Assembly: GCF_963921235.1 (NCBI RefSeq)
Contig: NC_086108.1
Location: forward strand, 86,864,001-86,928,000
Length of the DNA stretch: 64,000 nt
Source: Mobula hypostoma
Taxonomy: Eukaryota
Direction of reading: 5' to 3'
The notes beneath the pieces are model-generated. The model made no database searches. It had not been told where the DNA came from and worked only from the letters and a program-made list of their open reading frames with translations. The position numbers were made by a program, and so were the translations under genes. Position 1 is the first letter of the stretch; every line of letters begins with the position of its first letter. This document shows, piece by piece, positions 1 through 64,000 of this stretch.

Positions 1-199
1 TGGTCCCAAGTGAATCCACAAAGTGTCAATGGGAACAACTGCACTCCAAGTGGATTTAAAGTTGTATGCAGAGTCAAGTTGGTGCCTACTGTTGAAAATT
101 CCTAAGGCAATGGATTTAAGGTGAGCATCAGTTCAGATGATGATTTCATGCACTGTTTTGCACAAATAAAATCTCCACCTTGCTGACAATCAACACCAG

Positions 200-1122
200 C
201 ACACCTCAAGGATGTGTGCTTAGCCCATTGCTCTGTTCTACTCTACACCCATGCACAGCTCAAATGCTATCTATAAATTTTCTGATGATACAGCTACTGT
301 TGCCAGAATTTCAGATGGAGACAAGATGGTGTACTGGAGTAACATATATCAGCTAGTTGAGTGGTGTCGTAGTAACCACTCAGCAAGACCAAAGAACTAA
401 TTGTGGACTTCAGAAAGGGTAAGACAAAAGAACACACACCAGTCCTCATAGAGGGATCAGAAGTGGAAAAAATGAACCACTTCAAGTTCAGGAGTATCAA
501 CATCTCTGAGGATCTATCCTGAGACCAATAAATCAATGCAGCTATAAAGAAGGCATGAGAGTGTTTATATTGCATCAGGAGTTTGAGGAAATTTAGTATG
601 TCACCAAAGACAATGACAAATTTCTACAGATGGACCATGGAGAACAATCTAACTAGCTGCATCACTGTCTGGTATGGGGATGAGGTTGCTACTATACAGG
701 CTTGAAATAAGCTGCAGAGAGTTGTAAACTTAGTCAGCCTCCAAAGTATCTAGGAAATCTCCAAGAAGTGGTGCCTCAAAAAGGTGGCATCCATCACTAA
801 GGACCTCCATCACCCAGGTCAGGCCTTGTTTTCACTGTTACCATCAGGAAGGAGGTACAGAAACCTGAAAGCACACACTCAACAATTCAGAAACCGCTTC
901 TTCCCCTCTGCAATTTGATTTCTGAATGGACATTGAACCCATGAACACTACCTCACTCCTTTTTTATTTTTACTTATGCACTGCTTACTTAATTTAACTA
1001 TTTAATATATACTTATTGTAATCCACATTTTTTTCTATTATTATGTATTGCAGTGTACTGCTGCCACAAAGACAACAACTTCACAACATATGCCCTTGAT
1101 ATTAATGCTGATTCTAATTCTG
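200..1122 (+). mobile_element. 5'-truncated, decayed Rex1/Babar-like LINE (RT C-terminus plus 3' UTR)
   Basis: Remnants read KFSDDTA, KTKELIVDFRK, FKFRSINISEDLS; ends in CTGATTCTAATTCTG tail. Confidence 0.8.
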
Positions 1123-1529
1123 GCAATGTAGGTCTACAAAGACATATCAAGACCCAGAGTTTTTGAAACACATTCTTTCATCAACTTTTCCAGGGTTTAC
1201 TAAGTAACTCCTGTAGTTATCAAAATTATGTTTTTAGTCAAGGTACATGCTGTCTGAATGAGTGAAAGAAAGTTATTGGGACATAGGAATCAGACTATTA
1301 ATCTGTATAGCAGGTCACAAGTTAAACAAAGGTGAAACATTTGAGACTGTTACATTCATTTCCCATACAATCAAACATTTCAGATCCAAGGGTTATCATC
1401 TCCCTGTTTTCCTCATACCAATGCAAGACCTCTGAACTGCAAGAATACTAGCAGCAAATTCTGTAATTATAGTGACAATGAACTGAAAAGATTGGGGGGG
1501 CCCTGTATTTGATACTAAGTTACATGGGT

Positions 1530-1631
1530 ATCACATGTTCAGGAACATTTATTACCTTGCAACCATCAGGCTCCTGAACCAGTGTTGACAAATTCGCTCA
1601 CCTCAACTGATTCCTCACTTTCAAGGACTCT
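1530..1631 (+). mobile_element. Rex1/Babar-like 3' UTR fragment; its tail may resume at ~8757-8772
   Basis: Resembles the 3' UTR at ~17680-17820; CTTTGAACTTTGA at ~8760 matches the tail at ~42410. Confidence 0.55.
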
Positions 1632-2353
1632 AGAGTCATAGAGTCATAGAAAAGTACAGCGCAGAAATAGGCCTTTTGACCCATTTAGTCTGAGTCAAAC
1701 CATTTAACCTACCTGGTCTTATCAACATGTACCTGGAGCATACTCCCCTATGTACCCATCCAAACTTCTCTTAAACATTGAAATTGAGTTCGCATGCATC
1801 ACTTGCGCTGGCAGCTCATTCCACAATCTCACAACCCTCTGAGTGATAAAGTTTCCCCTCATGGTCCCCATAAACTTCTCTCCTTTCACCCTTACCCCAT
1901 GACCTCTGGTTGTTGTCCCACCCAACCTCAGTGGAAAAATCCTGCTTGCATTTATTGTATCTATACCCCTCGCCATTTTGTATACCTCTATCAATTCTCA
2001 TCTCAATCTCCATGTTTCAAGGAATAAAGACCTAACCTATTCAATCTTTCCGTATAACTCAGATATCCAGACCGGCAACATCCTTGTAAATTTTCTCTAT
2101 ACTTTTTCAACCTTATTTATACCTTTCCCGTAGTTTGGTGACCTAAACTGCACACAATACTCCAAATACTCCTCACCATTGACTTATACAACTTCAACGT
2201 AACATCCTATCTCCCATACTAAATATTTTGATTAATGAAGGCCAATGTGCATAATAATTTCTTTTCAACCCTATTTATCTATGCCACTGCTTTCAATGAA
2301 TTATGGACCTGTATTCCCAGATTCCTTTGTTTTACTGCACTCCTCAGTGCCCT
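1632..2353 (-). mobile_element. CR1 LINE 3' fragment
   Basis: ORF 1722-1994 (MIEVYK...TRGH...FITQRVVRLWNELP); CTATGACT-type tail at ~1632-1650. Confidence 0.9.
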
Positions 2354-2763
2354 AAGTGTTTCTCTTTGAGCATTTCAAAACTGAACCATGTTCCTTCTTT
2401 CATTATATTGCAAATAGCTGTTATTCCTTTAGCTGTCCAGTCCTTAAATCTAGCATCCAGTTTATTTGGCATATAATCTAAGTCATATGCACACCATTTA
2501 AGAATTGCAATGTTTTTCTCTAGTTTATATTCTTTTATAATAGTTTTCCATATTTTAAGAGTCCATTTCACCCACGGTTGTCAGTATTATTTATGTAACT
2601 TTGTAGGTTGTTATCAGCCAAAATTGCCTGTATGGGGATGGAAAGTATCCTCTCCTCAATGTTTTTCCATTGAGTGTCACATGATGGGTTGCACCAGCAT
2701 ATCACGGCTCTCAACTGTGCTGCAAAATAATAATCTCTAAGAGAAGGTAGGCCCCATCCCCCC

Positions 2764-3612
2764 CTATTCCCTGGCTAATTGCAAAGTTTTGAGACGAACC
2801 CTAGGCCTCTTATCTTGCCATATGTATCTTGATAGCATCTTGTTCCATTCATTGAATTGATTTTGGTTAATCTCTGTTGATAGAGTCTGAAAGAAATATA
2901 GTAGTCTGGGCAGTATATTCATTTTAATAGATTCAATCCTTGAACTGAGACCAAGAAAAGGAATTAGGTTCCATCTTGTTATACCTTCCTTAATTTTTTT
3001 ATATGTAGGCTGATAATTGCATTCTGATAATTTTGCCAAATCTTTTGGCATAATGATGCCCAAATATTTGACGGATCCTGTTTGCCATGCCCAAGGATAT
3101 CTATTTTCAATTTCTCTTGGTGGGCTATAGTTATATGAAAGTAGTTGGCTTTTACCTATGCTGATCTTGTATCCTGATAATTGGCCATATGGTTCAAAGG
3201 ATTGCATCAATTTAGGTAAAGAGTATGTTGGTTGCCCTAGATAAATCAAAATGTCATCCGTGTAACAGGCCAATTTATGCTCTGTCCCGTTAATAGTAAT
3301 TCCCCTGATATCTTCATTTTGTCTGATGTATTGAGCTAATGGTTCCAGATATAATGCGAAGAGTAGTGGTGACCGTGCACAACCCTGTCTCGTGCCCCTT
3401 TCTAGGGTAAAACTATTAGATAAACATCCATTGATTTTAATCCTGGCAGTAGGGTTGTCGTATAGTGCCTGTATAGTTTTAATAATTGTGTCATGTAGAC
3501 CAAATCTATGTAAAACTCTGTAAAGAAAATTCCAATTAACCGAATCAAATGCCTTTTCAGCGTCCACGCTTATCACTATTGCTTCAATTTCATTTTTAAA
3601 AATATGATCCAT
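2764..3612 (-). pseudogene. L1-type ORF2 reverse transcriptase fragment (282 aa)
   Basis: [44 protein letters not shown]; neighbouring sequence has stops and frameshifts. Confidence 0.85.
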
Positions 3613-4615
3613 AATGTAAAGTGTCCTTTGTATATGGTCTTGTGTTTGGCGTTGTTGTATAAAACCTGTCTGAGCATTATGTATCAGTGTGGGTAGAAAC
3701 TCTTCTAATCATTTGGCCATGATGGAGGTAAATATTCTATAATCCACATTAAGAACAGATATTGGTCCAAATGACCCACATTCCATTTTATCCTTGTCTT
3801 CTCTCGGTATAGCTGAGATTATCGCCTCCCACCAGCTGGGTGGCATTTGTGCCTTTCTCAGGGCCCAGTTCAGTGTGGAGAGTAAAATAGAAATTAACTC
3901 ACTTCTAAACTCTTTATACTACTCCGCCGTATATTCATCTGATCCCAGTGACTTGCTTAATTTAAGCCTACTAATTGCAGTTTTTAGTTCAGCTTCAGTT
4001 ACGTCAGCAGTCATCGTTCAATTTTGTTCTTTGCTTAAAGTGGGTAACTCTAAAGAATTCAGGAAGGTGTCAATTTGGGTTATGCTTCCCCCTGGAACTT
4101 TGGAATATAGCGTTTTTTCAAACATTTCAAAAGCTTTTTGAATTTCACTTAGCTTATTTTTTTATCACTTTTGTTCTTGGATCCCTTATTCTATGAATTG
4201 TATTTTCTGCTATCTTTTTTTCTCAGTTTCCACGCCAGTATTTTCATAGATTTAGATCCACTTTCATAATGTCTCTGTTTCAGAAACACTAAATTTTTTC
4301 TAATTCTCCTCCACCATCTGGTACAGTTGCATCCCTTCTTGATAAAATACCCTCGGTTTAGCAGGGGACAGGGTTTGGAATTTAATCTCTTCTTGCTTTA
4401 GTATTTGTTTCATTTTGGAATATTCCTTTTGTTTCTGTAGGACCGCGGGGGGGGTAATCATGATCGAAGTATATTAACTTCCTGTTCCAAAAAACCCTCC
4501 TTACCTCAGGCCCTTCGTAGAATCTTCACCTTGCTCTTGAATCGAAGGAATTTAAGTAATATCGAGCACGGTTTACTTTCTCTGTCTCCAGAGGGCTGCG
4601 GGACGAGGGAACGAT

Positions 4616-5741
4616 ATAGAAACATAGAAACATAGAAAATAGGTGCAGGAGTAGGCCATTCGGCCCTTCGAGCCTGCACCGCCATTTATTATGATCATGG
4701 CTGATCAGCCAACTCAGAACCCTGCCCCAGCCTTCCCTCCATACCCCCTGATCCCCGAAGCCACAAGGGCCATATCTAACTCCTTCTTAAATATAGCCAA
4801 TGAACTGGTCTCAACTGTTTCCTGTGGCAGAGAATTCCACAGATTCACCACTCTCTGTGTGAAGAAGTTTTTCCTAATCTTGGTCCTAAAAGGCTTCCCC
4901 TCTATCCTCAAACTGTGACCCCTCGTTCTGGACTTCCCCAACATCGGGAACAATCTTCCTGCATCTAGCCTGTCCAATCCCTTTAGAATTTTATACGTTT
5001 CAATCAGATCCCCCCTCAATCTTCTAAATTCCAACGAGTACAAGCCCAGTTCATCCAGTCTTTCTTCATATGAAAGTCCTGCCATCCCAGGAATCAATCT
5101 GGTGAACCTTCTTTGTACTCCCTCTATGGCAAGGATGTCTTTCCTCAGATTAGGGGACCAAAACTGCACACAATACTCCAGGTGTGGTCTCAGCAAGGCC
5201 TTGTACAACTGCAGTAGTACCTCCCTGCTCCTGTACTCGAATCCTCTCGCTATAAATGCCAGCATACCATTCGCCTTTTTCACCGCCTGCTGTACCTGCA
5301 TGCCCACTTTCAATGACTGGTGTATAATGACACCCAGGTCTCGTTGCACCTCCCCTTTTCCTAATCGGCCACCATTCAGATAATAATCTGTTTTCCTATT
5401 TTTGCCACCAAAGTGGATAACTTCACATTTATCCACATTAAATTGCATCTGCCATGAATTTGCCCACTCACCTAACCTATCCAAGTCAGTCTGCATCCTC
5501 TTAGCATCCTCCTCACTGCTAACACTGCCACCCAGCTTCGTGTCATCCGCAAACTTGGAGATGCTGCATTTAATTCCCTCATCCAAGTCATTAATATATA
5601 TTGTAAACAACTGGGGTCCCAGCACTGAGCCTTGCGGTACCCCACTAGTCACTGCCTGCCATTCTGAAAAGGTCCCGTTTATTCCCACTCTTTGCTTCCT
5701 GTCTGCTAACCAATTCTCCACCCACACCAATACCTTACCCC
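4616..5741 (-). mobile_element. Young 5'-truncated CR1 inserted in L1 ORF1
   Basis: Uninterrupted 338-aa ORF (GVPQGSVLGP, KFADDTKL, RPHLEYCVQFW); (TTCTATGT)n tail at ~4616-4640. Confidence 0.95.
4714..5730 (-). CDS. CR1 ORF2 C-terminal part (RT), 5'-truncated, still open
   Basis: RT motifs in the ORF track; probably not an expressed gene. Confidence 0.6.
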   Translation of the reverse strand: MVWVENWLADRKQRVGINGTFSEWQAVTSGVPQGSVLGPQLFTIYINDLDEGIKCSISKFADDTKLGGSVSSEEDAKRMQTDLDRLGEWANSWQMQFNVDKCEVIHFGGKNRKTDYYLNGGRLGKGEVQRDLGVIIHQSLKVGMQVQQAVKKANGMLAFIARGFEYRSREVLLQLYKALLRPHLEYCVQFWSPNLRKDILAIEGVQRRFTRLIPGMAGLSYEERLDELGLYSLEFRRLRGDLIETYKILKGLDRLDAGRLFPMLGKSRTRGHSLRIEGKPFRTKIRKNFFTQRVVNLWNSLPQETVETSSLAIFKKELDMALVASGIRGYGGKAGAGF

Positions 5742-6394
5742 TTTTTTTTTTCTTTTTTTTTCTGCAGGAGACAGATGGAACACAATTGCCCTCTCAATTT
5801 CAATCTCCATAGCGCTTCCCGCAGCAGCTTGTCTACAAAGTCCATCATCGACAATCCCTCTGCTCCTTCGGGAACATTATAAATCCTAATATTTTTCCAT
5901 CGCAATCTTCCCTCCTGGTCAAGCAATTTACTTTCCTGTTGATTTAATATTTTTACAGTCTTACTTAGTATCAGTTCTACGTTTTGCACGTGATCTTCCA
6001 TCTTCTCAATTCGAGTCTTCGCCACCGCTATTTTCTGATTGACATTGGCGAGCTCTGACTTTATATCATTGAGTTGCTGCTTTATATCTTTTTAGACTTC
6101 CCTGATCTCCTCCAGAATCCTTATCATATTTGCTGCTTTGCCTGCACGAGGCCCAGTGTCAGCTTCACCACCACGCGCACGTGTAGGAGAGCCGCGCGCT
6201 GCACCTCTCTCTTCCATAGGCTCCGCAGTGGTGCTATTTTTATCTCCATTCTTTCTCCCCATTCTTTCCCCCCTTATCAATACAGATATTTTTGATAGAT
6301 CTTATACTTGATGGATAAGCGGGGCAATATATGCGTTTTATGATTATGATTATGATTATGAGGACACGCGGTCCTCTTTTATTGTCATTTAGTA

Positions 6395-8062
6395 ATGCAT
6401 GCATTAAGAAATGATACAATGTTCTACCAGAATGATGTCACAGAAACACAAGACAAAGACATAAATAATCTTCCAGAAATAGTAAGGGACAGAGGGTCCA
6501 GTGAGATGGAGGAACTGAGCGAAATACATGTTAGTAGGGAAGTGGTGTTAGGTAAATTGAAGGGATTAAAGGCAGATAAATCCCCAGGGCCAGATGGTCT
6601 GCATCCCAGAGTGCTTAAGGAAGTAGCCCAAGAAATAGTGGATGCATTAGTGATAATTTTTCAAAACTCGTTAGATTCTGGACTAGTTCCTGAGGATTGG
6701 AGGGTGGCTAATGTAACCCCACTTTTTAAAAAAGGAGGGAGAGAGAAACCGGGGAATTATAGGCCGGTTAGCCTAACGTCGGTGGTGGGGAAACTGCTGG
6801 AGTCAGTTATCAAGGATGTGATAACAGCACATTTGGAAAGCGGTGAAATGATTGGACAAAGTCAGCATGGATTTGTGAAAGGAAAATCATGTCTGACGAA
6901 TCTCATAGAATTTTTTGAGGATGTAACTAGTAGAGTGGATAGGGGAGAACCAGTGGATGTGGTATATTTGGATTTTCAAAAGGCTTTTGACAAGGTCCCA
7001 CACAGGAGATTAGTGTGCAAACTTAAAGCACACGGTATTGGGGGTAAGGTATTGGTGTGGGTGGAGAATTGGTTAGCAGACAGGAAGCAAAGAGTGGGAA
7101 TAAACGGGACCTTTTCAGAATGGCAGGCGGTGACTAGTGGGGTACTGCAAGGCTCAGTGCTGGGACCCCAGTTGTTTACAATATATATTAATGACTTGGA
7201 TGAGGGAATTAAATGCAGCATCTCCAAGTTTGTGGATGACACGAAGCTGGGTGGCAGTGTTAGCAGTGAGGAGGATGCTAAGAGGATGCAGGGTGACTTG
7301 GATAGGTTGGGTGAGTGGGCAAACTCATGGCAGATGCAATTTAATGTGGATAAATGTGAAGTTATCCACTTTGGTGGCAAAAATAGGAAAACAGATTATT
7401 ATCTGAATGGTGGCCGATTAGGAAAAGGGGAGGTGCAACGAGACCTGGGTGTCATTATACACCAGTCATTGAAAGTGGGCATGCAGGTACAGCAGGCGGT
7501 GAAAAAGGTGAACGGTATGCTGGCATTTATAGCGAGAGGATTCGAGTACAGGAGCAGGGAGGTACTACTGCAGTTGTACAAGGCCTTGGTGAGACCACAC
7601 CTGGAGTATTGTGTGCAGTTTTGGTCCCCTAATCTGAGGAAAGACATCTTTGCCATAGAGGGAGTACAAAGAAGGTTCACCAGATTGATTCCTGGGATGG
7701 CAGGTCTTTCATATGAAGAAAGACTGGATGAACTGGGCTTGTACTCGTTGGAATTTAGAAGATTGAGGGGGGATCTGATTGAAACGTATAAGATCCTAAA
7801 GGGATTGGACAGGCTAGATGCGGGAAGATTGTTCCCGATGTTGGGGAGGTCCAGAACGAGGGGTCACAGTTTGAGGATAGAGGGGAAGCCTTTTAGGACC
7901 GAGATTAGGAAAAACTTCTTCACACAGAGAGTGGTGAATCTGTGGAATTCTCTGCCACAGCAAACTGTTGAGGCCAGTTCATTAGCTATGTTTAAAAGGA
8001 AGTTAGATATGGCCCTTGTGGCTACAGGGGTCAGGGGGTATGGAGGGAAGGCTGGGTTCTGA
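6395..8062 (+). CDS. CR1 ORF2 RT domain without endonuclease (555 aa; first ~20 aa come from the flank)
   Basis: Full RT motif set in the ORF track. Confidence 0.65.
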   Translation: MHALRNDTMFYQNDVTETQDKDINNLPEIVRDRGSSEMEELSEIHVSREVVLGKLKGLKADKSPGPDGLHPRVLKEVAQEIVDALVIIFQNSLDSGLVPEDWRVANVTPLFKKGGREKPGNYRPVSLTSVVGKLLESVIKDVITAHLESGEMIGQSQHGFVKGKSCLTNLIEFFEDVTSRVDRGEPVDVVYLDFQKAFDKVPHRRLVCKLKAHGIGGKVLVWVENWLADRKQRVGINGTFSEWQAVTSGVLQGSVLGPQLFTIYINDLDEGIKCSISKFVDDTKLGGSVSSEEDAKRMQGDLDRLGEWANSWQMQFNVDKCEVIHFGGKNRKTDYYLNGGRLGKGEVQRDLGVIIHQSLKVGMQVQQAVKKVNGMLAFIARGFEYRSREVLLQLYKALVRPHLEYCVQFWSPNLRKDIFAIEGVQRRFTRLIPGMAGLSYEERLDELGLYSLEFRRLRGDLIETYKILKGLDRLDAGRLFPMLGRSRTRGHSLRIEGKPFRTEIRKNFFTQRVVNLWNSLPQQTVEASSLAMFKRKLDMALVATGVRGYGGKAGF

Positions 8063-8158
8063 GTTGGATGATCAGCCATGATCATAATAAATGGCGGTGC
8101 AGGCTCGAAGGGCCGAATGGCCTACTCCTGCACCTATTTTCTATGTTTCTATGTTTCT
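6458..8158 (+). mobile_element. Young 5'-truncated CR1 LINE
   Basis: Open ORF2 with KSPGPDG, NYRPVSLTS, LDFQKAFDKV, QGSVLGP, FVDD; TTTCTATG-repeat tail. Confidence 0.95.
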
Positions 8159-10149
8159 AAACCAAGACTGAATAACTGACAAAAACCACATAATTATAAC
8201 AGTGCAAAGCAATACCATAATTTGATAAAGAACAGACCATGGGCACGGTAAAAAAAAGTCTCAAAGTCTCTCGAAAGTCCCATCATCTCATGCAGATGGT
8301 AGAAGGAAGAAAAAAAACTCTCCCCACCATGAGCTTCCAGCACCGCAAACTTGTCGATGCAGCACCCTGGAAGCACCCAACCACAGCTGACACTTGAGTC
8401 TGTCTGACCAGCCCTCCGACACCGAGCACCGAGCACCATCTCTGCCAAGCGCTTCGACCCCGGCCCCAGCAACAGGCAATAGGCAAACCCGAAGATCTGG
8501 GGCCTTCCCCTCCAGAGATCCTAGATCGCACAGTAGCAGTGGCAGCGAAATGAGCATTTCAGAAGTTTCTCCAGATGTTCCTCCGTGCTTCTCACATCTG
8601 TCTCCATCAAATCAGGATTGTGTACGGTACCTACTTACAAGTATGATATAATTTTGGAGTGGCCGCACGCACTGCGTTGCGCCGCCATCTTCTCCCCCCC
8701 CCCGAGGAGCTGTTGATTTAAGATGCCATTCTGAACGATGACATCACTGGAACCTCAAACTTTGAACTTTGATATCCAATATTGAATCAAGTGAAAGTTT
8801 GATGACCAACACAAAGTTATCATCATAAAATTTGTGCTTAAAATCAATTTTAGTCACAGCCACATAAGCAGTGACCATGCTTCACAAGAAATTGATCGCT
8901 TCCATTTTGTTAGCCACTATATGCAGCTTTTGTTTGAGAATCAATACCTATCAATTTCCTTTTGATATGGCATCTTCTCTGCTCATGACTACAGAGAAGT
9001 GTAGACACAGTTCGAACGTCACAGGAACAATTTCTTCTTGGGTTCATGAACTGAGTATAATAATGTTTAAATTGAGCCAGAACTTGGGAGGTTTGCCAAA
9101 TTTTATTTTTATCTTTGTTTTCTTTGTAATCAGTCATTCAGAAACTGAGGCTACTTACTTATCCAGTTGGTCAGTCAGTTTCCCATTTAGCTCATCCTCA
9201 GTTATAGCTCTATGGATTTTTTACTAAATTCAGGAGGGTCAGCACTGACATTAACAGAACTGTAAAATGGGGGAAGTAGGAGAAATGACATGTTTAAAAC
9301 AAACTCAAACTCAACATTCGTAGGTGTCAATAGAAAGGATGAAGAACATGAAAGATTGCTGCAAATTAACACAGAAGTTGCTTCACTTGAACCGCTACTA
9401 ATAGCTGCAGAACACGCTTGAGCAGGTATTAGCCTCATGGCTGGCGAAAGGGACTTAAGAATGATTAAATTGGCTATCGCATTCCCCTATTAAGTACAAA
9501 GCCTATTCAATCATATGCTGTAGCCCAGTTGTACTATGTCTGAGCACAGTTTGTGCTTAGAAATTATTCTCAATGGAATCTGAAAAGAAACTCTTATTTT
9601 GTGTCCTTAATATTCTGCGAACATAGAATCTCACCACCTTTATCAAAACTAAATCCCTAAACAAACCCCTAGAGGAAGGTAAGCAGTATTTAACTAGCTG
9701 TCCTCTCAACTGGAAAAAGGAAATCTTCTCTCTCCTACTGTCTGAATTAGATTAAACCACAAGTTTCAAGCAGAAGGGGTGAACACCTAACTCACTTACA
9801 CAACATCAGGGAAGCCAAAGGCTAGCATCTATTTCCAAATCGGATTAGATCTCAGACTCTGAAAAATAGACAGCAGTCGGCGTCATGTTTGGCTTTTAAG
9901 ACCTGCTGCCTTCCATATCTTATTCATCTGGTGATAAACTTGACCCCTTTGCCTCAGGCACCTCTAATGACAAATGGGCCTAAAGCTAAATATTGTGATC
10001 ATCACTGGCCTGACCAGTCGAGAAGTTTCTCCATTGCATCTGCCACAACACACGGATTTCATTCTGATTCACTGTAACTAATTTTCCTCTATGATGGGAA
10101 CATTTCAAGAGAAGACTACATTTGCCATAGCAGACCTTAACACTGCTTC

Positions 10150-10340
10150 AGTGCTAAGAGTTTTGCTCCTGAATCATGAGATTGTGGGCATCAGCTTTGT
10201 GCTAGTGGTCTGAAGCCCTCATACAAAATAATTTGTGGTATTGGTACTGAAGGAGCACTAAATTGTCAGCTAAACCGACACCCGCCCTGTTCCGAGGACA
10301 GTGTAAATATTATCTAGATAAAGAGCAGCTGAAGTCACTT
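10150..10340 (+). mobile_element. Old Deu-domain SINE remnant (SacSINE1/AmnSINE1-like)
   Basis: Degenerate motifs GTACTGAAGGAGCACT, TAAACCGA and AAGAGCAG in the expected order; recalled similarity only. Confidence 0.4.
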
Positions 10341-10514
10341 TAGCATTTAAGACTCAATTTACACCATGAAGAAACACTTAGGTTGGAGGTTGTATTGGGC
10401 TGGAAGTGAGTGTGGGCACACATCAATTTGAACCTGAGGTACATTGTGTTCAACATTTGTGTTTTCACCTCATTAACATGATGGCAGCATCCAGTGAGTA
10501 CTAATTATTGCTTT

Positions 10515-11567
10515 AGCTACATCCCCATTACGCCAGATAATTTTGAAAACGAAGCTTTTTCTCTTCGTTTTGACCCTCCATCCACACTAAAGCGGCGTTT
10601 TCATCCCCTGAAAACGGAGATTTTCAGAAACGATCTCCAGAGTGAATAAATCTGAAAACGCCTAATATCCGTTGTAGTGTGTATCGGGTAAATGGAGAGA
10701 TTTAAAAACGTTGTCATGACAACACCACAACAACAATGCTTTTTCTGCTTCTGCTTGGTACTGCGCAAGCACTGCCGTACGGCTGTTATAACCGCAGTCG
10801 GTGTAAACGGCGTGAGAGTTAATTTGTAAAGTGAGCTTTTTTGACTATTTAAAAACGCTGTCATGACGTGCCGGAACAGTTGACCGCAGTGTGGCATTTT
10901 GTTGTTTTCTTGAACGCAACCCCCCACATAACCTAACAATTTCAGAACGGACGGCAACGAGACTGAAGCCAGAAGAGTTAGAAATGTACTCACCAATTAC
11001 TTTGACCAATAGCTTACTGAATAAATAAGTATACTCACTTTGCCCTGTTTTCTGTCCTTGCTTGTATGAAGGTGGTTTACCTATTTATGCAAGTACTTCT
11101 CTAACAATAGATGTGTAACAGCCTAATGTAACATTGTATGGAAATACAAGATAACACTGATGCAGACATGTTTTATACATTTAACAAGGTGCTTTATTAA
11201 TGCAACAGAGTTAGTCAGTTTTTCAATGTTTGTCGTCAGCCGGGTCATACTGTCCATGAACTCCCTGTTGGTTGCCTCCATACGCTCCAGTATTTGTTTT
11301 TTTTTAGTTTTAAGTCCTCCTGCGTGAGAGCCAAGAGCAATTCCTTTGAAGTTTTTCTACTCTGTAACTGGACAAATGCGCATGAAATATACTGTTTCCT
11401 CTTCGCTTGTTTTCTGTGTGTCCTGCGCATGCCCAGTAGAGGAGATTCGCCCAAATATCCGTGTTAGTGTGGACAGAGGTATTTTGAAAAATGCTTAGTG
11501 TGTACGCCTGTCGTTTTTACTCGAAACCAGCGTTTTCAAAATTATCTGGCGTAGTGTGGACGTAGCC
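10515..11567. mobile_element. Non-autonomous PIF/Harbinger-like DNA transposon
   Basis: ~37-bp TIRs (GCTACATCCCCATTACGCCAGATAATTTTGAAAACG / CGTTTTCAAAATTATCTGGCGTAGTGTGGACGTAGCC); subterminal TCCACACTA repeats; coiled-coil remnant on the minus strand. Confidence 0.85.
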
Positions 11568-11582
11568 TGAGACGCACTTTAG

Positions 11583-12208
11583 GGTCATAGAGTTATTTGG
11601 CACATAAATAGGACTTTTGGTTCAACCAGTCCAAACTGATCAAATCGTCTACCCGAGATATTCCTATTTGCCTGTGCTTGGCCCATGTGCCTCCAAACTC
11701 TTCCTACACCTGTTGAAATGTCTTTTGAAAGTTGTAGGTGTACTCAACTCTACAGCTTTCTCTGGTAGCTCAGCCCTGATATCCACCACTTCTTCTGTGA
11801 AAAAAATTGCCCCTCGGGTCCATTTTAAATGTTCTGCCTTTAACTTTAAACCAATAGCCTTTAATTTTATAATCCCCAATTCTGGGAAAAAGTCTGTGAC
11901 TATTCACTCATCTCTACCCCTCCTGATTTTATATACCACAATAATGTTGCCCCTCAGCTTCCTTCAGTCCAAGGAAAAATGTCTCAGCCATCCAGCCTTT
12001 CCTTGTAATTCAATTCTTCCCGTCCTGGTAATGTCCTTGTGGATCTTTTTTGCATCATTTCTATAGCTGGGTGAGCAGAATGCACATCATACTCCAAGTA
12101 TGGTCTCACAATGACTGGTACATTTGCAAATTGACTCACCAATTCTTTTATTCCATGTCCTAAGAGATGAAGGCAAGTATGGCAAGCACCTTCTTTACCA
12201 CCCTCTCT
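11583..12208 (-). mobile_element. Old CR1 3' fragment
   Basis: Degenerate ORF2 end; GTCATAGAG tail. Confidence 0.8.
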
Positions 12209-12384
12209 ATCAGTGTCTGCACTTGCTGAATAAATTCAGAAAAAATATATAATCACTCTCAGCATTGATAATTACTGTGACCATAACCACTTGAGGCCAG
12301 AGGGTAAAATTGTGGTGTGCTTTACAGAGGGAGGAGGAAGCTTTGGCACAGGAGACGCAAGAGGGTGCAAGTGGCGGAGTCTGG

Positions 12385-12541
12385 TACAACACAAGGTGCT
12401 GAATGAACTCAGCAGGTCCAACAACATCTATGGAGGGGAAAAAGACAGTCAACATTTTGGGTCGAGGAAGATTTGTCAACTGTCCAGTTCCCTCCATAGA
12501 CGCTGCCTGACATGCTGAGTTCATTCTGCATCTTGTGTATT
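12385..12541. mobile_element. Inverted pair of old Penelope-like terminal repeats
   Basis: ACACAAGGTGCTGAATGAACTCAGCAGG... mirrored by ...TGCTGAGTTCATTCTGCATCTTGTGT. Confidence 0.7.
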
Positions 12542-13491
12542 AGTCTTTGGCATTGTTACAGTGCTCAGATCTCCTGGAAGTCTGACACCAAAGGTTTGCT
12601 GGTCGTGTTCATCTCCTTGGCTTGTAAAGTTGAGTCAGGTATTTTGTGACACAACCATCCATATACAAACACACTTTGGTATATATATCCAACCACATAT
12701 ATTTAGGTGTTTGTTTGATTTAACTTTATGTTTTATTTTGAACAATATTAATGATCACTCTGTTCATAGAATCTATTGGAAAGTATAACACATAATGGGA
12801 CCGTAAGACCATTCATGTTGTTTCTACTCTTTGAAAGACAAACCTGAATAACACATTTCCCCATTCTGCTGAAACTGTTTTTTCCTTCAAGAATTTATTC
12901 AAATAGGTAGGAAATAAATTTGTTTCAACTGGTCAGTGAAATGAATTTAGGAAGCAGAGAACAATGCATAATAGTTTAGCACATACATCTGGGATCAAAT
13001 ATATTCCTTACGGTATGTGGTTTATTACTTGATATTTGTGAGATCACAAAAATAAAATTTAACAGAAAATATGTTTATCTGAGGCCAGACTGGAAGTCAT
13101 ATCAATTGCAATAATAATCAGTCAGTTTGCTGTTCACCTTTACTACCAATTTCAGCACATCGCCCTTGAAGCAAGCTCTCAACAGTTGTTCTTCAATCAT
13201 GTCCAGGACATTAATCTTTCCTTCAATAATGTCTGAGTGGATTCCCATTTGGATAGTGATGCTATTAAGAACTCAAAGTATTATAATGGCATTTGAATCA
13301 GCTCAACTTCCAACAGACCAATTAAAATCTGTCTCGTTTTCAGCAGCACCAAAGTCTGCTCTGCAAGAAAGCTCATTTATAGATGTCCACCAGGACATAA
13401 GACGCCATCACTGGGATCAGGGCTTGTGCTTATAAGTATGCTCACAGTTCCAAAAAGCCACCCTGTTGTCAGTTCAAGGCTAGAGATTTAT

Positions 13492-13635
13492 TCATAGAAA
13501 CATAGAATCGTTGAATTGTACAGCACAGAAACAGTCCCTTTTGGCCCACTTTGTTCATGTTGACTGTTATGTCTATCTACTGTAATCCCATTTGCCCTCA
13601 TTAAGTTTGTATCCTCCTATTCCTTTCATATCCAA
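13492..13635 (-). mobile_element. CR1 3' tail fragment
   Basis: CATAGAAACATAGAA...GTACAGCACAGAAACAG. Confidence 0.65.
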
Positions 13636-13842
13636 GTAACTACTGAGAACTATTCAATTAGGATCTTGCTCAGATCTCTCGGCTCCATGCCCAGATTACC
13701 CCTTTGGTCCCTGAGGGGAATTGTTCTTACCTTAGCTAACATCTTGGTTCTAATATTAAATCTTTGAGAATTCTCCTTAAATCTATTTGACACAGTTGCT
13801 CCATTGTCCCTTTTTGCACTGTTAATTATTTCTTATCTCCTA

Positions 13843-14420
13843 CACTCAGTGGCCACTTTATTAAGTGCAGGAGTAGCCTAATAAAATGGTCTTCTTCCTC
13901 ATGTGGACTCCTGCTGCTGTAGTCCATCCATTTCAAGGTTCGACATGTCGTATGTTCAAAGACGCACACCATTTGTTGCAACTGTTCAGAGATGTTCCAC
14001 ACATCACTGTTGTAACACATGGTTATTTGAGTTACGATTGCCTTCTTGTCAGCTTGAACAAGTCTGGCCTTTCTCCTCTGATCTCTCTCACTAACAAGGT
14101 GTTTTCACCCACTGGATTTAAAAAAAAAAATTTGCACCATTCTCAGTAAACTCTAGAGACTGTTGTGCGTGAAAATTCCAGGAAATCAGCAGTTTCTAAG
14201 ATACTCAAACCACCCCATCTGGCACCAACAGTCATTCCACACTGAATGTCACTTAGGTTATATTTCTTCCCCATTCTGACATTTAGTTGAAGGACAACTG
14301 AACCTCCTGATCATGTCTACACACATTTATGCATTGATTTACTGCCACATGATTAGCTGATTCGATAGTTGCGTTAACCATCAGGTGTACAAGAGTACCT
14401 AATAAAGTAGGCATTGAGTA
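13843..14420. mobile_element. Non-autonomous Tc1/mariner-type element
   Basis: TA|CACTCAGTGGCCACTTTATT ... AATAAAGTAGGCATTGAGTA|TA; TIRs with TA TSD. Confidence 0.85.
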
Positions 14421-14464
14421 TATATCTCCTATAAACCTGAAGTGACTGCTTAATAATAATTTTG

Positions 14465-16250
14465 GAAGTGGAATTGGCATTGGTATATTATTGTCCCATG
14501 TACCAAGGTCAAGATTATGTACTGATCAAATCATTAAAAATTACATTAAGGTAGTACAATCAAGGTAAAACAATATCCGAATGCCGAATATTGTGTAATA
14601 GCTGCCGAGAAAGTGCAGTGTAGGTGGACAATAAGGTGCAAGATCATAACAAAGTAGATTGAGAGGTCAACAGTCCATCAAAAATCTTGTAACAGCAGGG
14701 TGGAAGCTGTCCTTGAACTTGATGATACATGCTTTCAGGCTCTGAAGAAGGGAGAATGTCTGGGATAGGTGGAGTCTGATTATGACAGCTGCTTTACTGA
14801 GGCACTGACAAGGTCCATAGAGGAGAAGCTGGTTTTATTGGTTTCATATGTTGAGCTGTGTCCATAACTCTCTCTTGATTTTGCAGTCATGGGTATGGGT
14901 AAGCCAGTTGCTAAACTAAGTCATGATGCATCTGGATAGGATGTTTTCTATGGTGCTTCAATAAAAATTGGTAAGGGTCAATGAGGGAACATAAATTTCT
15001 TTAGTCTCCTAAGGAAGTAGAGGCATTGTGAGCTTTCTTGGCTATGGTATCTACGACCAGGAAAGGCTATTAGGGATGTTTATTCCAAACAACTTGAAGC
15101 TTTCAACCCTCTCAACCTCAGCATCATTGATTCTGACAGGGGTATGTTCATTTCCCCTTCCTGGAGTCAATGACCAACTCTTTAACTTTGCTGACATTGA
15201 GGGAACAGTTGTTATCATGACACCATGTTACTAAGCTCTGCAACCATGCTCCTGTTCACTGACTCATTGCCATTTTTGATATACCCACATAGTCATGATG
15301 CATAGGAGGTAAAGCATGGGAATGAGGCCTTGTGGAATACCAGTGTTGAGAATAATTATGGGGCGATCCTTATTGATTGCAGTCCGTTGGTCAGGAAATC
15401 AAGGATCCATGTGCAGAGGGAGGCTGTCTCCCAGGTCTCAGAATTTGATAATCAATTTACTTGGAATTAGAGTCTTTGAAAGTGGAGTGGTTGTCAACAA
15501 ACTATAGTATAATGTCACTATTTAGTGACATCAAACAGGTGACGTACACATTTAGGCTGACAACTGAACATAGGCCAGTCTACTGACTCAAAGTGGATGC
15601 TTAGAACCTCCTCTATTTCTTCAGTCCAGCATTGAATGACTTTCTGTATTGGGTCATCCCTTTTTAGCTTCTGTTTGTATGTAGCGCGAAGGAGCACAGC
15701 CTGGTGGTCTGATTTACCGAAGTGTGCATGAGGGTATTTTTGATGCTTGATAGCAGTATTAGTCCTGATGAAGAGTCTCAGCCCAAAGCCTTGACTGTTT
15801 ATTCCTTTCAATGGATGCAGCCTGAACTGCTGAGTTCCACCAGTATTTTGTACCTTGCTCAAGATTTCCAGCATCTGCAGAATCTCTTGTGTTTATAATT
15901 CATTGAGTGCTGGCTTCATTTCCACCTGGGGTAAGATATAGACTGCCATCAGGATTGCTGAAATGACCTCACATGCGAGATAGTTTGGGTGATACTTGAT
16001 TGTTAGATATTCCAAGCTGGGTGTACAGGAATTCCACCAGAACCATCACATCCAAACGCCACGAGATGTTAATTAAAAAGCAGACCTGTCAACCTCTAAC
16101 TATGCCTAAGGTAGCCATTCAGTCCATCTAGTGAATGACAAGCCCCCAGGTTGTATGGCACAGTCAGGTGAAGCAGGTGTAGGTCATGTTTACATGAGAC
16201 ATAGCACACTGCAGTCCCTCATTTCCCTTTGGTAGACTCACCAGCTTTGT
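14465..16250 (-). mobile_element. Decayed, deleted Rex1/Babar-like LINE (EN and RT remnants)
   Basis: HFGKSDHQAVLL.ATYKQKLK in ORF 15518-15874; RT remnant ~14900-15510. Confidence 0.75.
15760..15896 (+). mobile_element. Old Penelope-like terminal repeat starting at a degenerate hammerhead
   Basis: AGTCCTGATGAAGAGTCTCAGCCCAAAGCCTTGACTG...CCAGCATCTGCAGAATCTCTTGTGTTT. Confidence 0.75.
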
Positions 16251-16319
16251 TCTCAATGGCCTGGACTTTGCTACACTTCTTTCTGTTCTCTGATCAAAAC
16301 TTCAACCTCCTTTATTAAT

Positions 16320-17165
16320 CAGGGTTCCCCTAATGTGCTACCTATGTGTCTTATCTTACAGTGGCATGCTGACACTGAACTCTTACTACCTCACTTTTAA
16401 ACACTTCTCACATATCAGGTGTTGCTTTGTTGCTTTGCTCCCTTACAACTTCTCCCAATCTACCTCTCCCAGATTCTCAGATTCTGCCTGACACTATATA
16501 AATTCAGCTTCTCTTGAAAACCTAATAACCCTTTCCAATGACTGCCTTGAACCTCCCTGCACTATGATCGCTAGTCCCTAAGGATTCTTCACATACATTT
16601 CAATTAATTGACTGTCATTCGCAAATGCATCATCCTTACTGGGACTCTCTGCAGAATGTTTCAGAAAGACCACTTGAATGTATTTCACAAATTTCTCCCT
16701 ATCTAAGCCCCTTGACCTGAGGAAATCCTAGTCAATATTAGGAAAGATAAAATCCCCTACTAGTTGAAATATATTGTTTTACAGCCTTCTGTGATCTGCC
16801 TGAATATCTTCTAATCTCTCCTGACTACTGGAAGGCCTATAGAGTAAGCCAGTCAATGTGTCTGTGCCTTCCTTATTCCCCGATTCCATTTATTTCACAA
16901 AATGACAAATTTCACAACATACGTCAGTGATAATAATCCTGATTCTGATTCTACAGACTCATTGGTCGAGCCCTCCAGGATAGCTTCACGAAGTACTGTT
17001 GTAATGTTCTACCTGATCAGCAGCGAAACACCTGCTGTTCCTTTTCAACTCCTGCCGTCATGCCCGAACACTGAGCTGCCAATCGCACCATTGCCTCAAT
17101 TCTGTCTCTGTGAATGTACCAATATGAAAATCCCATGTGGTAATCTAAACTCTCAGGACATATAT
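16320..17165 (-). mobile_element. Very old CR1 fragment (EN/linker region) with a short Rex1-like tail at ~16895-16952
   Basis: Weak similarity to the CR1 at 61000-62450. Confidence 0.45.
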
Positions 17166-17169
17166 CTAT

Positions 17170-17485
17170 AGCATCTGGTTTAATATCACTGGTAAAGCTG
17201 TAAAATTTGTTATTTTGAGGCCACTGTACATTGCAATATATAATAACAAAAACTATAAATTGCAATAAGAAGTATACATAAAAAAGAAAATTACATTAAA
17301 TAAGTGGTGAAAAAAGAAAATAAAATGCTGAGGTAGTGTTCATGGCTTCATTGTCCGTTCAGAAATCTAATATGGATGGGAAGAAGATGTTTCTTAAACA
17401 TTTAGTGTGTGTCTTCAGGCTCCTGTACCTCCCTCCTTACGGTAACACTGAAAAAAGGAAATGCCCTGGGTGGTGGGGAGTCCTC
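17170..17485 (-). mobile_element. Rex1/Babar-like 3' end
   Basis: Homologous to 25870-26010 and 26590-26810. Confidence 0.75.
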
Positions 17486-17879
17486 ATGTTACTCTGTAAG
17501 GCTCCTTACTTAAAATTCCAGTAAACCAGCCAGTCCTCATGGTTCTTTTCCTGTCTCTGCCCACTATTTTCTACCGATCTTCCTCTTTTCATTATTTATA
17601 TCAAGGCCATCACCTTCCAGGCCATGTTCTCTTCTCACCGCTGCCATTGGGAAAGATACAGGAGCCTTAGGACCCACTCCAGCATGTTCAGGAACAGTGA
17701 TTGTCCTTCAGCCGTCAGGGTGATGAACCAGCAGAGATAACTGCACTTACCTCAGCACTAAACTTATTCCACAAACTATGGACTCACTTTCAGGGACATA
17801 ATAACTCACGTTCTCAGTATTATTTATTTACCTATTAATGAATTTATTTATGTATTTGTTTGTTTGGTTGTTTCCTTGT

Positions 17880-19130
17880 TAATACATCTGCAGCATGCTA
17901 CCACCCACACTGGACCCCCTACAATTCACCTACTGACACAACGGATCAACAGATGACACAATAGCCACAACTCTACACACCATCCTTACACATCTGGAGA
18001 AGAGGGATGCTTATGCGAGAATGCTGTTTTTCGACTACAGTTCAGCATTCAACACCATAATTCCCTCCAGGCTTGACAAGAAGCTCAGAGACCTTGGCCT
18101 TGACCCTGCCTTGTGCAGTTGGATCCTGGACTTCCTGTCAGATCGCAAGCACGTGGTAAGAGTGGGCTCCCTCACCTCCCACCCTCTGACTCTCAACTCA
18201 GGAGCCCCTCAGGGCTGTGTACCAAGTCCCCTCCTTTACTCCCTGTATACCCACTACTGTGTTGCCATCCACAGCTCCAATCTGCTAATTAAATTTGATG
18301 ATGATACTACATTGATTGGCCTAATCTCAAACAATAATGAGGCAGCCTACAGAGAAGAATTCATCACCCTGAATTGTGTCAAGAAAACAATGTCTCCCTC
18401 AATGATGCAAAAACAAAGGAGCTGGTTGTGGACTACAGGAGGAATGGAGTCAGGCTAACCCCTATTGACATCAATGGATTTGGGGTTGAGGGGGTGAACA
18501 GATTTAAGTTCCTCAGCATACACATCACCAAGGATCCCATGTAGTCTGTACATACTGGCTGTGTGGTGAAAAAAGCAAAACAATACCTCTTACACCCCAG
18601 ACAGTTGAAGTTTGGTATGGACCCCCAAATCCTAAGAACTTTCTTCAGGGGTACAACTGAGAGTATCTTGGCTGGCTGTATCACTGCCTGGTATGGGAAT
18701 TGTACCTCCCTTAGTTGCAGGACTCTGCAGAGAGTGGTGCAGACAGCCCAGCGGATCTGTAGATGTGAACTTACCACTTCTCAGGACATTTACAAAGACT
18801 AGTGTGTAAAAAGGGCCTGAAGGATCATTGGGGACCCAAGTCACCCAACCACAAACTGTTCCAGCTGCTACCATCTGGGAAATGGTACCGCAGCATAAAA
18901 GCCAGGACCATCAATCAGGCTCTGTGACAGCTTCTTCCACCAGGCCATCACACTGATTAATTCATGCTGATACAATTGTATTCCTATGTTATATTGACTG
19001 TCCTGTTGTACATACTATTTATTATAAATTACTATAATTGCACATTGCACATTTAGACAAAGATGTAATGTAAAGATTTTTACTCCTCATGATGTGAAGG
19101 ATGTAAGCAATAAAGTCAATTCATTTCAAT
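17880..19130 (+). mobile_element. Rex1/Babar-like LINE, 3' half
   Basis: [50 protein letters not shown]; same subfamily as 52837-54217. Confidence 0.9.
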
Positions 19131-19299
19131 TTATTTATTGTTTTTGCATTTGCACAATTTTTCCTCTTTTACACATTGCTTGTTTGTCAGGCTTTGTGTG
19201 TAGCTTTTCATTGTTGTCAACAGCTCTGTGGCTTGACATGGAGCTTTAATCTTCTGGGGGTTTTGAGCACCTGCATTTTCTAATTAGTGTCTTAACTAG

Positions 19300-20065
19300 G
19301 GGTCCTCAACCAGGGGTGGGGGTGTTGTAATGGGGACAAGCTCCCATTACCTATTAAATACTCCCAATGGTGTGCGCCTCAAATAGCCTCTGACAAGCAA
19401 GTCCAGCTCCTGGCCTTCACGTGTGGCTTAGCTACTCAGCCCGGCGGAACCATTTCTACTGACAGGAGAGGGGGCAGGATTCCTTTGAAATTTGATTGAT
19501 ACAGCCCTGAATTTCAAAGCTCACACAGGGAACTGTATTGGCTCCCTTCTTGTTTACCATGTATACCTTGGACTTTAGATACAACACTGAGTCATGTCAT
19601 CTGCAGAAATTCTCTGATGTCTCAGCAATTGGTGGGCCTATAAGGCAGGTTACTGGTGCCTTAAAACCAGTCGCTTCAGGCAGATGAGACTCATCAGCTG
19701 TGGTTGGCAGCTCATCTAGGAGAAGAAAAGCTCTGATCTCAAACCTTCGCTGCCTTACGGCTATACCCACTCATGGGGAAAGCTTTGGGAGTAAAACCCA
19801 AAGGAAAAATCCAGAGCTGCAGTCCCTAAGGAAGTCCAACATTGAGTTCAATATTGACTGGCAACTCCTGCGACGCTGCTGGTACCAAACTGTATCGATC
19901 TCTGCCTTTCCTTTGGGTCCATCAGATGTGTGATCATGGGGAGCTTGCTACATGGGCAACAGCTTGCTCTCCATATTGTACTGCCCAGGCTTGCGTATTT
20001 AGGCAGCTAGGATGCAATATCCCATGGTCAATTCTGGCTAATGGAGGCCTCAGCCAACCAGCAGC
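19300..20065 (+). mobile_element. Non-autonomous retroposon, probably RTE-derived
   Basis: 9-bp TSD CTTAACTAG (19291-19299, 20066-20074); no ORF; family assignment inferred. Confidence 0.65.
19492..19643 (+). repeat. 152-bp exact direct copy of 20608-20759
   Basis: Direct comparison of the two segments. Confidence 0.95.
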
Positions 20066-20635
20066 CTTAACTAGAATTGGTAAGCCCTTGTGTTTTCAGT
20101 TTGACATTGTCAAGTTACTTCTGGCTGACACAGGTTTCCCAAAGTCCATGATTATTTAAAGAGGACTCTACTCTCAGTCGGTACCTTATTGAGGTCTTTG
20201 TGTCGGAGAGCATGAATTCTCACACTGTCGCTCCCCCGAGGCACTGATTCCAACCTTTTACCTCTTCTTTCCGTCTCTTCATGGGGATCCTGCAATCCTC
20301 CACACCCGAGTCCAGTCGCATTGTGAGCACACCATGACAATCGTATTCCTTTGCTCAGCTGTGAATGCCTGGAAGAAAATGACCCTCAGAGTAGTATATG
20401 ATGACGTACATGTACTTTGATACCACATTTAACCTGAACTTTGATATTCCTACTGCATATCTATTTTGTTCTGATAAGAGTAAATGGGCGGGAATTCACT
20501 GCAAGATCGAATAATGCAGAAGGACTCATCTTCTCTAGAATTTGGTGTCAAGCGGTATTAACAGAACTGGTGATGAACCCGAAATGAGGTTTACAGCTTG
20601 ATAGTTCTTGATTGATACAGCCCTGAATTTCAAAG

Positions 20636-21565
20636 CTCACACAGGGAACTGTATTGGCTCCCTTCTTGTTTACCATGTATACCTTGGACTTTAGATACAA
20701 CACTGAGTCATGTCATCTGCAGAAATTCTCTGATGTCTCAGCAATTGGTGGGCCTATAAAGGGAGGATGGGAGATGAATACAGGGCTCTGGTGGAGGACT
20801 TTATCGAAAGGTGTAAGCTGAATCATCTGCAGCTCAACATCAGTAAGACAAAGGAGATGGTGATGGACTTTAGGAAGACTAAACCTGCACTGCTCCCTGT
20901 TACTATTGATGGTGAGGGTGTGAATGTGGTGAGGACCTACAAGTACCTGGGGGTGCACTTGGATGACAGACTTGAGTGGAGCACCAACACAGAGGCTGTG
21001 CACAAGAAAGGTCTGAGTTGCCTCTACTTCCTGAAGAGACTGAGGTCCTTTGGAGTATGCAGGCCTCTCCTTTACATGTCTGCTGTCACCAGTCCAATCT
21101 CCTATGTGGTGGTGTACTGGGGCAATGGAAGCAAGACGGGTGCTGCCAACAGGCTCAATAAACTGATTAGAAAGGTTGGCTCTGTTATAGGTGTCAAAAT
21201 GGACAAACTGGAGTCTGTGGTAGAACAAAGAACTCTCTGGAAAATTCTGGCAATTCTGGATGATGTTTCTCACCCTCTGCATGCCACCTTGGCTGAACAG
21301 AGGAGCTCTTTTAGTCACAGACTCAGACAACTGCACTGCTCCAAAGAGCACTATATGAGGTTATTCTTATCCTCAGCCATTCGGCTCTATAATGAATCAA
21401 CCTATAACCAGTGAGGTGATGACCCCCTCCTGTTAGTCTGTTTGAGGTAACTTATTTTTATTCTTTCTTACTTCTCTTCTAATATTTGTATACCAGTGCA
21501 CTTGTAATGTTTCTGTGACACTAATTTCCTTTGGGATCAATAAAGTATCTATTTATCCAGCTATC
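20636..21565 (+). mobile_element. Rex1-type LINE, 3' part
   Basis: QGTVLAPFLFTMYT; ORF 20767-21414 (NHLQLNISKTKEMVMDFR, YKYLGVHLD); GGGATCAATAAAGTATCTAT tail. Confidence 0.9.
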
Positions 21566-24365
21566 TCAAATATCAAGTAAGCAGATCAGTATTACGGGTC
21601 ACTATCAAATTTGTGATAGGATGCTTCTGGAAATCAGGTCCTACATTAAATTTCAAATGGGATTAATATAAATGAGCCTGTCATTTATGTTAGCCTTATA
21701 AAATAAGTACAACATTACACTCAGAGATTAGCTTTCTGAAGGTAGTTGCTTAAAAATTAGTTTTCCCCTTAACTGTCTGTTTCCATGAAGAATATCAAAT
21801 GCTTCCTGTCATATTTCTACCTTCTACCATAATCGCAAATCAATATGATAAATTTGAGAGTTGCCAATGAACGCTATGGTGCACCGTAATAAGACAGGAA
21901 GGTGCAAACCCAGGTGGACTGTTGCAATACTTTGGTTAAAACCCAGGACTCCCTTTCTAAAAACATAGTAGGATTTGATTTTACCACTTGACCTGTAGCA
22001 GTTTAAAAACAAAGGCTGGTGTCCAGCCAGATACAGCTAAGAAAGGAGAATATCTGCTAGTCGCCACCCTGTAAACAAAAGACAGTGGACAAGGCAGAGG
22101 ATACCAAATTCAGGAAATTGTAAATGTATTAGCATTTGGTTCCTCCCTTTAAACAAATAAGTTAATGGCAAAGGGAAGTCCATTCATCTTTTTTTGTCCA
22201 TCCAGGCCAAAAATCGAGCTAGTTAGTTTATTCCTAACCAAGTCAGGGATTTACTGCTCTTAGTTGCTCATTTTAAATGCAATGAATGTGCCTCTCTCCG
22301 TATCAACCAATTCAGCTTCCATTCATTACCTACCCCTGATTTACTGTGAGTAAATGCTCACTATGGTGCAAGATTCTCTGTTTGTCCTTTGTCCTTAACT
22401 CCAGGGCTGCATGGCCAAAGTGGTGGAGATTTCTAGAGGGCCATGAGAATCCACTGGTACTACTGTATACACTGGTTTATCAGGGCTCAGCTGTGTAATT
22501 GCATGGTGGGGAATGGAAAGCCGGAGATCCTGAATCTCATGGTGGCCCATGTATTACTAACCATCCTGGACGCAGCTCTACTTCCATCGTGGGGTGCCCG
22601 GAGCCCGCTGCCTTTTCCAGCTGATCCACAGCCTGGCCATAGGCCACCTGCAATTGGTCCTGGTGCTGTTGAATCCAATCCCCCACCCCTCCCCAAAGTT
22701 GTTATCTTCAGCCCCAATATGATGGCTGGAGGTATACTAGGTGTCCGTTTGAAGAGGAGAAGATATGGAGAGTACCAAATGCTTTGTTGCTCCGTAGAGT
22801 TATAGGCAAATACAACATCAGACATGCACCCATTTCTTCTTCTTGTATGGGGAAAGGGTGTAAAGGAGGTCATGAAGCATCCTGTTAAACCGTTCACATT
22901 GCCCGTTGCTGGGATGATATGGAGTTCTTCTGCTCCTCCAGATGCCATAGAATTTGCACAGGGACTGGACCACCTCAGCTTCGAAATACCTCCCATGGCC
23001 TGGCTCTATCCAAGTCCAAGTCAGCTCCCCACATGGCTGAATCCAGTGCCTCATCAACCATTTGGCTGCCATGGCAGCCAGCTCATCACGTGTTGGCACA
23101 GCGACAGTAAACTTTGACAATACATCTGTCAAAAGCAGCACATTCTCCGACCCATCTGACAATGGCTCAGGCACTGTGAAGTCCATTGCCACCACTTCCA
23201 ATAGGCTGGGTGCCAATAAACTGCCCATAGATGTTATTACTTGGGGCTACGGGGCCTTAGACAATGCACCTCTCACAGGACTTGCGGAACTCCTCAACAT
23301 CACGATACATGCCTGGCCAGCAACATCGCCCACTCACCAACTCTCCACCCCCTGGTGTCCGTAGCCCCCGCGTATTTGGGTCATCACTTGCTCTCGTAGG
23401 GAGGTTGGAAGAATGAGTTACCTCTGGCTGCGCTCTCTTTGAGTCTTCTGTTTACGATAAAAAAACCCCGCACAGTGTTCCACCTGATCGCACTGCCACA
23501 GCAGTTCCGGCATTTGGGGTTCCTCCATCAGCCACTCCTGCTGTCACAGTTACTCTCCCCTGGCCTAGTACTTAAGGAAGGCTGAGATAACTAGATCAGC
23601 CCATTGAAGAGTGGCCAGGGATTCTCTTCTGTAGGTGGGGAAGTTACTGGTGGCATCGAAGTCTGAACCTGGGGTTGTTACATCCTTTTTATTGACTGCT
23701 ACCAGACGATGGGCTGAGGGGGCACCGTAAGACTCATAAAGGTTGTCCATGGCCAGACCATCAGAAGAGGTAGGTCCCAAGTGTGGCCTTGACAAGGCAT
23801 CTGTGGCTGCATACTGTGGCCGGGATGGTGAACAATCTGGAAGTCAAACTGGGCGACCTTTGCAACCGAGCACTACTCTATAGACCCCAGTTTTGCAGTC
23901 TGCAGATGGCTCAAAGAGTTGTTACTGTCAAGACCACAAACTTATTGCCGAGCAAGTACTCCTTGAATTTATCATTGAGTGCCTACTTATGACCTAGCAG
24001 CTCAAGTTTCATGGTACTAGAATTTTCCATCTCTCTTTCCGGTGCCCAAATTCCCCTGTTGCCGTAGGCGACAGGCCCCCTCTGCCTGTCCACTTCCTCC
24101 GAAAATATCGCCCCAAGATCACGGTGGCTTGCAACAATTTGAAGAATGAATGGACTTGAGAAATCTACATATTCCAACACTGGAGCTGTGATAAGCTTCC
24201 CTTTCAGAGTCTGGAAAGTAGTCTCACATTCCGGATTCCTCTTCTGGTGAATCAAGTGGCCTGGCAGGTGATGTCTCTTCTTCTTTGCAGAGCCCAAAGC
24301 CGAAACAGCATTATGTGCAAAGTTCCTTATGAACCTGCTGTAAAAGCCGGCAAAGCCTAGGAAGG

Positions 24366-25472
24366 TGTCACCAGGTTCGGATATGGCCCGAGTGTGGAGC
24401 AAGAGACTTTGGAGTGGGTAGATAGTTCACAGACCTTAATGCGAACAGAGTTAGAGGGAAAAGAAAACAAAAATGCTCGGCCAAACAGGGCCGTTAACTA
24501 AAACTCTCAAATGGAAACACCGCGGCTGAAAGGAATAACTAAATATACTTGATACTTTATTGTCGCCAAACAATTGGTACTAGAATGTACAATCATCACA
24601 GCGATATTTCATTCTGCGCTTCCCACTCCCTGGATTACAAATATTAAATATTTAAAATATTAAAAGTAGTAAAAATTAGTAAATATTAAAAATTTAAATT
24701 ATAAATCATAAATAGAAAACAGAAAAATGGAAAGTAAGGTAGTGCAAAAAAACCGAGAGGCAGGTCTGGATATTTGGAGGGTATGGCCCAGATTCGGGTC
24801 AGGATCCGTTCAGCAGTCTTATCACAGTTGGAAAGAAGCTGTTCTCAAATCTGGCCGTATGAGTCTTCAAGCTCCTGAGCCTTCTCCCGGAGGGGAGAGG
24901 GGCGAAAAGTGTGTTGGCTGGGTGGGTCGTGTCCTTGATTATCCTGGCAGCACTGCTCCGACAGCATGCGGTGTAAAGTGAGTCCACGGACGGAAGATTG
25001 ATTTGTGTGATGTGCTGCGCCATGTTCACAATCTTCTGCAGCTTCTTTCGGTCTTGGACAGGACAACTTCCATACCAGGTTGTGATGCACCATAGAAGAA
25101 TGCTTCATTTAGCATTGTTGGTTTTTCTATCTTCCCAGCTGATATTTAAGATGTTTCAAAGACAATGTTGATGGAACTTTAACAAATAAAAAAATTATAA
25201 CAAATAATAACAAATTATAACAACTTATAACAAATATAAAATGAATAGTGCTAGTCTTCAGAGTTAGTTGACTCAACAGTCCAATTCCTCAGGCAAGGCC
25301 GAATTCAAGCTGGCAGTGAAACGTCGTTGTGCTTTGCTCAAGTCTCGACAAGTCCTAAGACAAAAAGAATGGAGCTAAATACCATCACAATAAAATAATA
25401 ATTAGCTGACACTTGCACATTCACAAGTGCAGTTGCCATATCTGCTGTGCTGCTGAATCTGTGGTTGTGACA
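24366..25472. mobile_element. Solo LTR inserted in the Gypsy pol, itself split at ~24545-25230
   Basis: TGTCAC...GTGACA termini; TSD GAAGG/GAAGA; the pol frame ELQS|FLGF rejoins across it. Confidence 0.8.
24546..25105 (-). mobile_element. Young Rex1/Babar-like 3' end
   Basis: Near match to 45758-46295; HPANTLFAPLPSGRR. Confidence 0.9.
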
Positions 25473-26011
25473 GAAGACTGCAGCTCTGAAAAGATTTTGG
25501 GCCTTCTCCACTCTGCCATGGCTTGGATTTGTCCAGGATCAGTTGATGCATCCTTTGAAGAGATGACATGAGCACCTACTGAGCTTAGCTTTAAGGTTGT
25601 ACTGCTCAAAGCGTGACAAAACCAGTTTAAGCTACAAAAGTTGCCCTTCGAAGGTGGAGGAGAAAGCGACATATTATCAACATAAAGCAACAGAGACTGG
25701 AACTGCTGTCACTCAGAATGCGCTCCATTAACCTTTGGAATATCTCTGGAGCATTACAGAGTCCAAAGGTCATTCACTTCAATTCAAACAGGCCAAATGG
25801 AGTACAGAATGCAATTTTAAGTCTATACCTAGCTATCAATGATAACTATGAAATAAGGTGCGAGCAGCTCTCAGAATCAGAATCAGGTTTATTATCATCG
25901 GCATGTGTAATGAAATTTGTTAACTTAGCAGCAGCAGTACAATGCAATACATGATAATATAGACAGAAAAAAATTATATCGATTACAGTAAGTACACATA
26001 CTTATATTTAC

Positions 26012-26587
26012 ATTTGAAGGCACTTGAGAAGTTCCATCAACGTTGTCTTTGAAACATCTTAAATATCAGCTGGGAAGATAGAAGAACCAACGTCAGTGTG
26101 CTAAATGAAGCAAAAACAACAAGCATTGAAGCCTACGTCATCAAGAACCAACTAAGATGGAGCGGTCATGTTGTTTGGATGAAAGACTAACGTTTGCCAA
26201 AACAAATCTTTCTACTCCCAGCTTAAAGAAGGCAAACGTAAAAAAGGCAGACAACAGAAGAGATTCAAAGATGTCTTAAAAGTTAAAATGAAGAAATGTA
26301 ACATCGACATCAACAATTGGGAAACCAATGCCAAGGACAGAAAACTCTAGCAAGGCATTATCCGAGAAGGAACAGCAACTTTCGAAGCCAATAGATGTGC
26401 AGAATTAGAAAAAAAAGAGAAGTAAATGGAAAGAGAAACAGCAACAACCAAAGCCTGATCCTCACCTGTCCTGAACGCGGAAGAACTTTCAAAGCCAAGA
26501 TTGGGCTCATAAGCCACTTGAGAGCCCATAAATAGATCAATGGAATGAGACCATCATCCTCGACCTCAAGGGATAGGCATGATGATA
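26012..26587 (+). mobile_element. RTE-clade LINE 3' end
   Basis: HLKALEKFHQRCL..ILNISWEDR, QLRWSGHV, C-terminal CPE.GRTFKAKIGLISHLRAH. Confidence 0.85.
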
Positions 26588-27903
26588 TGCTTCTATTAAA
26601 TAGATTAATAATAGTGCAAAAACAGTAGAAACATATATTCTAAAAAAGTGAGGTAGTGTCCATGAGGTAATGTCCATTTAGGAATTGGGTGGCAGAGGGG
26701 AAGAAGCTGTTCCTGAATCATTGAGTGTGTGCCTTCAGGCTCCTGTACCTCCTTCCCGATGGTAACAATAAGAAGAGGGCATGTCTTGGGTGATAGGGAT
26801 CCTTAATAATAGGCATCTCTGAAGATGACTTGGATACTATGGAGGCTAGTAACCAAGATGGAGCTGATTAATTTTGCTACTTTCTGTAGCTTCTTTCGAT
26901 CCTGAGAAGAGGTGCTCCATCCTTCCCTCAGACCAATCGGTGATGCAGCCTGTCAGAATGCTCACCACAGTACACCTATAGAAGCTTTCAAATGTTTTAG
27001 GTAACGAACCAAATTTCTTCAAACTCCTAAAGAAATATAGCCACTATCCTGCCTTCCTTATTGCTGCATTGATATATTGGGACCAGGTTAGATCCTTAGA
27101 GATTGTGATACCCAGGAACTTGAAATTGCTCACTTTCTCCACTTCTGAACCCTCCATGAGGATTGGCTCATGTTTCTTCATCTTACTCTTCCAGAAGTCC
27201 ACAATTATCTCTTTCGTCTCATTGGCTTTGAGTGCGAGTTTGTTGCAGCGACATGACTCGACGAGCTGGTAAATCGCACTCCTGTATACCTTCTCACCTC
27301 CTTCTGAGATCCTACTAACAATGGTTGTATTATCAGCAAATTTATAGACGGCATTTGAGCGATACCTAGCCACACAGTCATGGGTATAGAGGGAGTAGAG
27401 GACTAAGCAAACACCCCTGAGGTGCACCAGTGTTGATCGTCAGCGAGGAAGAGATATTATCACAAACTGTGGTCTTCCGGTTAGGAAGTTAGGAATGCAA
27501 TTGCAGAAGGAGATACAGAGGTGCAGGTTCTGTAGTTTATGAATCAGGGCTGTGGGAATGATGGTGTTAAATGCTGAGCTATAGTTAACGAACAGCATTG
27601 TGACATATGTGTTTGTATTGTCCAAGTGACCTAAGGCCATGTGAAGAGCCATTGTGACTGCGTCTAAGGTCCAGGTCCTTGCTGAGGCAGGAGTTCATTC
27701 TAGCCATGACCAACCTCTCAAAATATTTCGTCACTGTAGACGTGAGTGCTACTGGGCGATAGTCATTAAGGCAGCTCACCCTACTCTTCTTGGGCGCTGG
27801 TATAATTGTTGCCTTTTTGAAGCAGGTGGGAATTTCCGACTGTAGCAGTGAGAGGTCGAAAGTGTCGTTGAATACTCCCGCCTGGTGGTTGGCACAAGTT
27901 TTC

Positions 27904-28196
27904 TTTTTTCTTTTGGCGTGTGCGTCTGTGTGCATGCGTCCGCGATGTTGGCAGGACGATGTCTTTTTCATGCCTTTACAATAGGCAGAGTGAAAGAGAG
28001 AGACTGTGTGGCTTGCCATTCCTCACACAGACATTTTGCAGTATTTTTCCCTTCATTTTATGAGGTCGAGTTGCGATCTCGGCACTCAACCCGGCGCAGA
28101 TGGAAAGCATACTCGGGAGTGGACCCGACTGGGTTCGGACCCAGGAACCTCTGTTCCAGAGTCCGGCGCTGATGTCATTGCTCCACCAGTTGGCCC
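27904..28196 (-). mobile_element. tRNA-headed SINE
   Basis: A-box-like TGGTGGAGCAATG, B-box-like GGGTCCGAACCC, A-rich tail, 13-bp TSD GGCACAAGTTTTC. Confidence 0.85.
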
Positions 28197-29856
28197 GGCA
28201 CAAGTTTTCAGAGCCTTACCAGATACTCCGCTGAGGCCTGCCACTTTATGAGGGTTGCGTAGAAGATGCTGAGCTCATCTGGTAGTGAGGCATCGCTGCT
28301 ATTCATGCTATTGTGTTTCACCTTGTAGGAAGCAATGTCCTGCAAATCCTGACAGAGTTGATGTGCATCAAATGTCGCCTCCAGCCTTGCTTGGTATTGT
28401 TTCTTCACTCTTGAAATAGCCTTCCACAAGTCATACCTGGTTTTCTTGAACAGACTTGAGTCACCAAACTTAAATGCCACTGATTTAGCCCTCAGCAGAC
28501 AATGAACCTCCTGGTTCATCTATGGTTTTTGGTTTGGGAATGCGCAGCAAGTTTTCATAGGCACACATTCATCCACACAGGTTTTAATGAAGTTGGTAGT
28601 ATACTCATCCAGATTTGAAGGTGATTCCCTGAACACAGTCCAGTTCACCGATTCAAAGCAGTCCTGTAGGCTCTCCTATGCATCCCTTGCCCATACCTTC
28701 TTGGTCCTCACTACTAGTGCCGCAGTCTTCAGTTTCTGCCTATACTCGGGGAGTAAAAGTACAGCCAGGTGATCAGACATTCTGAAGTGAGGGCGTGGAA
28801 TGGCACAGTAAGCACTGTTGATCTTAATGTAACAACAGTCCACAGTGTTGTTTCCTCTGGTACTTCAAGTGATTTGTTGATGGTAATTATTCAGTGATCG
28901 TTTCACGCTGGCCTGGTTAAGATCCCCAAAATGATGGTGAAGGTGTCAGGGTGTGCTGCGTTGTGCAGGTTGATCCTATTGCTCAGATCATATTGTAATG
29001 TACTGATGCTGCAAAACAACAAATTTCACGACTTTACCAGTGATATTAAACCAGATTCTGAAAATATATAAACTGAGAGTATAGATTACCATCACATCAT
29101 ATTTGTAATGGCAAGGCAGATGTGAGAAGAGATTGAGAGTCTTTGGAATTATCTACTCAAGACAGCCATGAAGACAGAATCTGTTCAGAGTTGGGACTGA
29201 CGGACATCTGAACTATAAGAGGAAAGAGGAGAGTGGAAAAATGGTGCTGAAATTAAGACTGGATCAGCCATGATCTTAGGAGCAGGCTCAATGTGCTAAC
29301 TGGCTTACTCATTTCCGTTCCTTATGTTATTAAGTTCTTATCATTCAAAAACATCAAAATTGGTTCAGGCCCATTAGCTCTTGCCTGAAGAGTCTAAAGT
29401 CAAGATTCCTGGTTTTAGAATATCATGTAACCCATTAAAGACTGAAATAAGGAGAACTGTCTTCACTCACAGGATGACAAACCATTGGTATTCTCCATCT
29501 CAAGGAGTTAGAAACATAGAAACAGAAAAACAACAACATAATACAGGCCCCTTGTCCCACAATGCTGTGCCGAACATGTACTTACTTTAGAAATTACCTA
29601 GGGTTACCCACAACCCTCTATTTTTTTTAAGCTCCATGTACCTACCCAAGAGTTTCTTAAAAGACCCTATCGTATCCACCTCCTCTACTGTCGCCGGCAG
29701 CCCATTCTACACACTCACCACTCTCTGCATAAAAAACCTTACCCCTGACATCTACCCTGTACCTACTTCCAAGAACCTTAAAACTGTGCCCCCTCATGCT
29801 AGCCACCTCAGCTCTGGGAAAAAGCCTCTGACTATCCACACAATCAATGCTTCTCA

Positions 29857-31112
29857 CAAGGAATTCTGCAGATGCTGGAAATTCAAGCAACACACATCAA
29901 AGTTGCGGAACACAGCAGGCCAGGCAGCATTTCTAGGAAGAGGTACAGTCGACGTTTAGGGCTGAGACCCTTTGTCAGGATGAACTGAAGGAAGACTTAG
30001 TAACAGATTTGAAAGTGGGAGGGGGAGGGGGAGATCCAAAATGATAGGAGAAGACAGGAGGGGGAGGGATGGAGCCAAGAGCTGGACAGGTGATTGGCAA
30101 AAGGGATATGAGAGGATCATGGGACAGGAGGCCCAGGGAGAAGGAAAAGGGAGGGGGGGGGAAACCCAGAGGATGGGCAAGGGGTATAGTCAGAGGGACA
30201 GAGGGAGAAAAAGGAGAGAGAGAGAAAGAATGTGTGTATATAAATAAATAACGGATGGGGTATGAGGGGGAGGTGGGGCATCAGCGGAAGTTAGAGAAGT
30301 CAATGTTCATACCATCAGGTTGGAGGCTACCCAGACGGAATATAAGGTGTTGTTCCTCCAACATGTGTGTGGCTTCATCTTGTCCACAGATCCCTGAAAG
30401 TTGCCTCACAGGTGGATAGGGTAGTTAAGAAAGCTTATGGGGTGTTAGCTTTCATAAGTCGAGGGATAGAGTTTAAGAGTCGCGATGTAATGATGCAACT
30501 CTATAAAACTCTGGTTAGGCCACACTTGGAGTACTGTGTCCAGTTCTGGTCACCTCACTATAAGAAGGATGTGGAAGCATTGGAAAGGGTACAGAGGAGA
30601 TTTACCAGGATGCTGCCTGGTTTAGAAAGTATGTATTATGATCAGAAATTAAGGGAGCTAGGGCTTTACTCTTTGGAGAGAAGGAGGATGAGAGGAGACA
30701 TGATAGAGGTGTACAAGATAATAAGAGGAATAGATAGAGTGGATAGCCAGTGCCTCTTCCCCAGGGCACCACTGCTCAATACAAGAGGACATGGCTTTAA
30801 GGTAAGGGGTGGGAAGTTCAAGGGGGATATTAGAGGAAGGTTTTTTACTCAGAGAGTGGTTGGTGCGTGGAATGCACTGCCTGAGTCAGTGGTGGAGGCA
30901 GATACACTAGTGAAGTTTAAGAGACTACTAGACAGGTATATGGAGGAATCTAAGGTGGGGGCTTATATGGGAGGCAGGGTTTGAGGGTTGGCACAACATT
31001 GTGGGCCGAACGGCCTGTAATGTGCTGTACTATTCTATGTTCTATGTTCTATGTTTACAGTAGAGCAGGCCGAGGATAGACATACCAGAATGGGAATGGG
31101 TTGTGGAATTAA
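29857..31112 (-). mobile_element. Penelope-like element 3' end, split by a CR1 at ~30381-31054
   Basis: GIY-YIG C-terminal LEEQHLIFRLGSLQPDGMNIDFSNFR; 11-bp TSD AATGCTTCTCA. Confidence 0.88.
30381..31054 (+). mobile_element. Young CR1 3' fragment
   Basis: Open 205-aa ORF; (TTCTATG)n tail. Confidence 0.93.
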
Positions 31113-32184
31113 AATGCTTCTCATCATCTTATCCACCTCTATCAGGTCACCTCTCATCCTCCGTCACTCGAAGGAGAAAAGGCCAAGTTCACTCTACCTA
31201 TTCTCATAAGGCATGCTCCCCAATCCAGGCAACACCCTTGTAAATCTCCTCTGCTCCCTTTCTATGGTTTCCACATCCTTTCTATAGTGAGGCACGCAGA
31301 ACTGAGCACAGTACTCCAAATGAGGTCTGACCAGGGTCCTATTTGGTTGCAACATTACCTCTCAGCTCCTAAACTCAAACCCATGATTGATGAAGGCCAA
31401 TTCGCCATATGTTTTCTTAACCACAGAGTCAACCTGTGCAGCAGCTTTGTGTGTCCTATGGACTCAGACCCCAAGATTCCTCTGATCCTCCACACTGCCA
31501 AGAGTCTTACCATTAATAATATATTCTGTATTTGACCTACCAAAATGAACTACCTCACACTTATCTGGGTTGAACTCCATCTGCCACTTCTCAGCTCAGT
31601 TTTGCATCCTATCGATGTCCCACTGTAACCTCTGACAGCCCTCTACACTATCCACAAATCTGCAATCTGTGTCTTCAGAAAATTTACTAATGTATCCCTC
31701 CACTTCCTCGTCCAGGTCATTTATAAAATTCTGGAAGAGAAGGGGCCCCAGAACAGATCTCTGAGGCACACCACTGGTCACTGACCTCCATGCAGAATAT
31801 GACCCATCTACAACCACTCTTTGCCTTCTGTGGGCAAGCCAATTCTGGATCCACAAAGCAAGATCCCCTTGGATCCCATGCCTCCCTACTTTCTCAATAA
31901 GCCTTGCATGGGGTACCTTATCAAATGCCTTGCTGAAATCCATATACCCTACATCTACTGCTCTACCTTCATCAATGTGTGTAGTTACATCGTCAAAATA
32001 TTCAGTCAGGCTCATAAGGCATGACCTGCCTTTGACAAAGCCATGCTGACTATTCCTAATCATATTATGCTTCTCCAAATGTTCATAAATCCTGCCTCTC
32101 AGGATCTTCTCCACCAACCTACCAAGCACTGAAGTAAGACTCACTGGTCTATAATTTCCTGGGCTATCTCTACTCTCTTTCTTG

Positions 32185-32564
32185 TGTTACATACCCCGTA
32201 ACTGGGTTGCCAAACCAGCAGAAATGGACACACCGCTTTCAGGGTCTCGTTACCTCGTGGTGTCGTGTGTCGATTGCCTTAGCGAACCTGTCCCTTTTTA
32301 TCCCCCTGCTGGGGTATCGCCTGTCCATCACACTTCAAACAGTTCAGGGTTCAAAAGGAGCCGGTCTTGACAATACTCAGACCGGTGTCTCCTTCTGTTA
32401 AACTCTCTCGTCTCTTCATTAACATTTCCAAATGCTGCTCCATTGTCTTACTTATCTCTCTCTCCTGAAGACAGGTGGCAGATCAACTGTTGATCTTACT
32501 GGTGCTAGCACAGGACAGTTAACATCTTAATCTATGTGTACTTTTGTAACCCTCTTTCATCACA
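32185..32564. mobile_element. Solo LTR (380 bp)
   Basis: TG...CA termini; 4-bp TSD CTTG; the host CR1 resumes on both sides. Confidence 0.85.
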
Positions 32565-33397
32565 CTTGAATAATGGAACAACATCCGCAACCCTCCAATC
32601 CTCCGGAACCTCCCACGTCCCCAATGATGATGTAATGATCATTGCCAGAGGCTCAACAATCTCCTCCCTCACCTCCCATAGTAGCCTGGGGTACATCTCG
32701 TCTGGTCCCCAAGACTTATCCAATTTGATGCTTTCCAAAAACTCCAGCACGTCCTCTTTCTTAACGTCTATATGCTCAAGCTTTTCAATCTGCTGTAATT
32801 CATCCTTAAAATCACCAAGGTACTTTTCCGTAGTGAATACTGAAACAAAGTATTCATTAAGTACCTCAGCTATCTCCTCCGGTTCCACTCACACATTTCC
32901 ACTGTCACACTTGATTGCTCCTATTCTCTCACGTCTTATCCTCTTGATCTTCACATACTTGTAGAATGCTTTGGGGTTTTCTTTAATCCTGCTCGCCAAG
33001 GCCTTCTCATGGCCCCTTCTGGCTCTCCTAATTTCATTCTTGAACTCCTTCCTGCTAGCCTTATAATCTTCCAGATTGCTATCATTGCCTAGTGTTTTGA
33101 AACTTTTGTAAGCAGTTGTGAATTCTCAGTTACTTAATTGATTCAACATAGAGATCGATAGATTTCTGAATATTTAAGGAATCAAGGGATATGTGGATGA
33201 GTCAAGATTTAAAATTCAAGATCATTTAATGTCATTTCCGTACATAAATATATGTCCATAAAACGACGCTAGACACAGGAGTGTCTGTAGATAAGGTGAC
33301 TAACTCCTTATGCTGATGATGAGGCAAATGATACTACACGGAGGTAGATACACAGAGACTGCAGATGCTGGAACCTGGAGCAACTAACTATCTGCTG

Positions 33398-33616
33398 CAA
33401 ACAAGAGGAAATCTGCGGATGCTGGAAATTCAAACAACACACAGGAAAAATGCTGGTGAACGCAGCAGGCCAAGCAGCATCTATGGGAAGAGGTACAGTC
33501 GACGTTTCGGGCTGAGACCAGCATCCTGACGAAGTGTCTCGGCCCAAAACGTCGACTGTACCGCTTCCTATAGATGCTGCCTGGCCTGCTGCGTTCAGCA
33601 GCATTTTTTATGTGTG
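33398..33616. mobile_element. Inverted Penelope terminal-repeat pair inside an older Penelope remnant (~33350-33670)
   Basis: 13-bp TSD TAACTATCTGCTG; the arms invert at the hammerhead. Confidence 0.88.
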
Positions 33617-34579
33617 TAACTATCTGCTGGAGGAACTCAGTGGATCTATTAGCATCTGTGGGAGGGAAGGTCAGGGATTATCTTCATGAATTGTAGAGCA
33701 GGCTCCAAGGACCAAATGGTCTTCTCCTGCTACAAGTTCCTATAAACTTCAGTTAGCTTGGTGACGCTTCTGCAGAATTACCTCCTTGTAGTGTATTCCT
33801 GAATGATCACAGACAGATAAAAACACCAGGTTGTTCATAATATAAGAACTTCAAGTGCCCATCTGTTTAAGGCGTGACATTCAGAAGTGGGACCAAGAAA
33901 AACATAACACTTAAATTTCATTTCTTTTCCTTTCACACCTAAATACCTCCGCAATAGTTACTTAAGCAGAAATGAATAATGCAATCCACACTCAAATATT
34001 CTCCAGGCATCTCCCTCAAATATCCTATCAGCAACTTATTCCGGTAAATAATAGTTATGTTACTGCTCAAATAAAGTCAAAGCAGATGCTGTAATCACTT
34101 GAAATGCACTATAAAATGTAACAATCCATTTTGAAATTCAGCATTGCTTAATGTTCACTTGTACCATGCAAATACACAGGTAAAGCTTGATATATAATGG
34201 GTATAAATGGATGGAAAAATAAAGAACTCTAGAAACAAAGATTTATTCAGCGCTTTGAAAGTAAAGAGATTGTTTTGCCCTCTATTCAGATTGAATTGGA
34301 ATGCCTTCATAGTGGAAAGCAATCCAATGTTCTCATTCAGGTGTTTATTGCATATTACAAAGAAAATGCCTCATTTTTTTAAAATATTAGAATAGAAAGG
34401 ATGTAGTTCTCACAATGCATAACACCCACTTTTGCCATTTGATTCCATTAGGGCTCCTGAGATAGTTCGACTATATCCTGGAGATCACATCAGTTCCCAC
34501 AGTATTAAATTTGCAAGCAGCTCTAAGGTCAAATTTGAAATAGTTTTCCAGATTGTTGCTTAAACTGCTTCATCCTAAA

Positions 34580-37405
34580 TGTATGAGGAGGAATTTCTTT
34601 ATGCAAAGGGTGGGTGTATCTGTGGAATTCATTGGGTATACATAAAGCAGAGGTTGATAGGTTCGTGACTGATCAAGGTGTTAACAGTTAGAGGGAGAAG
34701 GCAAGAAAATGGGGTTGAGTTAGTTATTGCTTGTAATGCTGCTGGCATCTAGGGCAGTAATAAAGGCCCTTTCTCTCTGTCCACATTTCTGCCTCTATAA
34801 TACAGCAGCAAGTTGTCTTTGGTATCCCAGATTTTCTCCTCCCTTTGGGAGTCCAGTGAAGTGCTGTCTTGATGATGGAGTTAGCCTCTTTTCTCATCAC
34901 CTGCTCAATCCATCTCCAATGTTTTCTCATGATAATTGTGACCATGTTATTTTGGTGACACTGAAGGAGTAGGATGTGATTAGAGATATTTCTTGGCCAA
35001 AATATACAGAGGATCTCCCAGAGGCCCATGATGTGGACTGACAACAGCTTGGCAAAGTCATTCTTTGTCATGTGCCAGACCGTACAAGAGTGTGGACAGA
35101 GCACAGTCCTGGGACAGATTAATGTTGGTGTGGACACTGTACCTGGTTGATCCCCATAAGTTGCTCATCGACCTGAAGATGTTTCTGGCTTTGCTGGGTC
35201 TGCACTGGATGTCATCCTTGGTCCCACCATCCTGCCGAATGATGCTGCCCAGGTAGGTGAGACTGTCAGTGTTGGGTAAGTCAAAGACATATGCCTTGAC
35301 GGGAGCAGGAGACCCTACATTGAAGATCATGGTCTTAGCCTTTCTCTGACTGACTCTAAGACCAACCTTTTGTCCATCTCTTGGATACGTATCCCTGTTC
35401 CCAGATTATAGCAAGCAGTGGTTGCAGGATGTCTGCTGCAACTTCTGGGTCATCTTTGAACAGTTTGGTGTTCCAATTGTCATGTCCGGGAGCTCTGTTG
35501 TTCTTTAATGATTTTGTTGCAGCAACACTCTCTTCTTTCCTGGATCTCTGTTGATGTCATTATCCTCTGCTGCCTCTTGATGTTAAGCTCTTCATTTGGT
35601 GATTGTCTACTCAGTAACTCTCTGAAATACTCCATCCATTCTGATTCTTGCTCTTCCTCAGTTGTCAAAAGCAAAGTGTTCTTATCACTCACAGGACCAC
35701 TGGATCTGGCCTGGAACATTCGGCACAACAGTTTTGAAATCTTGAATATATTTCCCTGATCACCTCCGCTGGCTGCTGCTTCGGCCTCCTCTGAAAGGTC
35801 TTCCATGTAGACTCTCTTATCCTTTCTTACAAGTCTCTTCACTTTCTTGTTAACTTCGGTGTATGTTAGTCAAAGTTTCACCCTAATTCATGTTGCCTTT
35901 GCATCTAACAATTTCTTTTTAATTTTCTGTCTTTCTTCTAAGGCTGTCCATGTTACTGCTGTAGCTATTCTTTGTTCTTCTTTCCATTTCTGTATTCTAG
36001 ACATGCCTTGCTGCTCTCCTTGAAGACTGAGGCAATCTGTTTCCCCATTGTGTTGATCCTGTCTACTAACACATCCTCATCAAGGTCTTGCAAGGCCTGG
36101 AATCTGAATCATGAGCCAGATTTCACACTGGTGTCGTTCAGCTTTTCAACACTAAAACACCTTTGTACATGTGTTCTCATCCCAGTGCTTCACAGCTTGA
36201 GTTTCATCACTGCTACAACAAGGTGGTAATCACTTCCTGTATCTGCTCCTCTCTTCACTTTTATATCCTGCAAGCATAGTCTCCATGTGCCATTGATCAT
36301 TAAGTGGTCAATCTGGTTCTTGTCACGTCCATTACATGAGCTCTATGTCACTTTGTGGATTTCACGGTGTGGAAAGATGGTCTCTCCTATGACCAGAGAT
36401 TTTTCGTGGCACAGAATTCCACCAGTGTTTCACCATTATTATTCATCATTCCACATCCATGAATGCCCATGATGTTAGTGAAGTGTGAGTTATTATTTCC
36501 TACTTTGGAATTTAGATCTCCCGTGACAATGATTATATCATGGCGTAGAGTTAACTCTACCTCTGATTGTAGCTGCTTGTTGTAGAAGATGCCCTTTTCT
36601 TCGATGTCACTATCATTAGTTGGAACATAGCATTGGATCACAGTCATGTTCACTTGCTTCCCTTTGAACCTGCCTCTCATCAGCCAACTGTTGATTGGTT
36701 TCCACTCCAGCAAGCACTTCTCAATGGCTTTCTTCATCATAACAGCTACACCATCATGATGCTGGCCATCTTCCCTTCCTGAGTATAAAACTGTTATACC
36801 AGTTGCTGCCTTTACTCTGACAGATTCTGTCCATCTGCTTTCACAGATGCCCAAAATACGTAGGTTATACGGACGCTCTTCTGGAGTTATTGTCAGTGTT
36901 GTGCATGGTTCATACCTTCCAAAAAACAGATTTTGGTTTTGGGCTTGGAGGTATTCATGGCTTCCTTCATTGTGCCAGTCGCCTCCTCTGTGTTTTATCT
37001 ACTATCAGTCGTGCAAATCTCAGGTGGAGACTCTGGAATACCATCACACTCAGATATAGGATTCTTCATTGCTCTTTCCTTAATTTTTTTTGACCAGTTT
37101 TGGTTGTTAGTCCTGAGCTGAACCCCCAAACCTGGAGGACCAGTGGACCATTCAAAGTCTTGTCTCCATCCTTTTGACCTGTTTTGCATGGGTAACCCCA
37201 CCAGGAGTCAAAGCATTAGGGCCTCACTACTGCCAACAGAGTTCTGTCGATCACTGAGGCACGCAAACCTCCAAACCTCCAAGAGGTTGCGGCCCTCTTG
37301 GAGGAGAATGGGGTTGAGTGGGATAATATATCAGCCATGATGGAATAGCAGAGCACACTGAATCGACTGAATGGCCTAATTCAGCTCCTATGTGTTTTGT
37401 CTTAT
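34580..37405 (+). mobile_element. CR1 3' end (34580-34720 and 37320-37405) split by an RTE
   Basis: GAGGAGGAATTTCTTT...GGGGTTGAG...ATCAGCCATGATGGAAT...GAATGGCCTAATTC. Confidence 0.75.
34721..37306 (-). mobile_element. RTE-clade LINE with both ends kept and RT internally deleted
   Basis: EN motifs GICESRWT, IQCYVPTN, GDLNSKVG; C-terminal ALHWTPKGRRKSG; 13-bp TSD AATGGGGTTGAGT. Confidence 0.88.
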
Positions 37406-39277
37406 TTTCATATTCAGAAGGGAGCAGGTTTGAATTTCAAATTATTTTGCTTAATATGTCATTGATATTAGAGACTAATGTGTGAATACATAAATACTGA
37501 GACAATTTTTTTCTATACTCTCATTGGAAAAGATAGCTCAGAGGGAGGCTGATTTAAGTGTCTCTCGCTAGGAATGGAAAAAAATGGCTGGAATCCCTAC
37601 TAGTCCTCACTATGCTTACTGGACGTTCAAGTATAAGAATTTAGGCAAGAACCAAATGCCCACTGACTTGATGCCCTGAACAATGGAAATTTCCTTCGTA
37701 GAGTATTTAATATTTCAAGGTACATTTGAGTAATGTTGTAAATATATTGTTTGACATAATTCATTGTAGGTCATTTGTAAAAAATATGTGAATGATGTAT
37801 GTCGTTATGCCGCCCTGTCATATGTACGTGGCACACTGAAGGAAAACTAATTACACAAGTTATCTCTGGCTCCTGTGTGTTTCCTTTCATTAGTTTCTAG
37901 AGTAACAAAACATAGCAGTAGTGATAAGGTAGTTTTAAAACAAATCCCAGTTGACTACCTAACTATTGAATCCCAGCACGTTTTTCTTTACAAGGGAAGA
38001 GTGAGAAGTTCATGTTTTTAAAAAAAAGTGTAGCACCTTTTTCTTCAGAAGGGGAAAGAATCATTTGAGATATTTTTTTAAATTGCAGCCCATTTTTCTT
38101 CAGAATAGCAAACAGACAGTTGTGTTTTTTAAAATCAGAAAATGGACAAAACTAACAAGCAGAAGTACAGCTGTGGGTTCATAAACAGATAATAAAAATA
38201 AATAAATAAATAAATAAATAAAAGTAGAAATAGCTAGCTACATTGAAAAGATGGATGCATTTGAGTGTATAACAGATAACTGCTTGATGTTTACTAAATG
38301 AATTGAGCAGTGTTTTAAAGCAAATGAAATAGCTAATGAAAAATGAGTGTCAGTGTTGCTGAGAGCAATTGGTGGAAAAACATACAATTCAGTTCGAAGT
38401 TTAACTGTTCCAACCAACCTACCACAATGAGCTTTGTTGCTATCATGAACATAATGCAGGAACATTTAGAACTGAAACCATTATTGATTGCAGGGTGCTT
38501 TAGGTTTCATAATCAGAATAAAAAGTAAGGGAAGTCTATTCCAGCTTATATGGCTGAATTGAAGAAATTGTCCAAGCATTGTTAGTTCAGTGATGAGCTT
38601 AATGAGGCATGGAGAGATTGCTTAGTTTTGTGGAATCCTTAAAAAAAGCACTTAAACACAGATCCTAAATGAAGCTCAACTCAAATTTAAAAGACCAGTT
38701 GAATTTGCTGTATCAATGGAAATAGCAGCCCAAGATGCAATTGATTTGCAGTCAGGAATGAAAGTGAGTTTGAAAAATATTGCAATGCCTAAACAGAAAT
38801 CTGTCTGGCCGAATGATTTGTGTTACCATTGTGGCAGGGGCTCACATGTATGTACCAGACCAATGCAGGTTTAAAAGTGAAACTTGCAGAATATGCAAAC
38901 AATGTAGGACACATACAAAGAGCATGTCAGGCAGACAAAAATAAATGGACTGCACAGGGAAGAGAAAAAGATAAAAAGTCAAGTTGAAATTTCAAAAAGA
39001 GCACTAATCAGCATGCTGCTGATTAAAAATGTGATCATGATGAGAGTGACACAAGACTGAGTAGACTTGAGATTTACAGTGTAAGAACTAAGAGGAGACA
39101 AGCAATATGGCTTACACCAGATGTGAATGGCAAGTTAATTAAAATGGAATTGGACACTGGCTCAGCTCATTGAGTCATTCCACAAAATGAGTTTGAACAG
39201 TATTTCAAAACTTCTGAACCGAAGCCTACAGATATCCAACTAAGAACATATACTGGAGGAAAGATAACTCCTGTGGG

Positions 39278-40300
39278 AATCAGAATCACTTTATTGCCAG
39301 TATATGAGACATACTAGAATTGATTGCAGTTCAGTGCCAAGCATAAAACACAGGTTGATACCATAACAGACAACATAATAGCAACCAGCAATTTACAAGA
39401 CAACAATGGAAACAGCCATGAGCAATCAACAGTTAGCAGAACAGTCACAAGCGAAAACGTCAATAATGACATTTAAATACATGTAAGCATATGTACAGAC
39501 TCAATAGTTATCAGCAGAACAAGGAGAGCAGGAAAGCCCATTTAGCGGATATTGTGCGGGGACATCTAGCATATTATACCTGAGTGAGTTTTGTAGACAA
39601 GCTGGATAGCTACAGGAATGAAGCTTCAGAGAAGACATGGACCTCTGGTGGCAATTTGGTGAATAGGTGATAGAGTCAGCAGTAATTTGTCCAGCTCTTT
39701 ACTTCACTCTGGCAATGAACAGGTCTTTTACTGTGAGTAGTTGACAGCCAACAATCTTCTCCGCTGTGTGGACCACTCGTTGCAACCTGGAGTTGTACAG
39801 GGAGGAGGTGGCAGGAAACCAAACAGTGGTAAAGGTGGTCACAACACTCTCAATGGTGGCTGAGTAATAATTTATCGCTGTACGCCCTGAGATGCTAAAT
39901 TTCCATAACTGGCAGAGGAAGAACAATCATTGCTGGGCTTTCCTGGTGATGAGCATAACATGCTTGTCCCAGTTCCGTGTATTGGTAATGGTAGTCCCCA
40001 GGAATTTGAATGACTTGACCATAGGCACGGCCTGACCACTAATTTCCAACAAGGTGGTGGGAGGTAGGGGGTCATTGGTGGAGATCAATCCTCATTTCTG
40101 CTGTCTAGATAGAAGTAAGCTCCAAATTGTTATGAGCGCACCTTGCTGCAAGATAGCCTACCACTCTTTGATAACAGGTCGCATCATTTGTTAGAGATAA
40201 AACCAACTGCAGTTGTGTCATCTGCAAACTTTAAGATTTTAATGGATTTGTCTGTGGAGGTACAGTCATTTGTATAAAGTGAGAAGTGGAGGGTTAAGAG
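39278..40300 (-). mobile_element. Rex1/Babar-like LINE fragment inside the Gypsy
   Basis: KFADDTTAVG, YYSATIESVVT, LQRVVHTAEKIVG; GAATCAGAATCACTTTATT tail. Confidence 0.8.
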
Positions 40301-41869
40301 AGCCTATGCTTATAGACATATGAACGTTCAACAAGACACATTGGGCTTGTATGTGGTAAAACGTGGGGGCCAGAATTGTGGGGCCGTGATTGGCTAAGAC
40401 GCTTACAACTGGATTGGAGATCCATCCACCACTCACATGACACATCCCCGCAGCAGAGTCAACTGAAAGCAAATTAAGAAAGGTTCAGGATGATGCCACA
40501 GCAGTGTTCAAGAATGGCATTGGAAAACTCAAACATACCAAAGGTAAAATAGTGTTAAATGAAAATACCAGACCCAAGTTTTATAAAGCCCATCCAGTTC
40601 CTTATAGCATCCTTGATAAGGTACCCAGTGAGCTATATGGCATGGAGGATGAAGGAATTATTTCCAAGGCTGAGTGAAGCCCATGGACAATGCCATTTGT
40701 CCCAGTAGTCAAAAAGAATGGGTCTGTCAGGATCTACGGTAATTTTAAGGTCCCCATCCACCCAGTGCTGATAGTAGATCAATATCCTCTGCTCTGGACA
40801 GTGGATATTTTGCAAACCTTTCGGGAGAGAAACACTTCAGCAAATTGAACTTAGCTGAGGCCTACCTACGGATGGAGATGGAAGAAGAGTCCAAAGTGTT
40901 TCTTGCCATATACACTCACAAAGAGCTTCATCGCTAAAATAGGCTTATTTTTGGAGTAGCTTCTGCACCTGCTTTCTGACGGGAAGTTATGGACCAGGTG
41001 CTTTAAGGCTGCCCAGGCACTCAGTGTTACCTGCATGTCATCTTTGTTACCAGTGAGGACAACGAGGAACATCTCAAGACAGCATTAAAAAGATCAGAAG
41101 ATTATCCGCTCAGATCACAATGCAACATGTGTACATCCTTTGAACCAAGCATTACATACTGTGGTCACACTATTAACCCACAAGGGTTATACAAGTATGC
41201 TGAGAAAATTCAAGCAGTGGTAGATGACCCAGTGCCAAAGGATATGTCATAATTGTGGTCCCTTTTAGGATTTGTCAATTATTATAATGGGTCCCTGTCA
41301 AACCTGGCTACTGTTCTCCACTCCTTGAACTCGTTACTACACATCAGGAAGAAATAGCAATGAACAAAGCAGTGAGAGGTGATTTTCCAAAAGATAAAGA
41401 AAATGATGATGTCAGATACTGTACTCACACATTATGATCCACATCATCCAATGAAACTTTCCCGTGACATCTTGTCTTATTGTACAGGTGCAGTCATGTC
41501 ACATGTTAAGAGTAATGGAAGTGAACTTTGTATCACGTTCAACTACCACTGCAGAGAAAAATTACATACAGATCGACGGAGGGTCCTTGAGTCTGGTTAG
41601 GGGTGCAGAACATTTCAACTAGTAATTGTATAGGAGAGAGTTTACCCTCATTACTGACCCAGTGTCTATTTTCAATCCCGATAAGGGAATTCCAGGAACA
41701 GCAGCAATATGAATGCAAAGATGGAACCTGTTTCTTGGAGGAACAAGATCGAATTCAAGCGGACAACTAATAATGGGAATGTTTACCCTTGTAGACTCCT
41801 TGCTATGGCAGAGATGATCCAAAGAGAAGCCAGAAGACACCCTACACTGTTTCAGGTCTACATGGAAAC

Positions 41870-42423
41870 CCAAAATGTCTACAATGCCTTTAAGTGGAAA
41901 TCCTACAAAAGGTAGTGAATTCAGCCCAGTATATTATGGGTAAAGCCCTCACAACCATTGAGTACATCTACATGAAACACTGTCACAGGAAAGCAGCATC
42001 CATCATCAGAGATCCCCACCACCCAGGTCATGGTCTCTTCTTGCTGCTGCCATCAGGTAGAAGGTATAAGAGCCTCAGGACTCACAACACCAGGTTCAAG
42101 AATAGTTACTACCCCTCAATCATCAGGCTCTTGAATGAAAGGGGTTAACTACATTCACTTGCCCCATCATTGAAATGCTTCCCTAACCAATGATCTCACT
42201 TTAAGGGCTCCTTATCTCATTATCTCATGTTCTCATTATTTATTGCTATTTATTTATAATTGTGTTTGCAGTTTGTTGTCTCCTGCACTCTGTTGATCAT
42301 TCACTGATCATTCTATAGTTACTATTTTATACATTTGCTGAGTATTCCCTCAAGAAAATGAATCTCGGGGTTGTATATGGTGACATAAATGTAATTTGAT
42401 AATAAAACTTACTTTGAACTTTA
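41870..42423 (+). mobile_element. Rex1/Babar-like 3' end inside the Gypsy
   Basis: HHPGHGLFLLLPSGRRYKS; TTTGAACTTT tail. Confidence 0.88.
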
Positions 42424-43283
42424 GAATGTGCAACAGAATTTCCAGTTCACAAATCCTTACCAGCGCTGGGATGAACTTGTCCTTGATGAAGGTTGCCTTA
42501 TGTGGGGAATGAAAGTTGTTGTACCATCCAAGCTGAGAGTTAAATTCTGCAAGAGCTGCATGCCAGTTACATGAAAGCATTGGCTTGAAGCTTTGTCTGG
42601 GGGGCTGGGATAGGTCGAGCAGCTTGCCATGCACTGTTTGCACTGCCAACACATCCAGAAGTTGCCAAGAGCTGCGCCTCTCCATCCCTGGGCATGGCCT
42701 ACATTGCCCTGGCAGAAGATTCATGTGGATTTTGCCGGACCATTCATGGGCATAAATCTCTCAGTAGTACAAAATGGCCAGGAGAGTTCCCAAAAGCGTC
42801 CACTACAGCCTGACACACTGATGTTGAGAAGCCTCTTCGCAGGGACTGGTGTCCTGAAATACCTAGACAGTGTCAATGGACCACAGCTCATTGCGGGATG
42901 GTTTCAGTCATTCCTGACAATTAATAGAATAAGACATATTATAACTGCACCATACCAACCAGCTTCAAATGGCTTTGCAAAAAAAAGGTTTGTTCAGAAT
43001 CCAAAAAAATGCACTGCAAGCAACGTCAGCAGAACACACTACAATGACACTGAATCAGAACCTCGCCAACTTCTTCCTCCCATATCGCAATGCAGCACAC
43101 TCCACAATCAATAACTCACCAGCTATGCTGCTCCTTGGTCAGCCCTTGCCCTCATGCTTACATCTGCTCAAGCTCAATCTCAGGAGAAGTATGCAGGACA
43201 AACAGTTGAGACCAAGGGGGCTCCTCAGGCAAGGAAGTTCAGTGTGTCTTGGAGAGGGGCTAAAGAGGTGATTAAAACTGGGT

Positions 43284-43487
43284 CACACAAACAACAGGAA
43301 TTCTGCAGATGCTGGAAACTCAAGCAACACACATCAAAGTTGCTGATGAACACAGCAGGCCAGGCAGCATCTCTAGGAAGAGGTACAGTCGACGTTTCAG
43401 GCCGAGATCCTTTGTCAGGACTAGATAGTACTAGATAGTACAGGACTGTGGTCCTGATGAAGGGTCTCGGCCTGAAACGTCGACTGT
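43284..43487. mobile_element. Inverted Penelope terminal-repeat pair
   Basis: TSD AT(T/C)AAAACTGGGT at 43271-43283 and 43488-43500. Confidence 0.88.
43451..43486 (+). ncRNA. Minimal type I hammerhead ribozyme motif
   Basis: GTC-CTGATGA-AGGGTCTCGGCCT-GAAAC-GTC-GAC; catalytic core intact. Confidence 0.75.
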
Positions 43488-43869
43488 ATCAAAACTGGGT
43501 ACTTGGAATGAATAAGGATAAAACTAGACCACTAGACACAGTGGAGATTGTGTCTGATGTCATCTGGAGACAACACACTGATCAGTTGAGGACAGCAGAG
43601 CCAAATGTTGGAGAAAAATGGTGTCTGGAGCTGTCAGAATCACTTCATACAGTCCCAGAGCCAACTGCTACAACCACCGCAGAAGAATGCCCAGTATCTA
43701 AAATTGTTTCGCAGCCACAAGTGTCAGCTGCTAAGAAAAGTGAACCCCCCCTTGTCAGGAAAGATGTTATCCCACAAGAGTAAGAAATCCTTCACAGTGA
43801 TCAAATCATTAGGTCTGAATGAGAATATTTTAAATTAACTTTGCAGTAGTTGTCTATATAGTGTAAAAC

Positions 43870-44557
43870 CTCCCGGGAGGCAGGAGAAGATGGCGGCGTG
43901 ACAGCAGCGCGCGCAGCCACTTCGGTGATGATATCTGTTATCTGTCAAGTAGGGGACCGTGCACAATTCTGATTTGATGGAGACAAACGTGACAGTACGG
44001 AGGAACATCTGGAAAATTTCTGAAATGTCCACTTCGCTGCCGCTGCTACTGTGTGGTAACCAGAATCTCCGGAGCTGAAGGCCCTGAAATCCTCGGCTTT
44101 GCGTGTTTCAGCGGCAGGGGAGAGGTCGAAGGCACTCAGCAGAGGATGGCGCTCGGGAGGCTGTATCGGAGAGGCTGTTCGGAAGCTCAAAGTTTTCAGA
44201 CGGCTGGACTTAGTGTCGGCTGTGGTCAGCTGCTTCCAAAGTATCAGCAAGTTGACGGTGCCTGGAGGTTTATGGCAGGGAGTTTCTCCCTTTTGCTGCC
44301 TGCTATCAGGGACTCGGGAGTCGATCGACTCGGGACTTTGAGACTTTTTTTTTCTGTGCCCATGGTCTGTTCTTCATCAAATTATTGTATTGTTTTGCAC
44401 TGCTGTAACTATATGTTATAATTATGTGGTTCTGTCAGTGTTAGTCTTTGGTCTGTCCTGTTTTCTGTGATATCGCTCCGGAGAAACATTGTATCATTTC
44501 TTAATGCATGTATGCATTTCTAAATGACAATAAGAGAGGACTGAGTGTTCTCATAAT
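43870..44557 (+). mobile_element. ~0.7-kb non-autonomous LINE-derived element
   Basis: AAGATGGCGGCG head; AATAAGAGAGGACTGAGTGTTCTCATAAT end; second copy at 6339-8702. Confidence 0.8.
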
Positions 44558-44924
44558 TTAATAAACTGTAGGTGTATAGTGTGTTTAATATTTCAGTAAT
44601 ATTTGAGTAAAATTGTAAATATATTGTTTGATTAAGCATTTTTGGTTTGTTTACTTAATGTATTGTGTGTTATATGTAAGAAATATGTGAATGGCATATG
44701 TTATTATGCCACCACATCATATGTGCATGCATCACTGAAGGATATCTAAGTAGATAAAGTTATCCACAGCTCCTGTGTTTTTCTTTCATTTAGTTTCTGG
44801 AGTTACAAAACTTAACACCCTTTGACAAAATAATAGGTGGAGAAGAGGAGAAAATAGAAATAAAAGCTGGAGAAATAAACCAGAGGAAAGGGTACTTGTC
44901 TCTTCATATTCCTTGCATCACTTA

Positions 44925-45618
44925 CACCCCTCTTTACATCAGTGGCTCAGCATTGGAAACTGCGAATAGTTTCAAACTTCTGGGAGTGAACTTCTCAGAA
45001 AACTGCTCATGCATCTTGCACAATCAAGAAAGCACACGCACCAATGCCTTTACTTTCTGAAGAGGCTAAAGAGAGCTGGACTATGTGCATCAGTACTCAC
45101 TTCTACGGATGCATAGTAGAGAACATCATGAATAGTCAAAACCGCCCAACACAACACTCCCACCAGCCTACTTGCCATCAAGGGTATATCTGCAGAAAAG
45201 TGCTGGATAAGGGCCAGCAGTTTCATAAAAGATCTAACACGGATCTCATGGATATCTGCCCCAGTTCCATCAGGGAGGAGGCTACACAACATTTATGCCA
45301 GGCCCATTAGACTCAAAAACAGTTGCTTTCCTCAAGCAGAAAGTCTAATCAATACTTCCACCTACTAATCTATCCCACCTCCAGTACTTTATCATTGCCT
45401 GTCAGAATCACCTTATGTACAGACAATCCTGTGCCTAGCATCACTTCATGGACATTGAATCAATCCATGATTACAAGCTGTCTTATGTATTTATATTTAT
45501 TGTGTTTCTTTTTATTATAGTTGTGTTTTTTACTGTTTTTTGGCATCATGTCCAGAGTAACAATTATTCAGTTCTGTTTACAGTGGACTACTGTAAATGA
45601 CATTAAACAATCTTGAAT
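44925..45618 (+). mobile_element. Old Rex1/Babar-like 3' part
   Basis: FKLLGV, FYGCIVENI remnants; ATTAAACAATCTTGAAT tail. Confidence 0.75.
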
Positions 45619-45625
45619 TTATCAT

Positions 45626-45734
45626 CGCGAGGAAATCAGCAGATATTGGAAATTCAAGCAACACACAGCAGGCCAGGCAGCATCTATAGGAAGAGGTACA
45701 GTCGACGTTTCAGGCCGAGACCCTTCGTCGGGAC
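45626..45734 (-). mobile_element. Penelope terminal repeat whose boundary is the hammerhead
   Basis: CAGTCGACGTTTCAGGCCGAGACCCTTCGTCGGGAC. Confidence 0.8.
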
Positions 45735-45757
45735 ACCATATCCACCATATCCAAAAT

Positions 45758-47112
45758 TCACTTTATTTTACTATATTGACGCCAAACAATTGACACTAGA
45801 GCATACAATCATCACAGCGATATTTGATTCTGCGCTTCACGCTCCCTAGATTACAAATCGATAGTAAATATTAAAAATTTAAATTATAAATCATGAATAG
45901 TAAATAGAAAAGGGAAAGTAAGGTAGTGCAAAATTAAAGCACCGAGAGGCAGGTCCGGTTATTTGGAGGGTACAGCCCAGATCCGGGTCAGGATCCGTTC
46001 AGCAGGCTTATCACAGTTGGAAAGAAGCTGTTCCCAAATCTGGCCATATGAGTCTTCAAGCTCCTGAGCCTTCTCCCGGAGGGAAGAGGGACGAAAAGTG
46101 TGTTGGCTGGGTGGGCCGTGTCCTTGATTATCCTGGCAACACTGCTCCAACAGCGTGCAGTGTAAAGTGAGTCCAAGGGCGGAAGATTGGTTTGTGTGAT
46201 GTGCTGCACCGTGTTCATGATCTTCTGCAGCTTCTTCCGGTCTTGGACAGGACAACTTCCATACCAGGTTGTGATGCACCCTAGAAGAATGCTTTCTACA
46301 ATGCATCTATAAAAATTAGTGAGGGTTTTAGGGGACAGGCCAAATTCCTTTAGCTTTCTCAGGAAGTAAAGGCGCTGGTGGGCCTTCTTGCCAGTGGACT
46401 CTGCTTGGTTGGACCAAGTCAGGTCATTTGTGATATTGACCCCGAGGAACTTAAAGCTTCTGACTTGTTCCACTTGCGCACCACCGATGTAAATTGGGTC
46501 ATGCGGTCCGCTACTCCTTCTGAAGTCAACAACCAATTCCTTCATCTTGCTGACGTTGAGGGAGAGGTTATTGTCTTCGCATCATGCCACCAGGTTCTTA
46601 ATTTCCTCTCTGTACTCAAACTCATCATTACCCGAGATATGGCCTACAATTGTGGTGTCATCAGCAAACTTATATATTGAGTTTGATGGAAACTTGGCTA
46701 CACAATCATGGGTGTACAGTGAGTACAGCAGGGGGCTGAGTACACAGCCTTATGGGGCACCGGTGTTCAGAGTGATTGTAGAGGAGATCTTGTCCCCTAT
46801 TTTTACAGCCTGGGTCCTGTCTGTGAGGAAGTTGAAGATCCAGCTGCAGATCTGAGTGCTAAGGCCCAGGTTCCGGGGCTCAGGAATCAGTTCATTTGGA
46901 ATGATGGTATTAAAGGCAGAGCTGTAGTCAATGAGAAGGAGCCTTACATATGCGTCTTTATTCTCCAGATGTTCTAAGGAGGAACGTAGGGCCAGAGAGA
47001 TGGCATCTGCCATTGACCTGTTGCTCCGGTAGGCGAATTGCAAAGCGTCAAGGCTGTGGTTGATGTGTGCCATAGCCAATCGCTCGAAGACTTCATAGCA
47101 ATTGATGTCAGA
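45758..47112 (-). mobile_element. Young Rex1/Babar-like LINE, 3' half
   Basis: ORFs 46750-47154 and 45988-46545; 14-bp TSD ACCATATCCAAAAT. Confidence 0.92.
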
Positions 47113-48811
47113 ACCATATCCAAAATGCTTCAATCTTATTCTCTTTGAAAGCAAATTACATTATTGAACCTTTGAAAGCAAATTAAATTATTGAGCTATA
47201 TTTTGAAACTGTTAAACAAGAGCTGATATGTTAATGGGGACAAGAGCACTATATTGTTAAAACATAGACAAATCTACCAAGTGCAATGCCTCATCTAAAA
47301 GGACAGGCAGATGATAGGACAAAACTGCAGTCAGTGGGATGAGTTGCAGTGTAATGTGGAAGACAAAATCTAAAAGAGTGATGAATACAGGGCTGAAGGT
47401 GTTACATTTGAATGCATGCAGTATACAGAATAAAGTAGATGATAGTGTAGTGTAGTTAGAGATTAGTAGGAGTGACATTGTAGGCATGACTGAATCATGA
47501 CTGAAAGAAGATCATAGTTGGGAGTTTAACATCCTAGGATACACATTGTATTGAAAGGATAGGCAGGTAGACGACTAGGTCAGCTCTGTTGGTAAACATT
47601 GAAATCAAAATCTTAGAAAGAGATGACATAAGATTGGAAGGTGTAGAATCCTTGTGAGTAGAGTTAAAAAACTGCAAGGGTAAAAAATAATTTATGTAAG
47701 TTATATACAGATCTCAGAACAGTAGCCAGGATGTGGGCTACAAATGCAATCTTACAAAGATAGAAATGCATGTCAAAAGGACAGTGTTATGATAGTCATA
47801 GGGGATTTCAATATGCAGGTAGATTGGGAAAATCAGGTTGGTTCTAGATCCCAAGAGAAAAAATTTATTGTATGTCTACAAGTAGGCTTTTTAGAGCCCA
47901 CTAGGTGAAAGGCAATTCTGGATTGGGTGTTGTGTAATGAATCGGATTTGATTAGGGAGCTTATGGTAAGGGAGCATTAGGAAGCAGTGGTCATAATGTT
48001 TTAGACTTCACCCTACAATTTAAGATGGAGAAGCCAAATTCAGATATATCATTACTGAGAGAGGAGCTGGCCAAAGTTATTAGAAGGGGACGCAAGTAGG
48101 GATGTCTGGAGCTTCCAGAAGCCATTCAGAAGGCACAGAATCGATACTTAACAAAGATTAAGAAGTATTCTAAAGGCAGTTTGATGCAACAGTGGCTGAG
48201 AAGGGAAGTCAAAAATAACATAAGAGGAAAAGGGAAGGCATGTAAAAGAGAAAAAAATATTGGGAAGTTCGAGGATTAGGAAGTTCTCAAAAAGCAACTG
48301 AAGGCAACTAAAATAGCCATAAGGAGGAAAGTGATGAATTATGAAGTTAAGCTAGGCTATAATATCAAAGATACCAAATGTTTCTTCATATTTATAAAGA
48401 TTAAAAAGAGGCAAAAGTAAATATTGGACTGCTAGAAAATGATGCTGCAGAGGCAGTAATAGTGAAAAAGAAAATGGTGGATGAACAGAATAAGTATTTT
48501 GCATACGTCTTCACCGTGGAAGATACTAGCAGTATAGTGGCAGTTTTGAGAGTCAGGGGGCAGACTGAGTGCCATTATTATTACTAGGGAGAAGATGCTT
48601 GGGAGCTGAAAGGTCTGAAAGTGGTTAAGTCCCTTGATCAGATGGACTACACCCCAGGATTCTCAATGAGGTGCCTGAGGAGATTTGGGAGGCATTGGTC
48701 TGATACTCCACTCTTCAAGAAGGGAGGAAGGCAGAAGAAAAGAAATTGTAGGGCAGTTAGTCTGACCTCAGTGGTTGTGAAGATGCTAAAGACAATTGTT
48801 ATGGATGAGGT

Positions 48812-49397
48812 AAACATGAGGAATTCTGCAGATGCTGGAAATTCAAGCAACACACATCCAAGTTGCTGGTGAACGCAGCAGGCCAGGCAGCATTTCTCGG
48901 AAGAGGTACAGTTGACGTTTCGGGCCGAGACCCTTCGTCAGGACTAACTGAAAGAAGAGCTAGTAAGAGATTTGAAAGTGGGAGGGGGCGGGGGAGATCC
49001 AAAATGATAGGAGAAGACAGGAGGGGGAGGGATGGAGCCAAGAGCTGGACAGGTGATTGGCAAAAGGGATATGAGAGGATCATGGGACAGGAGGCCCAGG
49101 GAGAAAGAAAAGGGGGAGGGGGGGAAAACCCAGAGGATGGGCAAGGGGTATAGTCAGAGGGACAGAGAGAGAAAAAGGAGAGAGAGAGAGAGAAAGAATG
49201 TGTATATATAAATAAATAACAGATGGGGTACGAGGGGGAGGTGGGGCATTAGCGGAAGTCTGAGAAGTCAATGTTCATGCCATCAGGTTGGATGTTACCC
49301 AGACGGAATATAAGGTATTGTTCCTCCAACCTGAGTGTGGCTTCACCTTTACAGTAGAGGAGGCCGTGGATAGACATGTCAGAATGGGAATGGGATG
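48812..49397 (-). mobile_element. Penelope-like element 3' end
   Basis: RLEEQYLIFRLGNIQPDGMNIDFSDFR; hammerhead at 48909-48945; imperfect TSD TGGATGA(G/T)GT. Confidence 0.88.
48909..48945 (-). ncRNA. Minimal hammerhead ribozyme motif
   Basis: AGTC-CTGACGA-AGGGTCTCGGCCC-GAAAC-GTC-AACTG; one stem I mismatch. Confidence 0.7.
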
Positions 49398-49516
49398 TGG
49401 ATGATGTTTCAGGGTATTTGGAGATACATGATAAAATAGGGCAAAGTCAGCATGGCCTCCTAAGGGAATATCTTCCACACAAATCCACAGGAATTCTTTG
49501 AGGAAAGAACAAACAG

Positions 49517-52500
49517 AAATACTGGGAAGTTAATGGATTGGGAAGCTTTTAAATACCAACAGAAGGCAAATAAAAAAGTCATTAAGAAGGTAAAGATGGA
49601 ATACAAAAGTAAGCTAGTCAATAACATTAAAGGGGACACCAATAGTTTCTTCAGATACATAAAGCGTAAAAGAGATGCAAGAGTGGATATTAGACTGCTG
49701 GAAAAAAAGAGCAAGAGGATAAGATGTAAGAGAATAAAGCCAATCAAGTGTGGCAGTGGAAAAATGTGTATGGAACCAGAGGAGATTGCAGATGTATTTA
49801 ATGCACACTTTGCTTCAGTATTCACTACTGAAAAGGATCTTGGCGATTGTAGGGATGACTTACAGCTGACTGGAAAGCTTGAGCATGTAGATATTAAAAA
49901 AAGAGGATTTGCTGCAGCTTTTGAAAAGCATCAAGTTGGATAAGTTACTGGACGAGATGTACCCCAGGCTACTGTGGGAGGTGTGGGAGGTGAGGAAGGA
50001 GATTGCTGAGCCTCTGGCAATGAGCTTTGAATCATCAATGAGGACTGGAAAGGTACCAGAGGATTGGAGGGTTGCGGATGTTGTTCCATTATTCAAGAAA
50101 GGGAGTAGAGATAGCCCAGAAAATTATAGACCTGTGAGTCTTACTTCAGTGGTTGGTAAGTTGATGGAGAAGATCCTGAGAGGTAGGATTTGTGAACATT
50201 AGGAGTGGCATAATATGATTACGAGTAGTCAACATGGCTTTGTCAAAGGCAGGTTATGGTTTATGAGCCTGATTGAATTTTTTGAGGATGTGATTAAATG
50301 CATTGATGAAGGTAGAGTAGTAAATGTGGCGTATATGGATTTCAGCAAGGCATTTGTCAAGGTACCCACCTGGCAGTGTGGAGGGTCAGAGGGATCTTGG
50401 GGTCCGAGTCCTTAGACACTCAAAGCAGTGGCGCAAGTTGACTCTGTGGTTAAGAAGGCATACAGTGTATTCGCCTTCATCAATCTTGGGATTGAGTTTA
50501 GGAGCCGAGAGGTAATGTTGCAGCTATATAGGACCCTGGTCAGACCCCACTTGGAGTACTATGCTCAGTTCTGGTCACCTCACTACAGGAAGGATGTTGA
50601 AACCATAGAAAGGGTACAGAGATTTACAAGGATGTTGCCTGGATTGGGGAGCATGCCTTATGAGAATAGGTTGAGTGAACTTGACCTTTTTTCCTTGGAG
50701 CGACGGGGGATAAGAGGTGACTTGATAGAGGTTTATAAGATGATGAGAGGCATTGATCGTGAGGATAGTCAGAGACTTTTTTCCAGGACTGGAATAGCTA
50801 GCATGAGAGGGCAGTTTTAAGATGCTCGGAAGTAGGTACAGAGGAGATGTCGGGGGTAAGTTTTTTACACAGAGAGTGGTGAGTGCGTGGAATGGGCTGC
50901 CGGCAACGGTGGTGCAGGCGGAAACGATAGGGTCTTTTAAGAGACTCTGGATAGGTACATGGAGCTCAGAAAAATAGAGGGCAATGGGTAACCCCAGGTA
51001 ATTTCTAAGGTAAGGACATGTTCGGCACAGCTGTGTGGGCTGAAGGGCCTGTATTGTGCTGTAGGTTTTCTATGTTTCTAAAACAATGCTGGAGAGGTAG
51101 TAATGGGGACAAGGAAATGGTGGATGAACTGAATAAGTATTCTGCATCTGCCTTCACTGTGGAGGACACTAGATGTATGCCAGAAATTTGAGAGTGTCAG
51201 GGGTCTGAAGTGTGTGAAGTTACTATTACTAAAGAGAAGCATCTTGGGAAACTGAAAGATCTGAAGGTAGATAGTCACCTGGACCAGATGGTGTACACTC
51301 CAGAATTCTGAAAGAGGTAGCTGAAGAGATAGTGGAGGCATTAGTAATGATCTTTCAAGAATCACTAGTTTCTGCAATGGTTCTGGAAGACTGGAATCTT
51401 TCACATGTCACTCCACTCTTCAAGAAGACAGAGAGAAAGAAGCCAGGAAACTATGGGCCAGTTAGTGAGACCTCAGTGGTTTGGAAGATGTTGGAGTCAA
51501 TTATTAAGGATGAGGTCTTGGGGTACTTGAAGGCACACGATAAAATAGGCCTTAGTCAGCATGGTTTCATCAAGGGAAAATCTTGCCTGGCAAATCTGTT
51601 GGAAGTCTTTGAAGAAATAACAAGCAGGTTACACAAAGGAGAATCATTGATGTTGCGTACTGGTATTTTCAGAAGGCCTTCGACAAGGTGCCACACGTGA
51701 GGCTGCTTAGCAAGCTACAAGCCCATGATATTACAGGAAAGATTCTAGCATGGATAAAGCAGTGGCTGATCGGCAGGAAGCAAAGAGTAGGAATGAAGGG
51801 TTGAGTGCTGGTGAATAACGGTGTTCCACGGGCTTTTGTGTTGGGACCGATTCTTTTTCATCTATATGTCAATGATTTGGATGATGGAATTGATGGCTTT
51901 GTTGAAAAGTTTGTAGATGATACGAAGATACTGTAGGTGGAAAGGCAGGTTAGCTTTGAGGAAATAGGGAGGCTACAGAAGGACATAGACAGATTAGGAG
52001 AATGGGTAAAGAAGTGACAGATGGAACACAAAGCTGGTAAGTGTATTGTCGTGCACTTTGATAGAAGAAATGAAAAGGGTGACTATTTTCTAAATGGAGA
52101 GAAAATAAAAATACGAAGGGCTCAGGGATTTTGGAGTCTTTGCGCAGGATTCTCTAAGGCTTAATTTGCAGGTTGAGTCTGTGGTGAGGAAGACAAATAC
52201 GATGTTAGTATACATTTCAAGAGGACTAGAATATAAAAGCAAGAATGTAATGTTGAGACTTTACAAAGCACTTGTGAGACCTGACCTGGAGTATTGTGAG
52301 CAGTTTTAAGCTCCTTATATTAGAAAGGATGTGCTAAACTGGAAAGGGTTCAAAGAAGGTTCACAAAAGTGATTCCAGGATTAAGCGGCTTGTCATATGA
52401 AGAGCGTGTGAAGGCTCTGGGCCTTTATTCACTGGAATTTAGAATTATGGATGACCTCATTGAAACCTATGGAGTAGTGAAAGGCCTTGATGGAGTGGAT

Positions 52501-52827
52501 GTGGAGAGGATGCTTCCAATGTGGAATGGTCGTAACCAGAGGACACAGCTGCAGAGGGGTGTCCTTTTAGAACAGAGATGAGGAGGAATTTCTTTAGCCA
52601 GAGATGGTGAATCTGTGGAATCCGTTACCACCAGCAGCTCTGGAGGCCGAGTCTTTACATATATTATGGCAGAGATTGATAGATTTTTGATTGGTCAGGG
52701 CATGAAGGGATACGGGAGTAAGGCAAATCACTGGGTCTGAGAGGAAAATTAGATCAGCCATGATGAAATGGCAGAGCAGATTTTATAGGACAAATGGCCT
52801 AATTCTGCTCCTATATTTTGTGGTCTT
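49517..52827 (+). mobile_element. Second CR1 nested in the first (49517-49704 and 51080-52827)
   Basis: Restarts in the ORF2 linker; has its own RT remnants and 3' tail ending TGGTCTT. Confidence 0.85.
49705..51079 (+). mobile_element. Third CR1 nested in the second, with RT core deleted at ~50369
   Basis: Same subfamily as 29510-33115; TTTCTATGTTTCTA tail. Confidence 0.88.
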
Positions 52828-52836
52828 AGAATAGAC

Positions 52837-54217
52837 CTCTCCCTCTCCCAGTGTAGAGTGCCCTCCTGTTTCAAATTATCCATCATTGTCCCTGCACCAA
52901 AAAAGACCAAGGTAACATGCCTGAATGACTGGCGTCCTGTTGCACTCACCTCAATAATAAGCAAGTGCTTTGAGAGGCTGGTCAAAGATTACATCTGCAG
53001 CTTGCCACCACCCAAACTGGATCCCTAGAGTTCGCCTACCGACACAGCTGATCGATAGAGGAACCAATAGCCAAAGCTCTACACACCATCCTTACACATC
53101 GGGAGAAGAAGGATGCTTATGTGAGAATGCTGTTCTTGGACTACAGTTCAGCATTCAACATCATAGTTCCATCCAGGCTCGACAAGAAGCTCAGAGACCT
53201 CAGCCTTAACCCTGCCTTGTGCAGCTAGATCCTGGACTTCCTGTCAGATCGCCAGCAGGGGGTAAGAGTGGACTCCCTCACCTCCACCTCTCTGACTCTC
53301 AATACAGGAGCCCTTCAGGGCTGTATACTGAGTCCCTTCCTTTATTCCATGTATACCCATGACTGTATTGCCACCCACAGCTGTAATCTGTTAACTAAAT
53401 TTGCCGACGACACTACATTGATTGGTCTAATCTCAAACAATAATGAGGTGGCCTACAGGGAAGAAGTCATCTCTCTGACACAGTTGTGTCAAGAAAACAA
53501 CCTCTCCCTCAATGTCACAAAAACAAAGGAACTGAATGTGGACTACAGGGGGAATGGAGAGAGGCTAACCCTTATTTTCATCAATACATCTGGGGTTGAG
53601 AGGGTAAACAGCTTTAAGTTCCTCGGCATCCACATCACCAAGGACCTCACGTAGTCTGTACACACCAGCTGTGTAGTGAAAAAGGCACGTAGCGCCTCTT
53701 TCACCTCAGACGGTTGAGGAAGTTTGGTATGGACACCCAGATCCTAAGAACTTTCTACAGGGGCACAATTGAGAGCATCCTGACTGGCTGCATCACTGCC
53801 TGGTATGAGAACTGTACCTCCTTTAATCGCAGGACTCTGCAGAGAGTGGTGCGGATAGCCCAGTGCATCTGTAGATGTGAACTTCCGATGATTCAAGACA
53901 TTTACAAAGACAGGTGTGTAAAAAGGGCCCGAAGGATCATTGGGAACTGGAGTCACCCCAACCACAATCTATTCCAGCTGCTATCATCTGGGAAACAGTA
54001 CCGCAGCGTAAAAGCCAGGAACAACAGGCTTCAGGACAGCTTCTTCCACCAGGCCATCAGACTGATTAACTCACGCTGATTTGACTGTATTCTATATTAC
54101 ATTGACTGTTCTATTTATTATAAATTACTATAATTGCACATTTAGCCGGAGATGTAATGTAAAGATTTTTACTCCTCATGTATGTGATGGATGTAAGAAA
54201 TAAAGTCAATTCAATTC
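52837..54217 (+). mobile_element. Rex1/Babar-like LINE, 3' half
   Basis: GALQGCILSPFLYS, KFADDTTLIG, FYRGTIESILTGCITAWY; AATAAAGTCAATTCAATTC tail. Confidence 0.92.
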
Positions 54218-56979
54218 GGCAAAGGATAACTGGTGGATGTTGTGTACATGGATTTTCAGAAAGCCTATGTCAAGGTGTTGCATATTAGGCTTCTTAACAA
54301 GATAAATAGCTGAAGATATTGCAGGAAAGATACTGACATGGATAGAGCATTGGCTGATTAGCAGAAGGCAATGAAGAGGAATAAAGGGAGTCTTTTCTGG
54401 TTGGCTTCCGATGACTAGTGGTGTTCACAACTGCTCCTTTTTACATCATGCAGTATGTCAATTAGTTGTATGGCAGAATTGATGGTTTTGTGGCAAACTT
54501 GCACATGATGCAAAGATGGATGGATGGACAGGTTGTGTTGAGAAAGCAAGAAGGCTGCAAAGGACAGACAGATTAGGAGAATGGACAAAAAAGTGGCAGA
54601 TGGAATAGTGTTGGGAATTGCATAGGTCATGCACTTCGGAAGAAGGAATACATTTTCTAAACAGGTAGAAAACTCAAAAACGCAAGGTGCAATATGACTT
54701 GGGAGTTCAGTACAGAATTCCCTAAATTTTAACTTACAGGTTGAGTTGGTGAAGAAGAAAGCAAATGTAATGTTAGCATTTATTTCAGGAGGACTGGAAA
54801 ATAAAAGCAAGGATGTAATGCTGAGTTTTTGTAAGGCACTGGTGAGGCCTCACTTAGAGTACTGTGAGCAGTTTTGGCCCCTTATTTAAGAAAGGATGTG
54901 CTGACATTGGAAAGTGTTCAGAGGAGGTTCATAAGAATGATTCTGGGAATGAAAGAGTTATCATATGATGACTGTTTGATGGTTCTGGGCCTGTACTGGA
55001 ATTGAGAAGAACGAGGGGTGGGGAGATCTCATTGAAACCTGTCAAATGTTGGAAGTCCTAGACAGAGTGGGTGTGGAAAGGATGTTATCCCTAGTAGGGG
55101 AGTCTCTAGTTCCAGAGGGCACAGACTCAGTATAGGGGAACATTCATTTACAATGGAGATGAGAAGGGATTTCTTTAGCCAGTGCTAAATCTGTGGTAAA
55201 TCTGTGTAATTTGTTTCCACAGGCGGCTATGGGGGCATGGTCATTAGGTGTATTTAAGTCAGAGGTTGAGAGATTCTTGATTAGTCAGGGCTAAGTGTTA
55301 GGGGAAAAAAACAGGAGAATGGGTTGAGGGGGAAAATGGATCAGCCATGATGATATGGTGGAGCAGATTCGATGGGCCAAATGGCAAAAGTATACTCCTA
55401 TATTTTATAGCCTTATGGTCTTGTGGTCTCATATAAACTCATGCATCACTCCTGCATAAGAGTATTCAATCCCCACATGAAACACTATGGTGTCCTCCAT
55501 GTCCTCAGTGCATTTTACAATCCATTAGTTTCCTTGCAATTTAAAAAAAAATTGTGGAATGTGCAGAAACCTTAGTTTTGTGGTGGTATGTGAAGGAAAC
55601 AATCTTCATGCAATCCTATAGCACTCTAGTGGCATTCTCTTTGTTACACCCTACTGTAGCCTTGCTGGAAATCAATATCAGAACTCAATGTTTGATGCTC
55701 CTTAAAATGCTCATGTTCACATTTTGATTATACAGCAGCAAATGTGCTTTCAGCCAACTGCAAATACAAGCTGTGCTTTTAGCTCCTTTTCTAACAGTAA
55801 TGAGTAAACCACAAACAAAAATTAGCTACTGTGAAATCTACTTTCAAGTTGTATTGAGACTATTTTCTATTCAATGCTTTCATTGTCGTCAAACAATTAT
55901 ATGGTACCAATACATTCTAAATTATGCAAGTTGATGGATATTTTAAAATATATCTTTTCCTTAGTTCTCATCTCTGGTTTTAATATATTTGCATTTCAGA
56001 GTCCTGGGTGTCCTCTGTTAGTCAAACAATGAAATAGACATGGTCCAGTGACCTTTCTCAACTCTTAATATGTCCAGCTTATTTTTACTAATATTTATCA
56101 TCGGAAATTTCAAATTTTGTTTTCAGTCACCTACATAAATGAATGAAGGACTGTCCTCTCAAAAATAAAGACAGCTGCGATACTACAATTATTATAGACA
56201 GAAAAAAGCTCCACTTCCTAAATATTTCAAGCATTGAATGCCAAGTATTCACCGACAATTATCCTGCTTAGTAAATAATGAATACTTGAAATTATACTGT
56301 GAGAGGTCAGCTGAACATTTAAGATGGCTCCCTCCCTGTGTTAGTTTCGCCAACACTCTAATATGACTACAGCTGCAGTTGAGGAGACATGCTGATTCTG
56401 CTTGCTGTATTTATGCTTCATCCTTCAGATTGCTTCATTAAAAATTCAGAAAACCAAAATAAAGCGCACTTGTGTAAGAGCTCTGATTAGATAAATTGCT
56501 TCCCCTTCACCCCACTCACGTTTGCCTGCTAAGGCACCGCCCACACAGAACAAGGTCACAGCTGTTTACCCACACAATTCATCTTCAGCTAACTAAAAGG
56601 AGTAGTGTGGTTTTGTTTGGAGAGAAAAGCACTGCTGACATGAGGAGCTATCACCGACTCAGATGCACTTTCAGACAGCTGACTGCAATCAACTGTCATT
56701 GTGTCTGTCTTGGAAAATGTGCATCTGATCCAAAAATGAAGGGAATATTGACATCTGCAAAATAGCGAATAGAGTAAGCCAGTGAGAATTTTGGTTTTCG
56801 AGCGAGACCTCACAATATTAGAGGTATCCCTTCAATTTATATGGACTTTGGAAGCAGTAGAACTCACTGCTAAATAAAATATATGCTTTAGATTTTAAGA
56901 GAGAATGACAAAACTGTAGAAGTTTTACCATTGATACATAATGACATAGAAAGTACATTTGGGATTTCATGCATGTTAT

Positions 56980-58450
56980 AAACACAAGAGATTGTGCAGA
57001 TGCTGGAAATCTGGAGCAACAAACAGAAGTGCGATCATGTTTCAACAAACTCATTCATAAGGCCAGTGATGTTGTGGGGATGGAACTGGGCTCTCTGACA
57101 GTGGTGTCTGAAAAGAGGATGCTGTCGAAGTTGCATGCCATCTTGGTCAATGTCTCCCATCCACTACATAATGTACTGGTTGGGCACAGGAGTACATTCA
57201 GCCAGAGACTCATTCCACCAAGATGCAGCACAGAGCATCATATGAAGTCATTCCTGCCTATGACCATCAAACTTTACAACTCCTCCCTTGGGGGGTCAGA
57301 CACCCTGAGCCAATAGGCTGATCCTGGACTTATTTCCTGGTATAATTTACATATTACTATTTAACTATTTATGGTTTTATTACTATTTATTATTTATGGT
57401 GCAACTGTAACAAAAAACAATTTCTCCCGGGATCAATAAAGTATGACTATGACTACGAGAAAATGCTGCAGGAACTTAAAGATGAGGCAGCAGCTATGGA
57501 GAGGAATAAACAGCTGGTGTTTTGGGCCAAGACCCTTCATCAGGACCGGAAAGGAGGGGGATAGAAGCCAGAATGAGAAGGTGGGGTGAGAGAATGGAGT
57601 ACGTTGGCAAGTGTTAGCTGATGGTTAGGGGAAAGGGGGATGAAGCTGGAAGGAAATAGGTGGAAGATGTAAATTGATAAAGAAGAAGGAATTTGACAGG
57701 AAAGGAGAGTGATAAGCACAAGAGATATAGCAGATGTAGAAATACAGAGCAACAGACACAAAATGCAGGAGGAACTTAGCAGGTCAGGCAGTACCTATGG
57801 AAATGAATCACTAGTCAATGCTTCAGGCTGATACCCTTCATGGACAGAAAAGCATCTGGTTCTGGTATCTTCCCTCTTTCTTTCCAGTCATGATGTAGTG
57901 TTTTGACCCGAAACGCCGATTGTCGATTCATTTCCACAGATGCCGCTTGATCTGCTGATTTTCTCCACCATTTTGTGTGGGTTGGTGAGAAAGGGAAGGA
58001 AGAGGGGCACTTGAGAGAGGTGATGGGCAAGTGAGGGAAAAGAAGGGGCAAGAGAGGAATCAGAATGGTGAATGGAAAAAGAGAGAAGGGGAAGGGGAAT
58101 GTTAGAGAAATCGATGTCCATGCTGTCAGATTGGAGGCTACCCAAACGGAATATGAGGTGTTGATCCTTCAGCTTGCGAGTGACCTTATCATGTCTGTAG
58201 AGGAGGCATTAGACAGACCTGTCAGAATGGGAATGGGAAATAAAACAAAATGGATGGTCATCAGGAAAACCTGCCTTATGTGGCAGACGGGAGCAATGGT
58301 GCTCAATGCAGTGCCTTCCACTCCCCTCCTTCTTATTCTGGTTTTTCTTGTCTTCCTTTTCCAGTGCCAATGAAGGGTCTTGTTCTGAAACATTCCTCTG
58401 CATAGGTGCTGCCTGGCCTGCTAAGTTCCTCCAGCATTTTATGTTTGTTT
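56980..58450. mobile_element. Cluster of old Penelope-like ends in both orientations
   Basis: Terminal-repeat remnants at ~56980-57030, 57458-57550, 57720-57845, 57880-57978, 58350-58450; HLIFRLGSLQSDSMDIDFSN at ~58100-58165 (minus strand). Confidence 0.75.
57040..57456 (+). mobile_element. Rex1-type 3' end
   Basis: NKLIHKASDVVG...SHPLH; GGGATCAATAAAGTATGACTATGACT tail. Confidence 0.88.
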
Positions 58451-58954
58451 TCATGCATGTGCATTTTAATACAGAACACTCAACACTGTTGCAGCCTTTT
58501 CCTGTGCAACCAAATTAAGACACTGATAAAGCATTGAAACTCCAGTAATCAGGCACACTTCAGTCTTTGTTAGTGTCAAACTGGCAGATATTTTTGGATT
58601 ATCGGATGATATTCTAGTTAGTACTCCAACACATTTATAATTCACAATTTTTTTTAGAAGTTGCGCACTACTATAACAAATTTTCCAGTGAACCCAGGAG
58701 GGAAGTGGAAAGAAAGCTCAGGAAAAGAAAGAGACACAAAACACTGCAGAATCAGAATGCAGTGAGCTTCAATGGAGTGTGAAAACTGGCTCTGGATGAT
58801 TTACAGGGGAATGTGGAAAAGGGGCCTCAGAGTGTTTAAAGGGAGTGTGGGGTCAAGACCGCCATGTGTGAAAGGGAGCAGGGAATCAACATCTCATGAA
58901 CTAAATGCTGAACAAATGGGATCTGTGAAGTTTTACTCTATACGCTGAAAATAG

Positions 58955-61900
58955 GGTCATAGAGTCATAGAACACCACAGTACTCTTTTGGCCCATCTAG
59001 TCCATGCCGAACTCTTAATCAGCCTGGTCTCATCGACTTGCGCTCGGTATATAGCACACCACATTTGAGTACCTATCCAAATTTCTCTTGAATGTTGAAA
59101 TTGAACCTGCATCCACCACTTCCGCTGGCAACTTGTTCCATACTCTCACCACCCTCTGAGTGAAGAAGTTCTCCACCATGTTCCTCTTAAACATTTCACC
59201 TTTCACCCTTAACCCAGAACCTCTACTCCTAGTCTCACCCAACGTCTGTGGGAAAAGCCTGCTTGTATTTACCCGATCTATACCCCTTATAATTTTGTAT
59301 ATTTCTATTAAATCTCCCCTCATTCTCTTACGCTCTAGAGAACAAAGCCTTAATCTATTCAGCCTTTCCCTATAACTCAGGCCCTCAAGTCCTGGCAACA
59401 TCCTTCTAAATTTCCTTAGCACTTTTCAATCTTATTGACAAGTTTACTGTGAGTTGGTGACTAAAACTCCACTGAATACTTCAAATTAGGCCTCACCAAT
59501 GTCTTATACACTTCAACATAATATCCCAACTCCTGTACTCAGCACTTTGATTTATGAAGGCCAATGTGTCAAAAGCTTTCTGTGCAAGCCTGCCTATCTG
59601 TGATCTGTATTCCCACATCCCTTTGCTCTATGGCACTTCACAGTGCTCACCATGTAAGTCTTACCCTGGTTTGTCCTCCCAAAGTGCAACACTTCACACA
59701 TGTCTGCATTAAATTCCGTCTGCCATTTTTCTCACCCATTTTTCCAGCTGGTCCAGATCCCACTGCAAGCGTTGACAGTCTTCCTTGCTGTCCTCGACAC
59801 TCCTGAACTTGATGTCATTAGCAAATTTGCTGATCCAGTTAGCCACATTATCAGCCAGATCATTGATATAGATGACAAATAATAATGGACCCAGTACTTA
59901 TCCCTGTGGCACACCACTAATCACATGCCTTCAGTCAGAGAGGGAACCATTTACTACCACTCTCTGGCTTCTCCCACAAAACCAGTGTCTAATCCAATTT
60001 ACTCCTTCATGTCGAATGCCAAGCGATTGGACTTTCTTGACTAACCTCCCATGTGAAACTTTGTCAAAGGACTTGCTAAAGTCCAGGTAGACAACATCCA
60101 CAACCTTGCCTGCATCAGCTTTCCTGGTAACTACTTCAAAAACTCTACAAGATTGGTTAGACATAAGCTACTACACACAAAGCCATGTATTCCTAGTCAG
60201 TCCCTGCCTATCAAAATGCTTAAATATCCAATCCCCTAGAATAACTTCCTTTCCAGTAGCTTATCCACTTCTGATGTCAGGCTTAACAGACAATGATTTC
60301 TCAATTTATTTTTAAATCCTTTCTTAAACAATAGAGCAACATTAGCTCTCCTCCACTCCTCTGGCACCTGATCTGTGGCTAAGGACATTTTAATTATCCC
60401 TGCATTTTCTGGACTTCCCTCTCACAGGGTCGAAGGGAACACATAGTCAGGCCATGAAGACAGCAAACACCTCTTCCACTATAATCTGTATGCAGTCCAT
60501 GACTTCATTGTTGCTTTACCTCACTCCTATAGACATCTGGGTACATCTCCCAAGTAAATACAGATACAAAAGATCCATTTAAGATCTCCCCCATTTAATT
60601 TGGTTCCATGCATAGATGACTACTTTGATCTTCAAGAGGACCCCTTTTGCCCCTTGCATTTCTTTTGCTTTTAATATATCTGTAGAATCTCTTGGGATTC
60701 TCCTTCACCTTGTCTGCTTGGGCAACCTCACATCTTCTTTTAGTCCTCCTGATTTCCTTCTTAAGTCTTCTCTCACATTTCTTAAACTCTTCAAAGTACC
60801 TCATTTGCTTCTTCCTGCCTATACCTGTTACACACCTCCTTATTCTTCTTAACCAAGGACTCAATATCTCTCAAAAAACAAGGTTCCCTAAACCTGTTAT
60901 CCTTGCCTTTTGTTCTGACAAGAACATACAAACTCTGCATTCTCAGAATTTCACTTATGAAAGCCTCCCACTTACCAAGTACATCTTTGCCAAAAAAAAC
61001 AACCTGTCCCAATCCATACTTGTCAGATAATTTCTGATACCATCAAAGTTGATCTTTCTCCAGTTTAGAATATCAACCTGAGAACCACACCTATCCTTCT
61101 CTATAATTATCTTGAAACTAATGGCATTATGATCACAGTCTTCTGTTGCCTACCCTGCCTCATTCCCTAATAGGAAATGTAGTATCACTTTCTCACTAGT
61201 TAGGACCTTTATGTATTGATTAAAGAAACTTTCAAGTTCAAGTTTCAAGCTCCTCCAGGGCCAAGATGCAAAAACACAGTATCAGCAGTCATTGCACAAA
61301 TAACACATATAATTACAATAGCAGAAAAAAAGTTAAAAAAAATAATATTTTAAAAAATAGCCCAATTCCTTGAGTGTCACGTTCTGTAGACTGATAGTGC
61401 ATGGATGATGTCTTGATGCTACGTTTCTGCAAGAACAAGCCCACATCTTTCCTCATCCTGCACAAGCGCAGAAGCAGACAAAAGCAATCCAGCTTGTCTT
61501 CCACTGAGCAAACACCGGACAGCAGCCCCACCAGGAGGGGAGGGAGGGGAGGGAGGAGAGGGAGGGAACGTCGACTCAGACCATGAGAGGCCTGCATCGG
61601 GCATTTTCATGTCTTACAAGGTGCAGATTGGAGGGGCCAGCCCCCAACTCAGTGCAGAATCCAGCAGCACACAGCCAGATCCAGTGTTTCCTTCCCTGGT
61701 GGCTGCAGCAGGCAACCGCTAGGCATGAGGGCCTGGTCTGTACCACAGCAGAAGCCATGCAGCTCCCCCGCCATCAGTCTCATTGGCCAGTAAACCAGAC
61801 TTGTTATATTCTGCACTACCAATATCCAACAGTGTCTTGCAATCACAATAAAAACGTCCCATGACAGTAATCTGTTGTATTATGCACTGCCTCTGTTCAT

Positions 61901-62720
61901 CGCCTCTGATGCCTTCTTCCCTAGGTAGCTGGAGCTGGCTGTAACACGACACACAACAAATCCAGCTCCATCACTATCAAACAACTCGCTGAAAGGGTAG
62001 ACCTGAAGTACTTGATGTCCTTAATATCCAGCAGTGTTTTGCAATCATAAAAAAGACATCAAGGATGAACAATTGCACCTTTGATAGGTCCCCTAGAGGC
62101 CAATGTGCCTGGGCACACCATTTTCTTACTGGAGGACATTCCAGAACATATTTGATAAACTCTATCCTATCCAGCTATTTTACAGTTTGGAAGTTCCAGT
62201 CAATACGTGCAAATTCGCCTACTATCACAACCTTATGTTTCTTCCAAAAGGCTGCAATCTCTCTACAAGTTTACTTCTCTAAATCCCACTGACTGTTGGG
62301 GGGAGAGGGTCTATAAAATAATCCCATTAATATCGTCATCCTATTCTTATTCCTCAATTCCTCTCATATTACTTCATTAGTCAAGTTCTCCAGCTTGTCT
62401 TGTCTGAGCACAGCCAGACAATACTTTCCTACAATACTCCTTGCATTGAAGTATCCACAATCAGAAGATTAATCCCACCTTTCGATTCCTGACTGTATGT
62501 GTAGGTTTAGCAACAGATTTCCACACAACCAATCCACTATCTGCTCTGATGCTTTAGTTCCCATCCTCCTGCAACTCTAGATTAAATCCCCTTCCCCTGT
62601 GCAGGACAAGCAAACCTTCCTGCATGTATATTAGCCCCCTCCAGTTTAAGTGCAAACCATCCCATCGTACAGCTCCCATCTTCCAAAAATCTGAAGCCCT
62701 CCCTCCTGCACATATTGCCA
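58955..62720 (-). mobile_element. Long decayed CR1, split at ~61232-62130
   Basis: RGDLIEIYKI, YLDFSKSFDKV, KENPKRFYRYIKSKR; EN and 5' remnants at 62135-62720. Confidence 0.85.
61232..62130 (-). mobile_element. Internally deleted Rex1/Babar-like derivative (5' UTR, ORF start, 3' UTR)
   Basis: AAGAAAATGGTG head; LLSGVCSVEDKLD resembles an EN start; (TTGAAC)n tail. Confidence 0.6.
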
Positions 62721-62856
62721 CATATTACTGCATGTATAAACTTTAAATGGCTAGCTAAAAAAAAATCTTTATTATGGATGTGACAATATTGGAATGGTCT
62801 TACTTATCCACCATTCCTGGTTTTCCTGAAAATATAGTGACGATGGACCTTCCAGT

Positions 62857-62987
62857 AACACACATCAAAGTTGCTGGTGAACGCAGCAGGCCAGGCGGCA
62901 TCTCTAGGAAGAGATACAGTCGACGTTTCAGACCGAGACCCTTCGTCAGGACTAACTGAAGGAAGAGCTAGTAAGAGATTTGAAAGT
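62857..62987 (-). mobile_element. Short young Penelope insertion
   Basis: 11-bp TSD GACCTTCCAGT. Confidence 0.88.
62917..62953 (-). ncRNA. Minimal hammerhead ribozyme motif
   Basis: AGTC-CTGACGA-AGGGTCTCGGTCT-GAAAC-GTC-GACT; core and stem I intact. Confidence 0.75.
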
Positions 62988-63179
62988 GACCTTCCAGTGA
63001 TTGTTTTACTTTCAATCCTGAGTGACTCATTAAGTCACTTCACGAAGCACAAAAGAATTTAATTTCCACATACAGGAAAAACTGGGTTATTGGAGTGGCC
63101 AATACCTTTCTTTTACAATTTTTGCAGTGATTTGCTCAGAACTATTCCCCGAATTATTCTCGAACACGATGCTGAAAGG

Positions 63180-63260
63180 TCGTAAGACATAGGAGCAGAA
63201 TTAAGTCATTCGGTCCATTGACGTTCACCATTCAATCGCGGCAGATTTATTTTCCCTCTG
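63180..63260 (-). mobile_element. CR1 3' tail remnant
   Basis: TAAGACATAGGAGCAGAATTAAGTCATTCGG. Confidence 0.65.
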
Positions 63261-63943
63261 CTTTGCTGTTGCTCACAGCACAGTAAATTGGAGCTATGGA
63301 CACATCCATTTCATAGTTGCTGCAAAGGGAAAGGGGGAAGATGAGAATATCTAGGGAATGAGCAAAGCAAAGACATACTTCACAACAGAGCTAACAAATG
63401 ATCTTAACCTGTGAGAGCCTCCAGATTCATTACTAATGTTCCATTGCCCATTTTAAAGAAGTTTTTAAAAAAAAACTAAGAGAGAACCACGAGAGAATAC
63501 AACAAAACAATAGGAATTGCACCAGTGTCAAACTGACAGGAAATATGAGAGGCCCATAGGTAAATAAAAAGTACTCTCCTGATGAATTTAGCTGTCAGTG
63601 CTGATGAAGTGTCACACTCAGGACACTTGTTTTAGATATTACTGGGTATTTTGCGCATTCTTATGTGAGACCTCCAGCATCCAAGGTTGTTTGATTTTGC
63701 TTTAGCTTTGCCACCGTTTGACTTTCTGTCAATTTCCAGCAGATTTGGCTTTAATTTAAGGGTGGGTGGTAGCGGGAATCTGAGAGTGAAAAGAAGCTGT
63801 CTCTGGTTCAGTGGGCGAGCTTGTGAGTCGTACGTTGTGCAACAGAACGAAGAATATTTGGTCAGACTCAGTGGTAGACAGGAAGCATTATCCCTCATGA
63901 CTGCAGTTGGATTGCAACTGCAAAGGGTCCTCATCCTTTAGTT

Positions 63944-64000
63944 TCAAAGAGATTCAAGATTCAAAAAACTTTATTGTCACTCTAACCATACATCAGCTGT
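63944..64000 (-). mobile_element. LINE 3' tail (Rex1-like) running off the window
   Basis: GATTCAAGATTCAAAAAACTTTATTGTC. Confidence 0.55.

Follow-up and report, generated by a model that had tools for sequence, protein, structure and literature searches.

Arms of a head-to-head Neptune-type Penelope-like insertion in Mobula hypostoma end just ahead of a hammerhead ribozyme, probably at the 5' limit of the template RNA

Introduction

Why should a retroelement insertion end, at both of its arms, a few bases ahead of a ribozyme rather than at the place where that ribozyme cuts? The question is raised by positions 43284-43487 of the window, by which we mean the whole 64,000-nucleotide stretch of Mobula hypostoma contig NC_086108.1 analysed here, and it bears both on the route by which Penelope-like elements (PLEs) integrate and on the purpose of their hammerheads. 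Minimal hammerheads have been described in the pseudo-LTRs of the fish PLEs Xena, Poseidon and Neptune, with weak cleavage, in dimers only (PMC4209133; Cervera and de la Pena, 2014). PLE promoters have also been placed in the pseudo-LTR (PMC2377424), and inverted pseudo-LTR insertions are reported together with a mention of solo repeats (PMC8557442; PMC3846280).

Results

Positions 43284-43487 (204 bases) are a single head-to-head fold-back insertion of a Neptune-type PLE. Its parts are listed in Table 1 with element coordinates that run in the element sense from 0 at C3 of the CUGANGA box (CUGA), the predicted cut falling between +27 and +28. The original prediction had the head-to-head structure right and overlooked the 13-bp target duplication around it; its account of the right arm as a ribozyme alone (-3 to +33/+34), facing a second ribozyme across a repetitive filler, was borne out, with TAGATAGTAC present twice at 43422-43441. 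The left arm matches natural long copies at 97%; its hammerhead carries G8>A and a change in stem II in the alignment, and is predicted to be inactive. The filler would be a likely product of templated re-priming during joining, and the 8 bases that it shares with a rare variant of the element's upstream sequence are no more than chance would give and were not used as evidence. The 3' end of the right arm is an unusual internal priming point, ends between +14 and +40 being rare (6 arms). Because ends near +34 are so seldom seen, we do not regard the ribozyme-only arm as a regular product: the second arm was primed unusually at +34, and the two ends coincide. A transcript across both arms is predicted to form one long hairpin (-101 kcal/mol) and the two ribozymes lie on opposite strands, so there is no cis dimer; cleavage as dimers, which had been put forward for these hammerheads, is established for tandem same-strand copies and does not extend to this head-to-head pair. 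The insertion sits in a decayed LTR-retrotransposon pol region (~42400-43800) with integrase-like motifs in several broken frames, which from those motifs we take to be Gypsy-like. Animal non-LTR retrozymes are likewise non-autonomous, hammerhead-bearing derivatives of PLE repeats, but in the accessible part of their description they are head-to-tail tandems (bioRxiv 10.64898/2026.07.22.740005), and a non-LTR retrozyme identity was ruled out for 43284-43487 by its inverted arms.

Table 1. Parts of the insertion and other arms of the family in the window
Feature	Position	Strand	Description	Basis
Target-site duplication, left copy	43271..43283	+	13 bp, one mismatch to right copy, 10 bp exact	sequence
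Left arm, PLE terminal module	43284..43423	sense on minus	-5 through ribozyme to tail end (~+134)	
Filler, 27 nt	43424..43450	.	10-nt unit repeated, then CAGGACT copied from the left arm's own end	
Right arm, minimal type I hammerhead alone	43451..43487	+	-3 to +33/+34	
Target-site duplication, right copy	43488..43500	+		sequence
Second fold-back insertion	33400..33617	.	tail arm ends +9, inner arm -2, 13-bp target duplication	
Single arm from -3	45630..45734	-	internal deletion	
Older-subfamily arm	15759..15894	+	start about -6..-4	
Longer arm through ribozyme to -452	48813..49399	-	stem I G>A	descriptor, alignment
Longer arm to -402	29859..30381	-	core G8>A	alignment
Arm to -39	62844..62988	-	intact minimal hammerhead	

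In the right arm GTC (43451-53) is followed by CTGATGA (43454-60), an extra A, stem II (GGGT-CTCG-GCCT, 43462-73), GAAA, the loopless palindrome ACGT and GACTG (43482-86), with a cut predicted after C43481. Sequence and alignment uphold the motif and coordinates originally given, and the reduction of stem III to a loopless palindromic ACGT is plain in the sequence. Cores had been called intact at 43451, 48909 and 62917; the core boxes are present in all three, but stem I at 48909 is broken by G>A at the core-proximal pair. A strict descriptor passes 43451 and 62917 and fails both 48909 (stem I) and the left arm (G8>A). The right arm and the 62917 copy have the CUGANGA and GAAA boxes, the UH cut site, helix I, and the helix II with an extra 5' base of a minimal type I hammerhead, and their palindromic helix III (ACGT) permits dimers, although in a co-fold of two copies the active dimer was not by itself the lowest-energy form. 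The G10.1-C11.1 position is G-U in the right-arm copy and most matches listed, and G-C in others. Monomers fold at -8 to -13 kcal/mol, no better than shuffles, and an Rfam scan gave no match to a hammerhead family, its miRNA matches being the palindromes. The motif is nevertheless not a chance one, a conclusion that rests on the strict descriptor (37 matches in 1.42 Mb of random genome versus 0 in a Markov control) rather than on a loose pattern that is mildly above shuffles (3 versus a mean of 0.43; 2 of 100 shuffles reach 3). The motifs of PMC4209133 are, like ours, type I, with an extra base before stem II, a palindromic loopless helix III and a helix I of 4-5 bp; they too are mostly single motifs from truncated PLEs, with some pairs on opposite strands. 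The helix II of 4 bp in the present copy differs from theirs, and the accessible text of that paper holds no breakpoint map.

The family was assigned from long natural copies. The longest of them (L091, ~3.1 kb) has a PLE reverse transcriptase (RT) ORF upstream of the terminal repeat and lacks an upstream repeat, and no full-length copy with an upstream repeat was recovered. Its RT frame matches Pfam RVT_1 at E=2e-4 and 21.6 bits, under the curated cut-off, and goes to RVT_1/HTH_animal clusters in Atlas (0.97); a PDB search with the RT frame gave no match. The frame of another copy (L092) has a VIY...LCIG motif and a GIY-YIG-like C-terminus, for which Pfam gave no match and Atlas gave clusters with GIY-YIG on 42-63% of members (0.96). 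Its translation also includes a C-x4-C-x2-C linker that fits the CX2-5CxxC between RT and endonuclease, a Neptune feature common to Nematis also (PMC8557442). Inverted arms, a one-sided tail and target duplication, the fold-back traits of an endonuclease-bearing PLE, are present. Judged from these translations and traits, the family fits the Neptune clade of endonuclease-bearing PLEs as the available text of PMC8557442 describes it.

About ten copies had been predicted in the window, and we count 11 arms of the family that reach the terminal module, 5 of which start between -6 and -2. Boundaries at the 5' edge of the ribozyme, as had been claimed, were found for the copies at 15759, 33524 and 45734, at -6, -2 and -3. 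We note that the sequence adjoining the 45630-45734 arm (45021-45560) resembles, by eye, the 3'-terminal part of a LINE RT fragment and its AT-rich tail. The genome is 3.48 Gb and holds one family 25-mer 60,437 times; 1.42 Mb of random sequence contained 79 young arms and 212 arms in total, which scale to ~190,000 and ~520,000 respectively.

To score the 5' ends of young arms we took 142 random stretches of 10 kb, the window, and a set of loci found with queries wholly downstream of the cut site. Of 90 such loci 85 were kept, 5 being overlaps; another 30 loci were excluded, as the query behind them covers the ribozyme. These sources held 205 young arms, and the analysis used the 180 whose 3' end lies at +60 or further and whose 5' end lies no further 3' than +45; the insertion's own right arm is not one of them. 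The ends are not evenly spread along the element, and, as the original prediction had it, they gather just upstream of CUGANGA and far less at the GUC cut site, where there is a small peak at +28. Among 143 young arms at risk, 39 end at -9..+3, a hazard of 2.44% per nt, against 1.36% at +4..+13, 0.25-0.33% at +14..+45, 0.46% at -22..-10 and 0.12-0.15% at -200..-23. Of the young copies in the sample that extend as far as the hammerhead, about a quarter thus stop just ahead of it. In the random stretches and the window alone (70 arms) the peak is 16-fold over upstream (p=3e-9) and 5.8-fold over downstream (p=2e-4). Further upstream, young arms seldom end at -300..-201 (2/76) and do so more commonly at -500..-301 (30/73), around the end of the ORF.

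Genome-wide pattern counts, which are raw and come from one type of filter that passes part of the true ends, gave 6,625 breaks among 59,194 in -9..-1 (1.24% per nt), 1,537 among ~40,000 in -23..-10 (~0.27%, the denominator being estimated) and 1,687 among 60,437 in +24..+41 (~0.16%, internal deletions included). Junctions were also scored by eye on contig C1. Among 100 matches listed they fell at -1 (7), -2 (13), -3 (23), -4 (27), -5 (13), -6 (2), -7 (6), -8 (6) and -9 (3), and with another filter 100 matches listed fell at -4 (45), -3 (23), -2 (18) and -1 (14). There are two edges, A(-4) and a smaller A(-8), each the A of YAGT, and the counts at -5, -6 and -9 fit chance extension of these edges. 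The peak at -9..+3 is found in single-arm and two-arm insertions and in young and old subfamilies; single arms with a clean target duplication ending at -12..+5 number 9 of 49 arms. Older subfamilies were scored on their own references (older natural copies), as their upstream sequence differs, and with 152 of 155 arms placed they gave 3.0% per nt at -9..+3 versus 0.25% downstream and 0.24-1.0% upstream; their apparent -4 boundary is in part sequence divergence upstream of the conserved module, and the excess persists with the older references. A literature search found no report of a 5'-end hot spot at the front edge of the ribozyme, subscription papers and Fig. S2 of PMC11167929 lying outside its scope.

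The 3' ends of young arms in the random stretches and the window form two clusters, at +128 (30 arms; the references end nearby) and at +91..+98 (28 arms). By analogy, these match the two internal RT starts and the double-strand priming of an anole element, as far as the accessible text of PMC11167929 describes them. Of the 49 fold-backs sampled, 47 carry the tail on one arm, with the opposite arm shorter at that end. At its 5' side the longer arm of these 49 stops within -9..+3 in 20, within -60..-10 in 4, never at -200..-61, beyond -200 in 15 and downstream of +3 in 10. Arms in the peak have a partner that runs past -9 in 1 of 27 cases, against 5 of 9 control arms with a longer partner (Fisher p=0.002); independent stops would be expected to join short arms to long ones often, and 31% of paired arms are long. 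At the level of arms, which are not fully independent of one another, the figure of 1 in 27 gives p=7e-4. Both arms therefore likely share one short template. Among the matches listed, ~8 of ~52 inverted joints have a partner past -9 by eye, which is near the expectation from background truncation. Several fillers among the matches listed duplicate +2..+12 just before -4 or -3, as expected if a cDNA end re-primes on the same template.

Discussion

We propose that the arms of this head-to-head, Neptune-type insertion with its target duplication end at -5 and -3 because their template was an RNA with its 5' end, probably a transcription start, 4-8 bases before the ribozyme core; on the sequence evidence we consider this probable. 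The ribozyme, the family and the inverted form are all known, and the hot spot is likely the one new mechanistic clue, with a cause that we infer. Two steps are observed directly, the arms facing apart inside a target duplication, one with a tail and the other short of it, and the accumulation of 5' ends at -9..+3 with edges at A(-4) and A(-8). Between them, the protein would cut and extend both target strands, with RT starting at two internal sites that bound the tail, as in the related anole element. RT could begin at the terminal-module copy that lies close to the RNA 5' end and run off after ~100-135 bases, whereas a start on the 3' copy would give the long, randomly truncated class. The cDNA ends would then be trimmed, re-primed on nearby microhomologies, leaving fillers, and joined. 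A shared template with a fixed 5' limit accounts for the pairing of arms, the hot spot and the single arms, and because the -4 arms contain the whole cleavage site the template would be mostly uncut by the ribozyme. The YAGT at A(-4) and A(-8) resembles an initiator consensus. Copying of a cap would leave an extra G before the end, and no such excess was seen among the matches listed, where 45 ends at -4 are preceded by A (19), C (14) or G (12). Against a transcription start, the motif reads equally well as a 3' splice site, with a pyrimidine tract and CAG kept across subfamilies, and the edges at -4 and -8 also fit two possible registers of stem I. In D. virilis, furthermore, Penelope has an initiator-type promoter in the pseudo-LTR that drives the downstream copy, as would be the case here, but its start has been mapped 46 nt ahead of a 75-nt intron whose 3' boundary is the 5' edge of the ribozyme, which puts that start well upstream of the ribozyme and away from -4/-8, whereas the start that we propose is 4-8 nt before the core (PMC2377424; PMC4209133, in the parts of both that are accessible).

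A wider scheme, which we advance tentatively, may follow. PLE RT would start at the same stem-loop on either end of the RNA, and starts on the 5' copy would yield a distinct class of 100-135 bases, tens of thousands of them here, that marks the transcription start at base resolution on a natural template that its own ribozyme has left uncut; a single short template would supply the two arms of a fold-back, and at its end RT would re-prime and stutter, somewhat as telomerase does. If true, the genome would preserve, in very many natural copies, the 5' limit of the template. The scheme would account for the lone minimal hammerheads that litter such genomes, would speak against a cleaved or circular RNA being what these short insertions are usually copied from, and makes the precise prediction of RNA 5' ends at -4 and -8. 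Anolis Poseidon PAc (Frangieh et al., 2024; PMC11167929) is the closest parallel: both target strands are cut and extended, two internal RT starts bound the tail, and insertion does not need ribozyme cleavage, ribozyme mutants inserting normally. It differs in belonging to the Poseidon clade and in being known from in vitro work and from 3' ends; a pile of 5' ends at the front of the ribozyme is not in the accessible parts of its text, and the coverage in its Fig. S2 may show one. The inverted pseudo-LTR insertions of PMC8557442 and PMC3846280 share with ours the head-to-head arms, the target duplication and a one-sided tail of 30-40 bp, and are explained there, in the text available, by self-priming on an antisense template or by endonuclease resolution. 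In our family, however, the arms of long pairs end hundreds of bases from each other, whereas those of short pairs stop at a common, fixed limit, and the hot spot is therefore not a general small-loop fold-back.

The main rival to a transcription start, and a milder form of the original prediction, is 5' trimming of a longer transcript, with the nuclease halted by the ribozyme module in its folded or protein-bound state; the fold would then set the boundary by way of RNA trimming and not by stopping RT. This would explain the shared short template and the absent cap-derived G alike, and the A(-4) and A(-8) edges match two possible registers in which stem I could pair with GACUG. The RNA alone folds weakly, however, and the ends lie inside stem I, whereas in known nuclease-resistant RNAs a few unpaired bases remain ahead of the fold. 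A protected complex is plausible in that the anole ribozyme is active only with the element protein (PMC11167929, accessible text), and on balance we think trimming unlikely but to be taken seriously.

Another possibility, and the one favoured by the original prediction, is that RT is stalled, or induced to switch template, by the ribozyme fold or by two RNAs joined as a hammerhead dimer. The hazard is raised at +4..+13 too, and many inverted joints use the self-complementarity of the ribozyme, including some -4/+28 joints through stem I (L082). RT moves 3' to 5' on RNA, however, and a fold should therefore stop it at the 3' face, stem I being unwound before -4; no excess is seen at that face, +14..+45 being near background. 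Nor do the folding energies of monomers, which are no better than those of shuffles, the scarcity of long partners for short arms, the single arms with clean target duplications that end at the same place, or the frequency of exact -4/+28 joints (~1-2 per 100 matches listed) sit well with a stall. The fold as stop or switch point is probably wrong, and we rate it as decidedly improbable.

The boundary could also be a 3' splice site, the template being a spliced RNA or a lariat intermediate. Some copies have a TACTAAC that resembles a branch point, a pyrimidine tract with CAG or TAG precedes the ribozyme, its AG is kept across subfamilies, and the D. virilis intron ends at helix I (PMC4209133, accessible text). 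Yet a splice junction is not an RNA end, no upstream exon is shared among 200 junctions (matches listed, in two partly overlapping lists), and ends are flat across the would-be branch point, which rejects a stop at a lariat; we regard this reading as very unlikely. Joints in contigs of runs guessed to be RNA from related organisms gave no readable splice signal, and contigs cannot show starts. The pyrimidine tract and CAG are found upstream of the ribozyme in all subfamilies (e.g. 48944-48975, minus), and TACTAAC in some young copies. By analogy with D. virilis this conserved tract may be a true splice acceptor, and could exonise ribozymes into host transcripts.

That cleavage by the hammerhead defines the ends of the template, as the cleavage and circular templates proposed in PMC4209133 would suggest in the text available, is refuted as the main cause and hardly credible as such, though cleavage may play a minor role. 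There is a local peak at +28 (15-16 of 100 matches listed, ~3 times the local mean), but raw ends there are ~270 against ~2,300 at -4, roughly a ninth, most of the +28 joints fall at GAC/GACT microhomology shared with the partner arm or with sequence elsewhere in the element, and most short arms are uncut, those ending at -4 keeping the site. Short head-to-tail duplications occur inside the terminal module (e.g. C1:30583412 and C1:61736946), one of them restarting exactly at +28, and could stem from template jumping or from RNA that was cleaved and then ligated again.

An artefact, whether alignment edges at a conserved module (BLAST ends of old subfamilies at -4 against the young reference are often divergence) or selection against copies with a splice-acceptor-like tract, has a negligible chance and is refuted for the young family by inspection of junctions, since in young copies the sequence immediately upstream is an inverted partner, a target duplication or an unrelated flank, and selection would raise every position downstream of the tract to the same degree instead of producing a 13-nt peak. 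As a separate observation, some near-perfect palindromic fold-backs are centred at ~-17..-23 on the self-complementary GAAGAG/CTCTTC (e.g. C1:113520806-113520919 and C1:120101867-120101979).
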